Assembly: GCF_003334305.1 (NCBI RefSeq)
Contig: NZ_QOWS01000023.1
Strand: one strand, 5' to 3'
DNA length: 64,000 nucleotides
Origin: Escherichia coli
GTDB lineage: Bacteria; Pseudomonadota; Gammaproteobacteria; Enterobacterales; Enterobacteriaceae
In this document: positions 1 through 64,000 of the stretch, in pieces
Layout of the letters: the number at the start of each line of letters is the position of its first letter
Position numbering within the stretch: the first letter of the stretch is position 1
Notes under the pieces: generated by a model
Databases searched by the model: none
What the model was told of the DNA's origin: nothing
Seen by the model: only the letters and a program-made list of their open reading frames with translations
Translations under genes and position numbers: made by a program

Positions 1-2
1 AG

Positions 3-60
3 TGGTGGCGCATTATAGGGAGTTATTCCGGCCTGACAAGAGGAAATTTAAAATAATTTT
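3..60 (-). promoter_or_regulatory. rrnA: rRNA operon P1 promoter (UP element, -35 TTGTCA, 16-bp spacer, -10 TATAAT, GCGC discriminator); transcript leaves the window at position 1
   Basis: Reverse complement of 1-60 reads AAAATTATTTTAAATTTCCTCTTGTCAGGCCGGAATAACTCCCTATAATGCGCCACCACT, the classic rrn P1 architecture; hemG is followed by rrnA in K-12 (from memory). Confidence 0.7.
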
Positions 61-88
61 CTGACCGCGCATTTTTTATTCTTTGTGC

Positions 89-634
89 TTATTTCAGCGT
101 CGGTTTGTCGGTTAAATGGGCGATTTCTCGGGCGAAATTCGCCACCTGCTCCCAATCGGTATAGACAACTTCTTTGCGCGTATCCGTTTCACCGCCTGAC
201 ATCTTCATAATCAGCTTGATCATAAAACGGTCGTACCAGCGATAACGTGGGTAACGCAGCGCCCCGGCAATGACCGCGCAGCGATCGGGACGCCATTGCG
301 AGTTCATCAGAAACTTCCGCGCGTAGCTGTTGGTCTGTGGAGTACGCTTCTCCGGTTTGCGCGCCACCAGGTTTACGGAATAAAAGGCGCTCGGCATCGA
401 ATTCAGTCGCGTCGCATGTTTTTTGACAAATTCCTGGAACGCAGAGTGGTAGTGACCATAGCGAATAGAAGCACCAATGACCACACGGTCATAATTTTCC
501 CATTGTGGTTCTTCAATGCGGTGCACATTGGCGACATCCGTCTGGATCCCCAGTTCTTTCAGTTCCGAAGCCAGGTAGGAGGCAATCTCGCGCGTTTGTC
601 CGTCCCTTGTTGAGAAAAGAATTAATGTTTTCAC
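89..634 (-). CDS. hemG: Protoporphyrinogen IX dehydrogenase, flavodoxin-like (181 aa)
   Basis: Full-length ORF recognised as HemG; 11 bp downstream of trkH as in the trkH-hemG operon. Confidence 0.93.
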
Positions 635-645
635 GTATTACTCCA

Positions 646-2097
646 TCATTCACGCCAGAAAGTCGGGGTAAAGAGCACCAGCAATGTAAAGACCTCGAGA
701 CGACCAAACAGCATGTTGGCAATCAGGATCCATTTAGCCACCGGGTTCATACTGGTAAAGTTATCAGCAACCACGCCAAGCCCTGGCCCCAGGTTATTCA
801 ATGTCGCAACAACTGAGGCAAAGGCAGAAAAGTCATCCACGCCCGTGGCGATAATCGCCAGCATACTGACAATAAACACCAATGCATAGGCGGAGAAAAA
901 TCCCCAAACGGCTTCGAGGATACGTTCCGGCAGTGCGCGATTCCCCAGCTTAATGCTATAGACGGCGTTCGGATGCACCAGTCGTTTCAGCTCACGGTTC
1001 CCCTGCTTAAACAGCAGCAGGATGCGGATCACTTTCAGGCCACCGCCCGTTGACCCGGCACAACCGCCGATAAAAGCCGAACATAAAAGCAGTACCGGCA
1101 AAAAGAGCGGCCAGCGGGCAATGCTGTCAGTCGTAAACCCGGCGGTTGTCGCCATCGACACCACCTGGAAAAACGCCTGGTTAATTGTCATCAGCGCCGA
1201 ACTGTAGACATTATGAAACCACAGTACGAGGGTACAAATAACCACCAGCGTAAACTGTACGCCGATAAACATGCGAAATTCCGGATCGCGCCAATAAACC
1301 TTCAGACTACGCCCACTTAACAGTGAAAAGTGCAGACCGTAGTTACAGCCGGAGATCAGCAGGAAGATAGCAATGATAGTGTTAATAGTCGGGCTATCGA
1401 AATAACCGATACTGGCATCATGTGTCGAGAAGCCGCCAATAGCGATAGTCGCAAAGCTATGGCCGATGGCATCAAAGGCATCCATTCCGGCAAACCACAA
1501 CGCCAGCGCACAGGCGACGGTCAGCAAGACATAAATCAACCACAGGGTTTTCGCCGTTTCCGCAATTCGCGGGCGCATTTTGTTATCTTTCAGCGGGCCG
1601 GGCATTTCTGCGCGATAGAGCTGCATCCCACCCACGCCGAGGATAGGCAGTATCGCAACCGCTAACACGATGATCCCCATCCCGCCAAACCATTGCAGCA
1701 TCTGGCGATAAAAGAGGATGGCGTGAGGGAGCGAATCCAGCCCCACCAGCGTAGTGGCCCCGGTGGTGGTCAGGCCAGAGAAAGATTCAAAAAACGCATC
1801 GGTAATCGTGAGGTTCGGGCTTTCCGAGAAGATAAAAGGGAGCGCACCGACGCTACCCAGCACGGTCCAGAACAGCACCACTATCAGAAACCCCTCACGG
1901 GATTTAAGTTCGCCTTTCTCTTTGCGGTTCGGCCACCACAGCATAGAGCCAATGGCGAGGGCGACAAAAAAGGTCTGGGTAAAAGCGCGGCCCGCTCCAT
2001 CCCGGTAGATGAGTGCTACCAGCCCAGGGATAATCATGGTCCCTGAAAATAAGATGACCAGTAGTCCAACGATTCGGGTAATGGCGCGAAAATGCAT
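646..2097 (-). CDS. trkH: Potassium uptake protein TrkH (483 aa)
   Basis: Full-length polytopic membrane ORF recognised as TrkH. Confidence 0.95.
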   Translation of the reverse strand: MHFRAITRIVGLLVILFSGTMIIPGLVALIYRDGAGRAFTQTFFVALAIGSMLWWPNRKEKGELKSREGFLIVVLFWTVLGSVGALPFIFSESPNLTITDAFFESFSGLTTTGATTLVGLDSLPHAILFYRQMLQWFGGMGIIVLAVAILPILGVGGMQLYRAEMPGPLKDNKMRPRIAETAKTLWLIYVLLTVACALALWFAGMDAFDAIGHSFATIAIGGFSTHDASIGYFDSPTINTIIAIFLLISGCNYGLHFSLLSGRSLKVYWRDPEFRMFIGVQFTLVVICTLVLWFHNVYSSALMTINQAFFQVVSMATTAGFTTDSIARWPLFLPVLLLCSAFIGGCAGSTGGGLKVIRILLLFKQGNRELKRLVHPNAVYSIKLGNRALPERILEAVWGFFSAYALVFIVSMLAIIATGVDDFSAFASVVATLNNLGPGLGVVADNFTSMNPVAKWILIANMLFGRLEVFTLLVLFTPTFWRE

Positions 2098-2135
2098 CTC
2101 TGCCGCTTCCTTAGTTCTGCAAAACGAAGTGGGGA

Positions 2136-2753
2136 TTATTCTTCAATCGCTAACAATTGCAATGAACCACGGCTAAAATCCGCCAGCTTTGCGGAAAATT
2201 CAGCCACTTTCGCCGCCGGAAGCGCCACCCGCAGCAGAACGAATGCCTGATAATCACTGTTGATAATTTTGCCGTCACACTGCCCCAGCAACGCTTCAAT
2301 GCCGGTTAACTGATGATATTCACATTGCAAAGTATATTCGGTTAATGGCGTCTTGCGTTGGGTCGTTAGCTGGCGCAGCGCCTGATTCACGCCGCCGCCA
2401 TACGCTTTCACTAACCCACCGGTGCCAAGCAATATGCCGCCGTAGTAGCGCACTACCACAGCGGTAATTTCCCCGACGCCGCTGCCCATTAGCTGGGCGA
2501 GCATCGGTTTACCTGCCGTTCCCGCCGGCTCCCCGTCGTCAGAGAAACCCAGCTGTTGAGAATCATCCGGCGCACCCGCCACCCACGCCACGCAATGGTG
2601 GCGGGCATCGGGGTGTTCTGCCCGCACCGATTCAACAAACGCTTTCGCCGCCTCAACGCCATCGGTATGCGCCAACATCGTTATGAAGCGGCTCTTTTTG
2701 ATCTCTTCAACGACCGTGACCGGTGCCGCAGGAATTAACCAGCTTTCCATCAC
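2136..2753 (-). CDS. yigZ: IMPACT-family protein YigZ
   Basis: 205-aa ORF, 4-bp overlap with pepQ; conserved synteny. Confidence 0.85.
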
Positions 2754-4081
2754 GCCAGTTTCAGATCCCGGGTCATGTTTTCCACGTTGTTTTCGTGGAT
2801 CACCACGTTGTCTTCGATACGAATGCCGCCGAACGGTTTCAGTGCTTCAATTTTCTGCCAGTTGAAGTGCTTGCTGAACTGCCCTTCACGCCACGGTGCC
2901 AGCAGCGATTCAATGAAGTAGATACCCGGTTCGATGGTTAACACCATGCCCGGCTGGAGAATACGGGTGCAGCGCAGGTACGGATATTTTGCCGGTGCCG
3001 CGAGGTGCGTACCGCTATCATCCTGCATAAAACCGGCTACGTCATGCACCTGCAGGCCCAGCGGATGGCCAATACCGTGCGGCATAAACGGTCCGGTGAG
3101 ATCGTTTTCGACCATCGCTTCTTCACTCATATCGGTGATGATTTGATGTTTACGCAGCAGTTTGGCGATGCGCTGATGGAACTGGATGTGGTAATCCACA
3201 TAGCTGACGCCTGCTTTCATGGTAGCGATCAGCGCCAGTTGTTCATCATTTACGTCTTTCACCAGCTGTGCGTAGTCGTTGTCACTTTTTGCCGACCAGG
3301 TACGGGTCAGGTCAGCCGCATAGCCGTTATATTCGGCCCCGGCATCCAGCAGGAAGCTGCGCATCTCTTCCGGTGCCTGGTGGTCCAGTTTGGTGTAATG
3401 CAACACCGCAGCGTGTTCGTTGAGCGCCACAATGTTGCTGTAAGGTACGTCGGTATCACGATGACCGGTCGCGGTCAGATAGGCAATGTTGATATCGAAC
3501 TCGCTCATGCCAGAACGGAACGCTTCTTCTGCCGCGCGATGACCGTTGACCGCCATTTTCTGCGCTTCACGCATACAGGCCAGTTCGTACTCGGTTTTGA
3601 AGGAGCGGTAGTAATGCAGGTAGTCGATCACCCCTTTCGGGTTGATATTGCTGGCCTCAATACCCAGTTGCAGCGCACGTTCCGGCACCGGACCGATATA
3701 ACCGATATTCCCGCGCGCAGCAGGCAGCAGGCTACCAATGCCATCGGCTTTCGGCAGCGCGATCACTTCCACGTCTTCAGTCCAGAAAGAGGTCGGCAGC
3801 GGTTCGACGTTGTGCCAGTAATCAACCGGCAGATAGAACCACAGTTTCGGCTTGTTCACGCCATCCACCAGCAGCCAGCAGTTTGGCACCTGAGTTACCG
3901 GCACCCACGCTTTGAATTGCGGGTTCACTTTAAACGGATAGGGATGATCGTCGAGAAAAACGTTGAACAGTTCGCCGGAGTGAATAAGTAACGCATCCAG
4001 CTTGAAGCGCGCCAGCGCATCGCGAGTCCGTTCCTGTAAGGTAGCTATATGATTTTTATAGAGTGAGGCCAGTGATTCCAT
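2750..4081 (-). CDS. pepQ: Xaa-Pro dipeptidase (prolidase), 443 aa
   Basis: Full-length ORF recognised as PepQ (M24 peptidase). Confidence 0.93.
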
Positions 4082-4228
4082 TTTTTACCCTTCTGTTTTT
4101 TTGACCTTAAGTCTCCGCATCTTAGCACATCGTTCATCCAGAGCGTGATTTCTGCCGAGCGTGATCAGATCGGCATTTCTTTAATCTTTTATTTGCATAT
4201 TTTTAACACAAAATACACACTTCGATGC

Positions 4229-4245
4229 ATCTGGTACGACCAGAT
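4229..4245. promoter_or_regulatory. FadR operator upstream of fadB
   Basis: Perfect palindrome ATCTGGTACGACCAGAT ~25 bp upstream of the fadB ATG; matches the known fadB FadR operator (from memory). Confidence 0.8.
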
Positions 4246-4270
4246 CACCTTGCGGATTCAGGAGACTGAC

Positions 4271-6460
4271 ATGCTTTACAAAGGCGACACCCTGTACCTT
4301 GACTGGCTGGAAGATGGCATTGCCGAACTGGTATTTGATGCCCCAGGTTCAGTTAATAAACTCGACACTGCGACCGTCGCCAGCCTCGGCGAGGCCATCG
4401 GCGTGCTGGAACAGCAATCAGATCTAAAAGGGCTGCTGCTGCGTTCGAACAAAGCAGCCTTTATCGTCGGTGCTGATATCACCGAATTTTTGTCCCTGTT
4501 CCTCGTTCCTGAAGAACAGTTAAGTCAGTGGCTGCACTTTGCCAATAGCGTGTTTAATCGCCTGGAAGATCTGCCGGTGCCGACCATTGCTGCCGTCAAC
4601 GGCTATGCGCTGGGCGGTGGCTGCGAATGCGTGCTGGCGACCGATTATCGTCTGGCGACGCCGGATCTGCGCATCGGTCTGCCGGAAACCAAACTGGGCA
4701 TCATGCCGGGCTTTGGCGGTTCTGTACGTATGCCACGTATGCTGGGCGCTGACAGTGCGCTGGAAATCATTGCCGCCGGTAAAGATGTCGGCGCGGATCA
4801 GGCGCTGAAAATCGGTCTGGTGGATGGCGTAGTCAAAGCAGAAAAACTGGTTGAAGGCGCAAAGGCGGTTTTACGCCAGGCCATTAACGGCGACCTCGAC
4901 TGGAAAGCAAAACGTCAGCCGAAGCTGGAACCACTAAAACTGAGCAAGATTGAAGCCACCATGAGCTTCACCATCGCTAAAGGGATGGTCGCACAAACAG
5001 CGGGGAAACATTATCCGGCCCCCATCACCGCAGTAAAAACCATTGAAGCTGCGGCCCGTTTTGGTCGTGAAGAAGCCTTAAACCTGGAAAACAAAAGTTT
5101 TGTCCCGCTGGCGCATACCAACGAAGCCCGCGCACTGGTCGGCATTTTCCTTAACGATCAATATGTAAAAGGCAAAGCGAAGAAACTCACCAAAGACGTT
5201 GAAACCCCGAAACAGGCCGCGGTGCTGGGTGCAGGCATTATGGGCGGCGGCATCGCTTACCAGTCTGCGTGGAAAGGCGTGCCGGTTGTCATGAAAGATA
5301 TCAACGACAAGTCGTTAACCCTCGGCATGACCGAAGCCGCGAAACTGCTGAACAAGCAGCTTGAGCGCGGCAAGATCGATGGTCTGAAACTGGCTGGCGT
5401 GATCTCCACAATCCACCCAACGCTCGACTACGCCGGGTTTGACCGCGTGGATGTTGTGGTAGAAGCGGTTGTCGAAAACCCAAAAGTGAAAAAAGCCGTA
5501 CTGGCAGAAACCGAGCAGAAAGTACGCCCGAATACCGTGCTGGCGTCTAACACTTCAACCATTCCTATCAGCGAACTGGCCAACGCGCTGGAACGTCCAG
5601 AAAACTTCTGCGGGATGCACTTCTTTAACCCGGTCCACCGAATGCCGTTGGTAGAAATAATTCGCGGCGAGAAAAGCTCCGACGAAACCATCGCGAAAGT
5701 CGTCGCCTGGGCGAGCAAGATGGGCAAAACGCCGATTGTGGTTAACGACTGCCCCGGCTTCTTCGTTAACCGCGTGCTGTTCCCGTATTTCGCCGGTTTC
5801 AGCCAGCTGCTGCGCGACGGCGCGGATTTCCGCAAGATCGACAAAGTGATGGAAAAACAGTTTGGCTGGCCTATGGGTCCGGCATATCTGCTGGATGTCG
5901 TGGGCATTGATACCGCGCATCACGCTCAGGCTGTCATGGCAGCAGGCTTCCCGCAGCGGATGCAGAAAGATTACCGCGATGCCATCGACGCGCTGTTTGA
6001 TGCCAACCGCTTTGGTCAGAAGAACGGCCTCGGTTTCTGGCGTTATAAAGAAGACAGCAAAGGTAAGCCGAAGAAAGAAGAAGACGCCGCCGTTGAAGAC
6101 CTGCTGGCAGAAGTGAGCCAGCCGAAGCGCGATTTCAGCGAAGAAGAGATTATCGCCCGCATGATGATCCCGATGGTCAACGAAGTGGTGCGCTGTCTGG
6201 AGGAAGGCATTATCGCCACTCCGGCGGAAGCGGATATGGCGCTGGTCTACGGCCTGGGCTTCCCTCCGTTCCACGGCGGCGCGTTCCGCTGGCTGGACAC
6301 CCTCGGTAGCGCAAAATACCTCGATATGGCACAGCAATATCAGCACCTCGGCCCGCTGTATGAAGTGCCGGAAGGTCTGCGTAATAAAGCGCGTCATAAC
6401 GAACCGTACTATCCTCCGGTTGAGCCAGCCCGTCCGGTTGGCGACCTGAAAACGGCTTAA
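4271..6460 (+). CDS. fadB: Fatty-acid oxidation complex alpha subunit (enoyl-CoA hydratase / 3-hydroxyacyl-CoA dehydrogenase), 729 aa
   Basis: ORF track 4145-6460; start placed at in-frame ATG 4271 ([16 protein letters not shown]...) downstream of the FadR operator. Confidence 0.95.
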
Positions 6461-7633
<1,173 letters not shown>

Positions 7634-7639
7634 CCACTT

Positions 7640-7760
7640 GCCGGATGCGGCGTGAACGCCTTATCCGGTCTACCGATCCGGCACCAATGTAGGCCTGATA
7701 AGACGCGCCAGCGTCGCATCAGGCATCGTGTGCCGAATGCCGGATGCGACATAGATCTAA
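7640..7760. repeat. REP/BIME cluster (several REP palindromes)
   Basis: GCCGGATGCGGCGTGAACGCCTTATCCGG-type imperfect palindromes between fadA and fre. Confidence 0.8.
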
Positions 7761-7793
7761 ATGCCACTGAATAAAGTTTTAGTTGCCGTTCTT

Positions 7794-7819
7794 CCCGCCT
7801 GTCAGGGGCGGGTTTTTTT
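7794..7819 (+). terminator. Rho-independent terminator of the fadBA operon
   Basis: CCCGCC-TGTCAG-GGGCGG hairpin followed by GTTTTTTTA. Confidence 0.8.
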
Positions 7820-7824
7820 ATATC

Positions 7825-8526
7825 TCAGATAAATGCAAACGCATCGCCAAACAGGCGATCTTCCCGCGCATTACGCTCACTGCAAAACAGATCGCGGGCA
7901 ATTTTCGCCATCTCAAAACGTCCGGCAATATAGATATCATGCTCTGCCAGCGTACCGTGATCCTGCAATACCGCCGTTAACACGGTGCCAGTACGCCCAC
8001 GCCAGCCCGCTTCCGGTTGTTCAACCACCGGCACCACTTGCAGACCAGGATGCTTCAACGAAAGCGCCTCAAGCTCGCAGAGATCATACAGATGCTGCTC
8101 TTCACGCCCGCCCCAGTAAATGGTGATATCACGGTTTGGGTTACGCGCCAACGCTGTCAGCAAAATCGAGCGGGCATAAGAGAACCCGGTGCCGCCCGCA
8201 ATCAAAATCATCGGACGCTCTTCATCATCGCGCAGCCACGCTTCTCCGTGGGGAATATCGACCACGATTTGATGATCTTTGAGGATGCGGTCCATGACTG
8301 CTTTCGCGTAAAGGTTGATTTCAGAAGCGCCAATATGCAGCTCGATAAACCCTTTTTCATCCGGCGTCGAAGCCATTGAGAACGGACGTTTGTCGCGCTC
8401 ATCCATCACTACCATCAAATACTGACCAGCGCGAAAAGAAAAGGCCGCATCTGGCACGATGCGGACACGATATACGGTATCCGTGATAGCTTCTACCGAG
8501 GTCACTTTACAGCTTAAGGTTGTCAT
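7825..8526 (-). CDS. fre: NAD(P)H-flavin reductase, 233 aa
   Basis: ORF track 7825-8559; start placed at the internal ATG giving [14 protein letters not shown]... Confidence 0.9.
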
Positions 8527-8571
8527 GCGCTTTCTCTGTCGGATCGATAAATAGGGCAAAACAAACGCGCA

Positions 8572-10065
8572 TCAGGCGCTTTTACCGTTGTTAAAAATAG
8601 CCAGTTCATCCCAGATGGCGTCAATATGCGCGACAACATCTGGATCTTTTTTGATGGGACGTCCCCATTCACGCTGGGTTTCCCCCGGCCATTTATTCGT
8701 GGCATCCAGCCCCATTTTTGAACCCAGCCCGGAGACAGGCGAGGCAAAATCCAGATAATCAATAGGCGTATTTTCTACCAGAACAGTATCCCGCGCCGGG
8801 TCCATACGGGTGGTAATCGCCCAAATCACATCGTTCCAGTCGCGTGCGTTGACGTCATCATCGCAAACGATCACAAATTTAGTGTACATAAACTGGCGTA
8901 AGAACGACCAGACGCCCATCATGACGCGCTTCGCGTGTCCGGCGTACTGTTTTTTGATCGTCACTACCGCCAGACGATAAGAACAGCCTTCCGGCGGCAG
9001 GTAAAAATCGACAATTTCCGGGAACTGTTTTTGCAGAATCGGCACAAACACTTCGTTCAGTGCGACACCCAGCACCGCGGGTTCATCCGGCGGACGACCA
9101 GTATAGGTGGAGTGGTAAATCGCATCTTCACGCTGGGTAATATGCGTCACGGTAAATACCGGGAAACTATCGACTTCGTTATAGTAACCGGTGTGGTCGC
9201 CATACGGCCCTTCCGGCGCCGTTTCACCTTGTTCGATATACCCTTCCAGCACAATCTCCGCACTGGCGGGCACTTCAAGGTCATTGGAGATACACTTCAC
9301 CACTTCGGTCTTGGTACCGCGCAGCAATCCGGCAAACGCATACTCTGAAAGTGTATCCGGAACGGGGGTGACTGCACCGAGAATCGTGGCGGGATCGGCA
9401 CCCAGCGCCACAGAAACCGGGAAACGTTCGCCCGGATGCGCCGCACACCACTCCTGATAATCCAGCGCGCCGCCGCGATGCGACAGCCAGCGCATAATCA
9501 GTTTGTTTTTACCAATCAGCTGCTGGCGATAAATGCCCAGATTCTGCCGCTCTTTATGCGGGCCGCGCGTCACTGTCAGCCCCCAGGTAATCAGCGGCGC
9601 GGCATCTTCCGGCCAGCAGGTCATAATGGGAATGCGATTGAGATCGACGTCATCGCCAGAGACGATTTTTTGTTGGCAGGGCGCACCACGCAGCCGCTTT
9701 GTCGGCATGTTCAATACTTGCTTAAACTGCGGCAGTTTATCAAACAGGTCGCGGAAACCTTTTGGCGGCTCCGGCTCTTTCAGAAACGCCAATAATTTAC
9801 CAACTTCACGCAGCGCCGAAACATCTTCCTGCCCCATGCCCATCGCCACGCGCTTTGGCGTACCGAACAGGTTGCACAGCACCGGCATTGAGTAGCCTTT
9901 AGGGTTTTCGAACAACAGCGCAGGCCCACCGGCACGCAAAGTGCGGTCAGCAATTTCAGTGATTTCCAGATGCGGATCCACCGGGAGCGTGATACGTTTT
10001 AGCTCACCCTGCTGTTCAAGCAGCGTCAAGAAGTCGCGTAAATCGTTATATTTCATGGCGTCCAT
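8572..10065 (-). CDS. ubiD: 4-hydroxy-3-polyprenylbenzoate decarboxylase, 497 aa
   Basis: Full-length ORF recognised as UbiD. Confidence 0.95.
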
Positions 10066-10186
10066 TGTAGCCTCTTAATCTACGCCCATTATACGGCGTT
10101 CATCTTTGCGATGCTGTAAATTTGTTAAATTAGCGTGAACTCTGACGGTATAACGCAAACCGGGGAATATAATTAACTTAGCGTAA

Positions 10187-11499
<1,313 letters not shown>

Positions 11500-11540
11500 C
11501 CTGTACTCCATATGACAACCGCCCTGACGGGCGGTTGAAT

Positions 11541-12317
11541 TTATTCTTCAGTTTTTTCGCTTTCTGCTTCAGCGTCGTTTTCCTCTTCCCGATTTCGCCC
11601 TTTACCAACGTAAAAGCGTGAGAAGAAGACACCGATTTCAAACAGACAGTACATCGGGATCGCCAACAGCGTTTGCGAGAAGACATCCGGCGGTGTCAGC
11701 AGCATCCCGACAACGAATGCACCAACCAGCACATACGGGCGTTTTTTGCGTAAGTCTTCTGGCGAGGTAATCCCCATCCAGCACAGCAGCACAATTGCCA
11801 CAGGCACTTCAAAGGAGACACCAAACGCCATAAACAACGCCATAACGAAGCTTAAATAGCTGGCGATGTCGGTGGATACCTGTACCCCTTCCGGCGCGGT
11901 ATTGGCAAGGAAGCCAAATGCCAGCGGAAAGACCACAAAGTAGGCGAACGCCATGCCGATATAAAACAGCAGCGAGCTGGAAACCAGCAGCGGCACCACC
12001 AGGCGACGTTCATGCTTATACAGCGCTGGGGCGATAAATGCCCACACCTGATAGAGAATCACCGGCGCTGACAGAATCAGCGACACCATAAAGGTCAGCT
12101 TGATCGGCGTAAAGAACGGCGAGGCCACGTCGGTGGCGATCATCGTTGAACCTTGCGGCAACTGCTTGATCAATGGCGCGGATACCAGGTGATAGATGTC
12201 ATTGGCGAAATAGACCAGACACAGGAATATCACGATCACCGCGATAATGCAGTTCAGCAGACGCTTACGCAGCTCAATTAGATGCGTGATAAGCGGTTGA
12301 GTATCTTCTACAGACAT
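11541..12317 (-). CDS. tatC: Twin-arginine translocase subunit TatC, 258 aa
   Basis: Full-length polytopic ORF recognised as TatC. Confidence 0.95.
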
Positions 12318-12319
12318 GT

Positions 12320-12835
12320 TTACGGTTTATCACTCGACGAAGGGGAAGGTGCAGCGGTTTTCGGTTCAGCGTCCGCAGCAGGTTTTACCACCGGCTCTGG
12401 CGTGGTTTCTGGCTTCTGTTCCGGCGAACTGGCCTGCGTTTGTGCAGCGGCAGGCGTTACGCCCTCATGCGCAGCTTCATTATCTTTCACCACCGGGTTA
12501 TGGATGGTGTGCGCTTCATCGCTCGCCTTTTCAGGATCGTTTGCAACGTAGGAACGCTTCATCGACTCCGCGGCCTGGCGTAGTTCATCCATCGACGCTT
12601 TCAGTTCGGGCGTCAGGTTAGTGAGGCTCGCCTTTTCAACCTTTTTCAGACTGTCCTGAAACTCCTGGAGTTTTAACTCCTGGGTCAGTTCGTTCTGCAC
12701 CGTTGTCGCCAGTGAACGCAACGCGCGAATCCAGCCCGCTACCGTTTTTACCGCCACAGGCAGTCGTTGCGGCCCCAGAACGACGAGGCCGATGATGAAC
12801 ACCAATAGCAGTTCGCTAAAACCGATATCAAACAC
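12320..12835 (-). CDS. tatB: Twin-arginine translocase subunit TatB, 171 aa
   Basis: [26 protein letters not shown]... N-terminus. Confidence 0.95.
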
Positions 12836-12838
12836 GGA

Positions 12839-13108
12839 TTACACCTGCTCTTTATCGTGGCGCTTCGCGTCTTCTGTTTTAGCCTGTTCCTGATTCGTAT
12901 CCGCCTGCTTATCGGCGATAGTTTTCGCAGTAAAATCAGCATCCTGACTGGTTTTATCCTGCTTTGGTTCATCATCGCTCATTGCTTTTTTAAAGCCTTT
13001 GATCGACGCACCAAGATCGGAACCGATGGAGCCGAGCTTTTTGGTGCCAAAAAGCAGTACAACGATGACGGCAATAATCAATAACTGCCAAATACTGATA
13101 CCACCCAT
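12839..13108 (-). CDS. tatA: Twin-arginine translocase subunit TatA, 89 aa
   Basis: ORF track 12839-13150; start placed at internal ATG giving [27 protein letters not shown]... Confidence 0.93.
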
Positions 13109-13186
13109 ACATGTTCCTCTGTGGTAGATGATGATTAAACAAAGCCGCATTATACGTTACACGGCCCGCCTTGAGCGATGAAAAAA

Positions 13187-15429
<2,243 letters not shown>

Positions 15430-15442
15430 TTCCGGTCTCCTG

Positions 15443-16198
15443 TCAGAACTTATAACCACGATGCAGCGCCACAACCCCCGCCGTCAGATTGTAGTAGTCG
15501 ACACTTTCGAATCCGGCATCCTGCATCATGGCTTTCAGGGTATCCTGATCGGGATGCATACGGATGGATTCTGCCAGATAACGGTAGCTGTCGGCGTCGT
15601 TCGCGACCAGTGAGCCAATACGCGGCAGCACATGGAAGGAGTATGCATCATAGGCTTTGCTCAGCGGCTCGATAATTGGCTTCGAGAACTCAAGCACCAG
15701 CAGGCGGCCGCCGGGTTTCAGCACGCGATACATTGAACGCAGTGCTTTATCTTTGTCGGTGACGTTACGCAGACCAAACGAAATGGTGATGCAATCAAAG
15801 GTGTTATCCGGGAACGGCAGCGCCTCAGCGTTCGCCTGAACATACTCAACGTTGCCAATCACACCGATATTACGCAGCTTCTCGCGTCCCATTTTGAGCA
15901 TGGATTCATTGATATCAGCAAGGACCACTTTGCCAGTTTCTCCGACCAGGCGGGAGAATTTCGCTGTCAGGTCGCCGGTGCCACCAGCCAGATCCAGCAC
16001 GGTCTGCCCACGGCGTACGCCGCTGCAATCAATCGTGAATCGCTTCCACAAACGATGAATACCAAATGACATCAAATCATTCATGACATCGTATTTTGAT
16101 GCCACGGAATGGAAAACGTGGGCGACCATATCCGCTTTTTGTTCCTTCGCGACGGTCTGAAAACCAAAGTGCGTCGTTTCTTGTGACTTATCCACCAT
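15443..16198 (-). CDS. ubiE: Ubiquinone/menaquinone C-methyltransferase, 251 aa
   Basis: SAM-methyltransferase motif [10 protein letters not shown]; full-length. Confidence 0.95.
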
Positions 16199-16292
16199 CT
16201 CAATGCCTGCTCATCAAAAAATTGTTCCAGAAGTGTAACAGATTGGGCGTCGATGCCCTAGATTTCTACCCGGCTTAACTACCCCTAATGGG

Positions 16293-17720
16293 CTAGCGCG
16301 ACTGCTGATTATATTCATCATCGCGTTGATAAGCTTCATCATTCGGCTGCTCCGGAACCGACCGAAGTCGATACTCTTCATCCTGGCTCACCGCCTGTTC
16401 AGCCAAATCCGGATTAATCTCGCGTTTAATTTCTACTCCTAAACCGCGAAACGCTTCTGCCTGCGCCAGCACATTTCCGCGACCTGAAGAGAGTTTTTTC
16501 ATTGCCTGGCGGTAGTTATCCTGCGCTTTGTCGAGACTTTGACCAATCGCGGACATGTCATCGATGAACAAACGCATCTTGTCGTACAGCTTGCTGGCAC
16601 GATCGGCGATTTGCTGGGCGTTGCGGCTTTGATGCTCATAACGCCACAGGTTGGCAATAGTACGCAACGCCACCAGCAGCGTAGTCGGGCTAACCAGCAT
16701 GATATTGTTTTTCAACGCTTCGGTGATCAGCTCCGGCTGGCGGTCAAGCGCCAGTGAAAAAGCGGGTTCAACGGGAATAAACATCAGCACGTAATCCAGA
16801 GTTCGCAGCCCCGGCAGCTGTTGATAATCTTTGCGTCCCAGCAAACGGATATGGTTACGCACCGACGCGATATGTTCCTGTAGCGCGCTTTCGCGGGTGT
16901 AGTCGTCTTCGGCGTTAAAATAGCGTTCATAGGCGACCAGCGTCATTTTGGCGTCGATCACCACATCTTTTCCCTGCGGCAGCCGCACGATGACATCCGG
17001 CTGCATCCGCGAGCGGGCGTCATTTTCGATGCTGACCTGGGTTTCATATTCATACCCTTCACGCAGACCGGAAGCCTCCAGCACCCGCGTCAATACTACC
17101 TCGCCCCAGTTGCCCTGGGTTTTATTGTCGCCTTTCAGCGCGCGCGTCAGGTTGATCGCTTCCTGGGCCATTTGCGCGTTGAGTTGCTGGAGATTGCGAA
17201 TTTCGTGGGTCAGGGTATGGCGTTCTTGTGCTTCTTTACCGAAGCTGTCCTGAACCTGACGGCGGAAACCGTCCAGTTGTTCACGTAGCGGCGACAACAG
17301 GCTGTTCAGACTCTGACGGTTTTGCTCATCAACCCGGCGATTGCTGTGCTCAAAAATACGGTTGGCGAGGTTTTCAAACTGCTCACTGAGGCGCTGCTCG
17401 CTGTTAATCATCTGGCGAATTTTATCGTCAGCATGTTGCTGTGCGGCTTCCATCCGCGTGGTTACTTCACGCAGATCGGCCTCCAGAGAGGTGTTAATAC
17501 TTTGCAGGCTGCGCACTTCGTTATTGAGTAACTCGCACTCTGCACGCCAGTGCTCGCTTTGGGTAATTTGTTGTTTTGCCGCGCTTAACTCCGCGACCAT
17601 CTCTTCACGTTCAGCTAATTGCTCGGCTTTTTGCTGCGCATATTGATAACTGGCAAACAGCCAGCCAATTGCCACACCCACCAACGCAATAACTGCGTAA
17701 ACCATGATTGAGAAATCCAC
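16293..17720 (-). CDS. rmuC: DNA recombination protein RmuC, 475 aa
   Basis: Full-length coiled-coil ORF recognised as RmuC. Confidence 0.92.
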   Translation of the reverse strand: MDFSIMVYAVIALVGVAIGWLFASYQYAQQKAEQLAEREEMVAELSAAKQQITQSEHWRAECELLNNEVRSLQSINTSLEADLREVTTRMEAAQQHADDKIRQMINSEQRLSEQFENLANRIFEHSNRRVDEQNRQSLNSLLSPLREQLDGFRRQVQDSFGKEAQERHTLTHEIRNLQQLNAQMAQEAINLTRALKGDNKTQGNWGEVVLTRVLEASGLREGYEYETQVSIENDARSRMQPDVIVRLPQGKDVVIDAKMTLVAYERYFNAEDDYTRESALQEHIASVRNHIRLLGRKDYQQLPGLRTLDYVLMFIPVEPAFSLALDRQPELITEALKNNIMLVSPTTLLVALRTIANLWRYEHQSRNAQQIADRASKLYDKMRLFIDDMSAIGQSLDKAQDNYRQAMKKLSSGRGNVLAQAEAFRGLGVEIKREINPDLAEQAVSQDEEYRLRSVPEQPNDEAYQRDDEYNQQSR

Positions 17721-17811
17721 AACGCCTCCTGACGCAACAACTTACCCGCACAAAATAGAATTGTGCTGTACAAACGTCCAGTTGGAAAGGCATTTCCTGC
17801 GAGGCGCTACG

Positions 17812-17841
17812 CAAAAATACAAAAGGCCGAACGCGTCGGCC
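17812..17841 (-). terminator. Rho-independent terminator downstream of udp
   Basis: Minus strand reads GGCCGACGCGTTCGGCC hairpin then TTTTGTATTTTTG. Confidence 0.75.
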
Positions 17842-17860
17842 TTCAGACAGGAGAAGAGAA

Positions 17861-18622
17861 TTACAGCAGACGACGCGCCGCTTCCACCACGATTTTCACC
17901 GCTTGGCTTTCAGTTTGTTTCATCGTCTCAGCATTCGGGATCTCTTGCTGGGTGCGGTTAACGATAACACCCGCTACCATACCGGCACGCAGGCCCTGAC
18001 TTGCACACATGGTCAGCAGGGTTGCAGATTCCATTTCATAGTTCATTACGCCCATCGCCTGCCACTCTTCCATAGAACCTTTAAAGTGACGAACTACGCG
18101 ACCAGAGTAAGTATCGTAACGTTCCTGGCCTGGGTAGAAGGTATCAGAAGAAGCTGTCACGCCAACGTGAGTTGTCGCGCCAATGGATTTCGCAGCTTCA
18201 ACCAGCGCAGTCGTACATTCGAAATCAGCGACAGCCGGGAATTCCAGCGGTGCGAAGTGCAGGCTCGCGCCATCCAGACGGACAGACGCCGTGGTAACCA
18301 GGACATCACCCACATTAATATGCGGCTGAATAGCGCCCGTTGTACCGATACGCAGGAAGGTGCGAATGCCCAGCTGTGCCAGCTCTTCAACAGCAATAGA
18401 GGTAGACGGGCCGCCGATACCGGTAGAGCAGACGATAACAGGTTTACCATCCAGCTCTGCACGCCAGGTAGTGAATTCGCGGTGAGATGCCAGCTTAACC
18501 GGCTTATCCATCAGCGCGGCGATCTTTTCCACACGATCCGGGTCGCCAGGGACGATGGCAAGCGTAGCCCCTTGTAAATCGTTTTTAGTGAGGCCGAGAT
18601 GAAAAACATCAGACTTGGACAT
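17861..18622 (-). CDS. udp: Uridine phosphorylase, 253 aa
   Basis: ORF track 17861-18628; ATG start at 18622 gives [16 protein letters not shown]... Confidence 0.95.
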
Positions 18623-18747
18623 ATACAACTCCTCTGTGAATCGGTTTAGTCAGAAGAAGCAAAAAGACACTTTACCGAAGGGTTTAACATTTTTTCGTGA
18701 TACTCATCACCATGGCGCAAATGCGTTGCATAAATTTACCCACCAAA

Positions 18748-18763
18748 AGTGATTCAAATCACA
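18748..18763. promoter_or_regulatory. CRP binding site in the udp promoter region
   Basis: AGTGA-TTCAAA-TCACA, a near-perfect match to TGTGA-N6-TCACA; udp is CRP/CytR-controlled (established knowledge). Confidence 0.65.
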
Positions 18764-18883
18764 TAAATCACTCTTCATTCTGCAGGACTGCATAAAAGAT
18801 GAGCCGATTCAGGCAATGTGATTTGTTGCATGCTGACTATAGTTAACATTGCGCAACATTTTTATAAGGGTACGGAGAATACC

Positions 18884-19699
18884 ATGGCAACAACACAACA
18901 ATCTGGATTTACACCTGCTGCATCGCCTCTCGCTTCGACCATCGTTCAGACCCCGGACGACGCGATTGTGGCGGGCTTCACCTCTATCCCTTCACAAGGG
19001 GATAACATGCCTGCTTACCATGCCAGACCAAAGCAAAGCGATGGCCAACTGCCAGTGGTCATTGTAGTGCAGGAAATTTTTGGCGTGCATGAACATATCC
19101 GCGACATTTGTCGCCGTCTGGCGCTGGAGGGGTATCTGGCTATCGCACCTGAACTTTACTTCCGCGAAGGCGATCCGAATGATTTTGCCGATATCCCCAC
19201 GTTGCTTAGCGGTCTGGTAGCAAAAGTGCCTGACTCGCAGGTGCTGGCCGATCTCGATCATGTCGCCAGTTGGGCTTCCCGCAACGGCGGCGATGTTCAT
19301 CGTTTAATGATCACCGGATTCTGCTGGGGTGGACGTATCACCTGGCTGTATGCCGCGCATAATCCACAGCTAAAAGCCGCAGTGGCGTGGTACGGCAAAC
19401 TGACGGGCGATAAGTCGCTGAATTCACCGAAACAACCTGTTGATATCGCAACCGATCTTAACGCGCCGGTTCTCGGCTTATATGGCGGTCAGGATAACAG
19501 CATTCCGCAGGAGAGCGTTGAAACGATGCGCCAGGCGCTGCGGGCTGCTAATGCGAAAGCAGAGATTATCGTCTACCCGGATGCCGGGCATGCATTCAAC
19601 GCTGATTATCGCCCGAGCTATCATGCCGAATCTGCGAAAGATGGCTGGCAGCGTATGCTGGAATGGTTTAAGCAGTATGGTGGGAAGAAGTCGCTGTAA
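18884..19699 (+). CDS. ysgA: Dienelactone-hydrolase-family protein YsgA, 271 aa
   Basis: ORF track 18818-19699; start at 18884 (MATTQQSGF...). Confidence 0.85.
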   Translation: MATTQQSGFTPAASPLASTIVQTPDDAIVAGFTSIPSQGDNMPAYHARPKQSDGQLPVVIVVQEIFGVHEHIRDICRRLALEGYLAIAPELYFREGDPNDFADIPTLLSGLVAKVPDSQVLADLDHVASWASRNGGDVHRLMITGFCWGGRITWLYAAHNPQLKAAVAWYGKLTGDKSLNSPKQPVDIATDLNAPVLGLYGGQDNSIPQESVETMRQALRAANAKAEIIVYPDAGHAFNADYRPSYHAESAKDGWQRMLEWFKQYGGKKSL

Positions 19700-19737
19700 T
19701 GAGAAAAGACCGGGTGGTATTACCACCCGGTTTGGAT

Positions 19738-21999
19738 TTACCCCAGACGCAAATTCTGCGCCGCCTGCACCATGTTCGCCAGTGCCGCGCGGGTTTCTGG
19801 CCAGCCGCGCGTTTTCAGGCCACAGTCTGGGTTGACCCACAGGCGCTCTGCCGGAATGCGTTTTGCCGCTTTCTTCAGCAGGGCTTCAATCCATTCCACG
19901 CTCGGTACGTTTGGCGAGTGAATGTCATAGACGCCTGGACCGATTTCATTCGGATAATCAAACTCTTCAAACGACTCCAGCAACTCCATGTCGGAACGCG
20001 AGGTTTCGATGGTGATGACGTCTGCATCCAGCGCCGCAATGGAATCCATGATGTCGTTGAACTCGCAATAACACATGTGAGTGTGGATTTGTGTGTCATC
20101 TTTCGCCACGGCGGCGTTGATACGGAAGGCCTCTACGCCCCACTGGAGATAGGCGTCCCAGTCGCTACGACGCAGTGGTAAACCTTCGCGCAGCGCCGGT
20201 TCGTCAATCTGGATGATACCAATCCCTGCCGCTTCCAGATCGGCCACCTCATCACGCAGCGCCAGCGCAATCTGTTTGGCGATGGTTTCACGGCTGACAT
20301 CTTCACGCGGGAACGACCAGCAGAGTATGGTCACCGGCCCCGTCAGCATCCCTTTCACCGGTTTGTCGGTCAGCGATTGCGCATACTTCGCCCACTCCAC
20401 GGTAATCGGTGCCGGGCGACTAACGTCACCAATAACAATCGGTGGCTTCACGCAGCGGGAACCGTAGCTCTGTACCCAACCGTTTTGCGTAAAGACAAAC
20501 CCGTCGAGGTGCTCGCCAAAGTATTCCACCATGTCATTACGCTCGGCCTCGCCATGTACCAGCACATCCAGTCCCAAACGTTCCTGTTCAACAATGGCCT
20601 GCCTGATATGTTCCGCAATGCCCGTGCGGTAGTTATTGGCGTCGAGATTGCCCTTTTTGAAATCCAGACGCAGGGTACGAATTTCCGTGGTTTGCGGGAA
20701 AGAACCAATCGTGGTGGTCGGCCACGCTGGCAGTTTAAAACGCGCACGCTGGGCTTCGGCACGCACTTCATAGACATTCGCACGCTGGCTGTCCTGGGCG
20801 GTGATCGCCGCCAGACGCTTTTCTACCGCCGGATTATGTACGCGGGTAGAGTGACGACGTGCCTGAATCGGGGCGCTCCACTCTGCCAGAGCTGCCGTGT
20901 CACCACTGTTCAGCGCATCGCGCAGCAGTGCCAGTTCATGGCATTTTTGTAGGGCGAAGGCAAACCAGCTTTTCACTTCTGCATCAAGACGCGTTTCCAC
21001 GCTCAGGTCGATGGGGCTGTGCAGCAACGAGCAGGAAGATGCCACCCACAAATCACGTTTGCCGACAATGTCCTTAATTTGCGCATATTTCTCGGTAAGA
21101 TCGGCGCGCCAGACGTTACGACCATTGATCAGACCCGCAGACAGCAACCAGTCAGAAGGCAGGCGCTTGTGCAGTTCAGCAACGTCATCTTTACCATGTA
21201 CGAGGTCAACATGCAGACCCTGAACAGGCAGCGCAGTAATCGTGTCGAGATTTGGCGTTACGCCTTCAAAATAGGTGGTCAGCAGCAGTTTCACCTGTCC
21301 CTGGAGCGCGTCGTAAGCGGGTTTGTATGCGTCCAGCCACGCCTGTGGTAGTTCCAGTACCAGCGCGGGTTCATCAATCTGTACCCACTCGATGCCGCGT
21401 TTCGCCAGTTCTGCCAGCACTTGCTGATAAACCGGCAGAATGTCGTTCAGCAGGCTAAGGCGGTCAAACTGTTCACCTTTCACTTTCCCCAGCCACAGGT
21501 AAGTAACCGGCCCCAGCAGCACAGGCTTAACGTTGTGGCCCAGCGCCAGCGCCTCGTCCACTTCCTCCAGCAGCTGCGTCCAGGTCAGTTTGAACTGTTG
21601 GCCTTTAACGAATTCCGGCACCATGTAGTGATAGTTGGTGTTAAACCATTTGGTCATTTCCGCTGCCGCCGCAGGTTCGCCAGTCGGCGCACGTCCACGA
21701 CCAATACGGAACAGGGTGTCGATATCTACCGAACCGTCTTTGTTCTGATGACGTGGCGGAACATTACCCAGCAGCAGACTGGTGGTCAGAACATGATCGT
21801 ACCAGGCAAAATCGCCCACCGGCAGCAGGTCGATACCCGCTTGCTTTTGTTGATCCCAGTGACGAGCACGCAGTTCACGCCCTACTGTCAGCAGTTCTTC
21901 ACGCGTGGAGTTCCCCGCCCAATAACTTTCTTGCGCTTTTTTCAGCTCGCGACGCAGGCCAACGCGAGGGAAACCGAGGGTGTGATTAAGAATTGTCAT
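19738..21999 (-). CDS. metE: Cobalamin-independent methionine synthase, 753 aa
   Basis: Full-length ORF recognised as MetE. Confidence 0.96.
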
Positions 22000-22029
22000 T
22001 ATATGCCCCTTATGGAATTTTTAGTATTT

Positions 22030-22053
22030 AGCCGTCCAGATGTTTACACATCC
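22030..22053. promoter_or_regulatory. Candidate tandem MetJ boxes in the metE-metR divergent promoter region
   Basis: Tandem 8-mers AGCCGTCC-AGATGTTT-ACACATCC loosely matching the AGACGTCT met-box repeat; weak. Confidence 0.35.
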
Positions 22054-22116
22054 ATAATTGGCGGTTACTGTATATTCCTCAAGCGCAAATTATTCATGCC
22101 GAAGTGAAGGACTTTC

Positions 22117-23070
22117 ATGATCGAAGTAAAACACCTGAAAACGCTACAAGCGTTGCGGAACTGCGGCTCTCTCGCAGCCGCTGCGGCGACGTTGCATCAG
22201 ACGCAATCCGCCCTGTCTCACCAGTTTAGCGATCTGGAACAACGCCTTGGCTTCCGGCTATTTGTGCGTAAGAGCCAGCCGCTACGCTTTACACCGCAGG
22301 GAGAAATCCTGTTGCAACTGGCAAACCAGGTGCTGCCGCAAATTAGCCAGGCACTGCAAGCCTGCAATGAACCGCAGCAGACGCGTCTGCGCATTGCCAT
22401 TGAGTGCCATAGCTGTATTCAGTGGCTGACGCCCGCGTTAGAAAATTTCCATAAGAACTGGCCGCAGGTAGAGATGGATTTTAAATCGGGCGTGACGTTT
22501 GACCCGCAGCCCGCGTTGCAACAGGGCGAGCTGGATCTGGTGATGACCTCCGATATCCTGCCGCGCAGTGGCCTGCATTATTCGCCGATGTTCGACTATG
22601 AAGTGCGTCTGGTGTTAGCACCTGACCATCCACTGGCGGCGAAAACGCGAATTACACCGGAAGATCTCGCCAGCGAGACGCTGTTGATTTATCCGGTGCA
22701 GCGTAGTCGACTGGATGTCTGGCGGCATTTTCTTCAGCCGGCAGGCGTCAGCCCGTCACTGAAAAGCGTCGATAACACCTTATTGTTGATTCAGATGGTT
22801 GCCGCGCGGATGGGTATTGCCGCGCTACCGCATTGGGTAGTAGAGAGTTTTGAGCGCCAGGGTCTGGTGGTGACCAAAACCCTGGGCGAAGGCTTGTGGA
22901 GCCGACTGTACGCCGCCGTGCGCGATGGCGAGCAGCGTCAGCCAGTTACGGAAGCGTTTATTCGCTCAGCGCGCAATCACGCCTGCGATCATCTGCCGTT
23001 TGTGAAGAGCGCGGAGCGACCCACTTACGATGCACCCACAGTGAGGCCAGGATCACCAGCGCGCCTGTAA
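22117..23070 (+). CDS. metR: LysR-type regulator MetR, 317 aa
   Basis: Full-length ORF with N-terminal HTH; divergent from metE. Confidence 0.95.
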
Positions 23071-23857
23071 TAAACGTTGGCCAGTGCGGCTGTTGGTGCC
23101 AGATAGCCAGGTTTACCAGCAGCCCTGCCGGAACGTGCATATTATTCATAATGCCCAGCGTTCCGGCGTCCACCTGCGTCGCGCCGTAGTTCCACATAAA
23201 GTAGCCAATCCCGGAAGCCACCACGCCAAGAAACACCAGAATGCCCCATTGCAGCGTGGTTTGCGGCATTTTCTGCGCATTTCCCAGCAAGAACCATGCA
23301 ATTACCGCCACCAGGAACGCGCCAAGATAGAACCACGCAAAGGCGTTATGCTGCGGCATCGGGCGAGTTTCCATCAGGCGTTTGTAACCCACCATGCCGA
23401 TGGCAAAAGTGATATTGGAGAGTTGCACCAGCAACAAGCCAGTCCAGAAATGGTCGGTGACCTGATCATAGCGAATAATCCCGGCACCAATCACCGCCAA
23501 CAAGGCACTAAAAGCATATCCCCAGCGCAGACGGCGCTTACTCATGATGTCATAAATCAGCGTGATGTAGAGCGGCGTCAGTACGGTGAACAGCAGCAGT
23601 TCGGAAACCGTCAGATAGAGATAAGCGCGGAAACTCAGCATATACATCACGCCAAGCTGCATCGCGCCCACCAGCATATACAGGCCGACTGTTTTCAGGC
23701 TATTGCCACGGGTACGCAGAAACGGCAGAAAAACGAGTGCCGCCAGGCCAACGCGCACCAGCACCGCAAAATAGCTATCGACGTGCCCCGCAAGGTACTC
23801 GCCATAAAAGCTAAAGGAGAAGGCCCACAGAATCGTGGTGATGATAAGTAGCGCCAC
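22958..23857 (-). CDS. yigM: DMT-family inner membrane transporter YigM (biotin transporter BioP), 299 aa
   Basis: Polytopic membrane ORF; its 3' end overlaps the metR 3' end by 113 bp. Confidence 0.88.
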
Positions 23858-23932
23858 AATGGAAAACTCTTTGATTAACGAGTATCCATTGTAGCGAAGT
23901 ATCAGGTTGACAACTGACCAAATAAAGAACGA

Positions 23933-24733
23933 TTACGATAAATAGAGTTTACGCAGATAATGCGGCACCGCGTCGTCGGCATTAGTACCAATCACTTCCA
24001 GCTCGGGATGAAGGTCTTTCAGACGCTGGTGCGCACTGCCCATAATGCAGCCTTTCCCCGCCATCGACAGCATTTCGGCATCGTTCATCCCGTCACCAAA
24101 CGCAATACAATCCTTCAGGCTGTAGCCCAGTTTCTTCGCCACCGCTTCCAGCGCATGGCCTTTCGACACGCCGCCCGCCATCACTTCCAGACAGGTTAAG
24201 GTAGAGAAACTGACGTTGACGCGATCGCCCCAGCGAGCGTTAATCGCCTGCTCCAGCGGCAGCAGTTGTTCATGGGAATCGCAGGTGAAAAACACTTTGC
24301 TGACGCCTTCCGGCTCCAGTAATCCAGGCTCATACAGCGCATATTTGAACACCGCTTCTTTAAAAAAGCGCATCTCTTCCGGGCGATGGCGATTCATAAA
24401 CCATTCGTCGTCGCGATAAACGTTAGTAATGATGTCCGGATTGTCGTTGACTACGCCAAACAGATCGCTGGCAATGTCGCGATCCAGGTTATGAGCAAAA
24501 ATCAGATTACCATCCAGATCGTGAACGCGCGCACCATTGGAGGTAATCATGTAAGACTTAATCTCCAGATTATCGCGAATTTGCCCCACATCAACGTGGT
24601 GACGACCGGTCGCAAACACAAAGTTGATGCCGCGCGCGGTGAGCAGCTTCAGAGTTTCTTTGGCGTAAGGGGATAACGTATGGTCGGGAGAAAGTAACGT
24701 GCCATCTAAATCAGACGCAACAACCTGGTACAT
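23933..24733 (-). CDS. yigL: HAD-superfamily (Cof-like) sugar phosphatase YigL, 266 aa
   Basis: ORF track 23933-24859; start at internal ATG giving MYQVVASDLDGTLL... (HAD motif I DLDGTL). Confidence 0.88.
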   Translation of the reverse strand: MYQVVASDLDGTLLSPDHTLSPYAKETLKLLTARGINFVFATGRHHVDVGQIRDNLEIKSYMITSNGARVHDLDGNLIFAHNLDRDIASDLFGVVNDNPDIITNVYRDDEWFMNRHRPEEMRFFKEAVFKYALYEPGLLEPEGVSKVFFTCDSHEQLLPLEQAINARWGDRVNVSFSTLTCLEVMAGGVSKGHALEAVAKKLGYSLKDCIAFGDGMNDAEMLSMAGKGCIMGSAHQRLKDLHPELEVIGTNADDAVPHYLRKLYLS

Positions 24734-24740
24734 AAGAAAT

Positions 24741-25763
24741 TTAAACCTCTGTAGAGCGGTTTCCGCTGGGTGAGTTATGCCTGTTGAAAAAATCAACAAT
24801 GGCGTGGAGCGCGACTGAGCGCATTGCGTCCTTTTCAAAAAGGATCTCATGGTAAGCACCTTTAATTACCAACGGTCGTCCTCCTTCGACAGGATGGCCC
24901 GCGGCGGTGCGGAGTTCACAAAAACGGTCATGCATGCGGTTATCCACCACGCGTTCCTCTTCAGCTTGTAAGAGAAGCGTTGGCGTGGCGTCATCACCCG
25001 CACCGGCTAACACCTGTTCGCCAGCCAGAATACTTTCGCGTACCCAATGGTAGGTCGGCCCACCGACGCGAATCGTTGGGTCATCAGCATAGAAGCGTAA
25101 GTTACGTCGATATCGCTGTCTGCTGTGGGTCAGTACGTTGATAGCAAACGGCAACGCGCGCCAGCGCCCGGTGCCTATTGCATAGCCATCACGGAAACGT
25201 GGATGCGCTTCGGCCCAGTTGAGGATCTGCCGTGCCATAAATGACGGCATACGAATCACGATCCCAAACATTGGCGCAGTTAGCGCAATGGCGTCACATA
25301 CACCTGGATGGCGTTGCAGAAATAATGTGGAGATCGCACCGCCCATCGAATGTGCCAGTATATAGCGTTTACGCCACGGACCGGGCTGAACCTCCTGCTG
25401 CCAGAATGCCGCCAGATCATCAACATAATCATTAAAGCGATTAACATGCCCGAGATGCGGATCGGCTAACAGGCGACCGGAACGTCCCTGCCCGCGATGG
25501 TCGATGATTAAGACATCAAACCCCAAATGGAACAGGTCATAGGCCAGTTCCGCATATTTTACGTAGCTCTCAATACGCCCCGGGCAGATGACTACCACCC
25601 GGTCATGGTGCTGTGCGCGAAAACGGACAAAGCGCACCGGAATGTCATCCACACCAGTAAACTCTGCTTCATCACGCTGACGCCAGAAATCAGTCAGCGG
25701 TCCCATGGTAAAAGCAGCAAACGCGTTTTCTCTTGTTTCCCAGTCTTTTTGCTGCTGAAACAT
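24741..25763 (-). CDS. pldB: Lysophospholipase L2, 340 aa
   Basis: Full-length alpha/beta hydrolase (GHSMGG motif). Confidence 0.93.
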   Translation of the reverse strand: MFQQQKDWETRENAFAAFTMGPLTDFWRQRDEAEFTGVDDIPVRFVRFRAQHHDRVVVICPGRIESYVKYAELAYDLFHLGFDVLIIDHRGQGRSGRLLADPHLGHVNRFNDYVDDLAAFWQQEVQPGPWRKRYILAHSMGGAISTLFLQRHPGVCDAIALTAPMFGIVIRMPSFMARQILNWAEAHPRFRDGYAIGTGRWRALPFAINVLTHSRQRYRRNLRFYADDPTIRVGGPTYHWVRESILAGEQVLAGAGDDATPTLLLQAEEERVVDNRMHDRFCELRTAAGHPVEGGRPLVIKGAYHEILFEKDAMRSVALHAIVDFFNRHNSPSGNRSTEV

Positions 25764-25873
25764 CGGGTAATCTGCCTCTTAAACCACGTAAAATCGTTTT
25801 TTTTAGCGTGCCTGACACAACGCTGCGACAGTAGCGTATTGTGGCACAAAAATAGACACACCGGGAGTTCATC

Positions 25874-26494
25874 ATGACCTTAGAATGGTGGTTTGCCTAC
25901 CTGCTGACATCGATCATTTTAAGCCTGTCGCCAGGCTCTGGTGCAATCAACACTATGACCACCTCGCTCAACCACGGTTATCGCGGCGCGGTGGCGTCTA
26001 TTGCTGGGCTTCAGACCGGACTGGCGATTCATATTGTGCTGGTTGGCGTGGGGTTGGGGACGCTATTTTCCCGCTCAGTGATTGCGTTTGAAGTGTTGAA
26101 GTGGGCAGGCGCGGCTTACTTGATTTGGCTGGGAATCCAGCAGTGGCGCGCCGCTGGTGCAATTGACCTTAAATCGCTGGCCTCTACTCAATCGCGTCGA
26201 CATTTGTTCCAGCGCGCAGTTTTTGTGAATCTCACCAATCCCAAAAGTATTGTGTTTCTGGCGGCGCTATTTCCGCAATTCATCATGCCGCAACAGCCGC
26301 AACTGATGCAGTATATCGTGCTCGGCGTCACCACTATTGTGGTCGATATTATTGTGATGATCGGTTACGCCACCCTTGCTCAACGGATTGCTCTATGGAT
26401 TAAAGGACCAAAGCAGATGAAGGCGCTGAATAAGATTTTCGGCTCGTTGTTTATGCTGGTGGGAGCACTGTTAGCATCGGCGAGGCATGCGTGA
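25874..26494 (+). CDS. rhtB: Homoserine/homoserine-lactone efflux protein (LysE family), 206 aa
   Basis: Full-length ORF recognised as RhtB. Confidence 0.93.
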
Positions 26495-26502
26495 AAAATA
26501 AT

Positions 26503-26532
26503 GTCGGATGCGGCGTAAACGCCTTATCCGAC
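26503..26532. repeat. REP element between convergent rhtB and rhtC
   Basis: GTCGGATGCGGCGTAAACGCCTTATCCGAC palindrome. Confidence 0.8.
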
Positions 26533-26555
26533 TTACTCTGAAGACGCGTCTGGCA

Positions 26556-27176
26556 TCACCGCGAAATAATCAAATGAATGCCAAATCCGGCAAATAACGC
26601 CCCGGCAAAACCATCAATCCACTTCGCCAGACGTTGATAACCACGGCGCATTTGCGGCAGGGCAAACAGGCTGGCAACGACGGTAAACCACGCCAGTGTT
26701 TCGACAATGATCAGCGCAAAAATGCCCCAGCGCGCGGTAGTGCCAACGTTATCACCGACAAACAATGAGAATACCGAACCAAAATAGATAATCGCTTTCG
26801 GATTAGCGAGATTGGTCAGTAAACCTTTCAGGAAACTGCGCCCACTTTTCGCCAGCTCGACCTGTGGCGCAGGTGCAGAAACCGCCTCTTTTTTCAGCGC
26901 GCCGCGCAGCATCTGATAACCCATCCAGCAGAGATACAGGCCACCGCCAACCATAATCAGCGTATGCAGCCAGGCCATTTTTTCGATAATCAAATGCAGG
27001 CCAAGCAACGCAATCCCTTCCCAAACCATAACGCCGCAGGTAATACCCAGCACGCCCATCATCGCTTCTTTACGGGAACGACTGACAGCGGTCTGAGAGA
27101 CAAAAAAGAAATCGGGACCGGGACTCATAAGCGCCACAATGTGCACCATGGCGACGGTAAGAAATAACATCAACAT
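26556..27176 (-). CDS. rhtC: Threonine efflux protein (LysE family), 206 aa
   Basis: Full-length ORF recognised as RhtC. Confidence 0.93.
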   Translation of the reverse strand: MLMLFLTVAMVHIVALMSPGPDFFFVSQTAVSRSRKEAMMGVLGITCGVMVWEGIALLGLHLIIEKMAWLHTLIMVGGGLYLCWMGYQMLRGALKKEAVSAPAPQVELAKSGRSFLKGLLTNLANPKAIIYFGSVFSLFVGDNVGTTARWGIFALIIVETLAWFTVVASLFALPQMRRGYQRLAKWIDGFAGALFAGFGIHLIISR

Positions 27177-27239
27177 ACATTTGACTCGCGGGGGAAACGT
27201 TTACGGAGTCTTCATCCTGGCACTTTTTTATGCTGCTGA

Positions 27240-29069
27240 CTACTCTTCGTCGTCGCCATCGACATGCGCACGAATCAGCGCCATAAACGGTTTACCAAAG
27301 CGTTCCAGCTTGCGCATCCCAACGCCGTTAACGCTGAGCATTTCGCTGGCGGTGATCGGCATCTGTTCAGCCATCTCAATCAAGGTTGCGTCGTTAAACA
27401 CCACGTACGGCGGGACATTACTTTCATCGGCAATCGATTTACGCAGTTTGCGTAATTTGGCGAACAGTTTGCGATCATAGTTGCCGCCGAACGATTTCTG
27501 CATCGCTTTCGGTTTGAGCGCCACGATACGCGGCACGGCAAGTTGCAAAGAGGATTCGCCGCGCAGCACCGGGCGCGCGGCCTCTGTCAGTTGTAGGGCA
27601 GAATGCTGGGCAATATTTTGCGTCACCAGGCCGAGGTGAATCAGCTGGCGGATCACGCTCACCCAATGTTCATGGCTTTTATCACGGCCCATGCCATAGA
27701 CTTTCAGTTTGTCATGACCATAGTCGCGGATACGCTGGTTATTAGCACCACGAATCACTTCCACCACATAACCCATCCCAAACCGCTGATTCACACGACC
27801 AATGGTGGAAAGGGCAATCTGAGCATCGGTTGAACCATCGTATTGTTTCGGCGGATCGAGGCAGATATCGCAGTTCCCGCACGGCTCCTGACGCCCTTCG
27901 CCAAAATAGTTCAGCAGTACCAGACGACGGCAAGTTTGCGCTTCGGCAAAAGCGCCCATCGCATTGAGTTTATGACGTTCGATATCCTGCAACTGCCCCT
28001 GCGGCTTCTCTTCCAGACAACGGCGCAGCCACGCCATATCGGCCGGATCGTAAAACAGCATCGCTTCCGCGGGCAGGCCATCACGCCCGGCGCGACCGGT
28101 TTCCTGATAATAGGATTCGATATTGCGCGGAATATCAAAGTGGACCACGAAGCGAACGTTTGGTTTATTGATGCCCATGCCGAACGCCACCGTCGCCACC
28201 ACAATTTGCAGGTCATCGCGCTGGAATTTTTCCTGCACATCGGCGCGAACATTATTTTCCAGCCCGGCATGATAGGCCGCCGCGCTAATTCCCTTGCTTT
28301 GCAGGCGCGCAGCGGTGTCTTCTACTTTCGCGCGGCTGTTGCAGTAGATAATGCCTGACTTACCGCGCTGTTCCTGCACGTAGCGCATCAACTGATCGAG
28401 CGGTTTGAACTTCTCCATCAGCATGTAGCGAATATTCGGACGGTCAAAACTGTTGATTTGAATCAGCGGATCGTTCAGCCCCAGCAGGCGCACGATATCC
28501 TGGCGCGTGGTGTCGTCGGCTGTGGCGGTCAGCGCCATAAACGGCAGCGTCGGGAACCGCTGGCGCAACTGACCGAGCGCGGCATATTCCGGGCGGAAAT
28601 CGTGGCCCCATTGGGAGATACAGTGCGCTTCATCAACGGCTAATAACACCGGATTCCAGTGCGCCAGATGCTCAAGAAAGTTATCCAGCATCAGGCGTTC
28701 CGGGGCGATATAAAGCAGACGAATTTGCCCGGTGCGGCAGCCTGTCATCACTTCAAGTTGCTGTTCGCGGGTTTGCGTCGAGTTAAGGCACGCCGCCGCC
28801 ACGCCGTTGGCTTGCAGTTGATCCACCTGATCTTTCATCAACGAAATCAGCGGTGAAACAACCACGGTAAGGCCGTTTAGCAATAAGGCAGGAATTTGAT
28901 AGCAAAGGGATTTTCCGCCACCGGTGGGCATGACGACCAGGCAATCGCGACCGGAAAGCACAGTGTCGATAATTTCTTCCTGGCCGGGGCGAAACTGTTG
29001 GTAGCCAAAGGTTTCTTGTAAAACCTGTTTAGCTCCGGACTCCAGATTCAACACTTCCGCCTGCGCCAC
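27240..29069 (-). CDS. recQ: ATP-dependent DNA helicase RecQ (609 aa from a GTG start; a GTG two codons upstream at 29075 is the alternative)
   Basis: DEAH helicase, RecQ zinc-binding and HRDC regions; ORF track 27240-29075. Confidence 0.93.
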
Positions 29070-29087
29070 ATTCACCCCGATTGCCTG

Positions 29088-29119
29088 AAATAAAAACAGG
29101 CGCTATTTTCAGCGCCTGC
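29088..29119 (-). terminator. Rho-independent terminator downstream of pldA, immediately upstream of the recQ start
   Basis: Minus strand reads CAGGCGCT-GAAAAT-AGCGCCTG hairpin then TTTTTATTT; coordinates approximate (+/-2 bp). Confidence 0.7.
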
Positions 29120-29201
29120 ACGAGAAACTGCAATGCTTTTAGTCTCTGAGAGGGTAATCCTGGATGCTGGATTCCAGATTTGCCAACCACTCAACCGTTC
29201 A

Positions 29202-30071
29202 TCAAAACAAATCGTTTAGCATAACTCCCACACCGACACGGGTCTGGTTGAAGTTATAGTCGATGAGCGATTCGCCATAGCCGCTGTAAACCTGAGTATA
29301 AAGGCGCACATGTTTGGTGATCGGGTAACTTAAGCCTAACTCCGCGCCGCCGTAGCCGGTGTTCCAGTTGTACTGTCCTTTCGCACTGAGCACCGCATCA
29401 CCGAGGTGATAGCCGATTTTAAGCTGGTAGTAACCCATATATTTGGTGATATCCGGGTTATCGTCAGTATTACCCACCACATACCACGGCTTCACTTCTA
29501 CCAGCCAGTTACCGTTTTCTGCCATCAGGCGAGTATAAAGGCGGTTCCAGCTGCGGGAGGTCGGGTCTGAACGCCCGTTAGAGTCGTGGTTATACCCCAT
29601 CTCCACATCGCGCAGCGTCCAACCTGCAAAACGGTAATCGGTGGCAAAACCGAGGAACAATTGCGGTTCGTAGTTGGTTTCACGAAACGGTGAAGACTCT
29701 TCGCTATTGGACAGTTGCCACCAGGATTTTTGCGTATAAGATGCACCCAACACCGAGTTCGGGCCTAAAATCCCACGCCACAGTGGAAATGCCAGGCTCA
29801 ACTGAAACTTTACTTCATCCTTACGCGCATTTTCCGCCCAGTCGTAACTGGCAATCGCTTCTTTATTCAGATCGCTGGTTTGTGTGTAGATGAGGTAGTT
29901 GGTGTCATAAGGATAGAGCGTGAACGGATTGTCATGCTCCTGCAGCATATTGGCGATAATACTGCCACGCACCGCTGGCGCGTCATGCACCTCTTTCACC
30001 GTTGCCTCTTGTGCATATACTGCCATAGGCAACATAAACACCGGCAACAACCAGCCCTGCAGAGTCCGCAT
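29202..30071 (-). CDS. pldA: Outer-membrane phospholipase A, 289 aa
   Basis: Signal peptide plus beta-barrel phospholipase sequence; full-length. Confidence 0.95.
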   Translation of the reverse strand: MRTLQGWLLPVFMLPMAVYAQEATVKEVHDAPAVRGSIIANMLQEHDNPFTLYPYDTNYLIYTQTSDLNKEAIASYDWAENARKDEVKFQLSLAFPLWRGILGPNSVLGASYTQKSWWQLSNSEESSPFRETNYEPQLFLGFATDYRFAGWTLRDVEMGYNHDSNGRSDPTSRSWNRLYTRLMAENGNWLVEVKPWYVVGNTDDNPDITKYMGYYQLKIGYHLGDAVLSAKGQYNWNTGYGGAELGLSYPITKHVRLYTQVYSGYGESLIDYNFNQTRVGVGVMLNDLF

Positions 30072-30235
30072 CGGTCGTGTTCTCCGTAACGAATTATTGA
30101 TAAGGTGAATGTTTTTCTGCGGGCTATTTTACATACTTAACTCCATTGCCGTTAGTTATCCCTTCCTAAAGTAGAAACCAACAACAAAGAAGCATAAAAT
30201 CAACATTTCATTAACCAATGAAGTGTAAGGATGAT

Positions 30236-30703
30236 ATGTCTGCCGTACTGACTGCTGAACAAGCCCTGAAATTAGTGGGTGAGATGTTTGTTTATCACAT
30301 GCCATTTAACCGCGCATTGGGGATGGAACTGGAGCGTTACGAAAAAGAGTTCGCACAGCTGGCCTTTAAAAATCAGCCAATGATGGTGGGCAACTGGGCG
30401 CAAAGCATTTTGCACGGCGGGGTCATTGCGTCGGCGCTGGATGTCGCCGCCGGTCTGGTGTGCGTGGGAAGTACCTTAACCCGCCACGAAACCATCAGTG
30501 AAGATGAACTACGCCAGCGGCTATCGCGGATGGGGACCATTGATCTTCGCGTTGATTATCTGCGCCCAGGCAGGGGCGAGCGTTTTACTGCTACCAGTAG
30601 CCTGTTGCGTGCAGGCAATAAAGTCGCCGTCGCCCGCGTTGAATTACACAATGAAGAACAGCTTTATATTGCCAGTGCCACCGCCACCTATATGGTAGGT
30701 TGA
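30236..30703 (+). CDS. yigI: Hotdog-fold (PaaI-like) thioesterase YigI, 155 aa
   Basis: ORF track 30218-30703; start at 30236 (MSAVLTAEQ...). Confidence 0.85.
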
Positions 30704-30754
30704 AGACATAAAAGCAGGTAAACTGCTGTTACCAATTAAAAATGAGTATTCCCG

Positions 30755-31642
30755 ATGGATGCAAAACAAACGCGGCAGGGCGTATTACTCGCTCTTGCCG
30801 CTTATTTTATTTGGGGTATTGCGCCAGCGTACTTCAAGTTGATTTACTACGTGCCCGCCGATGAAATCCTGACGCATCGCGTGATCTGGTCGTTTTTCTT
30901 TATGGTGGTGCTGATGAGTATTTGCCGCCAGTGGTCCTATTTAAAAACGCTGATTCAGACGCCACAGAAAATTTTTATGCTGGCAGTCTCTGCCGTGCTG
31001 ATTGGTGGCAACTGGCTACTGTTTATCTGGGCGGTGAACAATCACCATATGCTGGAAGCGAGCCTTGGTTACTTTATTAACCCGCTGGTGAACATTGTGC
31101 TGGGGATGATTTTCCTCGGCGAGCGATTCCGCCGGATGCAATGGCTGGCGGTGATTCTGGCGATATGTGGCGTGTTAGTCCAGCTGTGGACTTTTGGTTC
31201 GCTACCTATTATCGCGCTGGGACTGGCATTTAGTTTTGCCTTCTACGGTCTGGTACGCAAGAAGATTGCCGTTGAAGCGCAAACCGGCATGTTAATCGAA
31301 ACCATGTGGCTGCTGCCCGTGGCGGCAATTTACCTGTTTGCTATTGCCGACAGCTCAACCAGCCATATGGGGCAAAACCCGATGTCGCTGAATTTACTGC
31401 TGATCGCCGCCGGTATTGTCACTACCGTACCGCTGTTGTGTTTTACCGCCGCTGCCACGCGCTTGCGTCTCTCAACGTTAGGCTTTTTCCAGTACATTGG
31501 CCCGACGCTGATGTTCCTGCTGGCTGTGACGTTTTATGGTGAAAAACCGGGTGCCGATAAGATGGTGACTTTCGCCTTTATTTGGGTGGCGCTGGCAATT
31601 TTTGTTATGGATGCGATTTATACGCAGCGTAGAAAAAGTTAA
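30755..31642 (+). CDS. rarD: DMT-family transporter RarD, 295 aa
   Basis: Full-length polytopic membrane ORF recognised as RarD. Confidence 0.92.
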   Translation: MDAKQTRQGVLLALAAYFIWGIAPAYFKLIYYVPADEILTHRVIWSFFFMVVLMSICRQWSYLKTLIQTPQKIFMLAVSAVLIGGNWLLFIWAVNNHHMLEASLGYFINPLVNIVLGMIFLGERFRRMQWLAVILAICGVLVQLWTFGSLPIIALGLAFSFAFYGLVRKKIAVEAQTGMLIETMWLLPVAAIYLFAIADSSTSHMGQNPMSLNLLLIAAGIVTTVPLLCFTAAATRLRLSTLGFFQYIGPTLMFLLAVTFYGEKPGADKMVTFAFIWVALAIFVMDAIYTQRRKS

Positions 31643-31688
31643 GAATTAACATGGGTAGGCCGTTTAATGAGCCTACCCACTGACTTAT

Positions 31689-32033
31689 TTATCTTTTTTT
31701 GAAAAAAATTAAGATAAGAAAAAGAACAATATTTGTTACAGGAAGTACCCCCAAAACTCCCCAGTACTTACTCCATCCTAGAGACATCGTATATCTACCA
31801 AGGATTTGACAAAACCCAAAACTTAACCCTATACCTATACTTCTTAAATTTAATGTCGTAGTCAGGCTTAAAATAAATAGAACAAGGATGGTAATAGCCC
31901 ACCACAATAACCATGCCTTAACAAAATCAGATTTTTTGCTGTAAGGTTCTTTACCCAAGAACAACTGCCAAAAGTTACCATTCCCCATATAGAATCCATT
32001 CCCCAAGATATTGTTTATAGAATAAAAATACAT
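31689..32033 (-). CDS. Hypothetical small membrane protein (114 aa, 2-3 predicted TM helices); possibly YigG-like
   Basis: ATG-initiated ORF in low-GC DNA with hydrophobic stretches WLLWWAITILVLFILSL and VLGVLPVTNIVLFLILIFF; no family recognised with confidence. Confidence 0.45.
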   Translation of the reverse strand: MYFYSINNILGNGFYMGNGNFWQLFLGKEPYSKKSDFVKAWLLWWAITILVLFILSLTTTLNLRSIGIGLSFGFCQILGRYTMSLGWSKYWGVLGVLPVTNIVLFLILIFFKKR

Positions 32034-32308
32034 TCCAATTATATAATTAAAATATACCCCATCAATAAAAACTTACACACTCTAAATTACTACTGTATAG
32101 TTATCAATGCAAAGACTGCTATATTGCATATATATGCAAACCTCATAATTCAGGTAATATATATATTCAAAACAATTATATATAAAAAACAATGTAAAAA
32201 ATATTCAAATCATCCATCAGAAATATATTCTACCCATCCAGGCTTGAGCATTTATCACGCTTTCAGTTCATAATCTATACATTAACATCATGGTCAATAT
32301 TAATAACT

Positions 32309-32587
32309 TTGAATGATATCAACCTGGCTTTGAGTTTTATTCTGGTTATTAATAATACCTATGTAAATATCAATATTGGAGCAAAAAGAATAAGAGATAC
32401 TGGATGTAAGGCAATCTACTTTGTATTGATTTCATTGGGTTTGACACTTTTTTCTATTATCTCTGCAGCAATTGAAGGGGTGAGATGTGAGTCATTAAGC
32501 GTCCAACTCAACGTGGCATGGATATTATTCACAACAATTATATTATCTGCGATTCCCTCGGCTAAAATGTCGCTGTCAGCACACTAA
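32309..32587 (+). CDS. Questionable small hydrophobic ORF (92 aa, TTG start only)
   Basis: No in-frame ATG near the 5' end; the ORF depends on a TTG start; hydrophobic; AT-rich context. Confidence 0.25.
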   Translation: MNDINLALSFILVINNTYVNINIGAKRIRDTGCKAIYFVLISLGLTLFSIISAAIEGVRCESLSVQLNVAWILFTTIILSAIPSAKMSLSAH

Positions 32588-32611
32588 CTTACTCACAGCG
32601 ACATCGTATAG

Positions 32612-32749
32612 TTACAGCCAGTTCTTACGCTTAAAGTACAGATACGGTGTCAGGCCCGCAAGGATCATAAAGATAATCGCGCCAGGGTAGCCAAAGCTCC
32701 ACTTCAGTTCTGGCATAAACTCAAAGTTCATGCCATAGCTGGAGGCAAT
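32612..32749 (-). pseudogene. Duplicated 3'-end fragment of corA (last ~45 codons), fused upstream to unrelated sequence
   Basis: ~138 bp at 32612-32749 align at ~94% identity (8 mismatches) with the 3' end of intact corA (34322-34459); encodes ...[43 protein letters not shown]. Confidence 0.8.
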
Positions 32750-32938
32750 CCGCGTAGGAAAAAGTTTCCTAATCGGTAAATTCAACATTTTGTTATTAAC
32801 AATGAGCAAGACCAATCATTAACGAGGTTCTCTTCAGAGATGTAATGAAAAAATGTGAAATGTACTTCTTTTTTAAATATTTTTTTACCCTAGCATTTGT
32901 TCTCGAATTGACATTGAGCTTAAATATAACCAAGGCAA

Positions 32939-33793
32939 ATGCAAATGAATAACATATTACTTCCGCCAATTAATATTCCCTGTACACTTTTCGAAACTAT
33001 TAGTTTATTCGATGATTTTTCTGCTGATGATATGCAATATGGTGATATGGTAGAACAAGACTTTCTCTCACTCGGCCTAAGCGATATCTCAGCAAAAGTT
33101 GATCCTTACAGACTTATTAAATACCATTTCCCTGGCCCAGGTTCTATTAATGTTGCTTTTAGTGCCTCAAGTTCCGGAACAAAAATATCACAACGTGAAT
33201 GCACTGATATTTTATTTGCAGAAATGAAAGAACTAGCAAAAATGTTTTCCTTTTTTGGACAAAATAAAACACTTATCGAAGATCTGATTGAACATTTTAG
33301 ATATAGAAATGGCAGCAATTTTCATAGCCAACAATTAAATTTATCTTTTCATGAAAAAATAAATAAATATGGTTATAATAGTCCAATACGAATAATCAAA
33401 GAATGTATCGAAAATGGCATTAATTCAACTCCCTCGACAGGATACCAACCTCTTATCCTGCAAAGCATTAAAACCAAATTACTTTCATCAAGACTAAATA
33501 AATTTAATGACTTCGAGGACAGTTTTAATGGCTTAGGAATCAGTGTTCATGATATTTCAGCTCAAAAAATATCTCTTTTAAGTTTTCAAAACTACGCTAT
33601 AGGATGGAGTGCAACAATTCATTTTGTAGCACAGGACCACTTCGGTCTTGATGTAACTGATATCAAAAACAAGACTTACAGCAAATATAGATTTTTTCGC
33701 ATATGGTTCTTTTTACAACGGCATAAAGACTTTGCTTTCAAACCTTTTTTCACCAATTTTAACACTATCGAAAGAATCGAAAATTATCTATGA
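32939..33793 (+). CDS. Hypothetical cytoplasmic protein, 284 aa, acidic N-terminus; first gene of an overlapping two-gene cassette
   Basis: ATG-initiated ORF in a low-GC islet; no signal peptide; stop overlaps the next start (ATGA); family not identifiable without a search. Confidence 0.65.
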   Translation: MQMNNILLPPINIPCTLFETISLFDDFSADDMQYGDMVEQDFLSLGLSDISAKVDPYRLIKYHFPGPGSINVAFSASSSGTKISQRECTDILFAEMKELAKMFSFFGQNKTLIEDLIEHFRYRNGSNFHSQQLNLSFHEKINKYGYNSPIRIIKECIENGINSTPSTGYQPLILQSIKTKLLSSRLNKFNDFEDSFNGLGISVHDISAQKISLLSFQNYAIGWSATIHFVAQDHFGLDVTDIKNKTYSKYRFFRIWFFLQRHKDFAFKPFFTNFNTIERIENYL

Positions 33794-34269
33794 AAAGCAA
33801 ACTCCAGAAAATTATATTATGTTTATTTCTTCTATGCTGCATCTATAATTTATGGACATTGCGTCCTGTACAGATTTTGTATACATACTCTGATGCTGGC
33901 AATTCAGTCTTTCTGGTCGTTGATCATCTGCCATGGACTGACAGCGATAAAATAAATTGGTATCTGAAGCATCAGAATGAAATTAAAAATCAACATCCCC
34001 TACCAGAAGGTAGTTGGCATACCTGGTATGTCATTGATATCGGTAATGGCTTCACTGACTATAAAAAATATATCGAAGGGCCGTATGAAGATCTCTACTG
34101 TTTCCCGACAATTAAGAGCAATGATAATTGCATCGTGAAAAATTACTTAATGGTTATTAATGAATACCCTTATCGTAACACTCATATTGGTATTAACGAT
34201 TTTACTGAGTATCAATTAACACAAGAAAATAAAATAGAGCGAGTTTTCAATCCGCATGACTTTAAATAA
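33790..34269 (+). CDS. Hypothetical exported or membrane-anchored protein, 159 aa; second gene of the cassette
   Basis: N-terminal hydrophobic segment MKSKLQKIILCLFLLCCIYNLWTL; start overlaps the upstream stop by 4 bp. Confidence 0.6.
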   Translation: MKSKLQKIILCLFLLCCIYNLWTLRPVQILYTYSDAGNSVFLVVDHLPWTDSDKINWYLKHQNEIKNQHPLPEGSWHTWYVIDIGNGFTDYKKYIEGPYEDLYCFPTIKSNDNCIVKNYLMVINEYPYRNTHIGINDFTEYQLTQENKIERVFNPHDFK

Positions 34270-34322
34270 GACAATTTTTAGAAATAAGCCGGATAAAAAA
34301 ATAGCTTTATCCGGCACTCATA

Positions 34323-35273
34323 TTACAGCCAGTTCTTGCGCTTAAAGTACAGATACGGTGCCAGGCCCGCGAGGATCATAAAGATAATCGCGCCTGGGTA
34401 GCCGAAACTCCACTTCAGTTCTGGCATAAACTCAAAGTTCATCCCATAGCTGGAAGCAACGAGCGTCGGCGGCAGGAATACCACGGATACCACCGAGAAG
34501 ATTTTGATGATGCGGTTCTGCTCGATGTTGATAAAGCCCATCGCCGCCTGCATCAGGAAGTTCACCTTCTGGAACAGGGATTCGTTATGCGGCAGCAGGG
34601 ATTCGATATCTCGCAGGATTTCACGCGCCTGCTCCAGTTGCCCACCCGGTAAACGCGCCTTGCGTACCAGGAAGTTGAGCGCACGCTGGGTATCCATCAG
34701 ACACAGGCGAACTTTCCAGCCGATATCTTCCAGTTCCGCCAGCGTGGAGAGCGCCTCATCGTACTCATCGCCCTGATGCCCTTCCATAATTACCCGGCTC
34801 AACTGCTCCAGATCGCTGTAGATATTTTCAATTTCATCTGCCAGCTGTTCGATTTTGGTTTCGAACAGATCCAACAGCAGCTCGTAGGCGTTACCGTCCA
34901 CCATTGACTGGCTACGGGCGCGCATACGATACAGACGGAATGCAGGCAGTTCACGCTCACGCAGAGTAAACAGACGACCATCACGGATGGTAAATGCCAC
35001 AGTGGAGTTACCGGCGTGATCTTCCGCATCTTCAAAGAAGAAGAAGGAGTGAATATGCAGGCCGTCGTCGTCTTCAAAGAAACGTGCCGATGCTTCGATG
35101 TCTTCCAGTTCCGGGCGGGTTGCCAGGCTCTGGCCAAGTTCAGATTGTACGCGCAGTCGCTCGTCGTCGTCCGGTTCGACAAGATCAATCCATACTGCAT
35201 TTACAAGGGGTTGTGACTCTTCGACTTCCAGCCGGGTCAGTCGGTTATTTTCCAGTTGAAATGCGCTCAGCAT
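34323..35273 (-). CDS. corA: Magnesium/cobalt transport protein CorA, 316 aa
   Basis: ORF track 34323-35288; start at 35273 ([15 protein letters not shown]...); C-terminal [10 protein letters not shown] motif. Confidence 0.95.
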
Positions 35274-35642
35274 GACCGGGACTCCCAATGCTTAAAATAT
35301 CGGACAGTTCGGTGGGCACACAGAAACAAATTGGGTTTCAGACCATTAAACAGCCTGACTCAGCGCGACGGGAAAAATTGAGGTCGCTGACAACCGCTAA
35401 GGCTATCAGCAAAAAGGGATAGCCTTAGGAGTTGATCCTGGATGACAGGATAGTGAGCCAGTATCTACTGGGTGTGTCCAAGGCGAATGTCCTCTTAGAG
35501 TGATCGTGCGCGCATGTTACGCCAGCAAAATTTTGCCGTCAACACGCAACAGAACACCACAGAACAATAGTTGAACTTCGCGCTTTTTGGTACTCGTCAA
35601 GGTCGCTAACAGGATAAAAAAATCCAACATCCAGGACCTATA

Positions 35643-36407
35643 ATGGCGCATCGGCTACTCATTGGTAAAGGAATGATCACCTTGAATCTCAAACGGATTT
35701 TTCTCACCCTCACCTTACTTCCCTTGTTTGCTGTTGCCGCTGATGATTGCGCACTCTCAGATCCGACGCTGACCGTACAGGCGTATACCGTTAATCCTCA
35801 AACAGAGCGGGTGAAAATGTACTGGCAAAAAGCCAATGGCGAAGCGTGGGGAACTTTACATGCTCTGCTGGCGGATATGAATAGTCAGGGTCAGGTGCAG
35901 ATGGCGATGAACGGCGGCATCTATGATGAAAGCTATGCGCCGCTCGGTTTGTACATCGAAAACGGTCAGCAGAAGGTGGCGTTAAATCTCGCTTCAGGTG
36001 AAGGGAATTTCTTTATCCGTCCTGGCGGCGTGTTTTATGTCGCGGGAGATAAAGTCGGCATCGTTCGTCTGGATGCCTTCAAAACCAGTAAAGAGATTCA
36101 GTTTGCGGTGCAGTCAGGGCCAATGTTGATGGAAAACAGTGTAATTAATCCGCGTATTCATCCCAACGTCGCCTCACGTAAAATTCGTAACGGTGTTGGG
36201 ATTAATAAACATGGGAATGCCGTGTTTTTGTTGAGCCAGCAGGCGACAAATTTTTATGATTTTGCCTGTTATGCCAAAGCGAAACTGAACGTTGAGCAGC
36301 TGCTTTATCTTGATGGCACGATTTCACATATGTATATGAAAGGCGGGGCAATCCCGTGGCAACGCTATCCTTTTGTCACCATGATTTCCGTAGAGCGGAA
36401 AGGTTAA
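35643..36407 (+). CDS. yigE: Exported DUF2233-type protein YigE, 254 aa
   Basis: Signal peptide plus conserved synteny between corA and uvrD. Confidence 0.85.
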   Translation: MAHRLLIGKGMITLNLKRIFLTLTLLPLFAVAADDCALSDPTLTVQAYTVNPQTERVKMYWQKANGEAWGTLHALLADMNSQGQVQMAMNGGIYDESYAPLGLYIENGQQKVALNLASGEGNFFIRPGGVFYVAGDKVGIVRLDAFKTSKEIQFAVQSGPMLMENSVINPRIHPNVASRKIRNGVGINKHGNAVFLLSQQATNFYDFACYAKAKLNVEQLLYLDGTISHMYMKGGAIPWQRYPFVTMISVERKG

Positions 36408-36443
36408 AACGATAGTTTTGTGTCAGATACTGAAGATGGCGCA

Positions 36444-36553
36444 GATGCCGGATGCGGCGTAAACGCCCTATCCGGCCTACATGACGTTGCAATTTATTGA
36501 ATATGAATGATTTTTTAGGCCAAATAAGGTGCGCAGCACCGCATCCGGCAACG
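36444..36553. repeat. REP/BIME elements between yigE and the uvrD 3' end
   Basis: GATGCCGGATGCGGCGTAAACGCCCTATCCGGCCTAC plus an inverted copy GCGCAGCACCGCATCCGGCAACG. Confidence 0.8.
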
Positions 36554-38716
36554 TTACACCGACTCCAGCCGGGCGTATGCCGCCACCAGCCATTTAATAC
36601 CCTGGCCCTGGAATGCCACCTGCAAACGGCTATGCTCGCCGCTGCCTTCCATATTGACGATGGTGCCTTCACCAAACTTAGCGTGGCGTACACGCTGACC
36701 GAGCTTGTAGCCGCTGTCGTTCTCGACCATCGGCGTCCCCATCCGTTGATGGCTGACCGGACGACTTACCGTAGCGCGCAGGCGCACCTCTTCCACACAC
36801 TCTTCCGGCAGCTCGCCGATAAAGCGCGACGGGCGATGGTAAACCTCTTTACCATACAGACGGCGGGTTTCCGCGTAGGTCAGCGTCAGTTTCTGCATCG
36901 CGCGGGTTACACCAACGTAGGCCAGACGGCGTTCTTCTTCCAGACGCCCGCCTTCATCCAGCGACATCTGGCTTGGGAACATACCCTCTTCCATACCGAC
37001 AATAAACACCTGCGGGAACTCCAGGCCTTTCGCCGAGTGCAGCGTCATCAACTGCACTGCATCCTGCCAGGTATCCGCCTGCCCCTCGCCCGCTTCCAGC
37101 GCCGCATGGGAGAGGAATGCCTGCAGCGGCATTAAATCTTCATCTTCTTCGTTGTAGCTGAACTGGCGCGTTGCCGTCACCAGTTCCTCTAAGTTTTCGA
37201 TACGCGTCTGGCCTTTTTCGCCCTTCTCCTGCTCGTACATGGTGCGCAGGCCGGAGTCTTTAATTACCCGGTCAGTCTGTACATGCAGCGGCATATCGGC
37301 AGTTTCTTGCGCTAAGGCATCGATTAATTCCATAAATCGCTGCAAGGCGCTGGCAGCTCGCCCGGCGAGGGCTTTTTCCTGCAACAGTTCACGACATGCC
37401 TGCCAGAGTGTTAACTGGCGATCGCGCGATGTCTGACGTACCACGTCCAGCGTCCGGTCACCAATACCCCGCGTTGGCGTATTCACCACACGCTCAAAGG
37501 CCGCGTCGTCGTTACGGTTGGCAATCAGGCGCAGATACGAGAGCGCATCTTTGATTTCCTGGCGTTCGAAGAAGCGCATCCCGCCGTAAATACGGTACGG
37601 CATACTCGCCTGCAACAGTGCTTCTTCCAGCACACGCGACTGGGCGTTACTGCGGTAGAGAATGGCGCACTCGGCAAGCGCCCCGCCGTTGTCCTGCCAG
37701 GTTTTGATGCGGTTAACCACAAAACGCGCTTCATCGAGTTCGTTAAAAGCGCAATAGAGGGAAATAGGCTCACCGTCCGCGCCATCGGTCCACAGTTTTT
37801 TACCCAAACGCCCGTTGTTGTTTTCAATCAGGGCGTTCGCGGCGCTCAGAATATTGCTGGTAGAGCGGTAGTTCTGCTCCAGACGGATAGTTTCAGCACC
37901 GGGGAAATCATTGAGGAAACGCTGAATATTCTCCACCTGCGCTCCACGCCAGCCGTAGATTGACTGATCGTCATCGCCAACGATCATCACTTTGCCGGTA
38001 TCGCCCGCCAGCAGGCGGATCCACGCATACTGAATGTTGTTGGTATCCTGGAATTCGTCCACCAGGATATTGGTAAACCGTTCGCGATAGTGCTGAAGGA
38101 TATGCGGCTTGTTAAGCCACAACTCGTGAGCACGTAGCAGCAGCTCGGCGAAGTCCACCAGGCCCGCGCGGTCACACGCTTCCTGATACGCCTGATACAC
38201 CTTCTGCCAGGTCTGCTCCACCGGATTACCGTAGCTTTGAATATGATGCGGACGCAGGCCTTCATCTTTCTGGCTGTTGATGTACCACATTGCCTGGCGC
38301 GGCGGCCACTGCTTCTCGTCGAGGTTCATGGCTTTGATCAGACGCTTAAGCAGGCGCAGCTGGTCCTCGCTATCGAGGATCTGGAAATCCTGCGGCAGAT
38401 TGGCGTCCATATGGTGCGCACGCAGCAAACGGTGCGCCAGCCCGTGGAAGGTGCCGACCCACATGCCGCCCTGGCTGGTGCCCATCAGTTGCCCGATACG
38501 ATGACGCATTTCCGCCGCCGCTTTGTTGGTAAACGTCACCGCCATAATCGAGTATGGCGAGCAGTTTTCCACGCTCATCAACCAGGCGATACGATGCACC
38601 AGTACGCGCGTCTTACCACTGCCCGCGCCCGCCAGCACCAGAAGGTTGCTGCGTGGCGCGGCCACCGCTTCGCGCTGTTTGTCATTAAGGCTGTCGAGCA
38701 GGTAAGAAACGTCCAT
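36554..38716 (-). CDS. uvrD: DNA helicase II UvrD, 720 aa
   Basis: ORF track 36554-38905; start at internal ATG 38716 (MDVSYLLDSLNDKQREAV...), consistent with the LexA box just upstream. Confidence 0.95.
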   Translation of the reverse strand: MDVSYLLDSLNDKQREAVAAPRSNLLVLAGAGSGKTRVLVHRIAWLMSVENCSPYSIMAVTFTNKAAAEMRHRIGQLMGTSQGGMWVGTFHGLAHRLLRAHHMDANLPQDFQILDSEDQLRLLKRLIKAMNLDEKQWPPRQAMWYINSQKDEGLRPHHIQSYGNPVEQTWQKVYQAYQEACDRAGLVDFAELLLRAHELWLNKPHILQHYRERFTNILVDEFQDTNNIQYAWIRLLAGDTGKVMIVGDDDQSIYGWRGAQVENIQRFLNDFPGAETIRLEQNYRSTSNILSAANALIENNNGRLGKKLWTDGADGEPISLYCAFNELDEARFVVNRIKTWQDNGGALAECAILYRSNAQSRVLEEALLQASMPYRIYGGMRFFERQEIKDALSYLRLIANRNDDAAFERVVNTPTRGIGDRTLDVVRQTSRDRQLTLWQACRELLQEKALAGRAASALQRFMELIDALAQETADMPLHVQTDRVIKDSGLRTMYEQEKGEKGQTRIENLEELVTATRQFSYNEEDEDLMPLQAFLSHAALEAGEGQADTWQDAVQLMTLHSAKGLEFPQVFIVGMEEGMFPSQMSLDEGGRLEEERRLAYVGVTRAMQKLTLTYAETRRLYGKEVYHRPSRFIGELPEECVEEVRLRATVSRPVSHQRMGTPMVENDSGYKLGQRVRHAKFGEGTIVNMEGSGEHSRLQVAFQGQGIKWLVAAYARLESV

Positions 38717-38774
38717 TGGCACCGCCGCGTAAAAATAGGTTGGGCGGAGAAGCGCAACGCCCTCCGCCAAAAAG

Positions 38775-38790
38775 CTGGGTATATATACAG
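38775..38790. promoter_or_regulatory. LexA (SOS) box of the uvrD promoter
   Basis: Minus strand reads CTGTATATATACCCAG, a CTGT-N8-(A)CAG match, ~60 bp upstream of the uvrD ATG. Confidence 0.8.
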
Positions 38791-38799
38791 ATTTGCTGA

Positions 38800-39516
38800 T
38801 TATATCAGCGAGGTCAGAGATGCCAACCGGGAAATTTCCAGATGCGGCAGTAAACGGCTGTCCCAGGTTTGCATCAGATCGCCATTTTCCGGTCTGATCC
38901 AACAAGCCTGCATTCCGCTGCGAATTGCCCCACCCACGTCAGTGGTGAGATCGTCCCCAACATGTAAGATCTCGCCGATCGGCACGTTGAGTTTTTCCGC
39001 AGCCAGAAAGTACATATCGCTGAACGGTTTTGAGCGCCCGTGCGGGCCAGCGCGCAGCACAAACTCAAAATAATCCCCCAAACCAAACAGTTCCGGCTGG
39101 GCGTTACCGTTGGTGATCGCCACCAGCGGCCATTTCTTCGCCAGCTGTTTTAAGGTGTCGTGAGTTTGCTGCGGGACGTCGATTCGGCTGCGCCATTTGG
39201 CAAAGTTAATCATTGCTGCGTGTGCGCCTGCACTGGCTTCTTCGGCACTCAGCCCGGCGTCGAGCATCGCTTGTTCAATCGAACGAAAACGCCAACGCGT
39301 CACGTCGTGATAAATCTCGGGTTCCGCTTCCCGTACCGCCTGGCGCAGGCGTTGCAGATCTTCATTCTGGAAGCTGCGCAGCGCCGGATGATAATTTTGC
39401 ACAAAGGTAAGCGCCTCTCGCTCGGTGCGCAAAATCACCGGACGGTTATCGTAAAGGGTATCATCCAGGTCAAAGGTGAGCGCCGAGATGCGCCCCAAAG
39501 GCCGGTAAAAACGCAT
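38800..39516 (-). CDS. yigB: HAD-family phosphatase YigB, 238 aa
   Basis: Full-length ORF; HAD motif [10 protein letters not shown]. Confidence 0.9.
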
Positions 39517-40412
39517 TATTTCCCCCGTTTGGCGCGTGGATGCGCCGCATCGTACACCGAGGCAAGGTGTTGAAAATCAAGATGAGTATAGATTTGCGTG
39601 GTGGAGAGGTTGGCATGACCCAGCAGCTCCTGCACACCACGAAGATCGCCGCTCGACTCCAGCATATGCGTAGCGAACGAGTGACGTAATTTATGTGGGT
39701 GAACGTGATTATTCAGCCCTTGTTTTATGCCCCATTCGGCAAAGCGTTTCTGCACATTACGCGCGGAGATACGCTTGCCCAGTTTCGACAGAAAAAGCGC
39801 GTCGTCTTCGCTACCAAACAGGTCGCGCAAATCAAGCCAGTGCTCAATCCACGCCACAGCGTTGCGACCAATCGGCAGGCGGCGCTCTTTGCTGCCTTTC
39901 CCCATTACCCACACTTCACCAGACTCCAGGTCGAGGTGTTTGATATCCAGCCCCACCAGCTCGGAAAGACGCAGACCCGCGCCGTACATCACTTCCAGCA
40001 TTGCACGGTCGCGTACAGCGAGGGGATCGTTGATATCAATATCCAGCAGCCGATTCATATCGTCGACGTCGATGTTTTTCGGCAGATGACGCGGCGCTTT
40101 CGGTGCCGAAACTCCTTTCGCCGGGTTAGCTTTGAGTTCGTTCTGGCTGACCAGCCAGTCAAAAAAGCTACGTAGCGCAGAAAGCCGTAACGCGAGGCTT
40201 GCTGCTCCCAGCCCTTTACGGCGACTGCGTACAGCAAAATTGCGCACCATCGTCACATCACATTGCTGCCAGCTTTGCAGGCCGTTTTCGCTGGCAAAAT
40301 TGATGATCGCCTCAAGCTGACGCTGGTAGTTAAGCAGGGTTATCGGGCTAAGCTGGCGCTCCACGCTCAGATAACGTAGGTAGCGTTCTACATCGGTGTG
40401 TAAATCGGTCAT
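39516..40412 (-). CDS. xerC: Tyrosine site-specific recombinase XerC, 298 aa
   Basis: Full-length tyrosine-recombinase ORF with the catalytic RHSFATHML...Y region. Confidence 0.95.
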
Positions 40413-41116
40413 ACGCGTTCAATCCAACGCTCCAGAAGCTCCGGCAACATCAGCGCAATTTCATGAAGTAACTGCGTTCCTTGCCCTTGTTGATAGTGAC
40501 TGGCATCGCGACTGGTAAACAGCACGACACCCAAATCAGCATCGCTTCCCAGCATCGACATCGCCACCGATCCCACCGCTTTCGCTTCCGGTAGCACCAC
40601 CAGCAGCTCTGGTCCGTTAAGCGGCCCAAGATAGTGCTGTTCCTGCCCCAAACGCTGAATACGCAGCGGTTCGAAAGACTGACGGCTTAATGCCAGATGA
40701 GTGTGGTTCGACGGCGCACCTAAGCGCCAGCGATCCGGAAACAGGCGCAGACTCGCACCTGCCAGGCCGAGATCGCGCGCCCAGCGGTGAAAGCGCATCA
40801 GCATATCGTCGAGACTGCTGGCGGCGGTGAGACTGCGCTGCAGGTAGAGTAGGCGATAAAACAGGCCTTCGTTGGCGATAGCCTGTTCCATCAACAGCGC
40901 CATGTTCTCTTCCAGAACATGAATATGATTACGTGCGCGGGCCATGTGCCACTCGACCAACGAAACGGTGCCGCGTACCGGATGCGGCACACGTATCGCT
41001 TCTACTGCGCGCGCATTACGGATAAAAAACTCAGGATTTTTAATCAGATAATCGACAACCGCCCGGTCATCAAGCTCCGTGAGTGTTTCCTGCAGTTCTT
41101 CCCCTGGTTGCTTCAT
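40409..41116 (-). CDS. yigA: DUF484-family protein YigA, 235 aa
   Basis: Conserved member of the dapF-yigA-xerC-yigB operon; 4-bp overlaps on both sides. Confidence 0.88.
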
Positions 41117-41937
41117 AGATGAATAAATCCGTCGTAGACATGTACCGCCGGGCCAGTCATATATAACGGGTGACCCGGACCTTTCCAGGCGATATCAAGA
41201 CGACCGCCGGGGAGTTCCACGCGTACTTCTTCGGCCAGCAAACCTTGCTGAATCCCTACTGCGACCGCCGCACACGCGCCGCTGCCGCAGGCCTGGGTTT
41301 CTCCTGCCCCACGCTCATAAACGCGTAAACGAATATGCTCGCGCTTAACCACTTGCATAAAACCGATATTGGCGCGCTCCGGAAAACGCTCGTGGCTTTC
41401 CAGAACAGGACCAAGCGTTTCTACCGCCGCGGTATCGACATCATCGACCTGAATCACGCAATGCGGATTTCCCATCGACACCACGCCGCATAAGATTGTC
41501 TGCTCGGCGGCGCGCATAATATAGGTCTTTTCCGCTTTGTTAGCGCGAAACGGCACGGCGGAAGGTTCGAAGTTGGGTTCGCCCATATTTACGCGGACCA
41601 GATCATCATCGGTGACGGTCAGAACCATCCGCCCGTTGGCGGTGCTGACGCGGATATCACGCTTATTGGTCAGTCCTTTCAGACGCACAAAACGGGCAAA
41701 GCAGCGCGCACCGTTGCCGCACTGCGCCACTTCACTGCCATCAGCATTGAAAATGCGATAGTGAAAATCCAGTTCAGGATCATACGGCGGCTCAACCACC
41801 AGCAGTTGGTCAAACCCTACCCCCAGGTGCCGATCCGCCAGGCGACGAATCAGCTCCGGTGAAAAAAAGACATTCTGCGTTACCGCGTCGACGACCATAA
41901 AATCGTTGCCAAGGCCATGCATTTTCGAGAACTGCAT
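41113..41937 (-). CDS. dapF: Diaminopimelate epimerase, 274 aa
   Basis: ORF track 41113-41940; start at the second ATG ([13 protein letters not shown]...). Confidence 0.95.
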
Positions 41938-41973
41938 CATTTACTCCAATCACGCGGGTACAGAAACTGACTT

Positions 41974-42177
41974 TTAGTAATTCACCTGGGATGGACCATC
42001 GCCAGTGGCGCGATCGTTTTTATCCGGCACCGTGGATTGCGTTTGCGTCTCTACCGGTTTGGTCGGCGGCGGTGCCTTTTTATCTGCAGGCGGGAAATAG
42101 AGCGGACCTTTCAGACCGCAGCCCGTCAGGCTGAAGAGAGTAATTAATACAGTGAGTGCCTTAAACACGTTTTTCAT
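41974..42177 (-). CDS. lptM: Small lipoprotein LptM (YifL), 67 aa
   Basis: MKNVFKALTVLITLFSLTGCGLKGPLY... lipobox LTGC; 36 bp upstream of dapF. Confidence 0.88.
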   Translation of the reverse strand: MKNVFKALTVLITLFSLTGCGLKGPLYFPPADKKAPPPTKPVETQTQSTVPDKNDRATGDGPSQVNY

Positions 42178-42257
42178 TATGGATTGCCTGTAAAGTTCAT
42201 CGCTTTCTGCTTTCTATCATCGCAGGAGAAGGCGTAAAAGCAAGCGTTTAGCGACTC

Positions 42258-42427
42258 TTTATGAAGTCTGAAAAGTGAGGAAATGCTGCGAGTATAACGC
42301 TTACTCGTGGGGATTTATGTTTTGCTGGTAGTTTCGTGATCGGCACCTCGCGCCAGGATGGCTCTATGCACTATCGCAATGTAGTTTGTTTGTTGGCTTG
42401 TTCGTTGTTCTTATCGTCGGCATGGAG
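42258..42427 (+). repeat. Copy A of a ~170-bp duplicated 5' module (leader plus signal-peptide stub MHYRNVVCLLACSLFLSSAWSF*)
   Basis: ~88% identical to 43340-43510; in this copy the signal-peptide reading frame stops after 22 codons. Confidence 0.75.
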
Positions 42428-42526
42428 CTTTTAAAAGAGTGGCGCACCATGCAATTTTGTTGTCTGACCTTAGTCGCCAGTGACATACAACTTTGCCAAC
42501 CTGGTGATAAGAGGGAATAAAATCTG

Positions 42527-43081
42527 ATGGGGCTATTTACCCAACTGGAAAAATTTGACCAAAAGCTTACGCGCGGTTATGCCCGGTGGGGGCGCTGGGT
42601 ATGGCGGACGTTAATTGTCGTTCCGGTACTGGTCGTGTTGTGGAATATAGGACAGGCAGTATGGGGAGGACCAAGAGGTGGAGTGATTCTGGAAATCCAC
42701 AGTGAAATTGACCGTCCGATACTGGGATTCAGTGTTAACGGCGTGGCGGGCGCGAATGCTTTTGCAAATGGTGGCGGTTCAATCACCTGTTGTGGTGATG
42801 TCAGTGGGGATACGGCAGAGGTTATCTGGACATTAGATATGACTCACGAGCAATATCTTAAAGGGATGCGTCTGGAGAAACGTAACAAGACTTTGCCTCT
42901 CCCAAAAAGAGAATGGGGAGAAAATTATCTGCATGTGCATTTTATGCCTGGCGATAAAGTGCTGCTGGGGTGGAGTAAAGATTCTTTTTCTCCGTATGAA
43001 GATCTTCACAACGGGGGGTACAAGACCCGCGTTCGGCAGGATGTGAAAGATAAACTTTATGGTACAGGGAAAATGAATTGA
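42527..43081 (+). CDS. Hypothetical membrane-anchored protein (184 aa; N-in single TM, predicted periplasmic domain)
   Basis: ATG-initiated ORF with a good SD (AAGAGGG); TM segment WVWRTLIVVPVLVVLWNIGQAVW; lies in DNA I believe is absent from K-12. Confidence 0.6.
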   Translation: MGLFTQLEKFDQKLTRGYARWGRWVWRTLIVVPVLVVLWNIGQAVWGGPRGGVILEIHSEIDRPILGFSVNGVAGANAFANGGGSITCCGDVSGDTAEVIWTLDMTHEQYLKGMRLEKRNKTLPLPKREWGENYLHVHFMPGDKVLLGWSKDSFSPYEDLHNGGYKTRVRQDVKDKLYGTGKMN

Positions 43082-43339
43082 TAGATTTCTATAAAAATCA
43101 CGTTCGGCAGAAAGCGTAATAATGTGGCGAATGTTAGATACCGGTGGTGGGACCTGAATACAACACGCGAAAGACAATAAAGTAGGTAACGGTGGGCAGA
43201 GTCGCATGTTGAAACCCTTCCCGGCGTCAATCCGGCACATTTTAACGTGATCAGTCACACCATGGCGCAGTACCTCGTATTTATATCGTGAATGAAAACC
43301 TCAAGTTTACACCAGCAACTATCAGAAAATAGCGATGAC

Positions 43340-43510
43340 CTTTATGGATTCTGAAAAGTGACGATTTGCTGCGAAAGTTACGCTTACGTGCGGAGATTTA
43401 TGTTCTGCTGGTAGTTTCGTGATCGGCACCTCGCGCCAGGATGGCTTTATGCACTATCGCAATGTGGTTTGTTTGTTGGCTTGTTCATTGTTCTTATCGT
43501 CGGCATGGGG
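43340..43510 (+). repeat. Copy B of the duplicated 5' module, forming the leader and signal peptide of the first DKNYY-like gene
   Basis: Aligns with 42258-42427; here the frame continues into a 492-aa ORF. Confidence 0.75.
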
Positions 43511-44927
43511 ATGTCGGCTTGATGCGCCTGAACATAATATTTACCAGAAACAGGGAAAAGGCGTGGTGTACCTGCGCCCTTATAAAGAAACAAATCTTTC
43601 TCTTCCTGACGTGAATTACAAAAGTTTGCGCCGTTTACCCAATTTATTAATAGACCCGACAACACTAGACAAATGGGATAAAGTACCTCCTCTGACTGAT
43701 CTGACAACCGACTACCTCTATGAAGGCGCACAGGCCTGGTATCCTCATTACTCCTGGCATAGCGATGGTCGCTATATCCTCTACGCGGGTGAAGTTGTGC
43801 AAAACCCGCCAGACAAACCTCCCGTCGATGTCGCCTCGTTCAAGGCGTGGGGTGATTTTGCCGCAGATAAACACAGTCTCTATTTCGAAGGCAAGCGCAC
43901 CGATAACAATGGCGGGGGAAATCGCTTAGATATCAAAACACTGCATCAGGTGGAATTCCGGCCTCCCTGGGATCCTGACTTACTGGGGCTGATATTACGT
44001 GACGCTAATTTCTTGTATATCAATGGGCATCGCCTCGCAGATCCCGATAGTTTCCGTGTGCTGGCACAAAAGTCATGGGATCAGCGAGGAAAGTTTTCTA
44101 CCGCGTTTAATCCCTGTGTGGCTATGCCATTTGGCCCCTGGGATACCCTGGCTCGTACACGGACCAAAATCCTGATCAACGGCGAACAGCTTGATGCCGA
44201 CCCGGACACCTTTTCCGTCGTGCGCTGGATGCCCGGCTCACTCTTGACCTGGCGTGATAAAAACGGGCTGCAGCGTAAAGTCCTCGACAAGGAAAATCTG
44301 GAGTGGGATGAAGATTTAACAAAGCACTGTCTGGATTTTTCTCTGCTGGAAAAGAAAGTGTTCTGGCGTAAAGGACCTGCTTGTAAACAGGAAGAATTAC
44401 CCGGACTCGATCCGGAGCAGTTTCAACCCATCAGTGATGCTGTCGCCCAGTATCAGGACTCGCTTTATACCATCATCGAAACAGAGTCTGGTGACCGCAA
44501 GCTGGAAATCGTGAAACTTGATGATCCCAATCTTATTATCAACAAACGTTTCAACGCCGGGAAACGCCACGGCTATTTACTTACGCGTGCCGAAGGGTGG
44601 CCATACCATTCCGGTTTACATGTGTTTGAATCTGACGGACCGCTGATCTTACTGGATAACCGTTCTCCGGATGAACGCGAAGCCCATCTTAATGACCATC
44701 CCTTTTTGCGCAGATGGTATGCCCGCGATAACCGCTACATTTACAGCTTTGATGGCGCGCAGCTCTGGCGATACCGCACCGCTGATCCGAAACAAGTTCG
44801 CTTAATCTGGAAGGAACAACATTCGGGATATGGCTATGGCGTAAATTACAAAACGGGATATCTGGACGGAAAAATTACTGATGACGGCGAATTTATTCCT
44901 GCCCCGCGCAATGAGGCGACAAAATGA
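43449..44927 (+). CDS. Exported repeat protein, DKNYY-like (492 aa from ATG 43449), N-terminal signal peptide or lipoprotein signal
   Basis: ORF track 43419-44927; MHYRNVVCLLACSLFLSSAWGC signal sequence; recurring Y-x-x-G...[AP]-D-P-x-[ST]-F repeat units (e.g. FLYINGHRLADPDSF, ILINGEQLDADPDTF). Confidence 0.75.
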   Translation: MHYRNVVCLLACSLFLSSAWGCRLDAPEHNIYQKQGKGVVYLRPYKETNLSLPDVNYKSLRRLPNLLIDPTTLDKWDKVPPLTDLTTDYLYEGAQAWYPHYSWHSDGRYILYAGEVVQNPPDKPPVDVASFKAWGDFAADKHSLYFEGKRTDNNGGGNRLDIKTLHQVEFRPPWDPDLLGLILRDANFLYINGHRLADPDSFRVLAQKSWDQRGKFSTAFNPCVAMPFGPWDTLARTRTKILINGEQLDADPDTFSVVRWMPGSLLTWRDKNGLQRKVLDKENLEWDEDLTKHCLDFSLLEKKVFWRKGPACKQEELPGLDPEQFQPISDAVAQYQDSLYTIIETESGDRKLEIVKLDDPNLIINKRFNAGKRHGYLLTRAEGWPYHSGLHVFESDGPLILLDNRSPDEREAHLNDHPFLRRWYARDNRYIYSFDGAQLWRYRTADPKQVRLIWKEQHSGYGYGVNYKTGYLDGKITDDGEFIPAPRNEATK

Positions 44928-46249
44928 AGGGTCAAATAATCACAGTTGCACTCATCCTGTTGGGACACACATTTCTGACGCCTGCTGTACAGGCCATAGG
45001 GTTCGACTATTACAATGATCACGGTGTTATGTCTTACGGTAAAGGTTATTGGGGGGATAAGAAAATCATTGCCCAATTTCCGAAGATGAACAGAGCCGAT
45101 TTGCGCCTTGTGACAAATATATCCGGGGAGCGGGAGTTGGTGGAAGGCTATATACCCACCGATGAAATAAGCATAAAAAATGAGGAATACCACTGGGTGA
45201 CAGACGGCCGCGTTATTCTCTGGCGTGGCAAAATCGTTAGCAATCCACCGGGAACACCCACTGTCGATATTGCCAGCTTTCAGGCTATGGGCCGCTTCGC
45301 GGTCGATAAATATAGCCTCTATTTTGACGGACAGCGCACCGAAAGTAATAGCGGCGCGTCACGTGTTGATCTGGCGACACTAAAAGCTATCGAAGGTAAC
45401 TCTACCACGCTGGTGGATAGTAAAAATCTCTATTTGTCCGGTCGACGTCAGGGGAGCAGCAGTAATGTTACTGTATTAGAAAAAAGATGGTGGGGTATTA
45501 ATCCACGTCTTATGAGTGTAAACAGAAATTTGTATTCCAATGATCTGCTTATCCGCAGTGGGCAGAATATTTATTTAAATGGCGTTCACCTTACGGCGAA
45601 TGCAGACTCATTTGAGATAATTCGCTGGATACCTCATTCACTGCTGGTTTTTCGCGACAATAAGGGTATGCATCGTTATCCCTTTGGGCAATTGTCTGGC
45701 AAAGCGATACCCGTAGATGATGACGTCTCTTTTGAAGTAGGGGAAAGTCGCGTTCGCTGGCGTAAACAGCTCACGTCCGACCGTCAGTGGAGCAAGTGGA
45801 TAGACCTACCAGATATTGAACCTGAACAATTCCATCTGATTACTGGCAATATTGCGCAATATAAAGATCGGCTGTATGTAACAAAATTATCGACATTTGG
45901 TGAAGACCAGCTTGAGATAATCCCGCTGGATACGCCAGACCTGGTCATTGATCGCTCATTTAATAGCGGCAAACAGCATGCTTATTTTATCCGCCAATTA
46001 CGGTCAAAGAGCGTGCAAATTATTCCAGTTAACGGTCCGCTAACTAAAAACGATCGCTTCGCTTATGACGATCGCAATGTTTATACATGGACCGATACAG
46101 AGGTAAGGATTACGCCCTCCCCCTGCCCGGCGAAAACACACGTCAGAGAAGAGAATGTGCGTGAACTTCACAACAGAGACATTATTATTCCGTTGACGGA
46201 TGACTCATGCCGGAACGCAGCAACAGACGGGCAAACTTTGAAGCCCTGA
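44924..46249 (+). CDS. Exported repeat protein, DKNYY-like paralogue (441 aa), cleavable signal peptide
   Basis: Signal peptide MKGQIITVALILLGHTFLTPAVQA; clearly homologous to the upstream ORF (PPGTPTVDIASFQAMGRFAVDKYSLYFDGQRTESN vs PPDKPPVDVASFKAWGDFAADKHSLYFEGKRTDNN); ATGA overlap; SD GAGG. Confidence 0.75.
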   Translation: MKGQIITVALILLGHTFLTPAVQAIGFDYYNDHGVMSYGKGYWGDKKIIAQFPKMNRADLRLVTNISGERELVEGYIPTDEISIKNEEYHWVTDGRVILWRGKIVSNPPGTPTVDIASFQAMGRFAVDKYSLYFDGQRTESNSGASRVDLATLKAIEGNSTTLVDSKNLYLSGRRQGSSSNVTVLEKRWWGINPRLMSVNRNLYSNDLLIRSGQNIYLNGVHLTANADSFEIIRWIPHSLLVFRDNKGMHRYPFGQLSGKAIPVDDDVSFEVGESRVRWRKQLTSDRQWSKWIDLPDIEPEQFHLITGNIAQYKDRLYVTKLSTFGEDQLEIIPLDTPDLVIDRSFNSGKQHAYFIRQLRSKSVQIIPVNGPLTKNDRFAYDDRNVYTWTDTEVRITPSPCPAKTHVREENVRELHNRDIIIPLTDDSCRNAATDGQTLKP

Positions 46250-46296
46250 CCCCATACCGCTATACTGCCGCCATCACTTAAAGACAGGATACAACA

Positions 46297-46617
46297 ATGA
46301 ACGACAGTGAATTTCATCGCCTGGCTGATCAACTCTGGCTGACCATTGAAGAACGCCTGGACGACTGGGATGGCGACAGCGATATCGACTGCGAAATCAA
46401 CGGCGGCGTACTGACCATTACCTTTGAAAACGGCAGCAAAATCATTATTAACCGCCAGGAGCCGCTGCACCAGGTGTGGCTGGCAACCAAACAGGGCGGC
46501 TACCATTTTGACCTAAAAGGCGATGAGTGGATTTGCGATCGCAGCGGCGAAACCTTCTGGGATTTGCTGGAACAGGCGGCGACGCAGCAGGCGGGTGAAA
46601 CAGTCAGTTTCCGCTAA
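46297..46617 (+). CDS. cyaY: Frataxin homologue CyaY, 106 aa
   Basis: Full-length [30 protein letters not shown]... Confidence 0.95.
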
Positions 46618-46656
46618 GATTGCATGCCGGATAAGCCTCGCTTTCCGGCACGTTCA

Positions 46657-49203
46657 TCACGAAAAATACTGCTGTAATAGCGGCGTATCGTGATCCTGAT
46701 TGGCAGGCGGCATGTTACCGATAGATTTTGTGCGGAACGGAATCACCTGTTCACGACCATCAACCTTCACAATCTGATAGAACTGCGGCAGGTTGAAGTT
46801 GATGAAGCTTGAGCCGTAGGTAAAACGGTCATGCGATGACGAGTAGAAGCGACTGACGTCACGTACCAGCTCCTCTTTGCTGCCTTCGCAGTGGTGATAC
46901 ACCTCAACCCGGTTGCTTTCGTCGAGAATGTAGATATTAAAGCCATTCTCGTCTTGCGTTTCTTCGAAAAAGAACTGGATGATCCCTTCGCTGGCAAAGC
47001 CGTCCACCACCGCCGGTAATTTGACGTGATTGGTTTCAACCTGCACTGACAGGCCGTGCAGTTTGTTATGCGAAATCGCGCCATAAAACTCGATGGCGTT
47101 TTCCAGTTTCTGTACCGATACATTCAGGCGTTCGAAGAACAACCCCCAGGTTTGACCAGAAACGCGCAGCGCCTTGAAACGCCCGGTTTCCTGGCGGGTG
47201 CTGGAAAGGCGCAGTTCAATACACTCAGAAACCAGTTGCTGCACGCGAGTACGGATTAAGCCGCGCAGATGCTGGCTATAACAGAAGACTTCCACGCTAT
47301 CTGGCGGTGCGGCGTCCTGATGCATTTTGCCGAGAATAGTTTTCAGGGCTTCGATCATCGATTGCTCGCCGTTGAAGTGCAGCGTACGCACTTCGTTCCA
47401 CGAGTTGCGGTACAGCAGGTCAACGCTACCTACCAGGCAATTTTGATTCTCGCCAAAGCTGAAGACATCCAGCTTACGGAAATCAAAATGCACCACCTGA
47501 TTGCGGAACGCCGCTGTCGGGTCATATTCCAGGTTAACGATAATCGCCAGATGGCGGATCTCACACGGGCTGTAGAGCGCCTTCGGTGTCGGTGCAGGTA
47601 AGCGCAGCGGGAAATGGTGCGACACGTCGGCGACCATCTCCTGCAACTTAGGCAAATCGACAATGCCGTTACCTTTAATATACAAACGGGTGCGCGAGGT
47701 CAGCAGGCCGTTAAACCATGCCCACGCCACCAGTTTGTTCAGGTAACGGTTATATTCCAGCGGCTGATGGCTGATGATCGACTCAATATTTGGCGCGCGG
47801 TTATACAGATACCAACCTGAACGGTTAGCACGGCCCGGCGGCACATAAATAAAGGTCAGATTCGGTTCCGAGAGATCGGGTGAAATCTGCGGGTTTACCA
47901 GCGTCACTTTACCTGGTAATGCTTCAAACGCGGCATACAGCTTACGCGTCAGCACGCCGATATCCTGCGGACTGGCGGAGACGCTAAGGTTATTGCGACG
48001 CGCAAAGCGGATCAGATTACGGTAGCTCTGCATCATCGCGTCGAGCAACTCGTTGTGCGCCTCACGCACCTGATCAATCTTCCAGTTAGCGCGGTTATCG
48101 AGCATTGCCAGACGAGCTTCGTCCCAACCCCACTCGCTCACTAACTGGCTCAACACTGCGCGACGCCAGCCTACGCAGGCGCGTTCACGGCTGAGCTTTT
48201 CGCACACTTTTAAATAGAAGCAGCGACGTACTAAATCCAGACGGGTAAAATCTTCAATCGCCGTCAGGTATTCAGTAACACGCTCCAGCATCATGCAGTA
48301 TGGATCGAGACCAAACGATACAATCTCGCCGTCGTGCAAACGCTGTTTGATATCTTTCGCCAGCAGACGTGGGTTCGGGTATTCCCAGGAATAGGCTTCC
48401 AGCAGCAGTGTTTTCAGTACCGCTTTGTATGGGGAATCGATACTCTTGTAGAGCTGCCAGAGGCTGGCACCAAAGTACTCTTCAGCAGAAAGCGAGCTTA
48501 AGCCACCGAGATCCAGCCATTCATTTGGCGTCAGCACGCCCTGCGCGTAAAGCGTCATCACATAGTCGTCGTAATGCTCTTCTTCGTCGCACGGCACCAT
48601 ATTCCACAGAATACGCTTACCGGCGAGACGCACGGCGGTACGATAAAATTCGTCAAGCAGCAGTATATGCTGGGTGGAGCCACAATCTTCGCCCCCCAGG
48701 CTGCCGCTTTCATTATGACGGAAGCGGTTTTCATCAATCAGGAAGAAGCTGACTTCCACACCCAGCGAGGCGGCCCAGCTTTCCAGCAGACTACATTTAC
48801 GTTGTAGTAACTGGCGCTCTTCGCTATCGAGCCAGGATTGATGACAGACCCAGATATCCAGGTCAGAGGAACAACTTTGCCCTACGGACGAGGTGCTGCC
48901 CATGGTGTATACACCAGTAATTGGAAGCTCACCTTTCGGTGGGTCCTGTACTGACATTCCACGATACAGTTCAAGCTCGTTCAGGTAGTGGCGTTGAGTT
49001 TCATCAGGCGTGTAAAGGCAAATGCCTTTGGGAACGTTACCATCAAGGTAACCCGGCATTAGCGGATGGTGATAGTGCAACAATGTCGGCAGTAGACTGT
49101 AGACCTGTTGGAATGCAGGCCCCATAGCAGCAAGCGCGCGATCCACACGCAATTGATTTATGGCATCCAGTCTCTGTTTCAGAGTCTCAATATAGAGGTA
49201 CAA
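46657..49203 (-). CDS. cyaA: Adenylate cyclase, 848 aa, TTG start
   Basis: Full-length ORF; first codon is TTG, as known for cyaA. Confidence 0.95.
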
Positions 49204-49589
49204 GACGTATCGCCTGATTTGCTACCCGTCATGACTGTGATTCCGCCAACATCAACGGTAACACGCGGCATTCGGGATATTTCGTATGTCAAAGGTAACC
49301 GTTACCACTTTTCGCGCCTGGTTTTTTTAGTTTCACGACGAAAAAATGGTCTAAAACGTGATCAATTTAACACCTTGCTGATTGACCGTAAAGAAAGATG
49401 CGCTACATACAAGTGTAGCACCGTTTATTCTCTGTAAATTCCTTATTACGACGGCGTGAAACGCCTGTCAGGATCCACTGCCAGACCTCATTTTACGGTT
49501 TGCGCAGGCGTCTACGTTTCACCACAACACTGACATCACTCTGGCAAGGATGTTAGGATGGACCACGGATGATAATGACGGTAACAAGC

Positions 49590-50531
49590 ATGTTAGACAA
49601 TGTTTTAAGAATTGCCACACGCCAAAGCCCACTTGCACTCTGGCAGGCACACTATGTCAAAGACAAGTTGATGGCGAGCCATCCGGGCCTGGTGGTTGAA
49701 CTGGTACCGATGGTGACGCGCGGCGATGTGATTCTTGATACGCCGCTGGCGAAAGTAGGCGGAAAAGGCTTATTTGTAAAAGAGCTGGAAGTCGCGCTCC
49801 TGGAGAATCGCGCCGATATCGCCGTACATTCAATGAAAGATGTGCCGGTTGAATTCCCGCAAGGTCTGGGGTTGGTCACTATTTGTGAGCGTGAAGATCC
49901 TCGCGATGCCTTTGTGTCCAATAATTATGACAGTCTGGATGCGTTACCGGCAGGCAGTATCGTCGGGACGTCCAGTTTACGTCGCCAGTGCCAACTGGCT
50001 GAACGCCGCCCGGATCTGATTATCCGCTCCCTGCGCGGCAACGTCGGCACTCGCCTGAGCAAACTAGATAACGGCGAATACGATGCCATCATTCTTGCCG
50101 TAGCCGGACTAAAACGTTTAGGTCTGGAGTCCCGCATTCGCGCCGCGTTACCACCCGAGATTTCTCTTCCGGCGGTAGGACAAGGTGCAGTCGGTATTGA
50201 ATGCCGCCTTGATGATACGCGCACTCGCGAGCTGCTTGCCGCGCTGAATCACCACGAAACTGCACTGCGCGTTACCGCAGAACGCGCCATGAATACCCGT
50301 CTCGAAGGTGGATGTCAGGTGCCAATTGGTAGCTACGCCGAGCTTATTGATGGTGAAATCTGGCTGCGTGCGCTGGTCGGCGCGCCGGACGGTTCGCAGA
50401 TTATTCGCGGTGAACGCCGCGGTGCGCCGCAAAATGCCGAACAAATGGGGATTTCGCTGGCAGAAGAGCTACTGAATAACGGCGCGCGCGAGATCCTCGC
50501 TGAAGTCTATAACGGAGACGCCCCGGCATGA
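49590..50531 (+). CDS. hemC: Porphobilinogen deaminase (hydroxymethylbilane synthase), 313 aa
   Basis: ORF track 49569-50531; start at 49590 ([20 protein letters not shown]...). Confidence 0.93.
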
Positions 50532-51268
50532 GTATCCTGGTCACCCGCCCGTCTCCCGCTGGAGAAGAGTTAGTGAGCCGTCTGCGCACACTGGGGCAGG
50601 TGGCCTGGCATTTTCCGCTGATTGAGTTTTCTCCGGGTCGACAATTACCGCAACTTGCTGATCAACTGGCGGCGCTGGGGGAGAGCGATCTGTTGTTTGC
50701 CCTCTCGCAACACGCGGTTGCTTTTGCCCAATCACAGCTGCATCAGCAAGATCGTAAATGGCCCCGACTACCTGATTATTTCGCCATTGGACGCACCACC
50801 GCACTGGCGCTACATACCGTAAGCGGACAGAAGATTCTCTACCCGCAGGATCGGGAAATCAGCGAAGTCTTGCTACAATTACCTGAATTACAAAATATTG
50901 CGGGCAAACGTGCGCTGATATTACGTGGCAATGGCGGTCGTGAGCTAATTGGGGATACCCTGACAGCGCGCGGTGCTGAGGTCACTTTTTGTGAATGTTA
51001 TCAACGATGCGCAATCCATTACGATGGTGCAGAAGAAGCGATGCGCTGGCAATCCCGCGAGGTGACGATGGTCGTTGTTACCAGCGGTGAAATGTTGCAG
51101 CAACTCTGGTCGCTGATCCCACAATGGTATCGTGAGCACTGGTTACTACACTGTCGACTATTGGTCGTCAGTGAGCGTTTGGCGAAACTCGCCCGGGAAC
51201 TGGGCTGGCAAGACATTAAGGTCGCCGATAACGCTGACAACGATGCGCTTTTACGGGCATTACAATAA
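50528..51268 (+). CDS. hemD: Uroporphyrinogen-III synthase, 246 aa
   Basis: 4-bp overlap with hemC; full-length. Confidence 0.93.
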
Positions 51269-51289
51269 CTCTCATAACAGGAAGCCATA

Positions 51290-52537
51290 ATGACGGAACA
51301 AGAAAAAACCTCCGCCGTGGTTGAAGAGACCAGGGAGGCCGTGGACACCACGTCACAACCTGTCGCAACAGAAAAAAAGAGTAAGAACAATACCGCATTG
51401 ATTCTCAGCGCGGTGGCTATCGCTATTGCTCTGGCGGCGGGCGTCGGTTTGTATGGCTGGGGTAAACAACAGGCCGTCAATCAGACCGCCACCAGCGATG
51501 CCCTGGCTAACCAACTGACGGCATTGCAAAAAGCCCAGGAGAGCCAAAAAGCCGAGCTGGAAGGCATTATTAAGCAACAAGCTGCACAGCTTAAGCAGGC
51601 GAATCGTCAGCAAGAAACGCTGGCAAAACAGTTGGATGAAGTCCAACAAAAGGTCGCCACCATTTCCGGCAGCGATGCTAAAACCTGGCTGCTGGCTCAG
51701 GCCGATTTTCTGGTGAAACTCGCCGGACGGAAGCTGTGGAGCGATCAGGACGTCACGACCGCTGCAGCGTTGCTGAAAAGTGCAGATGCCAGCCTGGCGG
51801 ATATGAATGACCCGAGTCTGATTACCGTTCGTCGGGCAATTACCGATGATATCGCCAGCCTTTCTGCAGTTTCGCAGGTGGATTATGACGGCATCATCCT
51901 TAAGCTTAATCAGCTTTCAAATCAGGTAGATAACCTGCGTCTGGCCGATAATGACAGCGATGGTTCGCCGATGGATTCCGACGGTGAAGAGCTTTCCAGT
52001 TCCATCAGCGAATGGCGTATCAATCTGCAAAAAAGCTGGCAGAACTTTATGGACAACTTCATTACGATTCGCCGTCGTGATGACACCGCCGTACCGCTGT
52101 TAGCGCCAAATCAGGATATCTATCTGCGCGAAAATATTCGCTCTCGCCTGCTGGTCGCAGCACAAGCTGTACCGCGTCACCAGCAAGAGACTTATCGCCA
52201 GGCGCTGGAGAACGTCTCCACCTGGGTACGTGCTTACTACGATACTGATGATGCCACCACCAAAGCGTTCCTCGACGAGGTAGACCAGTTAAGCCAGCAA
52301 AATATCTCGATGGATCTTCCGGAAACCCTGCAAAGCCAGGCGATGCTGGAAAAACTGATGCAGACTCGCGTGCGTAACCTGCTGGCACAACCGGCAGCGG
52401 GGACAACGGAAGCTAAACCTGCACCTGCACCTGCACCTGCACCTGCACCTGCACCTGCACCTGCACCTGCACCTGCACCTGCACCTGCACCTGCACCGCA
52501 AGGTGATACTCCGGCAGCCGCGCCGCAAGGAGAATAA
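51290..52537 (+). CDS. hemX: HemX (415 aa here) with a C-terminal (Pro-Ala)13 tract
   Basis: Full-length ORF in the hemCDXY operon; I recall ~393 aa in K-12, so the tract appears expanded. Confidence 0.92.
52418..52495 (+). repeat. Perfect hexanucleotide tandem repeat (CCTGCA)x13 inside hemX, in frame
   Basis: Direct reading of the sequence; 78 bp, no interruptions. Confidence 0.95.
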
Positions 52538-52539
52538 CC

Positions 52540-53736
52540 ATGCTAAAAGTGTTATTACTCTTTGTTTTGCTGATTGCGGGGATAGTGGTTGGCCCGATGA
52601 TTGCCGGTCATCAGGGTTACGTGCTGATCCAGACTGACAACTACAATATCGAAACCAGCGTCACGGGCCTGGCGATTATTTTGATTCTGGCGATGGTAGT
52701 GCTGTTTGCCATTGAGTGGCTACTGCGGCGGATCTTCCGCACAGGCGCACACACCCGTGGGTGGTTTGTCGGACGTAAGCGTCGCCGTGCCCGTAAGCAG
52801 ACCGAACAGGCGCTGCTGAAACTGGCGGAAGGCGATTATCAGCAAGTTGAAAAGCTGATGGCGAAAAATGCCGATCACGCGGAACAACCGGTGGTGAACT
52901 ATCTACTGGCTGCCGAAGCCGCGCAACAACGTGGTGATGAAGCACGCGCCAACCAACATCTGGAACGCGCAGCAGAGCTGGCCGGCAATGACACCATTCC
53001 GGTAGAAATCACCCGTGTACGTCTGCAACTGGCCCGTAATGAAAACCATGCTGCACGCCACGGCGTGGATAAGCTGCTGGAAGTTACGCCACGCCATCCG
53101 GAAGTATTACGTCTGGCGGAACAGGCGTATATCCGCACAGGTGCATGGAGTTCTCTGCTGGATATCATCCCATCAATGGCGAAAGCCCATGTTGGTGATG
53201 AAGAACATCGTGCAATGCTGGAACAACAGGCATGGATTGGCCTGATGGATCAGGCGCGTGCCGATAACGGTAGTGAAGGTTTGCGTAACTGGTGGAAAAA
53301 CCAAAGCCGGAAAACGCGTCATCAGGTAGCGTTGCAGGTGGCAATGGCGGAACATCTTATTGAATGTGACGATCATGATACTGCCCAGCAAATTATCATC
53401 GATGGCCTGAAACGCCAGTACGACGATCGCCTACTGCTGCCGATTCCTCGACTGAAAACCAACAATCCGGAACAGCTGGAAAAAGTGCTGCGCCAGCAGA
53501 TCAAAAACGTCGGCGATCGCCCGCTGTTGTGGAGCACACTGGGCCAGTCACTGATGAAGCACGGAGAATGGCAGGAAGCATCGCTCGCCTTCCGCGCGGC
53601 GCTGAAACAACGTCCGGACGCCTACGATTACGCATGGCTTGCCGACGCGCTGGACAGACTGCACAAGCCGGAAGAAGCTGCAGCGATGCGTCGCGACGGT
53701 TTGATGTTAACGTTGCAGAACAACCCACCACAGTAG
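52540..53736 (+). CDS. hemY: HemY, 398 aa (TPR-like inner membrane protein)
   Basis: Full-length ORF 2 bp after hemX. Confidence 0.93.
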   Translation: MLKVLLLFVLLIAGIVVGPMIAGHQGYVLIQTDNYNIETSVTGLAIILILAMVVLFAIEWLLRRIFRTGAHTRGWFVGRKRRRARKQTEQALLKLAEGDYQQVEKLMAKNADHAEQPVVNYLLAAEAAQQRGDEARANQHLERAAELAGNDTIPVEITRVRLQLARNENHAARHGVDKLLEVTPRHPEVLRLAEQAYIRTGAWSSLLDIIPSMAKAHVGDEEHRAMLEQQAWIGLMDQARADNGSEGLRNWWKNQSRKTRHQVALQVAMAEHLIECDDHDTAQQIIIDGLKRQYDDRLLLPIPRLKTNNPEQLEKVLRQQIKNVGDRPLLWSTLGQSLMKHGEWQEASLAFRAALKQRPDAYDYAWLADALDRLHKPEEAAAMRRDGLMLTLQNNPPQ

Positions 53737-53746
53737 TTCCTTCTCA

Positions 53747-53768
53747 CCCGGAGGCAAGCACCTCCGGG
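53747..53768 (+). terminator. Putative hairpin terminator downstream of hemY
   Basis: CCCGGAGG-CAAGCAC-CTCCGGG hairpin followed by a weak T tract (ACCTTTCTG). Confidence 0.4.
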
Positions 53769-53783
53769 ACCTTTCTGATGCAT

Positions 53784-53990
53784 AAAAAAACGCCTGCTCT
53801 TATTACGGAGCAGGCGTTAAAACAGGTCTGTATGACAACAAGTGGGTGCTTCACTCAACGTTGTGTCCATGGTGTCTGATGAGGCATAAGCGACATCTGT
53901 CAGTGGACGATAAGCACCGTAAACGGCTCTGCGTCATTCCGGAGTTTATGAGGCACTAAGGCGAACATAAGAGATGGAATGAGCATCTAC
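53784..53990 (-). ncRNA. glmZ: GlmZ small regulatory RNA (~207 nt)
   Basis: Lies in the hemY-aslA intergenic region where glmZ is located in K-12; minus strand begins GTAGATGCTCATTCCATCTC and ends with a GC-rich hairpin plus U7; an extended -10 (TGgCATAAT) precedes the 5' end. Confidence 0.8.
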
Positions 53991-53996
53991 CCGTTT

Positions 53997-54005
53997 ATTA
54001 TGCCA
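53997..54005 (-). promoter_or_regulatory. Extended -10 promoter element (TGgCATAAT) for glmZ
   Basis: Hexamer CATAAT at -12 to -7 with TG at -15/-14 relative to the inferred 5' end at 53990. Confidence 0.55.
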
Positions 54006-54414
54006 CAGAGAATCGGGAAATAACATCCCTTAACACTTGTTATGAGATAATTCTGTAATCCTCTTTGCTTCCTGAGTAATAACTTCCTGAGTGAATATTT
54101 AACCTGAGCTTGATCCTACACATACTTATTATGAATGATAAAATTCATTCAATTAATAACACATATATTAATTGCCGTTAAAACTAAAAAAAGCATCAAT
54201 AATCAACGCGATATAATAAACCTGCCTTACATATCAACTGCGCCAGAGGTAGGATTGAAAACGCTCTCCTGATTTTCCAATTCATTTTCTGGATAAATAA
54301 ATAATTTATTTTTGTCACTATTATTTATGTAATCATCCTGTCAGGGAGAGGGATCTCAATTATCAATGCTTAATTACGTCATCATTTTGATGACATGAAA
54401 CCGGAGCATTTTGC

Positions 54415-54576
54415 ATGGAATTTTCGTTTTCACCCAAACTTCTTGTTGTTGCTGTCGCCGCCGCTCTTCCTCTCATGGCCAGCGCAGCAGATACCCCGTC
54501 AACTGCCACCGCACGCAAAGGCTTTGCCGGATACGATCACCCAAACCAGTATCCACAGAACGCTGCAATTTATTGA
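54415..54576 (+). pseudogene. aslA: aslA (arylsulfatase) remnant: 53-codon ORF with signal peptide only
   Basis: [29 protein letters not shown]... stops after 53 codons; only 83 bp separate its stop from the convergent aslB 3' end, whereas K-12 aslA is ~551 aa (from memory). Confidence 0.65.
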
Positions 54577-54589
54577 ATTTGCACGATCA

Positions 54590-54627
<38 letters not shown>

Positions 54628-54659
54628 CAACCGCAGGCGGCCACAAAATGGCCGCTTTT

Positions 54660-55895
54660 TTACTTATTCACCACCAGCAAATGTGCCTGCATAATGTCAC
54701 TGGCCGGGCGACCGTGCGCCAGCAAATCAGCCATTGCTTTAAGATATGGCGGTAGATGGCGGAAATAACGCTGATACCCGGCACACAAATAATTCAGCCC
54801 CGGTTTGCCGCTGGCATCGAGCATGAAGCGGTGTTTCGGGCAGCCTCCCCAGCACGCTTTTAACACGTTACAACTGCGACACTGCGCCGGTAATTGCTTA
54901 AATTTATCTTCACCAAACACCTGCTGTTGCGGGGAATCGATCATTTCTGCAATTGTTTGCTGATGCATATTCCCCAGCCGATATTGCGGATAAACATAGT
55001 GATCGCAGGCGTAAACGTCGCCGTTGTGCTCAACAATCACCGAGCGCCCACAGGTTGGCTGATGATGGCAAACCGCACCCGGCGCACCGACAAAATTGGC
55101 AAACGCCCATTCGATATTCATCACGAAAATCTTGCCGACGTCGCGTTTGATCCAGTGGTCGAATATCGCCACCAGAAATTCACCAAATTCATCGGGGCGC
55201 ACCGACCATTCCTTCAGTTCCCCCTGAATATCACCAGGCGCATGTAGTTTCAGTCCATCGCTGGCAGCTGTTTCATCAGCCAGGCGCTCGACCACCGGAA
55301 TAAACTGGATGAATTCGACTCCCGCATCGCACAAAAAATCATAAACCTGCAACGGTTGCTGCGCGCTGGTGCGGTTGACGCAGACCAGCACGTTATAGTC
55401 GACATGATGTTTTTGCAGCAGCGTCAGGGCACGCATCACCAGCTTATGCGTTGGTCTGCCACCTTTGGTCACGCGATATTGATTGTGGATCTCAGCCGGA
55501 CCGTCCAGCGATAACCCAACAAGAAAATGATTTTCTGCCAGAAATGCACACCATTTATCATCGAGCAGCACGCCGTTAGTCTGGAAGCTGTTACTTATCT
55601 TCCTGCCAGCACCGTATTTCGCCTGTAACTTTACGGCACGGCGGTAAAAATCCAGCCCGAGTAACGTTGGTTCGCCGCCCTGCCAGGTAAAAGCCACTTC
55701 GTTTTGCGGTTCGCTGGCAGCGATATAGTGACGGACATACGCTTCCAGCGTGTCATCGTCCATATGCGTGACTGGCTTTTCGCGGTAAAGGGATTGTTTT
55801 TCGAGATAAAAACAGTAGTCACAGTTCAGATTACAATCGGAACCACTCGGTTTCGCCATCACATGAAAAGCACGCGTTGGAACCTGTTGCAGCAT
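54660..55895 (-). CDS. aslB: Anaerobic sulfatase-maturating enzyme homologue (radical SAM), 411 aa
   Basis: ORF track 54660-55925; start at 55895 (MLQQVPTRAFHVMAKPSG...); CxxxCxxC radical-SAM motif CNLNCDYC. Confidence 0.9.
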   Translation of the reverse strand: MLQQVPTRAFHVMAKPSGSDCNLNCDYCFYLEKQSLYREKPVTHMDDDTLEAYVRHYIAASEPQNEVAFTWQGGEPTLLGLDFYRRAVKLQAKYGAGRKISNSFQTNGVLLDDKWCAFLAENHFLVGLSLDGPAEIHNQYRVTKGGRPTHKLVMRALTLLQKHHVDYNVLVCVNRTSAQQPLQVYDFLCDAGVEFIQFIPVVERLADETAASDGLKLHAPGDIQGELKEWSVRPDEFGEFLVAIFDHWIKRDVGKIFVMNIEWAFANFVGAPGAVCHHQPTCGRSVIVEHNGDVYACDHYVYPQYRLGNMHQQTIAEMIDSPQQQVFGEDKFKQLPAQCRSCNVLKACWGGCPKHRFMLDASGKPGLNYLCAGYQRYFRHLPPYLKAMADLLAHGRPASDIMQAHLLVVNK

Positions 55896-56020
55896 GGTCA
55901 CTCCTTGCCTGAAGTCATCCTTCAATACGTTAAGGGCGAAATCATACCGTGGGGCAATGAGTTATTACGGGCGTTTATTGCGAAGGGAGGGTGACGAAAT
56001 GCACAGAAAACAAAAAACCC

Positions 56021-56041
56021 CGCCGAAGCGGGGTTCAAAAT
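56021..56041 (-). terminator. Rho-independent terminator of the tRNA operon
   Basis: Minus strand reads CCCCGC-TTCG-GCGGGG hairpin then TTTTTTG, immediately 3' of proM. Confidence 0.8.
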
Positions 56042-56118
56042 TGGTCGGCGAGAGAGGATTCGAACCTCCGACCCACTGGTCCCAAACCAGTTGCGCTACC
56101 AAGCTGCGCTACTCGCCG
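56042..56118 (-). tRNA. proM: tRNA-Pro (anticodon UGG)
   Basis: Reverse complement gives CGGCGAGTAGCGCAGCTTGGTAGCGCAACTGGTTTGGGACCAGTGGGTCGGAGGTTCGAATCCTCTCTCGCCGACCA. Confidence 0.93.
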
Positions 56119-56160
56119 AAATACTGCTTTTTGAATTTTTAGTTCAATTCTTTAAAGTCG

Positions 56161-56247
56161 TGGTGCGAGGGGGGGGACTTGAACCCCCACGTCCGTAAGG
56201 ACACTAACACCTGAAGCTAGCGCGTCTACCAATTCCGCCACCTTCGC
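56161..56247 (-). tRNA. leuT: tRNA-Leu (anticodon CAG), 87 nt with long variable arm
   Basis: Reverse complement gives GCGAAGGTGGCGGAATTGGTAGACGCGCTAGCTTCAGGTGTTAGTG...CCCCCCCTCGCACCA. Confidence 0.93.
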
Positions 56248-56267
56248 ATTGTCACAACTTCTAATAA

Positions 56268-56344
56268 TGGGGTGGCTAATGGGATTCGAACCCACGACAA
56301 CTGGAATCACAATCCAGGGCTCTACCAACTGAGCTATAGCCACC
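56268..56344 (-). tRNA. hisR: tRNA-His (anticodon GUG)
   Basis: Reverse complement gives GGTGGCTATAGCTCAGTTGGTAGAGCCCTGGATTGTGATTCCAGTTGTCGTGGGTTCGAATCCCATTAGCCACCCCA with the extra 5' G. Confidence 0.93.
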
Positions 56345-56401
56345 ACTACAAATCTTGTTACGCGGTATTACTACCACCGCAGCTCAAGCGCCGGGACTAA
56401 A

Positions 56402-56478
<77 letters not shown>

Positions 56479-56580
56479 TTAGCGCCGTTGCGGGGGTGGA
56501 TAATACGGACTTCCCACCCCTCTGTCTAGTCCCTTTTTAAATAAATTGCGCGTTTGGTTACGGTTTGTGCGTTTTGCTGC

Positions 56581-57966
56581 TTATTCCTCCAGTTTATGCG
56601 CTTTCCCGTGGCGATTAAGGCCAAAAACTTTATAAATCGCCGTCACCGCCAGCATAAAGATGATGCCAACAAACAGCGACATACGCGTATCTTCATTAAA
56701 GTACATGCCGATCAAAACGCAAATCAGGAATGCCATTGTTACGTAGTTGGCCCACGGGAACAGGATTGAGCGGAACGGATGGCTGGCAATCGCCGCTTTA
56801 TGTGCACGCCGAAAACGCAGCTGGCTTATCAATATCACAAACCATGGCACCATCCCCGGAAGCACGCTGGCACTGTAGACGTAGACAAACACACGCTGCG
56901 GATTGGGAATGATGTAGTTCAGGCATGAGCCAATTAGCAGAATAGCAATAGATACTGCCACACCCGCAACGGGTACGCCGTGACGGGAAACTTTCGCCAT
57001 CGCCGCCGGTAACTGACGGTTTTTCGCCAGTGCGTAGAGCATACGTCCGCAACTGTACATGCCGCTGTTACAGCCAGAGAGCGCAGCCGTCAGCACCACA
57101 AAGTTGATAATGCCCGCCGCTGCGGTAATACCGATTTTGGCAAAAGTCAGTACGAACGGGCTGCCGTTGCTGCCTATTTCATTCCACGGGAAGATGGTGA
57201 CGATAACGAAAATCGCGCCTACGTAGAAAATCAGGATCCGCCACAGCACCTTGCCTACGGCACTGCGCAGCGTCACCTGCGGATTCTTCGCTTCACCGGC
57301 AGTAATGCCAATCAGCTCCACGCCCTGGTAGGACGCCACCACAATACACAGCGCGGTCAGGAACCCTTTCCAGCCACCCGCAAAGAAACCGCCATGCTCT
57401 GTGAGATTGCTAAAACCAATCGACTGCCCGCCATTGCCAAAGCCAAAGAAAATCACGCCCAGGCCAATGACAATCATCACGATAATCGTGGTGACTTTGA
57501 TCATCGCGAACCAGAACTCGATTTCGCCGTACAACCGCACCGCCGCCAGATTCGCCAACGCCACCAGCGCCACTGCGATCAATGCGGGTATCCACTGCGC
57601 CATCTCCGGGAACCAGAACTGGACATAAACGCCAATGGCGGTGATTTCTGAGATCCCCACCGCCATCCACATAAACCAATAAGACCAGGCGGTGAGATAA
57701 CCAAAGAACGGGCTCATATAACGATGCGCATAAACGGCGAACGAACCGGTAACCGGTTCGAGGAACAACATTTCGCCCATTGAACGCATGATGAAAAAGA
57801 CGAATAGCCCGGCGATGATATAGGCCAACAATACGGATGGCCCGGCCCATTTCAAGGTACTGGCGGCCCCCATAAACAGGCCGACGCCAATGGTGCCCCC
57901 CAGGGCGATGAGTTCGATATGTCGAGCTTCCAGCCCACGCTGTAGCTCTGGTTTGTTATCTGCCAT
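56581..57966 (-). CDS. yifK: APC-family amino-acid permease YifK, 461 aa
   Basis: Full-length polytopic ORF recognised as YifK. Confidence 0.9.
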
Positions 57967-58156
57967 AAATCCTCGTGTTGTGTTTGCATGCTTTCCGGTG
58001 TTACCGGTTATCGTTATGGGTACATCGAGTGTTGCGAATGTTTTCGTAATTCAGGAGAAATGGCAAATAAAGCATTAAAAATTTGAATGCTTTGTGTAAT
58101 AAAAAAGCAGGCAGGCGACGAAGTGACCACTCCGTCGCTTTACAAAGAGAGGAAAA

Positions 58157-58897
58157 TCAGAGGTTGCCGGTGTAGTGCCAGCGTAAATAACGCAGCAAAC
58201 GAAGCTGACGCTTAATGCGGCTCGGCTGCGAAAGCAGGCGGTAGAGCCACTCCAGTCCCAGCGTTTGCCAGATTTTCGGTGCGCGTTTTACGTGACCGGT
58301 GAAAACATCGTAAGTCCCGCCAACGCCCATATACAGCGCATCTGGATGCACCAGACGGCAGTCGCGCATGAAGATCTCCTGCTTTGGCGATCCCATCGCA
58401 ACGGTGACGATTTGCGCTCCGCTGGCATGAATGCGTTCAAACAGCGCCTGACGCTGCTCGGGTTTAAAATAACCATCCTGACTGCCAACGATATTCACAT
58501 TCCATTGGTTGCGCAGTTTAGCTTCAGTTTGCGCCAGCACTTCAGGTTTACCGCCCACAAGAAATACCGGCGTCCCTTCTTTGCCTGCGCGCGCCATCAG
58601 CTCTTCCCAGAGATCGGCACCGGCAACGCGGGAAACCTGCGCCTGCGGGTACTTTTTACGTACTGAACGTACAACGCTGATGCCATCCGCATATTTAAAT
58701 TCGGCAGCGTTAATTAACTCCCTGACCTCGGCGTTATCTTCAATGGTCAGCATTTTTTCGGCATTAATGGCAACCAGCGTTCCCTGCTTAAGCTGCCCGT
58801 CAGCAAACAGATAATCGAGGGCGTGCTGCATATCACGCCAACCAATCAACTGTAAGCCACGCAGCGTATAGGTCGGTGCCGTGGTGTTGTTATTCAT
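58157..58897 (-). CDS. wecG: UDP-N-acetyl-D-mannosaminuronic acid transferase (ECA biosynthesis), 246 aa
   Basis: Full-length ORF; last gene of the wec cluster. Confidence 0.92.
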
Positions 58898-58899
58898 TG

Positions 58900-60252
58900 T
58901 TATCCTTCAACCTGCGTCCGGAGCGATGATTTTGTACGTTTATGAATGAGTCCGGCGCTTTCAAAAAGCCAGTACAACAGTTTTGCGATCATCAGACATG
59001 CGCCGAAGACCACGATAAAAAAGACTACGCGTGAGACAAACGAATCCAGCCCTTCACGTGCCAGCACGATCATATTGAAGATCGCCCCAAAGCAGAAACT
59101 GTGCAATATCGCAGCCTTATAGCGATTAGTCTCGCGGTTGCCCAGCTCATACAGCCAGTCGAACCATTTGATGATCAGTCCAACCACAATCGCCCCGAGT
59201 GGGATGAACAACGCGCCGCCCATCACCACCAGTGAGCCTATAAGCGTAGGCGAGATCGCCAGTCCGGAGTGGTTATTCAGCACTTCCCAGGTAAAGTAGT
59301 TGGCTGAGTTCAGCACCATACTCGGGCGACCCGGCCACAGCCAGGAAGGGATAAAGACATAGAAATCGCGGACAATTGGAGCCAGGCCCTGGAAGTCGAT
59401 GTTGTCGTAGTTCTGCAACAGCAACGCCAGATTCTCCCATGGCGAGAAGGTGTCGCGAGTGAGATAGAGAAACGTATAGAACGCTTCATCGCCGCTCACA
59501 TTCATTCCATAGCGTTTTAGCGCCAGCCAGAACATGCCCACAATCCCCAGCACGCCCGCCGCCGCCAGCATCCACAACGAAATCCAGCCGCGAATAATGC
59601 CAATAAACAGGAAGATAGCGAATGCGATGATGATATTGGCGCGAGTGCCGCCGACAATCATATAAGTCAGCAAGCCAAAGGCGACCGTGCTGACGAGGAA
59701 AAACAGCCACGCTTTGCTATCCTGGCGCAGAAAGTAGACCACCAGCATCGCCGGGATGAAAAAGTAAAAGAAGCGTTTTAACGCCACGCCGGAGACTTCA
59801 CTGGAGAAGATCTGACTGTAGGAGTTAAGCCGGAACAGCAAAAAGCCGTTGTGCATGAAGAAGATGCCGACGCTTACCAGCGCGATGCCCATCAGGATCA
59901 CCCACGTAAGATTGGTCTCCACGCGGTTCATGGTAAACAGCGGACGGCGCGGTACATCAGCAACGCGTTTGCGTAGGCGGGTTTTGTAGGTGACATAGTA
60001 AACCGCGTAGAAGCAGCCCGCAGAAAGCAACGCCTGCAACAAGATTTCTGGCGGCGCGACACCAACATCAAAGCGAAATACCAGCACGCTGGTCAGCGGG
60101 AAGCCGAAGAAAAAGGTGAGCAAAAACAGCAATGAAAAGAAGACATTGAAGTTAAAGCGCACACGGCGAAACTCAAACCAGGTCAGCGTGGCAATAAACA
60201 GCGTGCAGAGCAGCCAGACCACAAACAGGCCACTGAATTGCAGCAGACTCAT
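58900..60252 (-). CDS. wzyE: ECA polysaccharide polymerase WzyE, 450 aa
   Basis: Polytopic membrane ORF, conserved synteny. Confidence 0.92.
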
Positions 60253-61328
60253 GCGCCCTCCCCGGCGGCAATCGCCAACGCCCGCTGCCAGCCTTGTAGA
60301 TAGTTAGGGCTAAAGAAGGCAATGGTGTTTTTATCCACCGACGCCAACTGGCGCTGCGCTTCACGCACAATATCCTCGTTGAGATCGTCGGTAGTAAACA
60401 GCACTGGCAAATGCTGTTCCGTCATATCCTGCCAGAACGGATTTTCCCGGTTAAGCACACAAGGAATGCCCGCCTGAATCAGTAAGCACAGCGTACCAAT
60501 GCCCTGCTGGCGAGCAAAAATAAAGTAACCAAGATCGCACTGACGAAGTAGCGCCAGATAGGCGTCAAATTCCAGTTTTTCGCTCAAAATTTGCAGATTT
60601 TCTTCGCTGAATAACTCCAGCCCCGCCTGACGAACTTCCTCAATGTACGCTTCGTTATTAGGCGGATATCCCATCGGCACCACCACTTTTACCGTATCGC
60701 CAAATTGCTGATGAACGGCACGTAAAGCGGCGACATGCTCATTGCTGAGGTCGCCGGAGTTCCCCACCAGAATGGTCATTTTTCCTTCACGTTGCCGATC
60801 GTTCGCCATCGTATTGAGAGAAGGGTCCATCCGCGTCGGGAAGTACAGCAGTTCTCCCCGCACCTTTGGGTGCGTTTTGGCAAAAAAGCTCAAATCGCCG
60901 CGGGTGGCAAATACACAGCCGACTCGCTTTTGCGCCAGGCGACGTAGTGGGTAAAAAAGCTTATATCTCAAGCCACTGGAAAGCTCATACAGGTCTGCCC
61001 CCCAGATATGCCAGAAAAACTGGCTGGGCTTAATGCCACCACTCAGCAGAGCCAGCCACAGTGTGGGATTGAACTGACCGTGGAAAAAAAATCGCTGCTG
61101 ACGGTTAGCTTTTGCTTTCGCGATGACCGCTTCCGCCAGCGATTTTTTCCCAGGGAAAAATTGCACAGAAAGCGCCGGACAGCTATCACTTAAGCCGTCG
61201 TCCTTGCCAACAACCATAAACTCGCGCGCGTGCTCGCTCGTCGCAGCCAGCGCGTCATTGAAAAACCGCAAAACGGTTCGGTTATGGTGAGGGATATCCG
61301 ATCCCAGTACGTGAATCAGTACAGTCAT
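60249..61328 (-). CDS. wecF: TDP-Fuc4NAc:lipid II Fuc4NAc transferase, 359 aa
   Basis: Full-length ORF, 4-bp overlaps on both sides. Confidence 0.92.
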
Positions 61329-62575
61329 GCCCGCCTACGCCAGAGTAAAAACACGCCACAACAAAGAGAAAAATAGACGATATAAGTTGCCATATATGCC
61401 TGCGCCGCGCCCAGTGCACCATGCGCAGGGATTAGCCAGTGGGCAAATACCATCAATAAAGTGAACTGGCTGATTTCCGCCAGAATATAAAACCGCAATG
61501 ACGCTTTGGCGATCACCAGATAACCAAAGACATAAGCGCCCACTTTTAACACATCACCCACTAACTGCCAGGCAAAGAGATCGCGCATAGCGGTAAATTT
61601 ATTCGACAACAGCAGCCAGATAGCAAAATCACGCAGCAGCCAGACGGTAAAACTCGCCGCCGCCACTGCCGGTAAGACGAATTTCAGCGATTTAACCACT
61701 TCCCGGGTGATATCGCGCTTTTCCGTTAGCCGCGACAACGTGGGCAGCAAATATACGCTGAACGATGCCGTAATAAATTGCAGGTAGGCATCGGAAATAC
61801 TGCTCACCCCTTGCCAGATCCCCACTTCATCCCAGCTATACTGCGCCGCGAGCAGTTTACGCATCATGATGTAAGCAACAGGCAAGGTCACCGACGTAAT
61901 CAACGCCATGAGCGTAAATTTGCTCAACTGCCCTGCCAGACCGTTATCCCAGCTGGGTTTCAGATAGCTTAACGGGATGACACCACGTTTGATCAACATG
62001 ATGGCGGCAGGAATCACCACCAGCGCGGGAATCAGCGCCAGACCCAGCAACGCCCCTTCATAACCGCCCAAACGGTAACTGACGTAGTACGCGAGAACGC
62101 CAATCAAGCTGCCGACAATCAGCGATAACGCATTACCTGCGGCATCGCGAAAGCCTTTCATCAGCGCCAGTAACAGGTTGCCCCAGGCGATCCCCATTTG
62201 CACCAGCGCCACTAAACGCACCAGCCCCTGATAGTCGGTATTACCAAACAATCCCTGGCTGATTGGCGCAGCTGCCAGCACAAAAACCAGCGCCATCAGC
62301 GTAGAGAAACCAAGTACCATCGCTGATGAAGTGCCGACCACGCGGCGCAGCTGTTGCGGATTATCATGGTACTGGGCAACGTATTTGGTTACACCGTTAA
62401 AGATGCCAGCTCCGGCAAGCACGCCGAGCACGGTAATCAACTGGCGGAAATTTGCCGCCAGCCCAAGCCCCGCCGGACCAAATGACACAGCCAGCAACTT
62501 ACCGACCAGTAACCCGGCACCAATCTTGACCAGTGTACTGGCCGCCGTCCACAAGGACGCTTTTGCCAACGACAT
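61325..62575 (-). CDS. wzxE: ECA lipid III flippase WzxE, 416 aa
   Basis: Polytopic membrane ORF, conserved synteny. Confidence 0.92.
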
Positions 62576-62576
62576 A

Positions 62577-63707
62577 TCAGGAGAAGTAGTTCAACAAAGT
62601 CGCAATTACCGTACGCTGATTGACGGGCGACAGGTTGTAGAACAGCGGCAGGCGCAGCAGGCGCTCGCTCTCTTTGGTGGTGTAGCGATCTTCACCGTGG
62701 AACTCACCAAAGCGTTCCCCCGCAGGGCAACCGTGCAGCGGAATGTAATGGAACACCGCCATGATTTCCGCTTCTTTCAGAAAGTTAATCAACGCGCTCC
62801 GGTCATCAATATCCCGCAGTTTAATGTAGAACATATGCGCGTTCTGCACGCAGCCATCGGGAATCGACGGCAGCTCGATACGCCCGGCTTTCGCCAGAGG
62901 CGCTAACGCATCGTAGTAGTTTTGCCACAGCGCCAGACGTTGCTGGTTGATACGATCCGCTGCTTCCAGTTGCGCCCACAGGTACGCAGCTTGCAGATCG
63001 GACATCAAATAGCTGGAGCCAATATCGCGCCAGGTATATTTATCGACCTGACCACGGAAGAACTGGCTGCGGTTAGTGCCCTTTTCACGGATGATCTCGG
63101 CTCGTTCGATTAACGCTTTATCGTTAATCAGCGTCGCGCCGCCTTCACCACCCGCCGTATAGTTTTTGGTTTCATGGAAGCTAAAGCAGCCAATATGACC
63201 AATGGTTCCCAGTGCACGCCCTTTGTAAGTGGACATCACGCCCTGAGCGGCATCTTCTACCACAAACAGATTATGCTTTTTCGCCAACGCCATAATGGTG
63301 TCCATTTCGCAGGCCACACCCGCGTAATGGACCGGCACGATAACGCGCGTTTTGTCGGTGATCGCCGCTTCAATCAGCGTTTCGTCGATGTTCATGGTGT
63401 CCGGGCGAACATCCACAAAAACGATTTTTGCGCCACGCAGCACAAAGGCATTGGCGGTGGAGACAAAGGTGTAGCTCGGCATGATCACTTCATCGCCAGG
63501 CTGGATATCGAGCAGCAGCGCCGCCATCTCCAGCGAAGCGGTGCAGGACGGCGTCAGTAACACTTTGGCGCTGCCAAAACGTTGCTCCAGCCACTGCTGG
63601 CAGCGACGGGTAAAACCGCCATCGCCACACAGTTTGCCGCTACCCATTGCCGACTGCATATAGTCGAGTTCGGTTCCCACCACCGGCGGTGCGTTAAATG
63701 GAATCAT
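62577..63707 (-). CDS. wecE: TDP-4-oxo-6-deoxy-D-glucose transaminase, 376 aa
   Basis: Full-length DegT/aminotransferase-type ORF. Confidence 0.93.
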   Translation of the reverse strand: MIPFNAPPVVGTELDYMQSAMGSGKLCGDGGFTRRCQQWLEQRFGSAKVLLTPSCTASLEMAALLLDIQPGDEVIMPSYTFVSTANAFVLRGAKIVFVDVRPDTMNIDETLIEAAITDKTRVIVPVHYAGVACEMDTIMALAKKHNLFVVEDAAQGVMSTYKGRALGTIGHIGCFSFHETKNYTAGGEGGATLINDKALIERAEIIREKGTNRSQFFRGQVDKYTWRDIGSSYLMSDLQAAYLWAQLEAADRINQQRLALWQNYYDALAPLAKAGRIELPSIPDGCVQNAHMFYIKLRDIDDRSALINFLKEAEIMAVFHYIPLHGCPAGERFGEFHGEDRYTTKESERLLRLPLFYNLSPVNQRTVIATLLNYFS

Positions 63708-63711
63708 GTGA

Positions 63712-64000
63712 TCACCTGTATAACCAGTACGCGGTGCTTTCTACATTCGCACCACTTTGTATGTATCGTTTAAGCGCGGCGGTGTTGCCCATTTGGGTCG
63801 CCACCCGCAAAGTTGTTTTACCGCGAGCATACGCCCAGTTTAGCGCCGTTTGCATCAGCTCAGCACCTACACCGCGTCCAGCCAGCAGGCCAATTCGCGC
63901 ATCTGTCGCATTGAGTTCCCGTAAAGAGACATAACCACGAATACCGCCGGACGCCGCACGTAAAATCAGACATTGATGATCAAAGGTGCCGCGCACGGCA
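63712..64000 (-). CDS. wecD: TDP-fucosamine acetyltransferase WecD, C-terminal part only (gene continues beyond the window end)
   Basis: GNAT-like C-terminal ORF; truncated by the window boundary. Confidence 0.8.

Follow-up and report, generated by a model that had tools for sequence, protein, structure and literature searches.

The first 63 bases of the analysed DNA, read on the minus strand, are almost certainly the P1 promoter of the E. coli rrnA operon, with probable Fis sites that extend upstream into the hemG gene. The window is the whole stretch that was analysed, 64,000 nucleotides of an Escherichia coli contig (NZ_QOWS01000023.1, assembly GCF_003334305.1); coordinates count from its first letter, and promoter positions are relative to the P1 transcription start (+1). 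The rrnA P1 promoter is already known and belongs to textbook biology, and few bacterial promoters have been studied as thoroughly as the rrn P1 promoters. Of the findings, only the comparative evidence that the tail of hemG is constrained as promoter DNA would be mildly new.

Anatomy of the P1 promoter

A consensus scan gave, at window 39..12 (minus strand), a TTGTCA and TATAAT pair separated by 16 bp that agrees with the consensus at 11 of 12 positions. It is the best promoter-like match in the first 2.2 kb and points out of the window. When a looser gapped pattern for the P1 site was used, one match was found in the whole window, with 0 expected from 100 shuffles. The register was set by the published non-template strand of rrnB P1, which starts at -60 and whose 61st base is the A at window 3. 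In this register the promoter covers 63 bases (-60 to +3), and the cut of the window at +3 leaves three transcribed bases. A preliminary description, made from the letters alone, had placed an rrn P1 promoter with its UP element in the first 60 bp, on the reverse strand and firing outward. Its place at the window start, its type and its direction stand, given the exact identity to the P1 promoters of rrnA, rrnB and rrnC, and its length has to be corrected to 63 bases. The following elements were assigned:

3..3, minus strand: transcription start site +1 of rrnA P1, an A; register from the published rrnB P1 strand, probable start in this strain
4..11, minus strand: discriminator GCGCCACC, G+C-rich, -8 to -1; read from the sequence, definition from PMC7822876
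12..17, minus strand: -10 hexamer TATAAT, -14 to -9; promoter scan and coordinate mapping
34..39, minus strand: -35 hexamer TTGTCA, -36 to -31, with a 16-bp spacer to the -10 hexamer; promoter scan and coordinate mapping
43..63, minus strand: UP element CAGAAAATTATTTTAAATTTC, -60 to -40, 86% A+T; identical to the UP element of rrnB P1

The UP element is the binding site for the alpha subunits' C-terminal domains, and the discriminator destabilises the open complex and confers on it sensitivity to ppGpp/DksA and the initiating NTP. The boundaries used here, -60 to -40 for the UP element and -8 to -1 for the discriminator with its contacts at G-8, C-7 and G-6, are those of PMC7822876, and the UP element is defined in the same way in bioRxiv 2020.02.05.936344. 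At rrnB P1 transcription is initiated with ATP, nine bases past the -10 element (PMC7822876). The window has the corresponding features of an rrn P1: near-consensus sigma-70 hexamers with a suboptimal 16-bp spacer, an A/T-rich UP element at -60 to -40, and a G+C-rich GCGCCACC followed by a purine start, the A nine bases after the -10 hexamer, as read in the sequence. In vitro, open complexes of rrnA P1 form with ATP and CTP and are sensitive to DksA (PMC4446441), and the A(+1) and C(+2) of the window agree with this reported requirement for ATP and CTP.

Promoter-like consensus matches are common in this DNA, as six were found in the first 2.2 kb with 2.2 expected, and on that ground the site might be read as a chance sigma-70-like sequence without special function. 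We regard this as having practically no probability. An exact match over 63 nt to a biochemically and structurally characterised promoter cannot, judged by its length, have arisen by chance. The site is moreover present in all 5426 E. coli genomes, and the P1 core is found beside hemG across the Enterobacterales. At the sequence level, the chance reading is already refuted by identity and conservation.

The hemG flank identifies the operon as rrnA

The window was compared with the upstream regions of the seven 16S genes of K-12. As reverse complement, window 63..1 matches the K-12 rrnA, rrnB and rrnC P1 promoters at every base (63/63); the rrnG P1 promoter has its core in common with the window, and rrnD, rrnE and rrnH differ. 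The non-template strand with which rrnB P1 was studied by cryo-EM begins with the same 63 nt (PMC7822876). The P1 core alone does not, therefore, separate rrnA, rrnB and rrnC. The hemG gene lies directly upstream, and because this flank is unique and defines the locus, the operon is assigned to rrnA. Of the features specific to rrnA, hemG was found in the window at 89..634, and mobB and the spacer tRNAs were found in genomes that are identical to it or nearly so.

The closest known system is K-12 rrnA P1 itself, the promoter of rrsA-ileT-alaT-rrlA-rrfA, which occupies the same locus with trkH-hemG upstream. Alignment with it, as the preliminary description had proposed, gave full identity over window 63..1 and a single SNP in 200 bases, at window 85 (-82), where a C is found here and a T in K-12. 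This SNP lies between the hemG stop and Fis-type site I, outside the critical positions of the predicted sites. There is no functional difference from K-12 rrnA P1; the window runs opposite to the K-12 numbering and is cut at +3. The rrnB P1 promoter, the reference in the Gourse laboratory's work and in the cryo-EM structures, is identical to the window from -70 to +3 and beyond, and its Fis site I is centred at -71, as is the one predicted here. Upstream of -70, in contrast, the sequences are unrelated, with the murI side in rrnB and the hemG side in rrnA.

Many complete E. coli chromosomes, at least 12, are 100% identical to the first 700 bases of the window. One of these, E2865, was used to stand in for the window's own flank (100% identity over the 700 bases compared). 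In E2865 and in K-12, a distance of 119 bp separates P1 from the downstream P2 (TTGACT-16-TATTAT). The 5' end of the 16S gene is reached 290 bp past window position 1, and after this gene come tRNA-Ile, tRNA-Ala, 23S, 5S and then mobB. Outside the window, E2865 thus has the remaining features of an rrn P1, a P2 about 120 bp downstream and then the 16S gene. This bears out the statement of the preliminary description that an rRNA operon lies just outside the window.

The stretch at the hemG/P1 junction was found in 5426 of the 5426 complete E. coli genomes of the collection. We then searched for contiguity with a query that spans the hemG 3' end, P1, P2 and the 5' part of 16S and had to be covered to at least 80% in one place; 5370 of the 5426 genomes (99%) have it. 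A flank without an rRNA operon, which the preliminary description had named as the observation that would speak against it, is not what 99% of the complete genomes have.

The window ends at +3, and this genome might consequently have no intact rrnA behind P1, through a rearrangement, insertion or deletion at the edge, or might carry an rrnA that is recombinant with another rrn operon. Such events have precedents, since rrn operons recombine, as in the rrnD-rrnE inversion of W3110 (PMC5179076). In addition, 56 of the 5426 complete genomes are without contiguity of at least 80% over hemG-3'/P1/P2/16S-5', and the P1 core, being identical in rrnA, rrnB and rrnC, cannot alone name the operon. Against this stand the contiguous arrangement in 99% of complete genomes, the unique hemG flank that defines the locus, and the at least 12 genomes with 100% identity over 700 bases, of which the one examined, E2865, has a normal rrnA. 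We consider a broken or recombinant operon very improbable, and an intact rrnA is the preferred reading.

The 56 genomes (about 1%), for example NZ_CP168269.1 (strain IH5), do have the hemG/P1 junction, with contiguity into 16S below 80%. In about 1% of strains, then, the rrnA leader may have undergone an insertion or rearrangement.

The hemG gene overlaps the upstream activating region

The gene run at the start of the window, taken from the ORF list, lies entirely on the minus strand:

2750..4081, minus strand: pepQ, ORF
2136..2753, minus strand: yigZ, ORF
646..2097, minus strand: trkH, ORF; annotated as trkH in 100%-identical genomes
89..634, minus strand: hemG, menaquinone-dependent protoporphyrinogen IX dehydrogenase, 181 codons; ORF and RefSeq annotation of 100%-identical genomes

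The preliminary description had located the hemG stop region from position 89 onward, in agreement with the ORF at 89..634 and its TAA stop codon at window 91..89, which is -88 to -86 relative to the P1 start. The gap between the end of hemG and the UP element is 25 bp, and the last approximately 12 codons of hemG together with its stop overlap the upstream activating region of P1. An antisense ORF of 41 aa at 85..210 on the plus strand was discarded as spurious; it sits within hemG on the opposite strand.

No intrinsic terminator was predicted on either strand between the hemG stop and the 16S gene (window 64..91 and L001 7112..7490). The fold of window 170..1, covering hemG to P1, was no better than that of shuffled sequence (z = 0.12). 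Since no terminator-like site was found and the fold was unremarkable, the hemG transcripts, possibly trkH-hemG transcripts, are probably either ended by Rho or read into the rrnA P1 region. An Rfam search of window 1..150 gave no match, as expected for a promoter.

Fis-type sites upstream of the UP element

Each rrn P1 promoter has, upstream of its UP element, between three and five Fis sites, and an rrnA promoter fragment was shifted by Fis in gels, in agreement with earlier reports (PMC4696680). In Salmonella, rrsA is a ChIP-validated Fis-bound region (PMC3662779). Because at least three sites are needed and only one 15-bp site fits in the spacer between hemG and the UP element, the other Fis sites must overlap hemG. 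Fis sites at all seven rrn P1 promoters, with footprints at rrnA among them, are said to have been mapped by Hirvonen et al. in 2001.

As working consensus for Fis we used GnnnRnnWnnYnnnC, a 15-bp core with G(-7), C(+7), an A/T-rich centre and R/Y at -3/+3; the strict critical bases are G, A, W, T and C (5 positions). The relaxed pattern has a background of 0.9 matches per 100 bp across the window, so that consensus matches alone mean little. The following sites are proposed:

67..81, minus strand: Fis-type site I GAATAAAAAATGCGC, centre -71; 5 of 5 strict critical positions, in the 25-bp spacer between hemG and the UP element; predicted binding
87..101, minus strand: Fis-type site II candidate GACGCTGAAATAAGC, centre -91; spans the hemG stop codon (91..89); predicted binding
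107..121, minus strand: Fis-type site III candidate GCCCATTTAACCGAC, centre -111; within hemG codons 172-176; predicted binding

All three sites have A/T-rich centres. In E. coli the -91 site has both flank bases and four of the five critical positions, its -3 position failing even the relaxed pattern, and the -111 site has four of five strict and five of five relaxed positions. The sequence thus has, like other rrn P1 promoters, a Fis-type site I near -71 and further predicted sites upstream. The preliminary description had suggested that Fis-site territory would extend into the hemG stop region; the conserved Fis-type candidates at -71, -91 and -111 support this on comparative sequence grounds.

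Two further consensus matches within hemG were rejected as conserved sites. At -123 the flank bases vary across species, and at -136 they are kept in only 22 of 29 species around a G+C-rich centre.

Fis sites mapped at other promoters allow a comparison of spacing. At rrnB P1 they are centred at -71, -102 and -143, and site I was footprinted (PMC2885671). The mapped rrnB sites II and III (-102 and -143) lie in non-coding DNA, whereas the rrnA candidates at -91 and -111 overlap the hemG stop and coding sequence. At tyrT the sites are at -71, -91 and -122, so sites I and II match the rrnA candidates at -71 and -91, 20-21 bp apart and on the same DNA face. This -71/-91 spacing goes with cooperative Fis binding at tyrT (PMC2885671). 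The tyrT promoter differs in being a tRNA (stable-RNA) promoter rather than an rRNA promoter, and in its third site at -122 compared to the -111 candidate in rrnA.

Conservation of the upstream region across species

Species-representative genomes were scanned once; the pattern asked only for the -10/discriminator of P1, TTG in the -35 hexamer and GAYTGG (the 'DW' of HemG). The loci were therefore selected for the P1 core, and no constraint was placed on -64 to -118. The scan returned 120 loci, 75 of them with a full HemG homologue (46-99% identity), and in all 75 the hemG stop is located 82-120 bp upstream of +1. These hemG-linked loci include Escherichia, Citrobacter, Enterobacter, Pantoea, Erwinia, Serratia, Yersinia and Photorhabdus, and further Dickeya, Pectobacterium, Edwardsiella, Morganella, Arsenophonus, Hafnia, Budvicia and Aeromonas. 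As the 75 loci reach from Escherichia to Aeromonas, the hemG-rrn junction is old. Mean A+T at -60 to -40 is 0.79 across the 75 hemG-linked loci of other species. At the -71 site, G(-7) is conserved in 96% and C(+7) in 94% of these loci, and the site is equally conserved at rrn P1 promoters away from hemG. The Fis pattern at -111 is matched in 38 of the 75.

For a comparison at single-base resolution, 29 Enterobacteriaceae-like loci were aligned without gaps from +1 and 83 centres from -145 to -63 were tested. Only three of the 83 centres, -71, -91 and -111, combine an A/T-rich centre with both flank bases in at least 28 of the 29 species, a count that does not stand for independent events as the species are related. 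The pair of flank bases is kept in 29/29 loci at -71, in 29/29 at -91 and in 28/29 at -111, and the centre of the -91 site scores 4.48 of 5 for A/T richness over the 29 loci. The only other centres above 60% are -136 (22/29) and -135 (20/29), both with G+C-rich centres. The six flank bases (-118, -104, -98, -84, -78 and -64) are 96-100% conserved, their neighbours mostly 37-60%.

Two of these bases are third codon positions of hemG. Codon 176 ends in the C at -104, which shows 97% conservation over seven different amino acids, and codon 178 ends in the G at -98, which shows 100% conservation over eight. They rank as the top two of 20 amino-acid-variable columns, for which the median is 0.60. 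In addition Leu174, which forms the A/T centre of the -111 site, is encoded by the rare TTA in 23 of 28 species, compared to 10% TTA among the other Leu codons of the same genes. Conserved third bases together with TTA are the signature that constraint on DNA rather than on protein would be expected to leave. In a sliding window along hemG, synonymous-site conservation is 0.51 overall and 0.70, 0.58 and 0.53 in the last three 10-codon bins. The rise at the 3' end is modest, and the signal lies in a few specific bases and not in the whole region.

The pattern of G and C at -91 and -111 could have another origin than Fis. It could reflect a different nucleoid protein (H-NS or Lrp), curvature or wrapping of the DNA on RNA polymerase, or a constraint on the 3' end of the hemG mRNA, with Fis bound only at -71 and possibly further upstream. 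H-NS binds the rrnA promoter region (PMC4696680), and upstream DNA near -100 has been proposed to wrap RNA polymerase (PMC7822876). Moreover, Fis sites predicted from a consensus are unreliable and frequently give no footprint (PMC2885671), the E. coli -91 site has only four of five critical positions, and the mapped rrnB sites are at -102 and -143 and not at -91 and -111. However, the conserved bases are exactly the G-7 and C+7 read by Fis, 14 bp apart and around A/T-rich centres. They form three repeats in register, each 20 bp from the next, and among the centres from -145 to -63 no further one shows this pattern in at least 28 of 29 species. The -71/-91 spacing is that of Fis sites I and II of tyrT (PMC2885671), and the literature calls for at least three Fis sites at rrnA, of which one at most is intergenic. 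We consider the non-Fis origin unlikely and prefer Fis sites at all three centres.

In the more distant genera whose HemG is less than 65% identical (among them Serratia, Yersinia, Photorhabdus and Pantoea), the hemG stop is located further upstream, mostly at -94 to -120. Here G(-7) of the -91 position is found in 84% of loci and C(+7) in 69%, and the -91 site appears to be retained independently of an overlap with the stop codon. In the 45 rrn P1 loci that are not hemG-linked, matches to the Fis consensus occur, besides -71, at -134 (30/45) and -130 (23/45). This suggests that the layout of conserved upstream sites at non-hemG rrn P1 loci may be different from that of the hemG-linked operon.

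Proposed mechanism and implications

Following the roles that the literature gives to the UP element, the discriminator and Fis, sigma-70 RNA polymerase would bind the near-consensus -35 and -10 hexamers while two alpha C-terminal domains would bind the UP element. From the A at window 3, transcription would proceed leftwards beyond the window edge, first across P2 and the leader and then into 16S-tRNAIle-tRNAAla-23S-5S. A short-lived open complex is expected from the combination of a 16-bp spacer, a GC-rich discriminator and a start nine bases past the -10 hexamer. With such a complex, output would track the initiating ATP and ppGpp/DksA, which would result in growth-rate and stringent control. 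Because of the sequence identity with the rrnB and rrnA P1 promoters, we infer that this P1 is under growth-rate, stringent (ppGpp/DksA) and iNTP control.

Fis dimers would most likely bind at the three sites 20 bp apart (-71, -91 and -111) and activate through contact with the alpha C-terminal domain. With site II over the stop and site III in the last codons, the end of hemG would be both coding sequence and promoter activating region. Fis occupancy of the -91 and -111 sites, as well as activity of the promoter in this strain, is what we infer from the sequence.

We give about even chances to a broader proposal. According to it, selection at the level of DNA rather than of protein has shaped the tail and stop of hemG. 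These would hold the second and third Fis sites of rrnA P1, within an even -71/-91/-111 array conserved across the Enterobacteriaceae, and the array would keep constant the third position of codons 176 and 178 as well as the rare TTA of Leu174. Having no terminator, hemG would also be transcribed into the strongest promoter class of the cell. If true, this would be a clean natural case of a coding sequence doubling as a promoter activating region, and this double role of the hemG tail may not yet have been described explicitly. The activity of the rRNA promoter could then be affected by synonymous substitutions, or by engineered edits, in the last part of hemG. For annotation of the window, it is relevant that a complete rRNA operon (rrnA) begins just outside it and that the 3' end of hemG is probably also regulatory DNA.

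Other RNA features in the window

Elsewhere in the window, three further RNA features were recorded:

14824..15075, minus strand: 'Erse small RNA' (RF02757); Rfam, 319.5 bits, full length
53784..53990, minus strand: GlmZ (SraJ) small RNA; Rfam, 218 bits, full length
56042..56478, minus strand: cluster of four tRNAs, in transcription order Arg(CCG), His(GTG), Leu(CAG) and Pro(TGG)

The RF02757 match lies within the 3' part of the ubiJ ORF (14824..15474) and abuts ubiB; the match points to a known sRNA located inside a coding gene.

What the first reader, a model, noticed from the sequence alone, without database searches (positions are those of the whole stretch)
22105..22117. Perfect TGAA-N5-TTCA palindrome overlapping the metR ribosome-binding site and start codon
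TGAAGGACTTTCA ends at the A of the metR ATG and encloses its Shine-Dalgarno sequence (AAGGA). As I recall it, TGAA-N5-TTCA is the half-site arrangement for MetR itself, so this could be an autoregulatory operator placed to occlude translation or transcription initiation. It could also be chance.
Basis: partly seen in the sequence, partly recalled or inferred. Interest (0 to 1): 0.3.

Follow-up and report, generated by a model that had tools for sequence, protein, structure and literature searches.

The report
Known MetR operator at metR start
The palindrome is real and is the core of the already-described main binding site of the regulator MetR between the E. coli metE and metR genes, where MetR switches on metE and turns down its own gene, so it is an ordinary, known regulatory site rather than a new one.

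Summary
TGAAGGACTTTCA sits exactly at 22105..22117. It ends on the A of the metR ATG and encloses the AAGGA Shine-Dalgarno.

The pattern is not enriched in the window: 2 copies against 1.08 expected. Its position and conservation are not chance. It is perfect in 80 of 80 Enterobacteriaceae loci and varies only at one spacer base. It stays at the same place, with one or two arm changes, in Yersinia, Dickeya, Buchnera and two uncultured lineages (48-52% MetR identity).

It matches the published MetR consensus (TGAA-N5-TTCA; ATGAA-N5-TTCAT). It corresponds to the distal, better-conserved site IR1, placed in the literature at about -63 from the metE start. A degenerate partner, IR2 (22083..22097), lies 21 bp away at about -41, next to the metE -35.

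So this is the standard LysR-type arrangement of a recognition site plus an activation site in a divergent, overlapping promoter pair. MetR anchored here activates metE and represses metR transcription.

Translational occlusion is not supported, and the site's main job, metE activation, was missed.

Verdict: already known; low interest. The one less obvious point is that the operator/start-codon overlap is deeply conserved.

The parts
22105..22117 (.). Perfect 13-bp palindrome TGAAGGACTTTCA, the core of the distal MetR site (IR1, 'site 1')
   Evidence: Perfect in 80/80 Enterobacteriaceae loci. Consensus from the literature.
22104..22118 (.). 15-bp MetR box GTGAAGGACTTTCAT, matching 9 of the 10 specified positions of ATGAA-N5-TTCAT. 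Its last two bases are the A and T of the metR start codon.
   Evidence: score 9, centre -6 from the ATG.
22083..22097 (.). Proximal, degenerate MetR site IR2 ('site 2'). On the metE-sense strand it reads ATGAATAATTTGCGC: the metR-side arm is perfect and the arm next to the metE -35 is degenerate.
   Evidence: start-to-start spacing to IR1 is 21 bp in 81 sequences and 22 bp in Yersinia, Dickeya, Buchnera and L087. Column conservation. One search places IR2 at -41.
22107..22111 (+). metR Shine-Dalgarno AAGGA, lying in the left arm and spacer of the MetR box
   Evidence: Invariant columns.
22117..23070 (+). metR coding sequence (317 aa, LysR-type regulator)
   Evidence: RefSeq metR, WP_000573618.1. 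PDB 5FO5 is the MetR DNA-binding domain.
19738..21999 (-). metE coding sequence (753 aa), the divergent target gene
22054..22082 (-). Inferred metE promoter: -35 TTGAGG (22082..22077), 17-bp spacer, -10 AATTAT (22059..22054). The inferred start is about 22047..22049.
   Evidence: Relaxed hexamer scan. This places IR2 at -41/-42 and IR1 at -62/-63, matching. The start site itself was not measured here.
22043..22071 (+). Inferred metR promoter: -35 TTTACA (22043..22048), 17-bp spacer, -10 TACTGT (22066..22071). The inferred start is about 22078.
   Evidence: Both hexamers are nearly invariant. This is inference only; no start-site data were found.
22030..22053 (.). Three tandem MetJ met boxes (AGCCGTCC AGATGTTT ACACATCC). 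They overlap the metR -35 and the inferred metE start.
   Evidence: Predicted MetJ sites with these sequences are listed for metE in the supplement of PMC2760140. Shared met boxes for metE and metR are described.

Best explanation
The palindrome is the core of the distal, high-affinity MetR recognition site (IR1, 'site 1') of the divergent metE-metR control region of E. coli.

A MetR dimer binds the two TGAA/TTCA arms, centred at 22111. This is about 62-63 bp upstream of the metE transcription start.

A second MetR dimer occupies the weaker site IR2, centred at 22090, which is about -41 and abuts the metE -35 hexamer. With homocysteine as co-effector, the bound MetR helps RNA polymerase start at metE.

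The metE and metR promoters are back-to-back and overlap. Both MetR sites lie just downstream of the inferred metR start, at about +5..+19 and +26..+40. The same occupancy therefore lowers metR transcription, by steric hindrance or roadblock and by favouring polymerase at the competing metE promoter.

The metR Shine-Dalgarno and start codon happen to be written inside the operator. This is a DNA-level overlap, not a translational control device.

What is shown here: the sequence, the spacing, the conservation and the promoter-like hexamers. What is taken from the literature: the consensus, the two footprinted sites in Salmonella, the -63/-41 placement and autorepression. What is inferred: the exact start sites and the physical route of autorepression.
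For: The sequence is at the stated place.

Published MetR consensus is TGAA-N5-TTCA / TGAAnnTnnTTCA / ATGAA-N5-TTCAT.

Oliver et al. 2016 (PMC5002191) report two tandem MetR sites footprinted and mutated in S. typhimurium. In E. coli they place the distal, more conserved IR1 at -63 and the proximal IR2 at -41 from the metE start. They also note that the E. coli inter-site spacing is one base shorter than in other Gammaproteobacteria. I find exactly that: 21 bp in 81 Enterobacteriaceae sequences and 22 bp in Yersinia, Dickeya, Buchnera and L087.

Two Salmonella enterica loci (L050, L056) carry the identical 15-mer.

The best metE-direction hexamer pair gives a start at about 22047, which places the sites at -62/-63 and -41/-42.

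Conservation: the 81-bp region is at least 99% identical in 5126 of 5426 E. coli genomes. Columns 22104..22124 are invariant in 72 unique sequences, except the spacer base 22113 and 22114. The arm between the Shine-Dalgarno and the ATG is conserved, although translation does not require that.

The box stays at the same place in Buchnera (ATGAAGGAATCTCAT), L087 and L088.

Where metR is not next to metE (Vibrio sp., L089) there is no MetR box at metR. Where the spacer is 245 bp (L086) the box lies 91 bp from the metR ATG, towards the metE-side met boxes.

Autorepression of metR through overlapping promoters is stated.
Against: No binding or start-site data for this exact strain were available. 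The primary footprinting papers are not in the held library.

Oliver et al. state that two MetR sites have not been shown experimentally in the E. coli region.

The metE and metR start sites used here are inferred from hexamers and from the published -63/-41 figures, not measured.

Conservation of the left arm and spacer is confounded with the Shine-Dalgarno, and that of the last bases with the start codon.

The consensus promoter scan did not pick either inferred promoter. It found only a promoter-like match on the minus strand over the MetR sites.
Confidence: 0.9

Rival explanations
1. A dedicated autoregulatory operator. On this view the palindrome exists mainly to let MetR shut off its own gene and is not needed for metE activation.
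For: It overlaps the metR ribosome-binding site and start codon and lies in the inferred metR leader. metR is reported to be autorepressed. The overlap with the ATG is kept in several distant lineages.
Against: Its phasing is fixed with respect to IR2 and the metE -35 (21-22 bp). Its position at about -63 of metE is the canonical LysR recognition-site position. cites mutations in either Salmonella site lowering metE transcription. A Vibrio MetR-like gene that is not adjacent to metE has no such box. In L086 the box stays towards the metE side, 91 bp from the metR ATG.
Confidence: 0.05
2. Translational control. On this view the palindrome forms an mRNA hairpin that sequesters the Shine-Dalgarno and start codon, or MetR binds the mRNA there.
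For: The palindrome encloses the Shine-Dalgarno and ends in the start codon. The minimum-free-energy fold pairs GAAGU with ACUUU around the AAGGA.
Against: The leader fold is -8.3 kcal/mol against -8.17 +/- 2.28 for shuffles, z = -0.06, and 91 of 200 shuffles fold as well. The stem is only 4-5 pairs. Variants in relatives (TTCA to CTCA or TGCA) are not compensated on the other arm. MetR is a LysR-type DNA-binding protein (Pfam HTH_1 + LysR_substrate; PDB 5FO5).
Confidence: 0.02
3. Chance palindrome. On this view its conservation only reflects the need for a Shine-Dalgarno and a start codon.
For: Over the whole window the pattern is at chance level (2 against 1.08 expected). A second, meaningless copy sits in yigL. 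AAGGA and ATG account for 6 of the 13 bases (5 of AAGGA plus the A of the ATG).
Against: The arm in the Shine-Dalgarno-to-ATG spacer and the G/T before the left arm are also conserved, while bases just upstream (22099..22103) vary. There is a half-site partner at a fixed helical phase. The sequence matches a published, experimentally derived consensus at the published position. The expected number of perfect copies in a 117-bp region is about 0.002.
Confidence: 0.03

Closest known systems
MetR binding sites 1 and 2 of the Salmonella typhimurium metE-metR control region (Urbanowski & Stauffer 1989; Wu, Urbanowski & Stauffer 1995, as cited in PMC5002191)
   Same: Same genes and same divergent layout. 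The 15-mer is identical in the two Salmonella enterica loci examined (L050, L056). Two tandem sites have different quality, and both match the TGAAnnTnnTTCA consensus.
   Different: Nothing substantive. The footprints were made on Salmonella DNA, not on this E. coli strain. My recollection that site 1 spans -48 to -71 (which would be 22097..22120 here) could not be checked, because the papers are not held.
E. coli K-12 metR-metE IR1/IR2 predicted by phylogenetic footprinting (Oliver et al. 2016, PMC5002191) and the RegPrecise MetR motif (Leyn et al. 2014, PMC4239095)
   Same: The DNA from the met boxes to metR is identical in K-12 and in the window. IR1 at -63 and IR2 at -41, the 15-bp ATGAA-N5-TTCAT motif, and spacing one base shorter in E. 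coli.
   Different: The window strain has the short (117-bp) spacer, which lacks the repeat element present in the K-12 metE leader. This lies downstream of the metE start and does not touch the MetR sites.
GcvA sites in the divergent gcvA-gcvB region, and the general LysR-type recognition-site / activation-site layout
   Same: Two inverted repeats are centred near -65 and -43 of the activated promoter. The regulator gene is divergent and is repressed by the same binding. The palindrome also fits the generic LysR T-N11-A form (established knowledge).
   Different: A different regulator and a different half-site sequence. In metR the recognition site reaches into the regulator's own start codon, which is not a general feature of the family.
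MetR sites at glyA-hmp and metH
   Same: Same protein and same consensus. Tandem sites occur at glyA-hmp.
   Different: Different target promoters, outside this window. They were not examined here.

Membership tests
MetR operator (MetR box) | Match to the consensus TGAA-N5-TTCA (13 bp) or ATGAA-N5-TTCAT (15 bp) | tested here: met
   8/8 specified core positions and 9/10 of the 15-bp form.
MetR operator (MetR box) | Lies in the control region of a MetR-regulated gene | tested here: met
   It lies in the 117-bp spacer between metE and metR. Both genes are MetR targets.
MetR operator (MetR box) | Conserved in orthologous control regions | tested here: met
   80/80 Enterobacteriaceae loci are perfect. 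The box is at the same position, with 1-2 arm changes, in Yersinia, Dickeya, Buchnera, L087 and L088. 5426/5426 E. coli genomes hold the region at 95% identity or more.
MetR operator (MetR box) | Physically bound by MetR (footprint or EMSA) | not testable with these tools
   Reported for S. typhimurium, as summarised. The primary papers are not held.
LysR-type recognition site paired with an activation site | Distal strong site near -65 and proximal weak site near -40 of the activated promoter, on the same helical face | tested here: met
   The centres 22111 and 22090 are 21 bp apart. With the inferred metE start at 22047..22049 they lie at -62/-64 and -41/-43. The published values are -63 and -41. 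The start site is inferred, not measured.
LysR-type recognition site paired with an activation site | Regulator gene divergent from the target and repressed by the same binding | tested here: inconclusive
   The divergent layout is shown. Repression is taken from the literature. The metR start and the route of repression are inferred.
Translational operator / RBS-sequestering hairpin | RNA structure more stable than expected, supported by compensatory changes | tested here: not met
   z = -0.06. Arm changes in relatives are not compensated.

The most novel reading that the evidence does not exclude
The writing of metR's own Shine-Dalgarno and start codon inside MetR's primary operator may be a selected dual-use arrangement rather than a by-product of a short spacer. 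It is kept from E. coli to Buchnera and to lineages with only 48-52% MetR identity. It could give a roadblock at about +26..+40 of the metR transcript. It could also favour capture in cis of newly made MetR at the DNA that encodes its first codon, tightening autoregulation.
Probability: 0.1. Interest if true: 0.4.

Novelty: already known. Interest (0 to 1): 0.12.

Why it matters
It matters little as a discovery. It confirms that a tool-free reading of raw sequence correctly recognised a textbook regulator site, and it corrects the proposed mechanism.

The practical points are these. In this strain, as in K-12, the MetR and MetJ control core of metE-metR is intact. Anyone editing the metR ribosome-binding site or start codon will also be editing the main MetR operator for metE. 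The operator/start-codon overlap is unusually well conserved.

Tried and rejected
- **Primary papers.** I tried to read the footprinting, structure and RNA-polymerase papers (PMC176813, PMC210406, PMC287278, PMC4909240, PMC110999). None is held.
- **Literal sequence search.** Searching the literature for the 13-mer gave only unrelated primer hits.
- **Measured metE/metR start sites.** The supplements of Kim 2012, Cappable-seq and Mendoza-Vargas 2009, and Kröger 2012, gave nothing usable. Tables were cut, the gene was not listed, or the paper was not held. The start sites therefore remain inferred.
- **Leyn 2014 supplements.** They hold no site sequences.
- **Consensus promoter scan.** It did not recover either promoter.
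- **RNA hairpin idea.** Rejected.
- **Second palindrome in yigL.** Rejected as chance.
- **ERIC2 primer sequence.** Recalled from memory, it did not match the K-12 insert within 3 mismatches. The repeat nature of the insert was shown by a distant search instead.
- **More remote MetR relatives.** L090, L091 and L092 gave weak or differently placed boxes and were not used as support.

Full report
**Observation.** The window reads ...ccgaag TGAAGGACTTTCA tg atc... with the 13-mer at 22105..22117. Its last base is the A of the ATG that opens a 317-aa ORF at 22117..23070. AAGGA lies at 22107..22111, 5 nt before the ATG.

Over the whole window TGAA-N5-TTCA is not enriched. There are 2 copies against 1.08 expected, and 26 of 100 shuffles gave at least 2. 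The other copy (24009..24021) is inside the yigL coding sequence and is not kept in relatives. What is unusual is the place of this copy, not the count.

**Context.** The window is Escherichia coli. The 451 bases around the site match all 5426 complete E. coli genomes, under annotated metE and metR. In strain E2865 (100% identity) RefSeq annotates metE, metR, bioP and yigL at the corresponding coordinates. metE (19738..21999) is on the minus strand and metR on the plus strand, so the palindrome lies at the metR end of a 117-bp divergent spacer.

**What is known about MetR sites, from papers read here.**
- The MetR recognition sequence is given as TGAANNNNNTTCA for E. coli, Salmonella and Vibrio harveyi. 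It is also given as TGAAnnTnnTTCA and as a 15-bp ATGAA-N5-TTCAT motif conserved across Proteobacteria.
- Oliver et al. 2016 (PMC5002191) summarise that DNase I footprinting and mutations in S. typhimurium defined two tandem MetR sites of different affinity in the metE-metR region.
- They place, for E. coli, a distal, better-conserved IR1 at -63 and a proximal IR2 at -41 from the metE start.
- They remark that the E. coli spacing between the two sites is one base shorter than in other Gammaproteobacteria.
- They note that mutations in either site lower metE transcription.
- They and the Shewanella paper (PMC13393422) state that metE and metR have overlapping divergent promoters, so MetR activates metE while repressing its own gene. 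MetJ also represses both genes.

**Anatomy in the window.** The 15-mer GTGAAGGACTTTCAT (22104..22118) matches 9 of the 10 specified consensus positions. Twenty-one bases towards metE lies GCGCAAATTATTCAT (22083..22097). On the metE-sense strand this reads ATGAATAATTTGCGC, with one perfect arm and one degenerate arm, as expected for the weak proximal site.

The start-to-start spacing is 21 bp in the window and all 80 Enterobacteriaceae loci. It is 22 bp in Yersinia, Dickeya, Buchnera and the uncultured lineage L087. That is the one-base difference described in the literature, so these two sequences can be identified with the published IR1 and IR2.

A relaxed hexamer scan gives two promoter candidates:
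- In the metE direction: TTGAGG (22082..22077), 17 bp, AATTAT (22059..22054), with a start near 22047..22049. This puts IR2 at -41/-42 and IR1 at -62/-63.
- In the metR direction: TTTACA (22043..22048), 17 bp, TACTGT (22066..22071), with a start near 22078.

These starts are inferences. I found no measured start sites.

Three tandem met boxes (22030..22053) overlap the metR -35 and the inferred metE start. Matching MetJ site predictions are listed for metE in the supplement of PMC2760140.

From memory only, the Salmonella site-1 footprint is -48 to -71. That would be 22097..22120 here and would enclose the palindrome. I could not verify this.

**Conservation.**
- Within E. coli, the 81 bp around the site are at least 99% identical in 5126 genomes and at least 95% identical in all 5426.
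- Across 80 species-level Enterobacteriaceae genomes, including Salmonella, Citrobacter, Enterobacter, Kluyvera and Kosakonia, the palindrome is perfect in all. Seventy-four have T and 6 have A at the fifth spacer base.
- In 72 unique sequences, columns 22104..22124 are invariant except 22113 (spacer) and 22114 (T to C in Yersinia and Dickeya). The bases just upstream (22099..22103) and the promoter spacers vary.
- The conserved right arm lies between the Shine-Dalgarno and the ATG. Translation does not demand a particular sequence there, so the constraint is not only translational.

Further out, the best box in the spacer sits at exactly the same place, centred 6 bp before the A of the ATG, in these loci:
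- Yersinia (GTGAAGGACTCTCAT)
- Dickeya (same sequence)
- Buchnera aphidicola (ATGAAGGAATCTCAT; MetR 61% identical)
- L087 (ATGAGGGATCTGCAT; 52%)
- L088 (TTGAATATAATTCAT; 48%)

Exceptions are informative. In L086 (51%, 245-bp spacer with separate met boxes on each side) the box ATGAAAAAAATTCAA lies 91 bp from the metR ATG, towards the metE-side met boxes. In a Vibrio sp. MetR-like gene that is not adjacent to metE (L089) there is a MetJ box but no MetR box. The box therefore follows the metE promoter rather than metR as such.

**Mechanism.** The best-supported account is the standard LysR-type scheme.
- MetR binds the strong distal site, which is the palindrome.
- With homocysteine, MetR also occupies the weak proximal site that abuts the metE -35, and it activates metE.
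- The two promoters overlap back-to-back, and both sites lie just downstream of the inferred metR start. The same occupancy therefore represses metR.
- The literature supports the outcome, activation of metE and autorepression of metR.
- The physical route of autorepression (steric block, roadblock at about +26..+40, or competition by the activated metE promoter) is my inference.

**Rivals.** An RNA hairpin or other translational device is not supported. The leader folds at -8.3 kcal/mol against -8.17 +/- 2.28 for shuffles (z = -0.06), and arm changes in relatives are uncompensated. Pure chance is excluded by position, partner site and conservation. A purely autoregulatory operator is unlikely, given the fixed phase to IR2 and the metE -35 and the two exceptions above.

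**Comparison and novelty.** This is the known MetR site of the metE-metR control region, not a new member or variant. The suggestion of translational occlusion should be dropped, and the main role, anchoring metE activation, added.

The only point not spelled out in the papers I could read is how far the operator/start-codon overlap is conserved. That could reflect selection for a dual-use sequence, but it is as easily explained by a compact, slowly evolving control region.

**In passing.** The window strain has the short form of the metE leader. K-12 and about 39% of E. coli genomes carry about 120 extra bases, which belong to a dispersed repeat. Both forms recur in other genera.

Noticed in passing
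window 22000..22027 (metE leader); K-12 locus L002:218-453: The metE-metR spacer is 117 bp here but 237 bp in K-12 and ESY003. The short form is in 3325 of 5426 complete E. coli genomes and the long form in 2100. The extra K-12 segment is a dispersed repeat, with a median of 8 places per genome at 60-90% identity. From memory it looks like an ERIC/IRU element. Both forms also occur in other genera among L003-L082, so the polymorphism crosses species boundaries.
   Followed up: partly
window 21985..22010 (metE start and ribosome-binding site): The two leader forms also differ in the metE ribosome-binding region and in synonymous positions of codons 3-4 (ATT CTT here, ATA TTG in K-12). That is the stretch listed as the FnrS small-RNA target of K-12 metE in the supplement of PMC3415461. 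FnrS control of metE might therefore differ between the forms.
   Followed up: no
window 24009..24021: A second perfect TGAA-N5-TTCA (TGAAGGTCTTTCA) differs from the metR copy only at the centre base. It lies inside the yigL coding sequence and is not conserved in 80 relatives. It is a chance match.
   Followed up: yes
window 22958..23070: The 3' ends of metR (+) and bioP/yigM (-) overlap convergently by 113 bp, as annotated in RefSeq.
   Followed up: no
window 22089..22118, minus strand: The only hit of the consensus promoter scan is ATGAAA-18-AATAAT on the minus strand, lying over the two MetR sites. It is probably the A/T-rich MetR arms mimicking hexamers, but a MetR-occluded upstream promoter towards metE is not excluded.
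   Followed up: no
L085 1440..1503 (Buchnera aphidicola); L089 1333..1500 (Vibrio sp.): Buchnera keeps both MetR sites and the overlap with the metR ATG, despite 61% protein identity and an AT-rich spacer without obvious met boxes. A Vibrio sp. MetR-like gene away from metE has a MetJ box but no MetR box.
   Followed up: partly
E. coli genome collection (no window coordinate): One E. coli record carries a copy of the metE-metR region on a plasmid, and a few genomes have two copies.
   Followed up: no

Follow-up and report, generated by a model that had tools for sequence, protein, structure and literature searches.

The convergent genes metR and yigM (bioP) of Escherichia coli share 113 bp of coding sequence at their 3' ends, and this ancient, genuine overlap has probably persisted passively and not as a regulatory device. 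The window, that is, the whole stretch of 64,000 nucleotides of E. coli DNA that was analysed, carries metR, which encodes the LysR-type regulator of metE and metH (317 residues), at positions 22117–23070 on the plus strand, and yigM, which encodes a biotin transporter of the EamA/DMT family (299 residues), at positions 22958–23857 on the minus strand. Both assignments come from the list of open reading frames and from the RefSeq annotation of identical DNA, where yigM is entered as "bioP: biotin transporter". The genes meet tail to tail, so that positions 22958–23070 are coding on both strands, with the metR stop codon (23068–23070) lying inside yigM and the yigM stop codon (22958–22960) lying inside metR.

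The initial annotation had described this convergent coding overlap, and the open reading frame coordinates and the RefSeq annotation agree on it. In a 100% identical E. coli genome the RefSeq/PGAP annotation places metR at 1618–2571 on the plus strand and bioP at 2459–3358 on the minus strand, and in the annotation of K-12 MG1655 bioP lies at 4011076–4011975 (+) and metR at 4011863–4012816 (−), the overlap being identical in both cases. Using a 2-kb query around the site, the locus was found in every one of the 5426 complete E. coli genomes, with 95–100% identity. An earlier in-frame stop in either gene had been named as the observation that would remove the overlap; the annotated stops are the first in-frame stops of both genes, the choice of start codon has no bearing on them, and homology fixes both frames, which rules such an earlier stop out. 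Within its surroundings the overlap stands out, as there are nine convergent pairs of open reading frames in the window and, besides metR/yigM, just one of them overlaps, by 4 bp. It is already known, being annotated in RefSeq and having been remarked on by Côté et al. (2016).

Both metR and yigM are real, functional genes. Residues 1–92 of MetR match the structure of the E. coli DNA-binding domain (PDB 5FO5), and the regulatory domain of MetR from N. meningitidis (4AB5) aligns to residues 87–296, so that fold homology ends at residue 296. Pfam family PF00892 (EamA) is present in homologues of YigM, and the AlphaFold model of YigM is a 10-helix transporter with a mean pLDDT of 93.7; biotin transport as the function of YigM/BioP has been reported by Côté et al. 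(2016) and Finkenwirth et al. (2013). The pLDDT of the YigM model falls from >90 to ~75 in its final 20 residues, the tail being modelled as a helical extension and not as disorder, and alignments with remote homologues of YigM extend only to about residue 275–283.

Whether other enterobacteria share the overlap, a question raised with the initial annotation, was answered in the affirmative by a scan of one genome per species that covered 80 Enterobacteriaceae loci, with YigM identity ranging from 100% down to 81% and with genera including Escherichia, Citrobacter, Salmonella, Klebsiella, Enterobacter, Kluyvera, Kosakonia, Raoultella and Siccibacter. In all 80 of the 80 species metR is convergent with yigM and overlaps it in the same phase, and the two-gene block of 1741 bp has zero indels in the 80 loci. 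Beyond the Enterobacteriaceae the overlap measures 113 bp in Yersinia kristensenii, 98 bp in Dickeya solani and 95 bp in both Rahnella and Pectobacterium, and in these four genera yigM stops at the same MetR Phe-Ile codons. The overlap is old and extends to members of three or more families within Enterobacterales. A family-level phylogeny of the order was reportedly set out by Adeolu et al. in 2016 and serves here as the basis for placing gain and loss; on that phylogeny, the overlap would be ancestral to Enterobacteriaceae, Erwiniaceae, Pectobacteriaceae and Yersiniaceae and would have been lost at least two times. The YigM homologues of Vibrio, of Microbulbifer and of loci L094 and L095 do not lie beside metR and are uninformative on the ancestral state. 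One locus (L093), which had the appearance of a relative with 30% GC that keeps the overlap, was rejected as an artefact of a C-to-T converted (bisulfite-like) assembly.

The phase of the overlap places position 1 of the metR codons opposite position 1 of the yigM codons, metR position 2 opposite yigM position 3, and metR position 3 opposite yigM position 2. Because each third position faces a second position of the partner, no site is synonymous in both genes. Variation per site was determined over 81 sequences, namely the 80 Enterobacteriaceae loci plus the window, and it divides the overlap into three parts. From 22958 to about 23010 the variable sites are the third positions of metR, which are the second positions of yigM, and in this part (22958–23010) MetR residues 281–298 are under purifying selection and the YigM tail, residues 284–299, takes amino acid changes. 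At the other end, in 23024–23070, the variable sites are the third positions of yigM, which are the second positions of metR; there YigM residues 263–278, which form the end of the last transmembrane helix (helix 10), are under purifying selection and the MetR tail, residues 303–317, takes amino acid changes. Between these two parts lies a stretch of 13 nt, GCGGAGCGACCCA at 23011–23023, in which MetR A299-E-R-P302 stands opposite YigM W279-V-A-P-R283. This stretch is almost invariant, with an entropy of 0 at 11 of its 13 sites in the 81 sequences, third positions of both genes included, and it is the only truly dual-constrained coding segment of the overlap. Variation thus switches from the third positions of metR to those of yigM at about 23010–23023, and the structure alignments of MetR, together with the model confidence of YigM and the alignments of its remote homologues, place the folded ends of both proteins at the same point.

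Outside the 13-nt stretch, the two tails differ sharply in variability from the proteins to which they belong. Entropy at second codon positions is 1.07 in the MetR tail versus 0.085 in the rest of metR, and 0.69 in the YigM tail versus 0.12 in the rest of yigM, so that second positions are 6 to 12 times as variable in the tails as in the gene bodies. Freely varying residues are 303, 304, 306, 309, 310, 312 and 315–317 in the MetR tail and 285, 288–290, 292 and 294 in the YigM tail. Shorter forms also occur naturally: YigM variants of 284/285 residues make up clusters of 42 and 66 sequences, Salmonella Gaminara among them, and MetR ends at codon 313 in two species. These patterns suggest that both tails are largely, perhaps not entirely, free-riding, with a weak residual constraint being possible.

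The strength of this residual constraint bears on an alternative in which the overlap is a case of true dual coding, with both tails functional and the whole 113 bp kept by selection on both frames. Four-fold sites were compared at codons with a conserved amino acid. Those of metR opposite the YigM tail have an entropy of 0.81 versus 1.13 elsewhere in the gene, a mild reduction in favour of dual coding that puts the mean of this region at the 4.6th percentile of windows of the same size, whereas those of yigM opposite the MetR tail vary just as they do elsewhere in yigM (1.24 versus 1.22). Several single synonymous sites are frozen, which also speaks for function in the tails: V268 of yigM is GTG in 78 of 80 sequences, where GTT or GTC would cut MetR short at codon 313; H276 of yigM is CAT in 80 of 81, which preserves D305 of MetR; and I282 of metR is ATT in 80 of 80, which preserves E299 of YigM, a residue that is itself invariant. 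To these may be added the helical model of the YigM tail at its pLDDT of ~75. On the other hand, synonymous variation is not reduced in both frames over the overlap as a whole, 23011–23023 being frozen in both, so that just 13 nt are invariant in the two frames, and most tail residues are free to vary. Truncated or replaced tails are moreover found in nature in both proteins, with YigM of 284/285 residues, or of 282–287 residues in Serratia and Erwiniaceae, and MetR of 307–313 residues. Dual coding across the full overlap is for these reasons unlikely.

The stop codons show how the length of a passively persisting overlap would be set. The TAA stop of yigM (22958–22960, minus strand) is the antisense of MetR F281 (TTT) and of the first base of I282 (ATT), residues that are conserved at 100% and 99%, respectively. 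On the plus strand, the TAA stop of metR (23068–23070) is followed by a second in-frame TAA (23071–23073), and the two are antisense to YigM F262-I263-T264 (TTT ATT ACA). A stop in this antisense phase requires that the partner has a codon NTT, NTC or NCT followed by a codon starting with A. Within MetR residues 283–298 there is a single dicodon, V296-K297, that is able to yield an earlier yigM stop by synonymous change. In 80 of the 81 sequences yigM terminates at codon 300, and in the one exception, the short variant L033, its stop is at codon 285 and falls exactly at MetR V296-K297. For metR, termination is at codon 318 in 72 of the 81 sequences, at codon 319 in 7 and at codon 313 in 2, and the resulting overlap measures 113 bp in 71 of these sequences, 116 bp in 7, 98 bp in 2 and 68 bp in 1. 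The length of 113 bp is therefore conserved because the conserved amino acids of the partner fix the stops, as a by-product and without selection on the overlap itself. Over the 53 long open reading frames of the window, the stop density in this antisense phase is 0.0445 per codon, stop-free runs have a median of 14 and a mean of 20.5 codons, and the probability of a run of 15 or more codons without a stop is 0.49. Tails of 15–19 codons are ordinary, as chance gives in this phase.

In the best-supported mechanism for the passive persistence of the overlap, two unrelated functional genes lie side by side with no spacer, the constrained ends of their proteins meeting head-on within about 13 nt (23011–23023). 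Past this stretch each ribosome reads through the antisense of the partner's constrained codons until yigM stops opposite MetR Phe281-Ile282 and metR stops opposite YigM Ile263-Thr264, where conserved codons happen to spell a stop. Reading on in this way lengthens the C-terminus of MetR by about 15 residues and that of YigM by 16–19 residues, the sequence of each tail being dictated by the partner. Since there is no room for an intergenic terminator, transcription would probably be ended by Rho once the ribosome is released, as published data show for the yigM strand and as presumably holds for the metR strand as well. Each transcript would run antisense into the other gene, most likely as tolerated noise between two weakly expressed genes.

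In a scan of 21900–24100 for intrinsic terminators none was found in or near the overlap, and the sole terminator-like match lies inside metR at 22671. Folding of the single sequence gave hairpins at about 22846–22885 (minus strand) and at about 23129–23168 (plus strand), both without a U-tract. RNAalifold proposed a possible stem-loop in the yigM transcript at 22902–22945 (minus strand), 13–56 nt after the stop and also without a U-tract, in which 94% of cells are paired in 26 sequences and double changes occur at only 2 pairs. This segment is also conserved MetR coding DNA, and its covariation is no better than expected for such DNA; on the metR side the RNAalifold consensus is weak. A search of 21500–24500 against Rfam gave no matches. 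With regard to composition, the RNA after both stops is rich in C and poor in G: the C/G ratio is 1.47 in the 200 nt after the yigM stop and reaches up to 1.76 in 78-nt windows after the metR stop.

Evidence of termination on the yigM strand is available from Adams et al. (2021; eLife, PMC7815308), whose Rho termination regions include one that peaks at MG1655 4011704 (+) and was assigned to the interior of yigM, with read counts going from 98 upstream to 21 downstream without bicyclomycin and from 300 to 326 with bicyclomycin (Rho score 5.07, p = 1.3e-12). Converted by way of the annotation, this peak corresponds to position 23229 on the yigM-sense (minus) strand, in a region that spans the 3' end of yigM. 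Because the mapping used 800-nt windows, of which the downstream one comprises the last 271 nt of yigM plus 529 nt past its stop and antisense to metR, position 23229 marks a region and not a site. The bicyclomycin data indicate that transcription of the yigM strand is ended by Rho around the 3' end of the gene and invades metR when Rho is blocked. For this strand the features of a Rho-dependent terminator are seen in the published bicyclomycin data as well as in the composition, and for the metR strand they are seen in the composition, which suggests that termination there may be Rho-dependent too. No 3' ends are listed for metR or yigM among the curated Term-seq 3' ends of the same study (PMC7815308). 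Where both mRNAs are produced at full length, it is a logical necessity that they be antisense to each other over 113 nt or more, and mutual antisense transcripts are likely. The statement in the initial annotation that each transcript is antisense to the 3' coding region of its partner thus follows from the overlap for full-length mRNAs, and no intrinsic terminator intervenes.

Biotin synthesis consumes S-adenosylmethionine, and this loose metabolic link between the two genes has some weight for a second alternative, in which transcriptional interference or duplex RNA cleaved by RNase III links the expression of MetR and BioP and thereby conserves the overlap. The initial annotation had seen scope for such co-regulation. 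Its structural part, the overlap, stands; the proposed interference or RNase III-mediated co-regulation is unsupported. The genes are absent from the listed rows of tables of double-stranded RNA, the overlap has been lost in Serratia and Erwiniaceae, and the tails are weakly constrained. An intrinsic terminator is indeed absent between the genes, antisense RNA can form, given that the Rho-limited yigM strand reads into metR upon inhibition of Rho, and the overlap is kept in members of at least three families. This conservation is, however, already explained by the conserved codons of the partner, which fix the stops, and the overlap has been resolved in Serratia, Pantoea, Paramixta and Mixta. 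Neither metR nor yigM is named among the listed rows of the supplementary tables of a p19 dsRNA-capture study or in the SMRT-Cappable-seq tables, no Rfam family matches the region, and a literature search found no publication that reports such regulation between metR and bioP. We consider coupling of this kind decidedly improbable, and the overlap itself would appear to have no regulatory role.

A more specific form of the idea, very doubtful in our estimation, is that loss of a terminator and the head-on arrangement of the gene ends created a conserved antisense link that is modulated by Rho or RNase III. Under such a link high transcription of metR during methionine limitation would dampen bioP, and the reverse, and selection for the link would account for the few synonymous sites that are frozen and for conservation throughout the family. 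If functional, it would join methionine/SAM regulation to biotin uptake; nothing yet suggests that it does.

Several lineages lack the overlap. Pantoea sp. B65 and Paramixta manurensis have a DUF1456 gene between metR and yigM, Mixta calida has an open reading frame of 82 residues in this place, and in Serratia liquefaciens metR (316 residues) and yigM (287 residues) are separated by 32 bp. YigM measures 282–287 residues in Serratia and in these three Erwiniaceae. The Serratia gap contains a 10-bp GC-rich hairpin followed by GTTTATTT, and it scored as terminator-like on the metR strand only. A complementary T-rich run for the yigM strand could be read by eye.

The tail of Serratia MetR (RPSAGVASVK...) is homologous to that of Rahnella (RPNAGVPTVR), which is of the overlapping type. 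Compared with the Rahnella segment, the MetR tail of Serratia matches at 19 of 27 nt, a score reached by 1 of 11,820 placements, and the antisense of Serratia yigM matches the same segment at 22 of 27 nt. As both stretches match the one Rahnella segment, Serratia carries two copies of the shared segment. These copies agree with one another at 14 of 27 nt, and the differences between them add up to those that each has from the Rahnella segment. The duplication is not significant by local DNA alignment under strict scoring and is significant by ungapped comparison at homologous codons. These sequences are most simply explained by an ancestor with the overlap in which a small tandem duplication set the genes apart, a terminator lying between the two copies of the shared segment. 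Serratia would then show how such an overlap can be undone.

Set against known systems, metR/yigM belongs to an established class, that of conserved convergent gene overlaps, and its mechanism is ordinary. Overlaps of this class reportedly form by extension of a 3' end once a stop or spacer has been lost (Rogozin et al., 2002). Like other members of the class, metR/yigM has its genes on opposite strands with shared 3' ends, is conserved among orthologues, and has extensions that are weakly constrained relative to the gene bodies; at 113 bp it is longer, and it is more widely conserved, than most. According to Pallejà et al. (2008; PMC2478687), only the convergent orientation permits real overlaps of >60 bp, and 338 genomes contained 54 plausible convergent overlaps of >60 bp, mostly conserved among close relatives only. 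Although the same authors (PMC2478687) found most annotated prokaryotic overlaps of >60 bp to be mispredicted, 124 of 178 convergent ones included, there is practically no chance that metR/yigM is likewise an artefact in which one reading frame does not reach its annotated stop through frameshift, sequencing error or over-long prediction, because stop positions are independent of gene prediction, the same ends recur without indels in 80 species and thousands of E. coli genomes, homology fixes both frames to within a few codons of the junction, and deletion of metR inactivates YigM, as it should if the yigM frame runs on into metR.

The overlap shares with excludons and other regulation by overlapping 3' UTRs (PMC7154746) complementary 3' RNA without an effective terminator, with Rho limiting the yigM strand. 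It differs from them in that its complementary region is coding in both directions, and in that metR/yigM is not known to show a reciprocal effect on expression, RNase III dependence or a dsRNA signal. In comparison with bidirectional intrinsic terminators, the Serratia pair has a hairpin and a T-run in its gap, whereas E. coli and the other overlapping species have neither the element nor the space for it. As in the overprinted antisense genes laoB and asa of EHEC (PMC5810103, PMC6294744), the tails are imposed by the constrained codons of the partner; unlike in those cases, no new gene has arisen, the products being short C-terminal extensions of two old genes under little selection of their own. 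If the preferred reading of passive persistence is right, metR-bioP would be a clear textbook case of a long convergent overlap that persists in this way, with the conserved amino acids of the partner fixing the stops. What novelty remains is to be found in the division of the overlap into three parts, in stops that the partner fixes and in the duplication seen in Serratia.

The overlap has a practical consequence for the interpretation of mutants. The Keio design reportedly leaves a gene its start codon and its last 6 codons; applied to metR, it would take out positions 22120–23049 and with them YigM residues 270–299. Loss of the end of the last transmembrane helix of YigM would explain, without any regulatory link, the phenotype of the metR deletion described by Côté et al. 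(2016), who found it to be synthetic-lethal with bioA and sensitive to an inhibitor of BioA through disruption of yigM. A clean deletion of metR cuts the end of the last helix of BioP, just as a deletion of bioP cuts the end of MetR, and, as Côté et al. (2016) demonstrated in the case of biotin uptake, phenotypes of the Keio strains can in this way be assigned to the wrong gene.

The overlapping 3' ends of metR (22117–23070, plus strand) and yigM, also named bioP (22958–23857, minus strand), are replaced in two groups of relatives by an arrangement in which the genes lie apart. In Serratia liquefaciens the gap between them measures 32 bp (3452–3483 of locus L088) and contains the hairpin GGGCAGCTCGCGCTTGGGCTGCCC, with AAATATCA in front of it and GTTTATTT after it. 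From their sequence, hairpin and flanks together look like a bidirectional intrinsic terminator. No comparable hairpin element was found in the species in which metR and yigM overlap. In the Erwiniaceae, a gene occupies the exact place that the metR/yigM overlap holds in other families. It is a DUF1456 gene in Pantoea sp. B65 (L091, 3551–4027) and in Paramixta manurensis (L096, 3537–4016), and an 82-aa ORF in Mixta calida (L089, 3612–3860). The insertion point is the junction of the constrained ends of the MetR and YigM proteins (23011–23023 in the window).

On the minus strand of the window, a stem of 14–16 bp (22902–22945) starts 13 nt past the yigM stop codon. It lacks a U-tract, and its pairing is kept in 94% of cells (26 species); it sits within highly conserved MetR codons, at residues ~262–277. 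It may be a 3'-end-protecting structure.

At the other end of yigM, the ORF coordinates leave a 75-bp spacer to yigL (23858–23932, minus strand), in which a scan detected neither a terminator-like site nor a consensus promoter. The only promoter-like candidate seen by eye between the two genes is TTGTCA...TACAAT, a weak pair whose two elements are closely spaced. Partial co-transcription of yigM with pldB-yigL may occur. The yigL mRNA is regulated by SgrS, and such co-transcription would tie yigM transcription to this regulated message.

The mechanical ORF list places yigL at 23933–24859 on the minus strand, with a GTG start at 24859 and a length of 308 aa, which would give a 119-bp overlap with pldB (24741–25763). 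In RefSeq the start is at 24733 (266 aa) and this overlap is absent. Overlaps in the ORF track that depend on a start codon are unreliable; the metR-yigM overlap, unlike that of yigL and pldB, rests on stop codons only.

In the Logan assembly SRR18107612 (L093), of 30% GC, the yigL-yigM-metR-metE block is present but shows C-to-T changes throughout, which replace A by V, T by I and Q by a stop, among others. Its sequence looks like an assembly of bisulfite-converted reads, and L093 is not a true low-GC relative. In a Dickeya solani-like contig (L083, Logan SRR11696187), the yigM homologue departs from the E. coli reading frame at ~1150–1300 (GGTGVSWRGGVGPGLFHVELWRHPGG...) and then regains it, through a pair of indels that compensate each other or through a fault in the assembly. 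This internal stretch lowers the apparent identity to 57%.

In the complete genome of E. coli strain Z135-6 (NZ_CP159632.1; L002, 2618–4437), the 3' parts of metR and bioP are both absent. In their place lies ~1.1 kb with a hypothetical gene of 636 nt, and the annotation lists metR and bioP as partial pseudogenes. Z135-6 is a natural E. coli strain without intact metR or bioP.

What the first reader, a model, noticed from the sequence alone, without database searches (positions are those of the whole stretch)
29069..29201. pldA intrinsic terminator lies ~20 bp upstream of the recQ start codon
The hairpin and U tract that terminate pldA (29088-29119, minus strand) end only about 20 bp before the recQ GTG start. 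Any recQ promoter must therefore sit at or upstream of the terminator, so the recQ mRNA would have to be transcribed through or start within this structure. That is a built-in attenuation point that could explain low recQ expression. I searched the interval for a canonical LexA box (CTGT-N8-ACAG) and did not find a convincing one.
Basis: seen in the sequence. Interest (0 to 1): 0.3.

Follow-up and report, generated by a model that had tools for sequence, protein, structure and literature searches.

The report
pldA terminator abutting recQ start
The hairpin is the ordinary, already catalogued transcription terminator of the E. coli pldA gene, sitting 18 bases before the recQ start codon. The recQ promoter most likely overlaps it rather than lying upstream, so it probably does not throttle recQ.

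Summary
The window is E. coli. On the minus strand, pldA ends at 29202 and recQ starts at GTG 29069.

It is a real terminator:
- Folding gives -16.5 kcal/mol, z -3.9.
- Published SMRT-Cappable-seq data place the pldA mRNA 3' end at window 29092, and 1 of 64 reads passes through.
- The site is already listed as the known b3821 terminator.

There is no LexA box. The best site scores 3.2 bits, against 16-17 bits for the uvrD and rmuC boxes in the same window.

The attenuation idea is not supported but not excluded. In 16 taxa the hairpin carries a conserved weak sigma-70 promoter-like motif: TTGCAG (29133..29128), 17 bp, then GAAAAT in the loop (29110..29105). It predicts a start near 29097, inside the 3' arm, which would give an mRNA that lacks the hairpin. 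The motif occurs only in the lineages that have this E. coli-type hairpin, and nearly all of those hairpins carry a T tract. Yersinia, Serratia and Pantoea have hairpins without a T tract, and two genera have no hairpin at all. No mapped recQ start site could be retrieved.

Verdict: ordinary, already known, low interest.

The parts
29202..29204 (-). pldA stop codon (TGA)
   Evidence: ORF 30071..29202; RefSeq annotation.
29139..29188 (-). Relic of the 3' end of a WapI-like immunity gene. This is the Escherichia-specific half of the intergenic region and is not part of the conserved module.
   Evidence: E. albertii has an intact 160-aa ORF here (L003 949..1431) that matches Pfam PF24716 WapI at 7.5e-20. 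The E. coli sequence aligns to its last ~50 nt, stop codon included. Most other genera have intergenic regions of only 63-90 nt.
29128..29133 (-). Candidate recQ -35 hexamer, TTGCAG (inferred)
   Evidence: TTG and the A are invariant, and C is present in 15 of 16 taxa, while the flanking unpaired columns vary (Fisher p=0.03, columns chosen post hoc). It is part of the best sigma-70 PWM hit in the 360 nt upstream of recQ.
29096..29119 (-). Terminator stem-loop: 10 bp, AAAA loop
   Evidence: -16.5 kcal/mol, z -3.9. Nearly invariant in 16 taxa. The homologous Yersinia hairpin keeps its pairing through three double changes.
29105..29110 (-). Candidate recQ -10 hexamer, GAAAAT, made of the last base of the 5' arm, the AAAA loop and the first base of the 3' arm (inferred)
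   Evidence: Lies exactly 17 bp downstream of TTGCAG in all 16 module-bearing taxa, with no indels in the variable spacer.
29088..29096 (-). T/U tract, TTTTTATTT
   Evidence: The published pldA transcript end, MG1655 4005841, equals window 29092 and lies inside it (mapping).
29097..29098 (-). Predicted recQ transcription start (equals MG1655 4005835-4005836). Inferred, not mapped.
   Evidence: 7-8 nt downstream of the candidate -10 hexamer. Gives a 5' UTR of about 28 nt.
29085..29099 (-). SOS-box look-alike, CTG-N9-CAG (one base short of CTG-N10-CAG). Not a LexA site.
   Evidence: PWM score 3.18 bits, against at least 12.7 for training sites and 16-17 for the in-window controls. The CAG half is not conserved in Citrobacter or Enterobacter.
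29075..29078 (-). recQ Shine-Dalgarno sequence, GGGG
   Evidence: GGGG or GGAG is conserved 5-7 nt upstream of the GTG in all taxa.
29067..29069 (-). recQ start codon, GTG
   Evidence: RefSeq annotation. Conserved as GTG in all Enterobacterales loci examined.

Best explanation
SHOWN. The stem-loop 29119..29096 plus the T tract to 29088 (minus strand) is the efficient intrinsic terminator of pldA. It releases pldA mRNA at about 29092.

INFERRED. The same DNA also carries a weak sigma-70 promoter for recQ. The -35 element is TTGCAG, 9 nt upstream of the stem. Seventeen bp further on, the -10 element GAAAAT coincides with the hairpin loop. RNA polymerase would start at about 29097, at the junction of the 3' arm and the T tract. 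The resulting recQ mRNA has a 5' UTR of about 28 nt, contains only half the hairpin, and so is not terminated by it. On this view low recQ expression comes from the weak promoter and the GTG start codon, with at most a few percent of extra transcription from read-through of pldA. LexA is not involved at this site.
For: Terminator:
- Canonical anatomy, and folding well beyond chance.
- In SMRT-Cappable-seq (Yan 2018, PMC6131387, Suppl. Data 1, M9 medium) the pldA transcript runs from 4004814 to 4005841, which is window 29092. Of 64 reads at the start site, 17 end at that position, 30 end within 50 bp downstream, and 1 passes through.
- That dataset types the site as 'terminator' and gives b3821, centre 4005825 (window 29108, the loop), as the nearest known terminator.

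Promoter:
- TTGCAG-17-GAAAAT is the top sigma-70 PWM hit in 29420..29060 on the minus strand, at 7.67 bits.
- It is the top or near-top hit in 15 other taxa.
- In 16 taxa, including Pectobacterium, TTG.A and GAAAAT are invariant. The 8 nt between the -35 element and the stem vary freely but never change in length.
- In many genera the pldA stop codon lies only 2-6 nt before the TTGCA, so there is no non-coding room for a promoter upstream of the hairpin.
- The module stays attached to recQ when other genes are inserted after pldA, as in E. albertii and Superficieibacter.
- The motif is present in every taxon with the E. coli-type hairpin, nearly all of which carry a T-rich tail (Enterobacter sp. 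Ag1 is weaker, 4 of 9 T). It is absent wherever the T tract is missing: Yersinia, Serratia, Pantoea, Acerihabitans.

No LexA site: with the uvrD and rmuC boxes as in-window positive controls.
Against: - No mapped recQ start site could be retrieved.
- The motif is weak: 7 of 12 matches, with only 3 of 6 in the -35 element. It fails the built-in promoter scan, and a score this high is expected about once per 450 nt by chance.
- Conservation of GAAAAT is confounded with conservation of the hairpin itself.
- 'Klebsiella sp.' BIGb0407 (L011) and Photorhabdus keep a hairpin plus T tract but lose the exact motif.
- Pseudescherichia and Buttiauxella have no hairpin and intergenic regions of only 29-35 nt. 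recQ can therefore be expressed from transcription that starts in or before pldA.
- The PWM frequencies were recalled from memory, not taken from a database.
Confidence: 0.55

Rival explanations
1. recQ has no promoter of its own at the hairpin. Its transcripts start upstream, at the pldA promoter or at a promoter inside the pldA 3' coding region, and must read through the pldA terminator. The terminator then acts as a constitutive attenuator that keeps recQ low. The known parallels are the frd terminator acting as the ampC attenuator, and terminator T1 between rpsU and dnaG.
For: - The geometry allows it.
- pldA and recQ are co-directional neighbours across the Enterobacterales, with short intergenic regions.
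- Two genera have no hairpin at all, and Yersinia and Serratia have hairpins without a T tract. This implies co-transcription in those lineages.
- One long read-through read (about 1.1 kb) is recorded in E. coli.
- A candidate promoter, CAGACC-17-TATGCT, sits in the last pldA codons at 29246..29218.
Against: - Only 1 of 64 reads passes the terminator.
- No conserved alternative (antiterminator) pairing was seen. The GUUUC segment that could pair with the loop is replaced in three genera.
- The internal pldA candidate is weak in E. coli (5.6 bits), and its conservation is explained by coding constraint.
- The model does not explain why TTGCA is invariant, at a fixed 17-bp distance from the loop, amid variable flanking sequence.
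Confidence: 0.3
2. The hairpin acts mainly as an intercistronic RNA-stability element in a pldA-recQ operon. It would block 3' exonucleases and so stabilise the pldA segment, with termination a secondary effect.
For: Hairpins without T tracts occupy the same position in Yersinia, Serratia and Pantoea. The Yersinia hairpin keeps its pairing through compensatory changes.
Against: In E. coli the hairpin has a textbook U tract. RNA 3' ends fall in that tract, and almost no reads continue past it.
Confidence: 0.1
3. The CTG-N9-CAG sequence at 29099..29085 is a degenerate LexA operator that places recQ under SOS control.
For: An old report is titled 'evidence for SOS regulation' of recQ (Irino 1986; only the title was seen, in a reference list). 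The sequence would overlap the predicted start site.
Against: - The spacing is one base short.
- The PWM score is 3.18 bits, against at least 12.7 for known sites. It ranks 56th in the window, whereas the uvrD and rmuC boxes rank in the top two.
- The CAG half is not conserved in Citrobacter or Enterobacter.
- recQ is not mentioned in the main text of a 2024 E. coli DNA-damage transcriptome study.
Confidence: 0.03

Closest known systems
Canonical Rho-independent terminator (the pldA/b3821 terminator already catalogued for E. coli K-12)
   Same: GC-rich 10-bp stem, 4-nt loop, U tract, RNA 3' ends within the U tract, position just after a stop codon. The site is listed as a known terminator in the table.
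   Different: Nothing structural. The only unusual feature is that it ends 18 nt before the next start codon.
frd terminator / ampC attenuator of E. coli
   Same: The terminator of an upstream operon lies immediately in front of a weakly expressed downstream gene. The promoter region of that gene overlaps the upstream coding sequence: the ampC promoter contains part of frdD, and ampC has -35, -10 and attenuator elements (PMC11796351).
   Different: In ampC the promoter lies upstream of the hairpin, so ampC mRNA contains the hairpin (established knowledge). Here the conserved promoter-like motif straddles the hairpin and predicts a start inside the 3' arm, so no attenuation is expected.
Terminator T1 between rpsU and dnaG in the macromolecular-synthesis operon (from established knowledge, not checked here)
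   Same: An intrinsic terminator lies a few tens of nt before a low-abundance DNA-metabolism gene and limits read-through from a more strongly expressed upstream gene.
   Different: dnaG depends on read-through. For recQ in E. coli, read-through appears to be about 2%, and a dedicated overlapping promoter is the more likely source of transcripts.

Membership tests
Intrinsic (Rho-independent) terminator | GC-rich stem-loop more stable than chance | tested here: met
   10 bp, 6 G-C pairs, -16.5 kcal/mol, z -3.9, 0 of 200 shuffles as stable.
Intrinsic (Rho-independent) terminator | U-rich tract immediately 3' of the stem | tested here: met
   UUUUUAUUU at 29096..29088.
Intrinsic (Rho-independent) terminator | Transcript 3' ends map in the U tract in vivo, with little read-through | tested here: met
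   Published SMRT-Cappable-seq table: transcript end at 4005841, equal to window 29092; 1 of 64 reads passes through.
Leader attenuator of the downstream gene (ampC/frd type) | The downstream gene's transcription start lies upstream of the hairpin | not testable with these tools
   No recQ start-site data could be retrieved. Sequence evidence points to a start inside the hairpin.
Leader attenuator of the downstream gene (ampC/frd type) | Substantial read-through transcripts that reach the downstream gene | tested here: inconclusive
   One read-through read of about 1.1 kb among 64. The dataset is shallow and covers one growth condition.
Regulated attenuator / riboswitch | Conserved alternative (antiterminator) structure, or a match to a known RNA family | tested here: not met
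   No Rfam match. The whole intergenic region folds no better than shuffles (z +0.59). The only candidate competing segment is not conserved.
Sigma-70 promoter | -35 and -10 hexamers with 17 +/- 1 bp spacing | tested here: inconclusive
   TTGCAG-17-GAAAAT has 7 of 12 matches and scores 7.67 bits. It is the best hit in the upstream 360 nt, but it fails the stricter scan, and a score this high is expected once per ~450 nt.
Sigma-70 promoter | Hexamers and spacing conserved while the spacer sequence drifts | tested here: met
   16 taxa, invariant TTG.A and GAAAAT, spacer variable in sequence but without indels. Conservation of the -10 element is confounded with the hairpin.
Sigma-70 promoter | Mapped primary 5' end 6-8 nt downstream of the -10 element | not testable with these tools
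   No data retrievable.
LexA (SOS) box | CTGT-N8-ACAG palindrome scoring in the range of known sites | tested here: not met
   The best local site is CTG-N9-CAG at 3.18 bits. Known sites score at least 12.7, and the in-window uvrD and rmuC boxes score 16.05 and 17.0.

The most novel reading that the evidence does not exclude
The pldA terminator and the recQ promoter are one dual-coded element that is conserved across the Enterobacteriaceae and Pectobacterium. As RNA it is a hairpin, and the loop of that hairpin, read as DNA, is the -10 hexamer. Polymerases that terminate pldA at about 29092 could then re-initiate directly at the overlapping recQ start at about 29097. That would couple a trickle of recQ transcription to pldA transcription. 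The run of five T residues right after the predicted start might add UTP-sensitive reiterative transcription.
Probability: 0.1. Interest if true: 0.5.

Novelty: already known. Interest (0 to 1): 0.15.

Why it matters
The finding matters little. It clarifies that low RecQ levels in E. coli need not come from attenuation. The pldA terminator is efficient, and recQ probably has its own weak promoter laid over it. The comparison across Enterobacterales shows how neighbouring genes move between co-transcription (no hairpin, or a hairpin without a U tract) and insulation with a dedicated promoter. It also removes the pldA-recQ spacer from consideration as a LexA target.

Tried and rejected
- Mapped recQ start sites or extra 3'-end data. 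I searched the supplements of Adams 2021, Kim 2012, Ettwiller 2016, Conway 2014, Cho 2014 and TERMITe 2025. The files were truncated or had no entry. Thomason 2015 and Irino 1986 are not held.
- Literature searches for recQ+pldA+terminator and for 'recQp' returned nothing.
- Rfam gave no family match.
- Sigma-54 reading of TTGCA was rejected, because there is no GG 11-12 nt upstream (sequence inspection).
- Antisense promoter TTGCCT-17-TATTTT on the plus strand was rejected, because its -35 element is not conserved.
- An RNase E site at CAG|UUU was rejected, because it is not conserved in genera with TTGCACTCT.
- A promoter between the T tract and the GTG was rejected. Only a poor TATTTC with no -35 element is available there.
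- The second-best E. coli candidate, TTGGCA-18-CAGGAT (29186..29157), lies in the Escherichia-only WapI relic and is absent from other genera.
- Formal covariation counting failed, because MAFFT misaligned the shorter Yersinia hairpin. Pairs were compared by eye instead.

Full report
IDENTITY AND ANATOMY

The 501 nt around the finding match all 5426 complete E. coli genomes. They are 100% identical to strain A7. RefSeq annotation places the pldA stop at window 29204..29202 and the recQ GTG at 29069..29067, both on the minus strand. The intergenic region is 132 nt. It has no indels relative to MG1655, so MG1655 coordinate = 4005864 + (29069 - window coordinate).

The minus strand reads as follows:
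- pldA stop codon;
- 66 nt of spacer;
- AGCATTGCAGTTTCTCGT;
- the stem-loop GCAGGCGCTG-AAAA-TAGCGCCTGT (29119..29096);
- the T tract TTTTTATTT, ending at 29088;
- CAGGCAATC, then GGGG (Shine-Dalgarno sequence, 29078..29075), then TGAAT, then the GTG.

The ORF lister's 611-aa version starts at an upstream GTG (29075). That codon is not conserved in other genera or in one E. coli strain, so the annotated start at 29069 stands.

Yes. The consensus scan calls this hairpin a terminator with 10 pairs, 6 of them G-C. It folds at -16.5 kcal/mol, against -8.0 +/- 2.2 for shuffles; z is -3.9 and 0 of 200 shuffles do as well. The T tract ends 18 nt before the GTG. The sequence is unique in the window and single-copy in E. 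coli genomes, so it is not a repeat element. No Rfam family matches.

IS IT A FUNCTIONAL TERMINATOR?

Published SMRT-Cappable-seq data for MG1655 in M9 medium (Yan et al. 2018, PMC6131387, Supplementary Data 1) list one pldA transcript, running from 4004814 to 4005841. The end equals window 29092, which is inside the T tract.
- 64 reads begin at the start site.
- 17 reads end exactly at 4005841.
- 30 reads end within 50 bp downstream.
- 1 read passes through.

The site is typed 'terminator'. The nearest known terminator is given as b3821, centred at 4005825, which is window 29108, the hairpin loop. The element is therefore an efficient terminator that is already catalogued.

LEXA

I built a position weight matrix from 19 E. 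coli LexA boxes recalled from the literature and scanned the whole window. The two top hits are boxes that were not in the training set. One is the uvrD box (38792..38773, 57-76 nt upstream of the uvrD ATG at 38716; 16.05 bits). The other lies about 55 nt upstream of rmuC (17783..17764; 17.0 bits).

The best site in the pldA-recQ spacer is GCCTGTTTTTATTTCAGGCA, at 3.18 bits and rank 56. It is CTG-N9-CAG, one base short of the canonical spacing, and its CAG half is lost in Citrobacter and Enterobacter.

WHERE IS THE recQ PROMOTER?

The 18 nt after the T tract hold the Shine-Dalgarno sequence and cannot hold a promoter. I collected the recQ upstream region from 25 other Enterobacterales taxa.

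In 16 taxa the same module is present. These are Escherichia, Citrobacter, four Enterobacter-like strains, Superficieibacter, Scandinavium, Pluralibacter, Cronobacter, Kosakonia, Shimwellia, one metagenomic enterobacterium and Pectobacterium. The module consists of:
- (A/G)TTGCA(G/C);
- 8 variable nucleotides;
- a nearly invariant hairpin, CAGGCGCTGAAAATAGCGCCTG;
- a T tract.

In most of these taxa the pldA stop codon is only 2-6 nt upstream of TTGCA, and the intergenic region is 63-90 nt. No non-coding space exists for a promoter upstream of the hairpin.

TTGCAG and the loop sequence GAAAAT are exactly 17 bp apart in all 16 taxa. The spacer varies in sequence but never in length, whereas the segment after the T tract does vary in length. 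A sigma-70 matrix, with frequencies recalled from memory, ranks TTGCAG-17-GAAAAT first in the 360 nt upstream of E. coli recQ at 7.67 bits. It ranks first to third in the other module-bearing taxa.

The predicted start is near 29097-29098, at the junction of the 3' arm and the T tract. The resulting mRNA would lack the 5' arm and could not form the terminator.

Support from distribution:
- The module stays next to recQ when other genes are inserted after pldA, as in E. albertii and Superficieibacter.
- In Photorhabdus a homologous hairpin with a T tract lies 24-28 nt before recQ although pldA is not upstream.
- The motif is found in every taxon with the E. coli-type hairpin, nearly all of which have a T-rich tail (Enterobacter sp. 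Ag1 is weaker, 4 of 9 T). It is absent where the hairpin lacks a T tract: Yersinia, Serratia, Pantoea and Acerihabitans.
- This pattern fits a simple logic. If upstream transcription is stopped efficiently, recQ needs its own promoter.

CAVEATS

- The motif is weak, with 7 of 12 matches and only 3 of 6 in the -35 element. It fails the stricter built-in scan, and a score this high arises about once per 450 nt by chance.
- The -35 conservation test (p=0.03) used columns chosen post hoc.
- Conservation of the -10 element cannot be separated from conservation of the hairpin.
- 'Klebsiella sp.' BIGb0407 re-pairs the hairpin and loses the final T of the -10 element. Photorhabdus loses the motif altogether.
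- Pseudescherichia vulneris and Buttiauxella have no hairpin and intergenic regions of only 35 and 29 nt. There recQ must be transcribed from within or before pldA.
- A candidate inside the last pldA codons, CAGACC-17-TATGCT, exists in all taxa, but its conservation is explained by coding constraint.
- I could not retrieve any mapped recQ start site. The 1986 recQ sequence paper is not held, so I cannot say what promoter it proposed.

MECHANISM AND RIVALS

Best reading (confidence 0.55). The hairpin terminates pldA; this step is shown. recQ starts from a weak promoter laid over the hairpin and escapes termination; this step is inferred. The weak promoter and the GTG start codon account for low expression.

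Main rival (0.3). The ampC promoter includes part of frdD and has -35, -10 and attenuator elements (PMC11796351). It also resembles terminator T1 in front of dnaG (from general knowledge). Against it stand the roughly 2% read-through, the lack of any conserved alternative structure, and the unexplained invariance of TTGCA.

Minor rivals. An RNA-stability hairpin in an operon (0.1) is plausible for Yersinia and Serratia but not for E. coli. A degenerate LexA operator (0.03) is very unlikely.

NOVELTY AND VERDICT

The terminator is catalogued, and the tight spacing can be read directly from the annotated genome. The finding is ordinary. The one mildly interesting outcome is the conserved overlap of promoter and terminator, and the way it changes across the Enterobacterales. 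A single 5'-end mapping experiment would settle it.

Noticed in passing
window 29139..29188 (minus strand); L003 949..1431: The upstream half of the E. coli pldA-recQ spacer is the 3' relic of a WapI-like immunity gene (Pfam PF24716, 7.5e-20). The gene is intact between pldA and recQ in E. albertii. In E. coli genomes only short, unrelated fragments of that gene match (3 of 5426 genomes, 16% coverage or less).
   Followed up: yes
window 29120: The window has T where MG1655 and other E. coli, and E. albertii, have C. This is the base just 5' of the stem, within the putative promoter spacer. Only strain A7 (orangutan isolate) is 100% identical over the 71-nt module among 5426 genomes.
   Followed up: partly
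window 38773..38792 and 17764..17783: Two strong LexA boxes were found: the uvrD operator (57-76 nt upstream of the uvrD ATG at 38716) and a box about 55 nt upstream of rmuC (yigN). They served as positive controls for the LexA scan.
   Followed up: yes
window 22066..22085: The third-best LexA-like site in the window is TACTGTATATTCCTCAAGCG, at 12.75 bits, with a good left half and CAAG instead of CAG on the right. It maps roughly to the metR-metE intergenic region.
   Followed up: no
window 29069..38716: The distance from the recQ start to the uvrD start is 9647 nt in the window and 7881 nt in MG1655. The window strain therefore carries about 1.77 kb of extra DNA somewhere between uvrD and recQ.
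   Followed up: no
L085 1466..1500; L087 1472..1500: Pseudescherichia vulneris and Buttiauxella warmboldiae have lost the whole hairpin module. pldA and recQ are only 35 and 29 nt apart, which implies co-transcription.
   Followed up: partly
L093 1424..1500; L095 1455..1500; L096 1433..1500: Yersinia pestis keeps a homologous hairpin through three compensatory pair changes but has no T tract. Serratia and Pantoea have unrelated hairpins without T tracts at the same place. The Pantoea loop contains TATACT, again resembling a -10 element.
   Followed up: partly
window ~29500 (inside pldA): Shimada et al. 2017 (PMC5493296) list a genomic-SELEX peak for the sigma-28 (flagellar sigma) RNA polymerase holoenzyme inside pldA, between yigI and recQ, and a sigma-32 (heat-shock sigma) peak in the yigI-pldA spacer.
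   Followed up: no

What the first reader, a model, noticed from the sequence alone, without database searches (positions are those of the whole stretch)
31643..32611. Very AT-rich block with divergent small hydrophobic ORFs between rarD and the corA fragment
Immediately after rarD the GC content drops sharply (long runs such as 32030-32310 are largely A/T, with ATATATAT and poly-A tracts). A 114-aa ATG-initiated membrane ORF (minus strand) and a 92-aa TTG-only hydrophobic ORF (plus strand) face away from a ~275-bp intergenic region. In K-12 this interval holds yigF and yigG (from memory), but I cannot confirm that these ORFs correspond to them. The composition suggests H-NS-silenced, horizontally acquired DNA, and the 92-aa ORF may not be a real gene.
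Basis: partly seen in the sequence, partly recalled or inferred. Interest (0 to 1): 0.4.

Follow-up and report, generated by a model that had tools for sequence, protein, structure and literature searches.

The report
Alternative yigG-locus allele with dead start codon
The AT-rich stretch after rarD is a long-established alternative version of E. coli's yigG-yigF locus, encoding two small membrane proteins of unknown function, one of which has lost its start codon in this strain; it is ordinary accessory DNA.

Summary
Window 31643-32611 has 32% GC against a 52% window mean, and both ORFs exist as described.

It is not K-12 yigF/yigG. It is a different haplotype of the rarD-corA interval, found in 1464 of 5426 complete E. 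coli genomes, including O157:H7, O26, O103 and SE11.

It holds two back-to-back genes that both show purifying selection:
- **orf99 (31689-31988, minus strand).** The 114-aa reading is a strain-specific extension.
- **A 128-codon distant yigG relative (32201-32587, plus strand).** RefSeq annotation omits it in every genome sampled.

Here its ATG is ATA, an allele shared by 356 genomes, so it is probably a null or strong hypomorph.

Both proteins have the DUF805 small inner-membrane fold, whose function is unknown.

The same gene pair sits at the same locus in Salmonella enterica and Pseudocitrobacter, and is absent from phages and true plasmids. That points to an old resident polymorphism, not a recent island. 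H-NS silencing is documented only for the K-12 haplotype and is plausible here.

The adjacent cassette, bracketed by a duplicated corA 3' end, is a colicin M-like effector/immunity pair. Interest is low to moderate.

The parts
31650..31682 (.). Hairpin between the convergent rarD (+) and orf99 (-) genes. It is probably a bidirectional intrinsic terminator.
   Evidence: The scan finds an 11-pair stem. Folding gives -17.9 and -19.5 kcal/mol on the two strands, z -3.6 and -4.9, with no shuffle folding as well. It is conserved in EDL933, O26, LY180 and MS 21-1.
31689..31988 (-). orf99: a 99-aa small inner-membrane protein with a divergent DUF805 fold. RefSeq annotates it as a hypothetical protein (WP_000526434.1).
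   Evidence: - PGAP calls it at these coordinates.
- The ATG with an upstream AATGGA motif is conserved in Escherichia, Salmonella and Pseudocitrobacter.
- Length is conserved at 98-99 aa across genera.
- pN/pS is about 0.2 against a divergent Escherichia lineage, Fisher p 0.0015.
- The AF2 model has pLDDT 81 and is helical.
- Among the 50 best AFDB50 matches, all but rank 1 (a 97%-identical Shigella sonnei protein fragment) are mostly DUF805 or YhaH/YhaI proteins.
- 3 of 13 family members hit Pfam DUF805 at E<=1e-3.
31989..32033 (-). Strain-specific N-terminal extension that turns orf99 into the 114-aa ORF. It is probably not translated as part of the protein.
   Evidence: A 1-bp deletion in the window, relative to EDL933, O26, LY180 and MS 21-1, puts the upstream ATG in frame (column 360). 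The other strains have only GTG or TTG extensions of 5-6 codons. This stretch carries 9 substitutions and 2 gaps against MS 21-1, compared with 6 substitutions in the 300-bp ORF.
31989..32200 (.). A 212-bp divergent intergenic (promoter) region with 22.6% GC. It is the likeliest nucleation site for H-NS.
   Evidence: GC is. The best sigma-70-like site (10 of 12: TTGATG-16-TATAAT, 32065..32038, minus strand) points at orf99, and a 9-of-12 site (32072..32101, plus strand) points at the yigG-like gene. The number of such sites equals the shuffle expectation, so they are weak evidence. This is the fastest-evolving part of the block, with 28 substitutions and 21 gap columns against MS 21-1. No Rfam family matches.
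32201..32587 (+). yigG-like gene: 128 codons plus stop, encoding a four-helix DUF805-fold inner-membrane protein. In this strain the start codon is ATA instead of ATG, so it is probably a null or strong hypomorph. RefSeq does not annotate it.
   Evidence: - ATG is present in EDL933, O26, LY180, MS 21-1 and L008, and ATA in the window.
- The exact ATA 32-mer occurs in 356 genomes and the ATG 32-mer in 966.
- pN/pS is 0.15-0.25, Fisher p 2e-6 to 3e-11.
- It matches NF008474 (YigG) at E 6.8e-6 and 26 bits over the full length.
- It is 25-30% identical to K-12 and ST131 YigG in collinear alignments.
- The KRIRDTG motif aligns with QRLRDSG in YigG.
- The top AFDB50 fold matches are Salmonella homologues, followed by DUF805 proteins.
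32309..32587 (+). It is the residual ORF left after loss of the ATG, and lacks the first transmembrane helix of the 128-aa protein.
   Evidence: It matches only profile positions 56-132 of 138 of NF008474.
32567..32605 (.). Hairpin overlapping the yigG-like stop codon. On the minus strand it is followed by UUUU. It is probably the shared terminator of the yigG-like gene and, in strains without the cassette, of corA.
   Evidence: Folding gives -19.6 and -25.3 kcal/mol, z -4.2 and -4.3. In MS 21-1 the full corA gene abuts this hairpin directly.
32612..32748 (-). Context, outside the finding: a 137-bp duplicate of the corA 3' end. It marks the left border of the inserted effector/immunity cassette.
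   Evidence: It is 94.2% identical to 34323-34459. PGAP annotates it as a partial CorA pseudogene.
32939..34269 (+). Context, outside the finding: YPO3983/DUF3289 (32939-33793) plus DUF943 (33790-34269), a colicin M-like toxin and its immunity protein.
   Evidence: TIGR03034 matches at 428.7 bits. The function comes from PMC11148199.

Best explanation
The block is one of four common haplotypes of the hypervariable rarD-corA interval of E. coli. It is an alternative to K-12's yigG-yigF and replaces the DNA exactly between the ends of the two convergent core genes.

**What it carries**
- Two divergently transcribed genes for small polytopic inner-membrane proteins of the DUF805 fold.
- orf99 (99 aa) has a three-helix core.
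- The second gene is a 128-aa, four-helix remote relative of YigG.
- They are separated by a 212-bp, 23%-GC promoter region.
- Each gene ends at a hairpin shared with the neighbouring core gene.

**Shown**
- The gene models.
- Purifying selection on both genes.
- Fold and family assignment.
- Population frequency in E. coli.
- The same pair at the same site in Salmonella and Pseudocitrobacter.
- In this strain and 355 other complete genomes, the yigG-like start codon is ATA.

**Inferred**
- The haplotype is an old resident polymorphism, kept or exchanged by homologous recombination through the conserved flanks. It is not a recently imported island.
- Like the K-12 haplotype, it is largely silenced by H-NS and other nucleoid proteins under laboratory conditions.
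- The ATA allele abolishes or strongly reduces synthesis of the yigG-like protein, because non-AUG/GUG/UUG codons initiate poorly in E. coli. That leaves only orf99 functional here.
- The biochemical role is that of an accessory envelope or membrane protein, as suggested by the weak attachment and chlorine-stress phenotypes of Salmonella yigG mutants. This last step is the least supported.
For: **Different from K-12**
- Window and K-12 share no similarity between the last codons of rarD and the corA stop codon.
- K-12 has tandem yigG>yigF, whereas the window has a divergent orf99/yigG-like pair.

**Population frequency**
- Block: 1464 of 5426 genomes.
- K-12 type: about 2400.
- ST131 type (79% identity): 554.
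- Cassette-only type: about 1000.

**Gene models and start-codon loss:**

**Selection**
- yigG-like: pS 0.18-0.42 against pN 0.03-0.10.
- orf99: pS 0.13-0.15 against pN 0.03.
- Fisher p ranges from 1.5e-3 down to 3e-11.
- There are no frameshifts, and lengths are conserved across genera, while the intergenic region is full of indels.

**Family and fold**
- NF008474 at E 6.8e-6 over the full length.
- Weak Pfam DUF805 hits for several members of both families.
- AF2 models with pLDDT 81 and 70.
- AFDB50 hit lists dominated by DUF805 proteins.

**Synteny across genera**
- Salmonella enterica (L020, L021) and Pseudocitrobacter corydidari (L019) carry rarD, orf98, a 126-127-aa yigG-like gene and corA in the same arrangement.
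- Protein identities to E. coli are 59-61% (orf99) and 46-48% (yigG-like), against 85-97% for the flanking proteins.
- The interval has GC 0.33-0.35 in all of them.

**Not mobile**
- No phage hit.
- The only 'plasmid' hits are 1.0-Mb and 4.8-Mb records that look like mislabelled chromosomal sequence.
- No PHROG or PADLOC hits.

**Silencing of the K-12 counterpart**
- PMC7229825.
- Promoter island, PMC3661553.
- Extended protein occupancy domain over yigF-yigG, 10.1101/2020.01.29.924811.

**Phenotype of Salmonella yigG:** PMC3579871.
Against: - No expression, Ribo-seq or H-NS binding data were available for this haplotype.
- Promoter-like sites are no more frequent than in shuffled sequence.
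- The E. coli proteins themselves do not reach significance against Pfam DUF805 (E 0.024-0.42 for the yigG-like protein, nothing for orf99). Profile-profile comparison of the two families is not significant. The assignment of orf99 rests on intermediate sequences and on fold.
- pN/pS of 0.2-0.25 is far above that of rarD (about 0.01), so constraint is weak.
- A quarter of carriers have lost the yigG-like ATG, and at least one genome has an IS1 in the block. The gene is therefore dispensable.
- Ancient polymorphism cannot be separated from repeated lateral allele exchange with the data in hand.
- The Salmonella phenotypes concern the K-12-type yigG, which is only 25-30% identical.
Confidence: 0.8

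Rival explanations
1. Recently acquired, H-NS-silenced foreign island. On this view the block was imported into the B1/E lineages from an AT-rich donor and displaced yigG-yigF.
For: GC is 0.32 against 0.52. The block is present in only 27% of genomes. The neighbouring DUF3289/DUF943 cassette clearly arrived by insertion with a corA 3' duplication. K-12's counterpart is treated in the literature as horizontally acquired and H-NS-silenced.
Against: - The block has no integrase, transposase, tRNA or flanking direct repeats.
- It has no match in phages or true plasmids.
- The same gene pair in the same orientation occupies the same site in Salmonella and Pseudocitrobacter, with divergence far exceeding the flanks.
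- A divergent Escherichia lineage (L008) also has it.
- The K-12 haplotype is equally AT-rich (0.347), so low GC does not polarise which haplotype is foreign.
Confidence: 0.12
2. Competition or immunity module. On this view the two small membrane proteins are orphan immunity-type or exclusion proteins against membrane-acting toxins or phages. Alternative haplotypes would be maintained by balancing selection, and the module would be functionally linked to the adjacent colicin M-like effector/immunity cassette.
For: Several deeply diverged haplotypes occupy one site in at least two genera. The proteins evolve fast compared with the flanks. They are small polytopic inner-membrane proteins. A validated toxin/immunity pair lies next door.
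Against: - There is no PADLOC or PHROG hit.
- The block occurs without the cassette in MS 21-1, Salmonella and Pseudocitrobacter, and the cassette occurs without the block in A0 34/86. The two are therefore independent.
- No toxin gene lies inside the block.
- pN/pS is below 1 with no sign of diversifying selection at the resolution used.
- The frequent loss-of-start allele argues against strong current selection.
Confidence: 0.06
3. Non-coding AT-rich spacer whose ORFs are chance open frames or dead pseudogenes.
For: The 92-aa ORF has only a TTG start. RefSeq does not annotate it. Hydrophobic ORFs arise easily in T-rich DNA. The family has no known function.
Against: - Synonymous changes significantly exceed non-synonymous changes in both frames.
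- Both ORFs keep their length and frame from Escherichia to Salmonella and Pseudocitrobacter, while the spacer between them accumulates indels.
- The AF2 models are confident and match a defined family fold.
Confidence: 0.02

Closest known systems
E. coli K-12 YigG (b3818; NCBIfam NF008474 / PRK11371)
   Same: Both are inner-membrane proteins of about 126-128 aa, on the rarD strand, in the same rarD-corA interval. They align collinearly over the full length, sharing the motif Y-x-x-I-N-x-x-x-(K/Q)-R-(I/L)-R-D-(S/T)-G and a conserved Cys. Both sit in about 33-35% GC DNA.
   Different: Identity is only 25-30%, and the score is 26 bits against the curated cut-off of 217. Here the gene lies next to corA, not next to rarD. 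Its partner is orf99 on the opposite strand instead of yigF downstream. In this strain it has no ATG.
Pfam DUF805 (PF05656; YhaH/YhaI-type inner-membrane proteins)
   Same: The predicted folds of both proteins retrieve mostly DUF805, YhaH or YhaI proteins from AFDB50, with TM-scores of 0.6-0.75 for the better matches. Some members of both families hit the Pfam model at E down to 8e-5. Both share the short N-terminal amphipathic segment followed by transmembrane helices.
   Different: The E. coli sequences are below significance against the Pfam model. orf99 has a degenerate loop motif (GRYTMSLGWSKYW) in place of the R-L-H/R-D-x-G motif. The function of DUF805 itself is unknown, so membership does not give a mechanism.
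K-12 yigG-yigF as an H-NS-silenced 'promoter island' / EPOD
   Same: Same chromosomal site, same low GC, and small membrane-protein genes between rarD and corA.
   Different: The DNA is unrelated, and there is no yigF (DUF2628) homologue. H-NS binding and spurious intragenic promoters have been shown only for the K-12 sequence.
DUF3289/DUF943 colicin M-like effector-immunity cassette (neighbour, 32939-34269)
   Same: It is also an AT-rich, strain-variable insert in the rarD-corA interval.
   Different: It is a separate unit. It has its own border (the duplicated corA 3' end) and occurs with or without the block. No protein similarity to orf99 or the yigG-like protein emerged from the Pfam and NCBIfam scans.

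Membership tests
YigG equivalog (NCBIfam NF008474) | Whole-protein score at or above the curated cut-off of 217 bits | tested here: not met
   The 128-aa form scores 26.2 bits (E 6.8e-6) and the 92-aa ORF scores 21.1 bits. K-12 YigG scores 255.6 bits. It is a remote homologue, not an equivalog.
YigG equivalog (NCBIfam NF008474) | Full-length collinear match with the conserved R-(I/L)-R-D-x-G loop | tested here: met
   Residues 8-120 align to profile positions 15-133 of 138. KRIRDTG aligns with QRLRDSG.
K-12 yigG-yigF operon arrangement | Tandem yigG then yigF (DUF2628) on the rarD strand, with high DNA identity to K-12 | tested here: not met
   There is no DNA similarity inside the interval. 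No YigF-like protein is present. The two genes are divergent.
Pfam DUF805 (PF05656) | Significant match to the Pfam HMM | tested here: inconclusive
   The E. coli yigG-like protein reaches E 0.024 (92 aa) and 0.42 (128 aa), and orf99 gives no hit. Among family members, 3 of 13 (orf99 family) and 1 of 7 (yigG family) reach E<=1e-3.
Pfam DUF805 (PF05656) | DUF805 fold: a small bundle of 3-4 transmembrane helices | tested here: met
   In the AFDB50 Foldseek top-50 lists, once the close homologues of each query at the top are set aside, most matches are DUF805, YhaH or YhaI proteins, with TM-scores of 0.6-0.75 for the better ones. The models have pLDDT 81 and 70. Foldseek E-values for the DUF805 matches are weak (about 1e-3 to 0.8).
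H-NS-silenced xenogeneic DNA | AT content well above the genome mean | tested here: met
   GC is 0.322 for the block and 0.226 for the intergenic region, against 0.518 for the window.
H-NS-silenced xenogeneic DNA | H-NS occupancy and derepression in an hns mutant | not testable with these tools
   Only the K-12 haplotype is documented. No data were found for this haplotype. A search for guessed EDL933 locus tags found nothing relevant.
Mobile genomic island | Integrase or transposase, tRNA or att-type repeats, or presence on phages or plasmids | tested here: not met
   No such genes lie in 31643-32611. There is no phage match, and the only 'plasmid' matches are 1.0-Mb and 4.8-Mb records that look like mislabelled chromosomal sequence. 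The only repeat, the corA 3' duplication, belongs to the neighbouring cassette.
Anti-phage defence or phage-derived genes | Match to PADLOC or PHROG models | tested here: not met
   No hits at E<=0.1.

The most novel reading that the evidence does not exclude
The rarD-corA interval may be a trans-genus balanced polymorphism. At least two unrelated cassettes of DUF805-type membrane proteins (yigG-yigF, and orf99 plus the yigG-like gene) would have been kept side by side in both Escherichia and Salmonella populations since before the genera split. That would imply frequency-dependent selection, for example as receptors or immunity determinants for a membrane-acting toxin or phage. It would give the large DUF805 family its first functional handle.
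Probability: 0.1. Interest if true: 0.55.

Novelty: new member of a known kind. Interest (0 to 1): 0.25.

Why it matters
The practical value is mainly for annotation and population genetics.
- A conserved 128-codon gene is missing from the RefSeq annotation in every carrier genome sampled; about 1460 complete E. coli genomes, including O157:H7 EDL933, carry the block.
- The "yigF/yigG" labels of K-12 cannot be transferred to B1/E strains.
- A clade of 356 genomes carries a natural start-codon knockout that could serve as a ready-made mutant.

The locus also illustrates a general point. An AT-rich, H-NS-type "foreign-looking" segment can be an old, syntenic polymorphism shared between genera rather than a recent import. 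None of this changes current understanding of E. coli biology, because the function of the DUF805 family remains unknown.

Tried and rejected
- **K-12 yigF/yigG identity.** Rejected by DNA and protein comparison.
- **orf99 as an inverted yigF or yigG.** There is no significant pairwise similarity. Profile-profile comparison of the orf99 family against the yigG family is not significant (probabilities 0.4% and 4%).
- **Direct family scans.** Pfam and NCBIfam scans of orf99 gave nothing.
- **Solved structures.** There are none for either family.
- **Rfam.** No RNA family in 31000-35500.
- **Phage and defence libraries.** PHROGs and PADLOC gave nothing.
- **GTDB genome scan with the orf99 alignment.** It returned only three contigs of 99-100% E. 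coli sequence inside MAGs labelled Clostridium, Alistipes and Collinsella. These are contamination, and the degenerate pattern was too narrow to pick up the Salmonella or Pseudocitrobacter copies.
- **Remote orf99 relatives.** The 30%-identity relatives sit on short metagenome contigs with uninformative neighbours.
- **P0027.** This apparent 51% homologue is a frameshifted gene call in a low-quality E. coli assembly.
- **Literature search for guessed EDL933 locus tags Z5336-Z5341.** Only irrelevant hits.
- **Frame error.** My first dN/dS run on the yigG-like gene used a frame off by one and gave a spurious pN>pS. It was corrected.
Full report
**1. The observation**

The window is E. coli chromosome with the gene order recQ-pldA-yigI-rarD ... 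corA-ysgD-yigE-uvrD. It is 100% identical over the block to strain A7.

From the rarD stop codon (31642), GC falls from about 0.52 to 0.32.
- The 969-bp block has z = -4.2 against all windows of the same size.
- 32030-32310 has GC 0.25.
- The only part of the 64 kb below 40% GC is 31214-34657.

They are 275 bp apart, and a corA 3' fragment follows at 32612.

**2. It is not K-12 yigF/yigG**

K-12 has rarD > yigG > yigF < corA. The two small genes are each 126 aa, in tandem on the rarD strand, within a 911-bp interval of GC 0.347.

BLASTN of the window against K-12 loses all similarity between the last codons of rarD and the corA stop codon. RarD ends ...YTQRRKS here and ...YTQRRTSK in K-12.

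Among 5426 complete E. coli genomes:

| Haplotype | Genomes |
|---|---|
| Window block (O157:H7 EDL933, O26, O103, O111, SE11, O104:H4, B7A, LY180) | 1464 |
| K-12 haplotype | about 2400 |
| 79%-identical yigG/yigF variant (ST131) | 554 |
| No small genes; only a remnant of the yigG 5' end fused to the DUF3289/DUF943 cassette (for example A0 34/86) | about 1000 |

**3. Correct gene models**

*Minus strand.*
- PGAP calls a 99-aa protein at 31689..31988 in every genome inspected.
- An alignment of five E. coli haplotype variants shows that the window has a 1-bp deletion just upstream. This fuses an extra ATG in frame and produces the 114-aa reading. Other strains have only 5-6 extra codons from GTG or TTG.
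- The ATG at 31988, preceded by AATGGA, is conserved as far as Salmonella and Pseudocitrobacter.

*Plus strand.*
- The frame of the 92-aa ORF is open back to 32199.
- In EDL933, O26, LY180, MS 21-1 and a divergent Escherichia assembly (L008), an ATG occupies the position where the window has ATA (32201-32203). This gives a 128-codon gene.
- Allele-specific 32-mers find the ATA form in 356 genomes and the ATG form in 966.
- No feature is annotated under any of the sampled matches, so RefSeq omits this gene in every genome sampled.

**4. Both are real genes in the lineage**

| Gene | Comparison | pS | pN | Fisher p |
|---|---|---|---|---|
| yigG-like | MS 21-1 vs other E. coli | 0.18-0.19 | 0.03 | 2e-6 |
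| yigG-like | E. coli vs L008 | 0.42 | 0.10 | 3e-11 |
| orf99 | E. coli vs L008 | 0.13-0.15 | 0.03 | 0.0015 |

The ORFs have no indels, while the spacer between them has 28 substitutions and 21 gap columns in the MS 21-1 comparison. Constraint is much weaker than on rarD, where pN/pS is about 0.01.

**5. What the proteins are**

*The 128-aa protein.*
- It matches the YigG model NF008474 over its full length at E 6.8e-6, but scores only 26 bits against the 217-bit cut-off.
- It is 25-30% identical to K-12 and ST131 YigG in collinear alignments that share the (K/Q)R(I/L)RD(S/T)G loop.
- Its AF2 model (pLDDT 70) retrieves Salmonella homologues first. Next come Phytobacter, Kosakonia and Mangrovibacter membrane proteins, then a long list of DUF805 proteins.

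*orf99.*
- It has no direct Pfam or NCBIfam hit.
- An exhaustive HMMER search found a small family down to about 30% identity.
- 3 of 13 members hit Pfam DUF805 at E<=1e-3, and 6 of 13 at E<=0.1.
- Its AF2 model (pLDDT 81, pTM 0.68) has a top-50 AFDB50 list made up mostly of DUF805, YhaH or YhaI proteins, behind a 97%-identical Shigella sonnei protein fragment at rank 1.

The block therefore encodes two divergent DUF805-fold small inner-membrane proteins. DUF805 has no established function. No solved structure exists for either family, and neither matches phage or defence libraries.

**6. Origin**

A profile search found the same divergent pair (orf98, plus a 126-127-aa yigG-like gene) between rarD and corA in two other genera:
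- Salmonella enterica (L020, L021; the protein cluster has 807 members).
- Pseudocitrobacter corydidari (L019).

Protein identities to E. coli are 59-61% for orf99 and 46-48% for the yigG-like protein, against 85-97% for PldA, YigI, RarD and CorA. The interval GC is 0.33-0.35.

Salmonella Typhimurium, Saintpaul and Typhi carry the K-12-type yigG at 82% identity, while Enteritidis lacks it (PMC3579871). Both haplotypes therefore appear to segregate in both genera.

The block has no mobility genes, no phage match and no true plasmid match. I read this as an old resident polymorphism, or alleles exchanged by homologous recombination through the conserved flanks, rather than a recent island. I cannot separate those two alternatives with the data in hand.

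**7. Regulation and signals**

- A stable hairpin at 31650-31682 lies between rarD and orf99.
- A second hairpin at 32567-32605 overlaps the yigG-like stop codon. On the minus strand it is followed by UUUU.
- In MS 21-1, which lacks the cassette, corA abuts the second hairpin directly. It probably terminates both convergent genes.
- The 212-bp spacer (GC 0.226) contains back-to-back sigma-70-like sites, but no more than shuffled sequence does.
- No Rfam family matches.
- H-NS-type silencing is documented for the K-12 haplotype through intragenic promoters in yigG, a "promoter island" and an extended protein occupancy domain. For this haplotype it is only inferred from composition.

**8. This strain**

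With ATA in place of ATG, the next in-frame start is the TTG at codon 37, which would remove the first transmembrane helix. The yigG-like gene is therefore most likely a null or strong hypomorph here. This rests on general knowledge that ATA initiates very poorly in E. coli, and I did not test it. orf99 is intact.

**9. Verdict**

The block is a correctly observed, ordinary accessory locus. It is an alternative, ancient-looking allele of the yigG region that encodes new divergent members of a known but uncharacterised family. One of the two genes is inactivated in this strain and unannotated in the RefSeq genomes sampled. Interest is low to moderate.

The most novel reading not excluded is a trans-genus balanced polymorphism that would point to an antagonism-related role for DUF805 proteins. 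I put its probability at about 0.1.

Noticed in passing
window 32612-32748 and 34323-34459: A 137-bp direct repeat of the corA 3' end (94.2% identity) brackets the DUF3289/DUF943 cassette. The cassette therefore seems to have entered by recombination at the corA terminus, regenerating an intact corA and leaving a corA' stub.
   Followed up: partly
window 32939-33793 and 33790-34269: YPO3983/DUF3289 plus DUF943 is a colicin M-like periplasmic toxin and its immunity protein (PMC11148199), and here it lies far from any T6SS genes I examined. At least 80% of the stretch that carries it (32612-34322) is matched in 2636 of 5426 genomes. DUF943 is frameshifted in O26 RM10386 (L005). The toxin gene is split by ISVsa5 in LY180 (L006).
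   Followed up: partly
L012 (E. coli A0 34/86) 4001-4310: In about 1000 genomes the cassette directly replaces most of yigG and all of yigF. A short remnant of the K-12-type yigG 5' end remains fused to the left end of the cassette.
   Followed up: partly
window 32201-32587; L003 3562-3948: The 128-codon yigG-like gene is not annotated by PGAP/RefSeq in any genome sampled, even where it has an ATG and is intact (EDL933, O26, MS 21-1).
   Followed up: yes
L018 (ST131) 3095-3475: The ST131-type YigG scores 210.4 bits against NF008474, just under the 217-bit cut-off. That explains why RefSeq labels it 'hypothetical protein' although it is clearly YigG.
   Followed up: yes
L022, L023, L024: GTDB representative MAGs labelled uncultured Clostridium, Alistipes and Collinsella contain short contigs that are 99-100% identical to this E. 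coli block. This is almost certainly E. coli contamination of the bins.
   Followed up: no
L007 (GCA_002230675.1): This E. coli assembly is 97.7% identical to the window over 9 kb but is riddled with short gene calls. Its apparent 51%-identity orf99 'homologue' (P0027) is a frameshift artefact.
   Followed up: yes
window 31630-31642: The left haplotype breakpoint lies inside the last codons of rarD. RarD has 295 aa ending RRKS with this haplotype, and 296 aa ending RRTSK with the K-12 haplotype.
   Followed up: partly
H63, NZ_CP021535.1 (strain AR_0119): An IS1B element is inserted within the block in this strain, which is a further sign that the locus is dispensable.
   Followed up: no

Follow-up and report, generated by a model that had tools for sequence, protein, structure and literature searches.

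A corA 3'-end repeat beside a predicted effector-immunity cassette in Escherichia coli: a probable recombination scar in the rarD-corA interval

The direct repeat of the corA 3' end that lies in the 64,000-nucleotide stretch of Escherichia coli DNA analysed here (the window; contig NZ_QOWS01000023.1 of assembly GCF_003334305.1) is probably a recombination scar, in which two occupants of one chromosomal slot were stacked by ordinary recombination with no dedicated recombinase. This reading draws on the observed anatomy of the locus, its distribution in the population, a short rarD' tail at the join, a chimeric deletion product and an analogue in Salmonella. The rarD-corA interval would be a variable slot with alternative occupants, namely yigG-yigF, two unnamed small genes or a DUF3289/DUF943 effector-immunity (E-I) pair. 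The window would then hold a stack of two units, the first consisting of rarD, the two small genes and a corA' stub, and the second of a rarD' stub, effector, immunity gene, terminator and intact corA. The features are as follows.

30755-31642, plus strand: rarD, core gene bordering the variable slot on the left (ORF list, PGAP of strain A7, 15-mer search)
31643-32611, no strand: left occupant of the slot, 32% GC, with two small hypothetical genes
31689-31988/32033, minus strand: small hypothetical gene of the left occupant (ORF list, PGAP)
32309-32587, plus strand: small hypothetical gene of the left occupant (ORF list, PGAP)
32612-32748, minus strand: corA' fragment, a pseudogene; last 45 codons plus stop
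32749-32775, plus strand: novel join; degenerate CAGCGT microhomology, then the rarD' tail GCGTAGGAAAAAGTT, then 9 more nt
32776-32944, plus strand: effector upstream region; homology to cassette-only (B2-type) strains begins at 32776
32945-33793, plus strand: predicted effector gene, 282 aa, YPO3983/TIGR03034/DUF3289 (TIGR03034, PF11692, PDB sequence matches, Foldseek)
33790-34269, plus strand: predicted immunity gene, 159 aa, DUF943 (PF06092, E 1.7e-26); overlaps the effector stop (ATGA)
34288-34315, minus strand: GC-rich hairpin and T run, terminator-like, between the convergent immunity gene and corA
34323-35273, minus strand: intact corA (ORF list, PGAP); its 3' 137 bp (34323-34459) form the second repeat copy

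Alignment of the two corA 3' copies gives a direct repeat of 137 bp, 32612-32748 against 34323-34459, with 8 mismatches (94.2% identity). The original prediction had described a 138-bp repeat; its 8 mismatches and identity of about 94% are confirmed, whereas its second interval, 34322-34459, is off by 1 nt. The similarity extends to 32758 (147 bp, 89–91%) when the comparison is with corA alleles that read CCAGCGTCGG. The fragment is N-terminally truncated and spans CorA model positions 273-320 (TIGR00383, E 1.3e-22), and CorA WP_000947159.1 is annotated at every E. coli chromosomal locus fetched. Chance similarity and assembly artefact are both ruled out, as the structure recurs in 1710 independent complete genomes.

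The DNA between corA' and corA (32750-34322, 1.57 kb) has a GC content of 32.4%, that of corA being 53%, and holds exactly two real genes in the ORF list and by PGAP (32945-33793 and 33790-34269), which bears out the earlier description of AT-rich DNA with a two-gene cassette between the copies. No recombinase ORF is present between the repeat copies, either in the ORF list or in the PGAP annotation of the identical strain A7, also as first described. The 1.5-kb low-GC islet proposed at that point is right as to the low GC between the copies but not as to its extent, since the tract runs for 2.7 kb (31643-34322) and flanks corA' to the left and to the right. The left occupant stands where K-12 has yigG-yigF. 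Its two small genes have no significant similarity to YigG or YigF, match no PADLOC defence model and return nothing above cut-off in NCBIfam, where the sole match is PRK11371 (E 2.6e-4, 21 bits vs 217). It has a hairpin of its own, with arms at 32568-32576 and 32595-32603, directly downstream of the corA' stop. The cassette comes with the 3' end of the intact corA and the terminator hairpin beside it, and cassette-only strains have this flank after corA too; the stretch next to the corA end that forms part of this hairpin is common to locus L004, E. coli B, O157 and IS1-borne corA copies. A promoter scan gave a site count not above shuffled controls, and a literature search on the corA, rarD, yigF and yigG locus found no description of variation there.

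Sequence comparison places the two cassette genes in the DUF3289/YPO3983 effector family and the DUF943 immunity family, respectively. The predicted effector matches TIGR03034 at E 9e-129 (428.7 bits against a cut-off of 156) and PF11692 over residues 12-280 (E 5.8e-82), i.e. a full-length DUF3289, and its profile matches PDB entries 9jdi and 9jg8 by sequence. A structural model of moderate confidence (pLDDT 68) has 9jdi_A, from a T6SS effector-immunity complex, as its top Foldseek match (E 2e-8, probability 1.0, TM 0.42–0.49) and 9jdi as its sole significant fold match, that to the colicin-M-like bacteriocin PaeM (4g76) being not significant (E 1.7). Literature searches by PDB code found nothing relevant. 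The N-terminus of the immunity protein is hydrophobic, KIILCLFLLCCIYNLW, which matches the topology in PMC11148199, and the gene is 4 codons shorter here than in other lineages. DUF3289/DUF943 is a published orphan T6SS effector-immunity family of periplasm-acting toxins, and T6SS delivery together with neutralization of toxicity by the cognate immunity protein was shown for other family members (PMC11148199, PMC12135965). The most likely products of the cassette are a T6SS-delivered toxin that acts in the periplasm, its activity being reported as colicin-M-like, and a periplasmic immunity protein anchored in the membrane, and we infer that the toxin may be active in the present strain.

The evidence for the origin of the repeat lies at the inner end of the fragment. 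The 6-bp microhomology CAGCGT, present in corA and in rarD, occurs there in degenerate form (32750-32755 reads CCGCGT), and the tail GCGTAGGAAAAAGTT (32752-32766) is identical to the final 14 coding nt of rarD (31627-31640, GCGTAGAAAAAGTT) apart from one extra G. The fragment had been described as fused to unrelated sequence; it is in fact joined to this 15-nt remnant of the rarD 3' end. With one edit allowed, the 15-mer is found in the 64-kb window only at the rarD end and at the junction. The score of the junction's match to rarD was equalled by just 1 of 20000 shuffles, and none of ~5255 other natural 27-mers of the low-GC tract reached it; a looser local-alignment shuffle test over 160 x 160 nt gave only p ~0.05 for the tail, which is 15 nt long and A-rich. 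The join is evidently a head-to-tail corA'-rarD' junction of the chromosomal rarD-corA interval and not an attP.

An unmodified counterpart was found in Salmonella houtenae, where a 2110-bp tandem duplication with 97% identity has the arrangement rarD-E1-I1-corA' (285 bp) joined to rarD' (210 bp)-E2-I2-corA. The order at its join is that of the window, corA' (minus) and then the rarD' tail (plus) at 32749-32766. This duplication of the rarD-corA interval is independent and has its own corA'-rarD' join. Only S. houtenae showed tandem units that match over their full length, and none turned up among the E. coli genomes; the two units of the window share their ends only (137 bp of corA and ~15 nt of rarD), and their interiors differ, two small genes in one vs the E-I pair in the other.

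The cassette is carried by 2633 of 5426 complete E. coli genomes, and 1710 of these carriers have the same corA' junction, showing that the duplication is polymorphic rather than identical in all E. coli. The repeat does bracket foreign-looking DNA, in line with the original prediction, and this DNA is present in some E. coli and missing in others; comparison of the rarD-corA interval among strains shows that sites with a single corA 3' end exist. Junction and cassette length are identical among the fragment-type genomes listed, and to its left the junction has either the two small genes or yigG-yigF; the same junction in 1710 genomes and two backgrounds points to a single origin followed by swapping of the left unit. 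In ~930 further E. coli genomes (CFT073-like) and in S. diarizonae, the arrangement is rarD-(yigG' remnant)-E-I-corA with no fragment, which makes the cassette one of the slot's allelic occupants. Between fragment-type and cassette-only genomes, the upstream region and effector gene differ by ~12% and the immunity gene and corA by 0–4%, and the history of the cassette is therefore mosaic. The two effector alleles have 84% amino-acid identity, although their immunity genes are nearly the same. A scan with the effector protein over one genome per species returned only 8 loci, and two of these lie on contigs that belong to E. coli but had been binned by mistake with Alistipes and Clostridium genomes. 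Of the 8, S. diarizonae alone carries the cassette at corA, and the homologues in other genera are neither beside corA nor accompanied by a corA fragment.

These results bear on the original interpretation of the region as a decayed or minimal integrative islet, according to which an integrase element with an attP holding the corA 3' end inserted site-specifically, gave the gene a new 3' end and later kept only its two-gene cargo. The layout does resemble that of e14 or phage 21 in icd, in which a direct repeat of a 3' end accompanies low-GC cargo and the gene stays intact while a stub is displaced; the repeat and the strain polymorphism are both real, and the intact corA 3' end and terminator move with the cassette. 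However, the islet lacks a recombinase while its cassette keeps one length among the fragment-type genomes listed, and its far end is a rarD remnant, so that the supposed element copies a chromosomal interval. The same slot holds the cassette without the repeat in ~930 E. coli genomes and S. diarizonae, and an ordinary tandem duplication yields the same kind of stub in S. houtenae. Homologues of the cassette in other genera are not at corA, and the proposed search of related islets for an integrase showed no integrase-linked corA site in the 8 related loci from other genomes. When the corA 3' end was used to search a phage collection, only three Salmonella records were returned (two of them bacterial contigs), with no attP recognized, and corA on plasmids sits in an IS1 composite unit. 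We consider a decayed integrative islet very unlikely. The replacement 3' end that formed part of this interpretation is possible in itself, as the corA 3' end and hairpin travel with the cassette. Two vehicles were likewise rejected: a phage, the matches being Salmonella records that are mostly bacterial contigs, and a plasmid, the matches being the IS1 composite unit with corA itself and without the cassette.

The 8 differences between corA' and corA had been taken to mean that the incoming copy came from a different lineage, an argument that proves weak on inspection. Three of the 8 also occur in the intact corA of other strains, e.g. K-12, four are private GC->AT transitions, one of which replaces an amino acid, and the last, a G at column 133, is fixed, like the join, in all fragments sampled. 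No intact corA with the window's fragment allele was found in the 5426 genomes with a chimeric query of fragment plus corA-upstream sequence (best match 97.5%). From one lineage to another the fragments differ on the left and in the middle, a probable sign of conversion or recombination. A product of recombination between the copies was found in O157:H7 Z1835, which has no cassette and a single chimeric corA end, with the alleles of the fragment at positions 6 and 16, those of the intact copy from 121 on, and flanks otherwise identical to those of the cassette-bearing O157:H7 PV15-279. The crossover in this one clear deletion derivative falls somewhere in a 104-bp identical block, a position that fits homologous recombination and would also be compatible with a fixed site. 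Some O157:H7 appear to have lost the cassette, the single chimeric corA end being as expected of homologous recombination between the repeats.

The stub could also have been kept for a function, e.g. as a small membrane peptide acting on CorA or as a 3' element for expression of the left genes. A 67-codon ORF with a TTG start does span it, including the GMN motif and the last transmembrane helix, and the stub persists in 1710 genomes. Against this, the window's stub has accumulated the private transitions and the replacement described above, the N-terminus of the ORF derives from junction sequence, and PGAP labels the fragment a pseudogene in the identical strain A7; the stub is also lost at no obvious cost in cassette-only strains and O157 deletion derivatives. 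We regard retention for function as barely credible.

For the recombination scar, the order of events and the dependence on RecA are what we infer, as follows. The stack would have formed once, by an illegitimate join at the 6-bp CAGCGT that connected corA, ~140 nt from its end, to the last codons of rarD. A tandem duplication would have such a novel join, and a Campbell-type single crossover of a circularized copy of the interval would give an equivalent one. Homologous exchange would have acted together with it, leaving different cargo in the two units. Later, the 137-bp corA repeats would act as plain homology, exchanging with each other and with incoming alleles, and would allow both swapping of the left occupant and RecA-type deletion of the cassette.

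A sub-variant of this explanation is import in one step, in which a rarD-E-I-corA segment from another species recombined into a yigGF-type or small-gene-type recipient, with one crossover homologous (in corA or beyond) and the other illegitimate (recipient corA to donor rarD tail). The fragment would then be the recipient's corA end and the intact end the donor's. Divergence of ~12% is at the level seen between species, and that is how far the effector half differs between the two E. coli cassette types; the rarD-E-I-corA arrangement also exists in Salmonella. At columns 73, 85 and 121, moreover, the fragment reads A/G/G like K-12 corA, and the intact copy T/A/C like the cassette-only strains. 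These columns are inconsistent across strains, however, the O157 fragment having T/A at 73 and 85 and the N9 intact copy being K-12-like, and the rarD allele to which the tail corresponds is the one on the window's own haplotype, not a foreign one. The donor that would fix the order of events is a clean rarD-E-I-corA with rarD ending in ...CGTAG(G)AAAAAGTT, and none was found among E. coli genomes or in a metagenome scan. No E. coli genome covers at least 80% of a query for a cassette-corA'-cassette tandem intermediate. A query for a clean rarD-cassette in E. coli gave one match only, with ~140 extra bases between the matched pieces, which we read as the likely yigG' remnant type. The metagenome scan, with the pattern AGCGYAG N0-1 AAAAAGTTTCC for the donor rarD, gave 104 stretches, none encoding RarD, CorA, an effector or an immunity protein, and these tail matches were rejected as chance. 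Import in one step appears unlikely.

The rarD-corA gap may, as a tentative and rather doubtful generalization, be an instance of a recombinase-free mechanism in which a microhomology duplication leaves stubs of core genes as homology arms, letting T6SS E-I cassettes stack next to other cargo, swap between lineages and delete cleanly. If true, such stub arms would give a reversible on/off state of toxin and immunity at the level of the population, and the effector half, tied to one type of flank, might be maintained as an ancient and possibly trans-species polymorphism (12% vs 0–4% in the immunity gene). For annotation, a gene-3'-end repeat around low-GC DNA, usually read as the footprint of an integrase, can come from plain duplication of an interval plus recombination, and what is diagnostic of the duplication origin is that the join carries a stub of the gene on the other flank. 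About half of sequenced E. coli carry the cassette, O157:H7, CFT073 and the laboratory B/BL21 lineage among them; its distribution and its apparent loss via the repeats in natural O157:H7 isolates bear on strain competition and on the use of BL21 as a "naive" host in toxin assays. This is no new kind of system, and the scar is neat but ordinary, standing beside a cassette of known kind.

Among known systems, the closest in layout are e14 and phage 21, which integrate in the 3' end of icd, leave an icdC stub, encode an integrase and excisionase and carry an attP. As in the present locus, over 100 bp of a housekeeping gene's 3' end is directly repeated around foreign DNA, the gene being intact and the stub diverged. 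Unlike them, the islet here lacks a recombinase, has a rarD remnant as its far end and would be lost by a crossover anywhere in the repeat. Enterobacterial tandem duplications that arise by microhomology carry a novel join point, and the locus resembles them in that a head-to-tail join at a 6-bp microhomology links the distal end (in corA) with the proximal one (the end of rarD). S. houtenae has the unmodified form of such a duplication, whereas the E. coli units no longer share interiors but only their 137-bp and 15-nt ends. T6SS, Rhs and CDI modules stack by displacement, as in the orphan immunity arrays of the Vibrio cholerae auxiliary clusters and in orphan rhs-CT and cdiA-CT. The likeness lies in new and old cargo standing in tandem, with a truncated 3' piece at the boundary that serves as homology for later rearrangement; the repeated piece there is the toxin gene, whereas here it consists of housekeeping corA and rarD stubs and the displaced unit is no toxin module. 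With regard to the cassette itself, T6EC1-T6IC1 of Yersinia pseudotuberculosis (PMC11148199) likewise has a DUF3289 effector followed directly by a DUF943 protein with an N-terminal anchor, but the Yersinia effector is a PAAR fusion and the effector here has no PAAR or other delivery domain. The orphan DUF3289 effector of Aeromonas jandaei (PMC12135965) is similarly sited away from T6SS genes, although its immunity protein is not reported as DUF943, unlike the one here. Finally, the C-terminal domain of BtpeA in complex with BtpiA from Bacteroides fragilis (BtpeA CTD-BtpiA, PDB 9jdi) provides the best fold match to the effector, while BtpiA, in contrast to the immunity protein of the window, is not reported as DUF943.

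The last 137 nt of corA, stop codon included (34323-34459, minus strand), are duplicated in the same orientation at 32612-32748, with 8 mismatches in 137 nt (94.2% identity). The original prediction of a direct duplication holds, as does its mismatch count, with the second interval off by one base, and the repeat is correct and far above chance. Against corA alleles with CCAGCGTCGG the similarity extends to 32758 (147 bp, 89-91%). The fragment aligns to positions 273-320 of the CorA model, and strain A7, identical to the window across the 3.1 kb compared (31500-34600), has it annotated as a pseudogene; a functional role for this corA' stub is very unlikely. The DNA between the copies is AT-rich (32.4% GC against 53% for corA) and holds two overlapping genes, as had been proposed, but the low-GC tract extends over 2.7 kb (31643-34322) and lies on both sides of the fragment. 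The two genes form the cassette:

32945-33793, plus strand: effector gene, full-length YPO3983/TIGR03034/DUF3289 protein (profile matches)
33790-34269, plus strand: immunity gene, DUF943 protein with a hydrophobic N-terminus (profile match and sequence)

Toxicity in the E. coli periplasm, with rounding of the cells, was shown for a DUF3289 protein of Yersinia; its DUF943 partner neutralises it, and the authors suggest that it acts like colicin M (PMC11148199). In Aeromonas, the T6SS delivers an orphan DUF3289 effector (PMC12135965). A profile of the window effector and seven relatives matches PDB entries 9jdi and 9jg8, both titled 'DUF3289 family protein', and the sole significant fold match of the effector's AlphaFold model (pLDDT 68) is 9jdi_A (E 2e-8), from a Bacteroides fragilis T6SS effector-immunity complex (BtpeA CTD-BtpiA); the colicin-M-like bacteriocin PaeM matches the model weakly (E 1.7). 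Family literature, profile and fold matches together make the cargo a predicted orphan T6SS effector-immunity pair, and we infer that the window's putative effector would be T6SS-delivered and toxic. In the window lineage a single AAA to TAA change (34258-34272) leaves the DUF943 gene 4 codons shorter, ending in HDFK instead of HDFKKDNF. The B/BL21 laboratory lineage (E. coli B, BL21(DE3), REL606, C41, C43) has the order yigG(pseudo)-yigF-corA'-DUF3289-DUF943-corA. BL21 was the host in the Yersinia toxicity demonstration (PMC11148199), and its resident DUF943 evidently gave no protection against that effector, which suggests that immunity is allele-specific.

The slot between the core genes rarD and corA, which the literature searched does not describe, is polymorphic among 5426 complete E. 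coli genomes, as anticipated: the cassette is present in 2633 and the corA'-cassette junction in 1710 (96.7-100% identity among the matches listed), 1408 of these with the window's full arrangement. By subtraction, the other ~300 junction genomes should have yigG-yigF in place of two small genes left of the same fragment, as confirmed in E. coli B/BL21, N9 and Z30. In ~930 genomes, including CFT073, Z0117EC0051 and GMF054, the cassette is found at 88-92% identity with neither fragment nor yigGF (the cassette-only type). The remaining genomes lack the cassette; most of those sampled are K-12-like with yigG-yigF, and about two dozen have the two small genes with a single corA end. The left occupant (31643-32611, 32% GC) comprises a membrane-like ORF of 99-114 aa (minus strand) and a 92-aa ORF (plus strand) replacing yigG-yigF; its only family match, NCBIfam PRK11371 (E 2.6e-4), is far under the cut-off, and it nearly always accompanies fragment and cassette (1408 genomes versus about 24 without). 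Two contigs in species-representative metagenome-assembled genomes, one labelled 'Alistipes' (CASFSC010000051.1) and one 'Clostridium' (USQA01000181.1), are near-identical to this E. coli locus, with encoded proteins 98-100% identical, and look like binning contamination.

The divergence between the copies had been taken to mean that the incoming one came from another lineage. Three of the eight differences also occur in intact corA of other strains, e.g. K-12, one (column 133) is fixed in all fragments sampled, and four are private GC to AT transitions, one altering an amino acid, so divergence alone is no proof of a foreign source. The window's fragment allele was found in no intact corA among the 5426 genomes. 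Across eight sampled fragments the left and central columns differ by lineage, with alleles known from intact corA; G at column 133 and the join are common to all eight. This pattern fits a single founding event and later conversion or exchange, in which only the homology edge kept the old state.

The 27 nt that separate the corA' end from 32776 contain GCGTAGGAAAAAGTT, which equals the final 14 coding nt of the window's rarD (31627-31640) plus one extra G. The 15-mer, with one edit allowed, has no other site in the 64-kb window; of 20000 shuffled versions of the 27-mer just one scores as high against the rarD end, and of ~5255 other natural 27-mers from the low-GC tract none does. In a less stringent shuffle test by local alignment (160 x 160 nt) p is only ~0.05, so we regard the evidence for a rarD origin of the tail as good, not overwhelming. 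A metagenome pattern search for the tail returned chance matches only. CAGCGT occurs in both corA and rarD exactly at the join. Taken together, the structure reads as a head-to-tail corA'|rarD' fusion, the new junction that would be expected of a tandem duplication of the chromosomal rarD-corA interval or of Campbell-type integration of a circularised copy. That an integrative element made the repeat is very unlikely: the ORF list and the A7 annotation contain no recombinase gene between corA' and corA, and the join carries rarD', marking a head-to-tail copy of the chromosomal interval.

Homology between cassette-only and window sequences begins at 32776. To its left the cassette-only type has the rarD-yigG spacer found in K-12 and then ~87 bp from the start of yigG, so its ancestor had yigG adjoining the cassette. 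It likely derives from an E. coli B-type arrangement; deletion from yigG +87 to 32775 would effect the conversion and would also have removed the repeat, thereby stabilising the cassette. Fragment-type and cassette-only strains are ~88% identical in nucleotides overall from 32776 to 33675 (77-95% per 100 bp), a stretch that takes in the upstream region and the greater part of the effector gene, with 84% amino-acid identity in the effector, and 96-100% identical from ~33676 (through 35273), covering immunity gene, hairpin and corA. Divergence at the effector half is at about the between-species level. Set against one cassette-only locus, the window switches sharply inside the cassette from ~12% divergence to 0-4%, so that two effector alleles share nearly the same immunity gene. 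Ordinary homologous exchange may have homogenised the corA-side half across E. coli, the effector half, locked to a non-homologous left flank, retaining its old divergence.

A second, mobile copy of corA-ysgD and the 5' part of yigE occurs on IncHI1-type plasmids (R27, NC_002305, 5001-6300 of the compared locus; pHCM1; ~60 other plasmid records) and in chromosomes adjoining integrase or trbL genes (loci of Z142-1 and 23CRST021, ~2450-4260). IS1 flanks it in two chromosomal loci and is absent from the plasmid annotation, itself incomplete. Downstream of corA the unit retains 54-98 bp from the right end of the cassette, comprising the hairpin and the DUF943 3' end, and was thus captured from a cassette-type chromosome.

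Most O157:H7 genomes sampled have fragment and cassette; a few, including Z1835, Z1836, AC-3, AC-5 and 7784, lack the cassette. Outside the repeat Z1835 equals the cassette-bearing PV15-279. Its single corA end matches the fragment at positions 6 and 16 and the intact copy from position 121 on, which is the chimera expected if the repeats crossed over within their 104-bp identical block. SMN197SH3 is compatible with the same origin. Judged from these alleles, the corA repeats are recombinationally active. In the O157:H7 TR01 assembly, only 95.9% identical across the locus, the rarD allele is of K-12 type, as are the flank bases beside both corA copies; either the locus is a local mosaic or the assembly is at fault.

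The locus is probably a recombination scar, in which one microhomology join plus homologous exchange would have stacked two alternative occupants in the slot with no need of a dedicated recombinase. Either the effector-immunity unit was duplicated in situ, on the pattern of S. houtenae, and its left copy then replaced, or a rarD-E-I-corA segment was imported in one step into a recipient of yigGF or small-gene type; the final structure would be the same by either path. A tandem cassette-corA'-cassette form was absent from the 5426 genomes, and a clean rarD-cassette arrangement from the E. coli genomes searched. The original prediction had the anatomy right (foreign-looking cargo, gene-end repeat, strain polymorphism) and the agent wrong.

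A Salmonella houtenae contig offers an independent analogue of the E. coli corA'|rarD' join: a 2110-bp tandem duplication (97% identity) in the order rarD-E1-I1-corA'(285 bp)|rarD'(210 bp)-E2-I2-corA, with patchy differences between the effector and immunity copies. In this contig (subsp. houtenae ATCC BAA-1581, locus positions 4190-8408) the duplicated interval runs from the rarD 3' end to the corA 3' end, and the two DUF3289/DUF943 pairs, differing mainly in a central effector patch (~residues 130-180) and a few immunity residues, look like a pair duplicated and then diversified. S. diarizonae has rarD-E-I-corA without a stub. In Enterobacter, Huaxiibacter, Trabulsiella and Serratia the homologues map to other locations, some in arrays, with no corA fragment beside them; tandem stacking away from corA is seen in Trabulsiella guamensis (locus positions 5965-10430: effector-immunity, effector fragment, two immunity-like genes, effector-immunity). 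The cargo family is already published and the rearrangement type already known; what the analysis adds is the diagnostic rarD stub, the natural O157:H7 deletion product and the Salmonella parallel.
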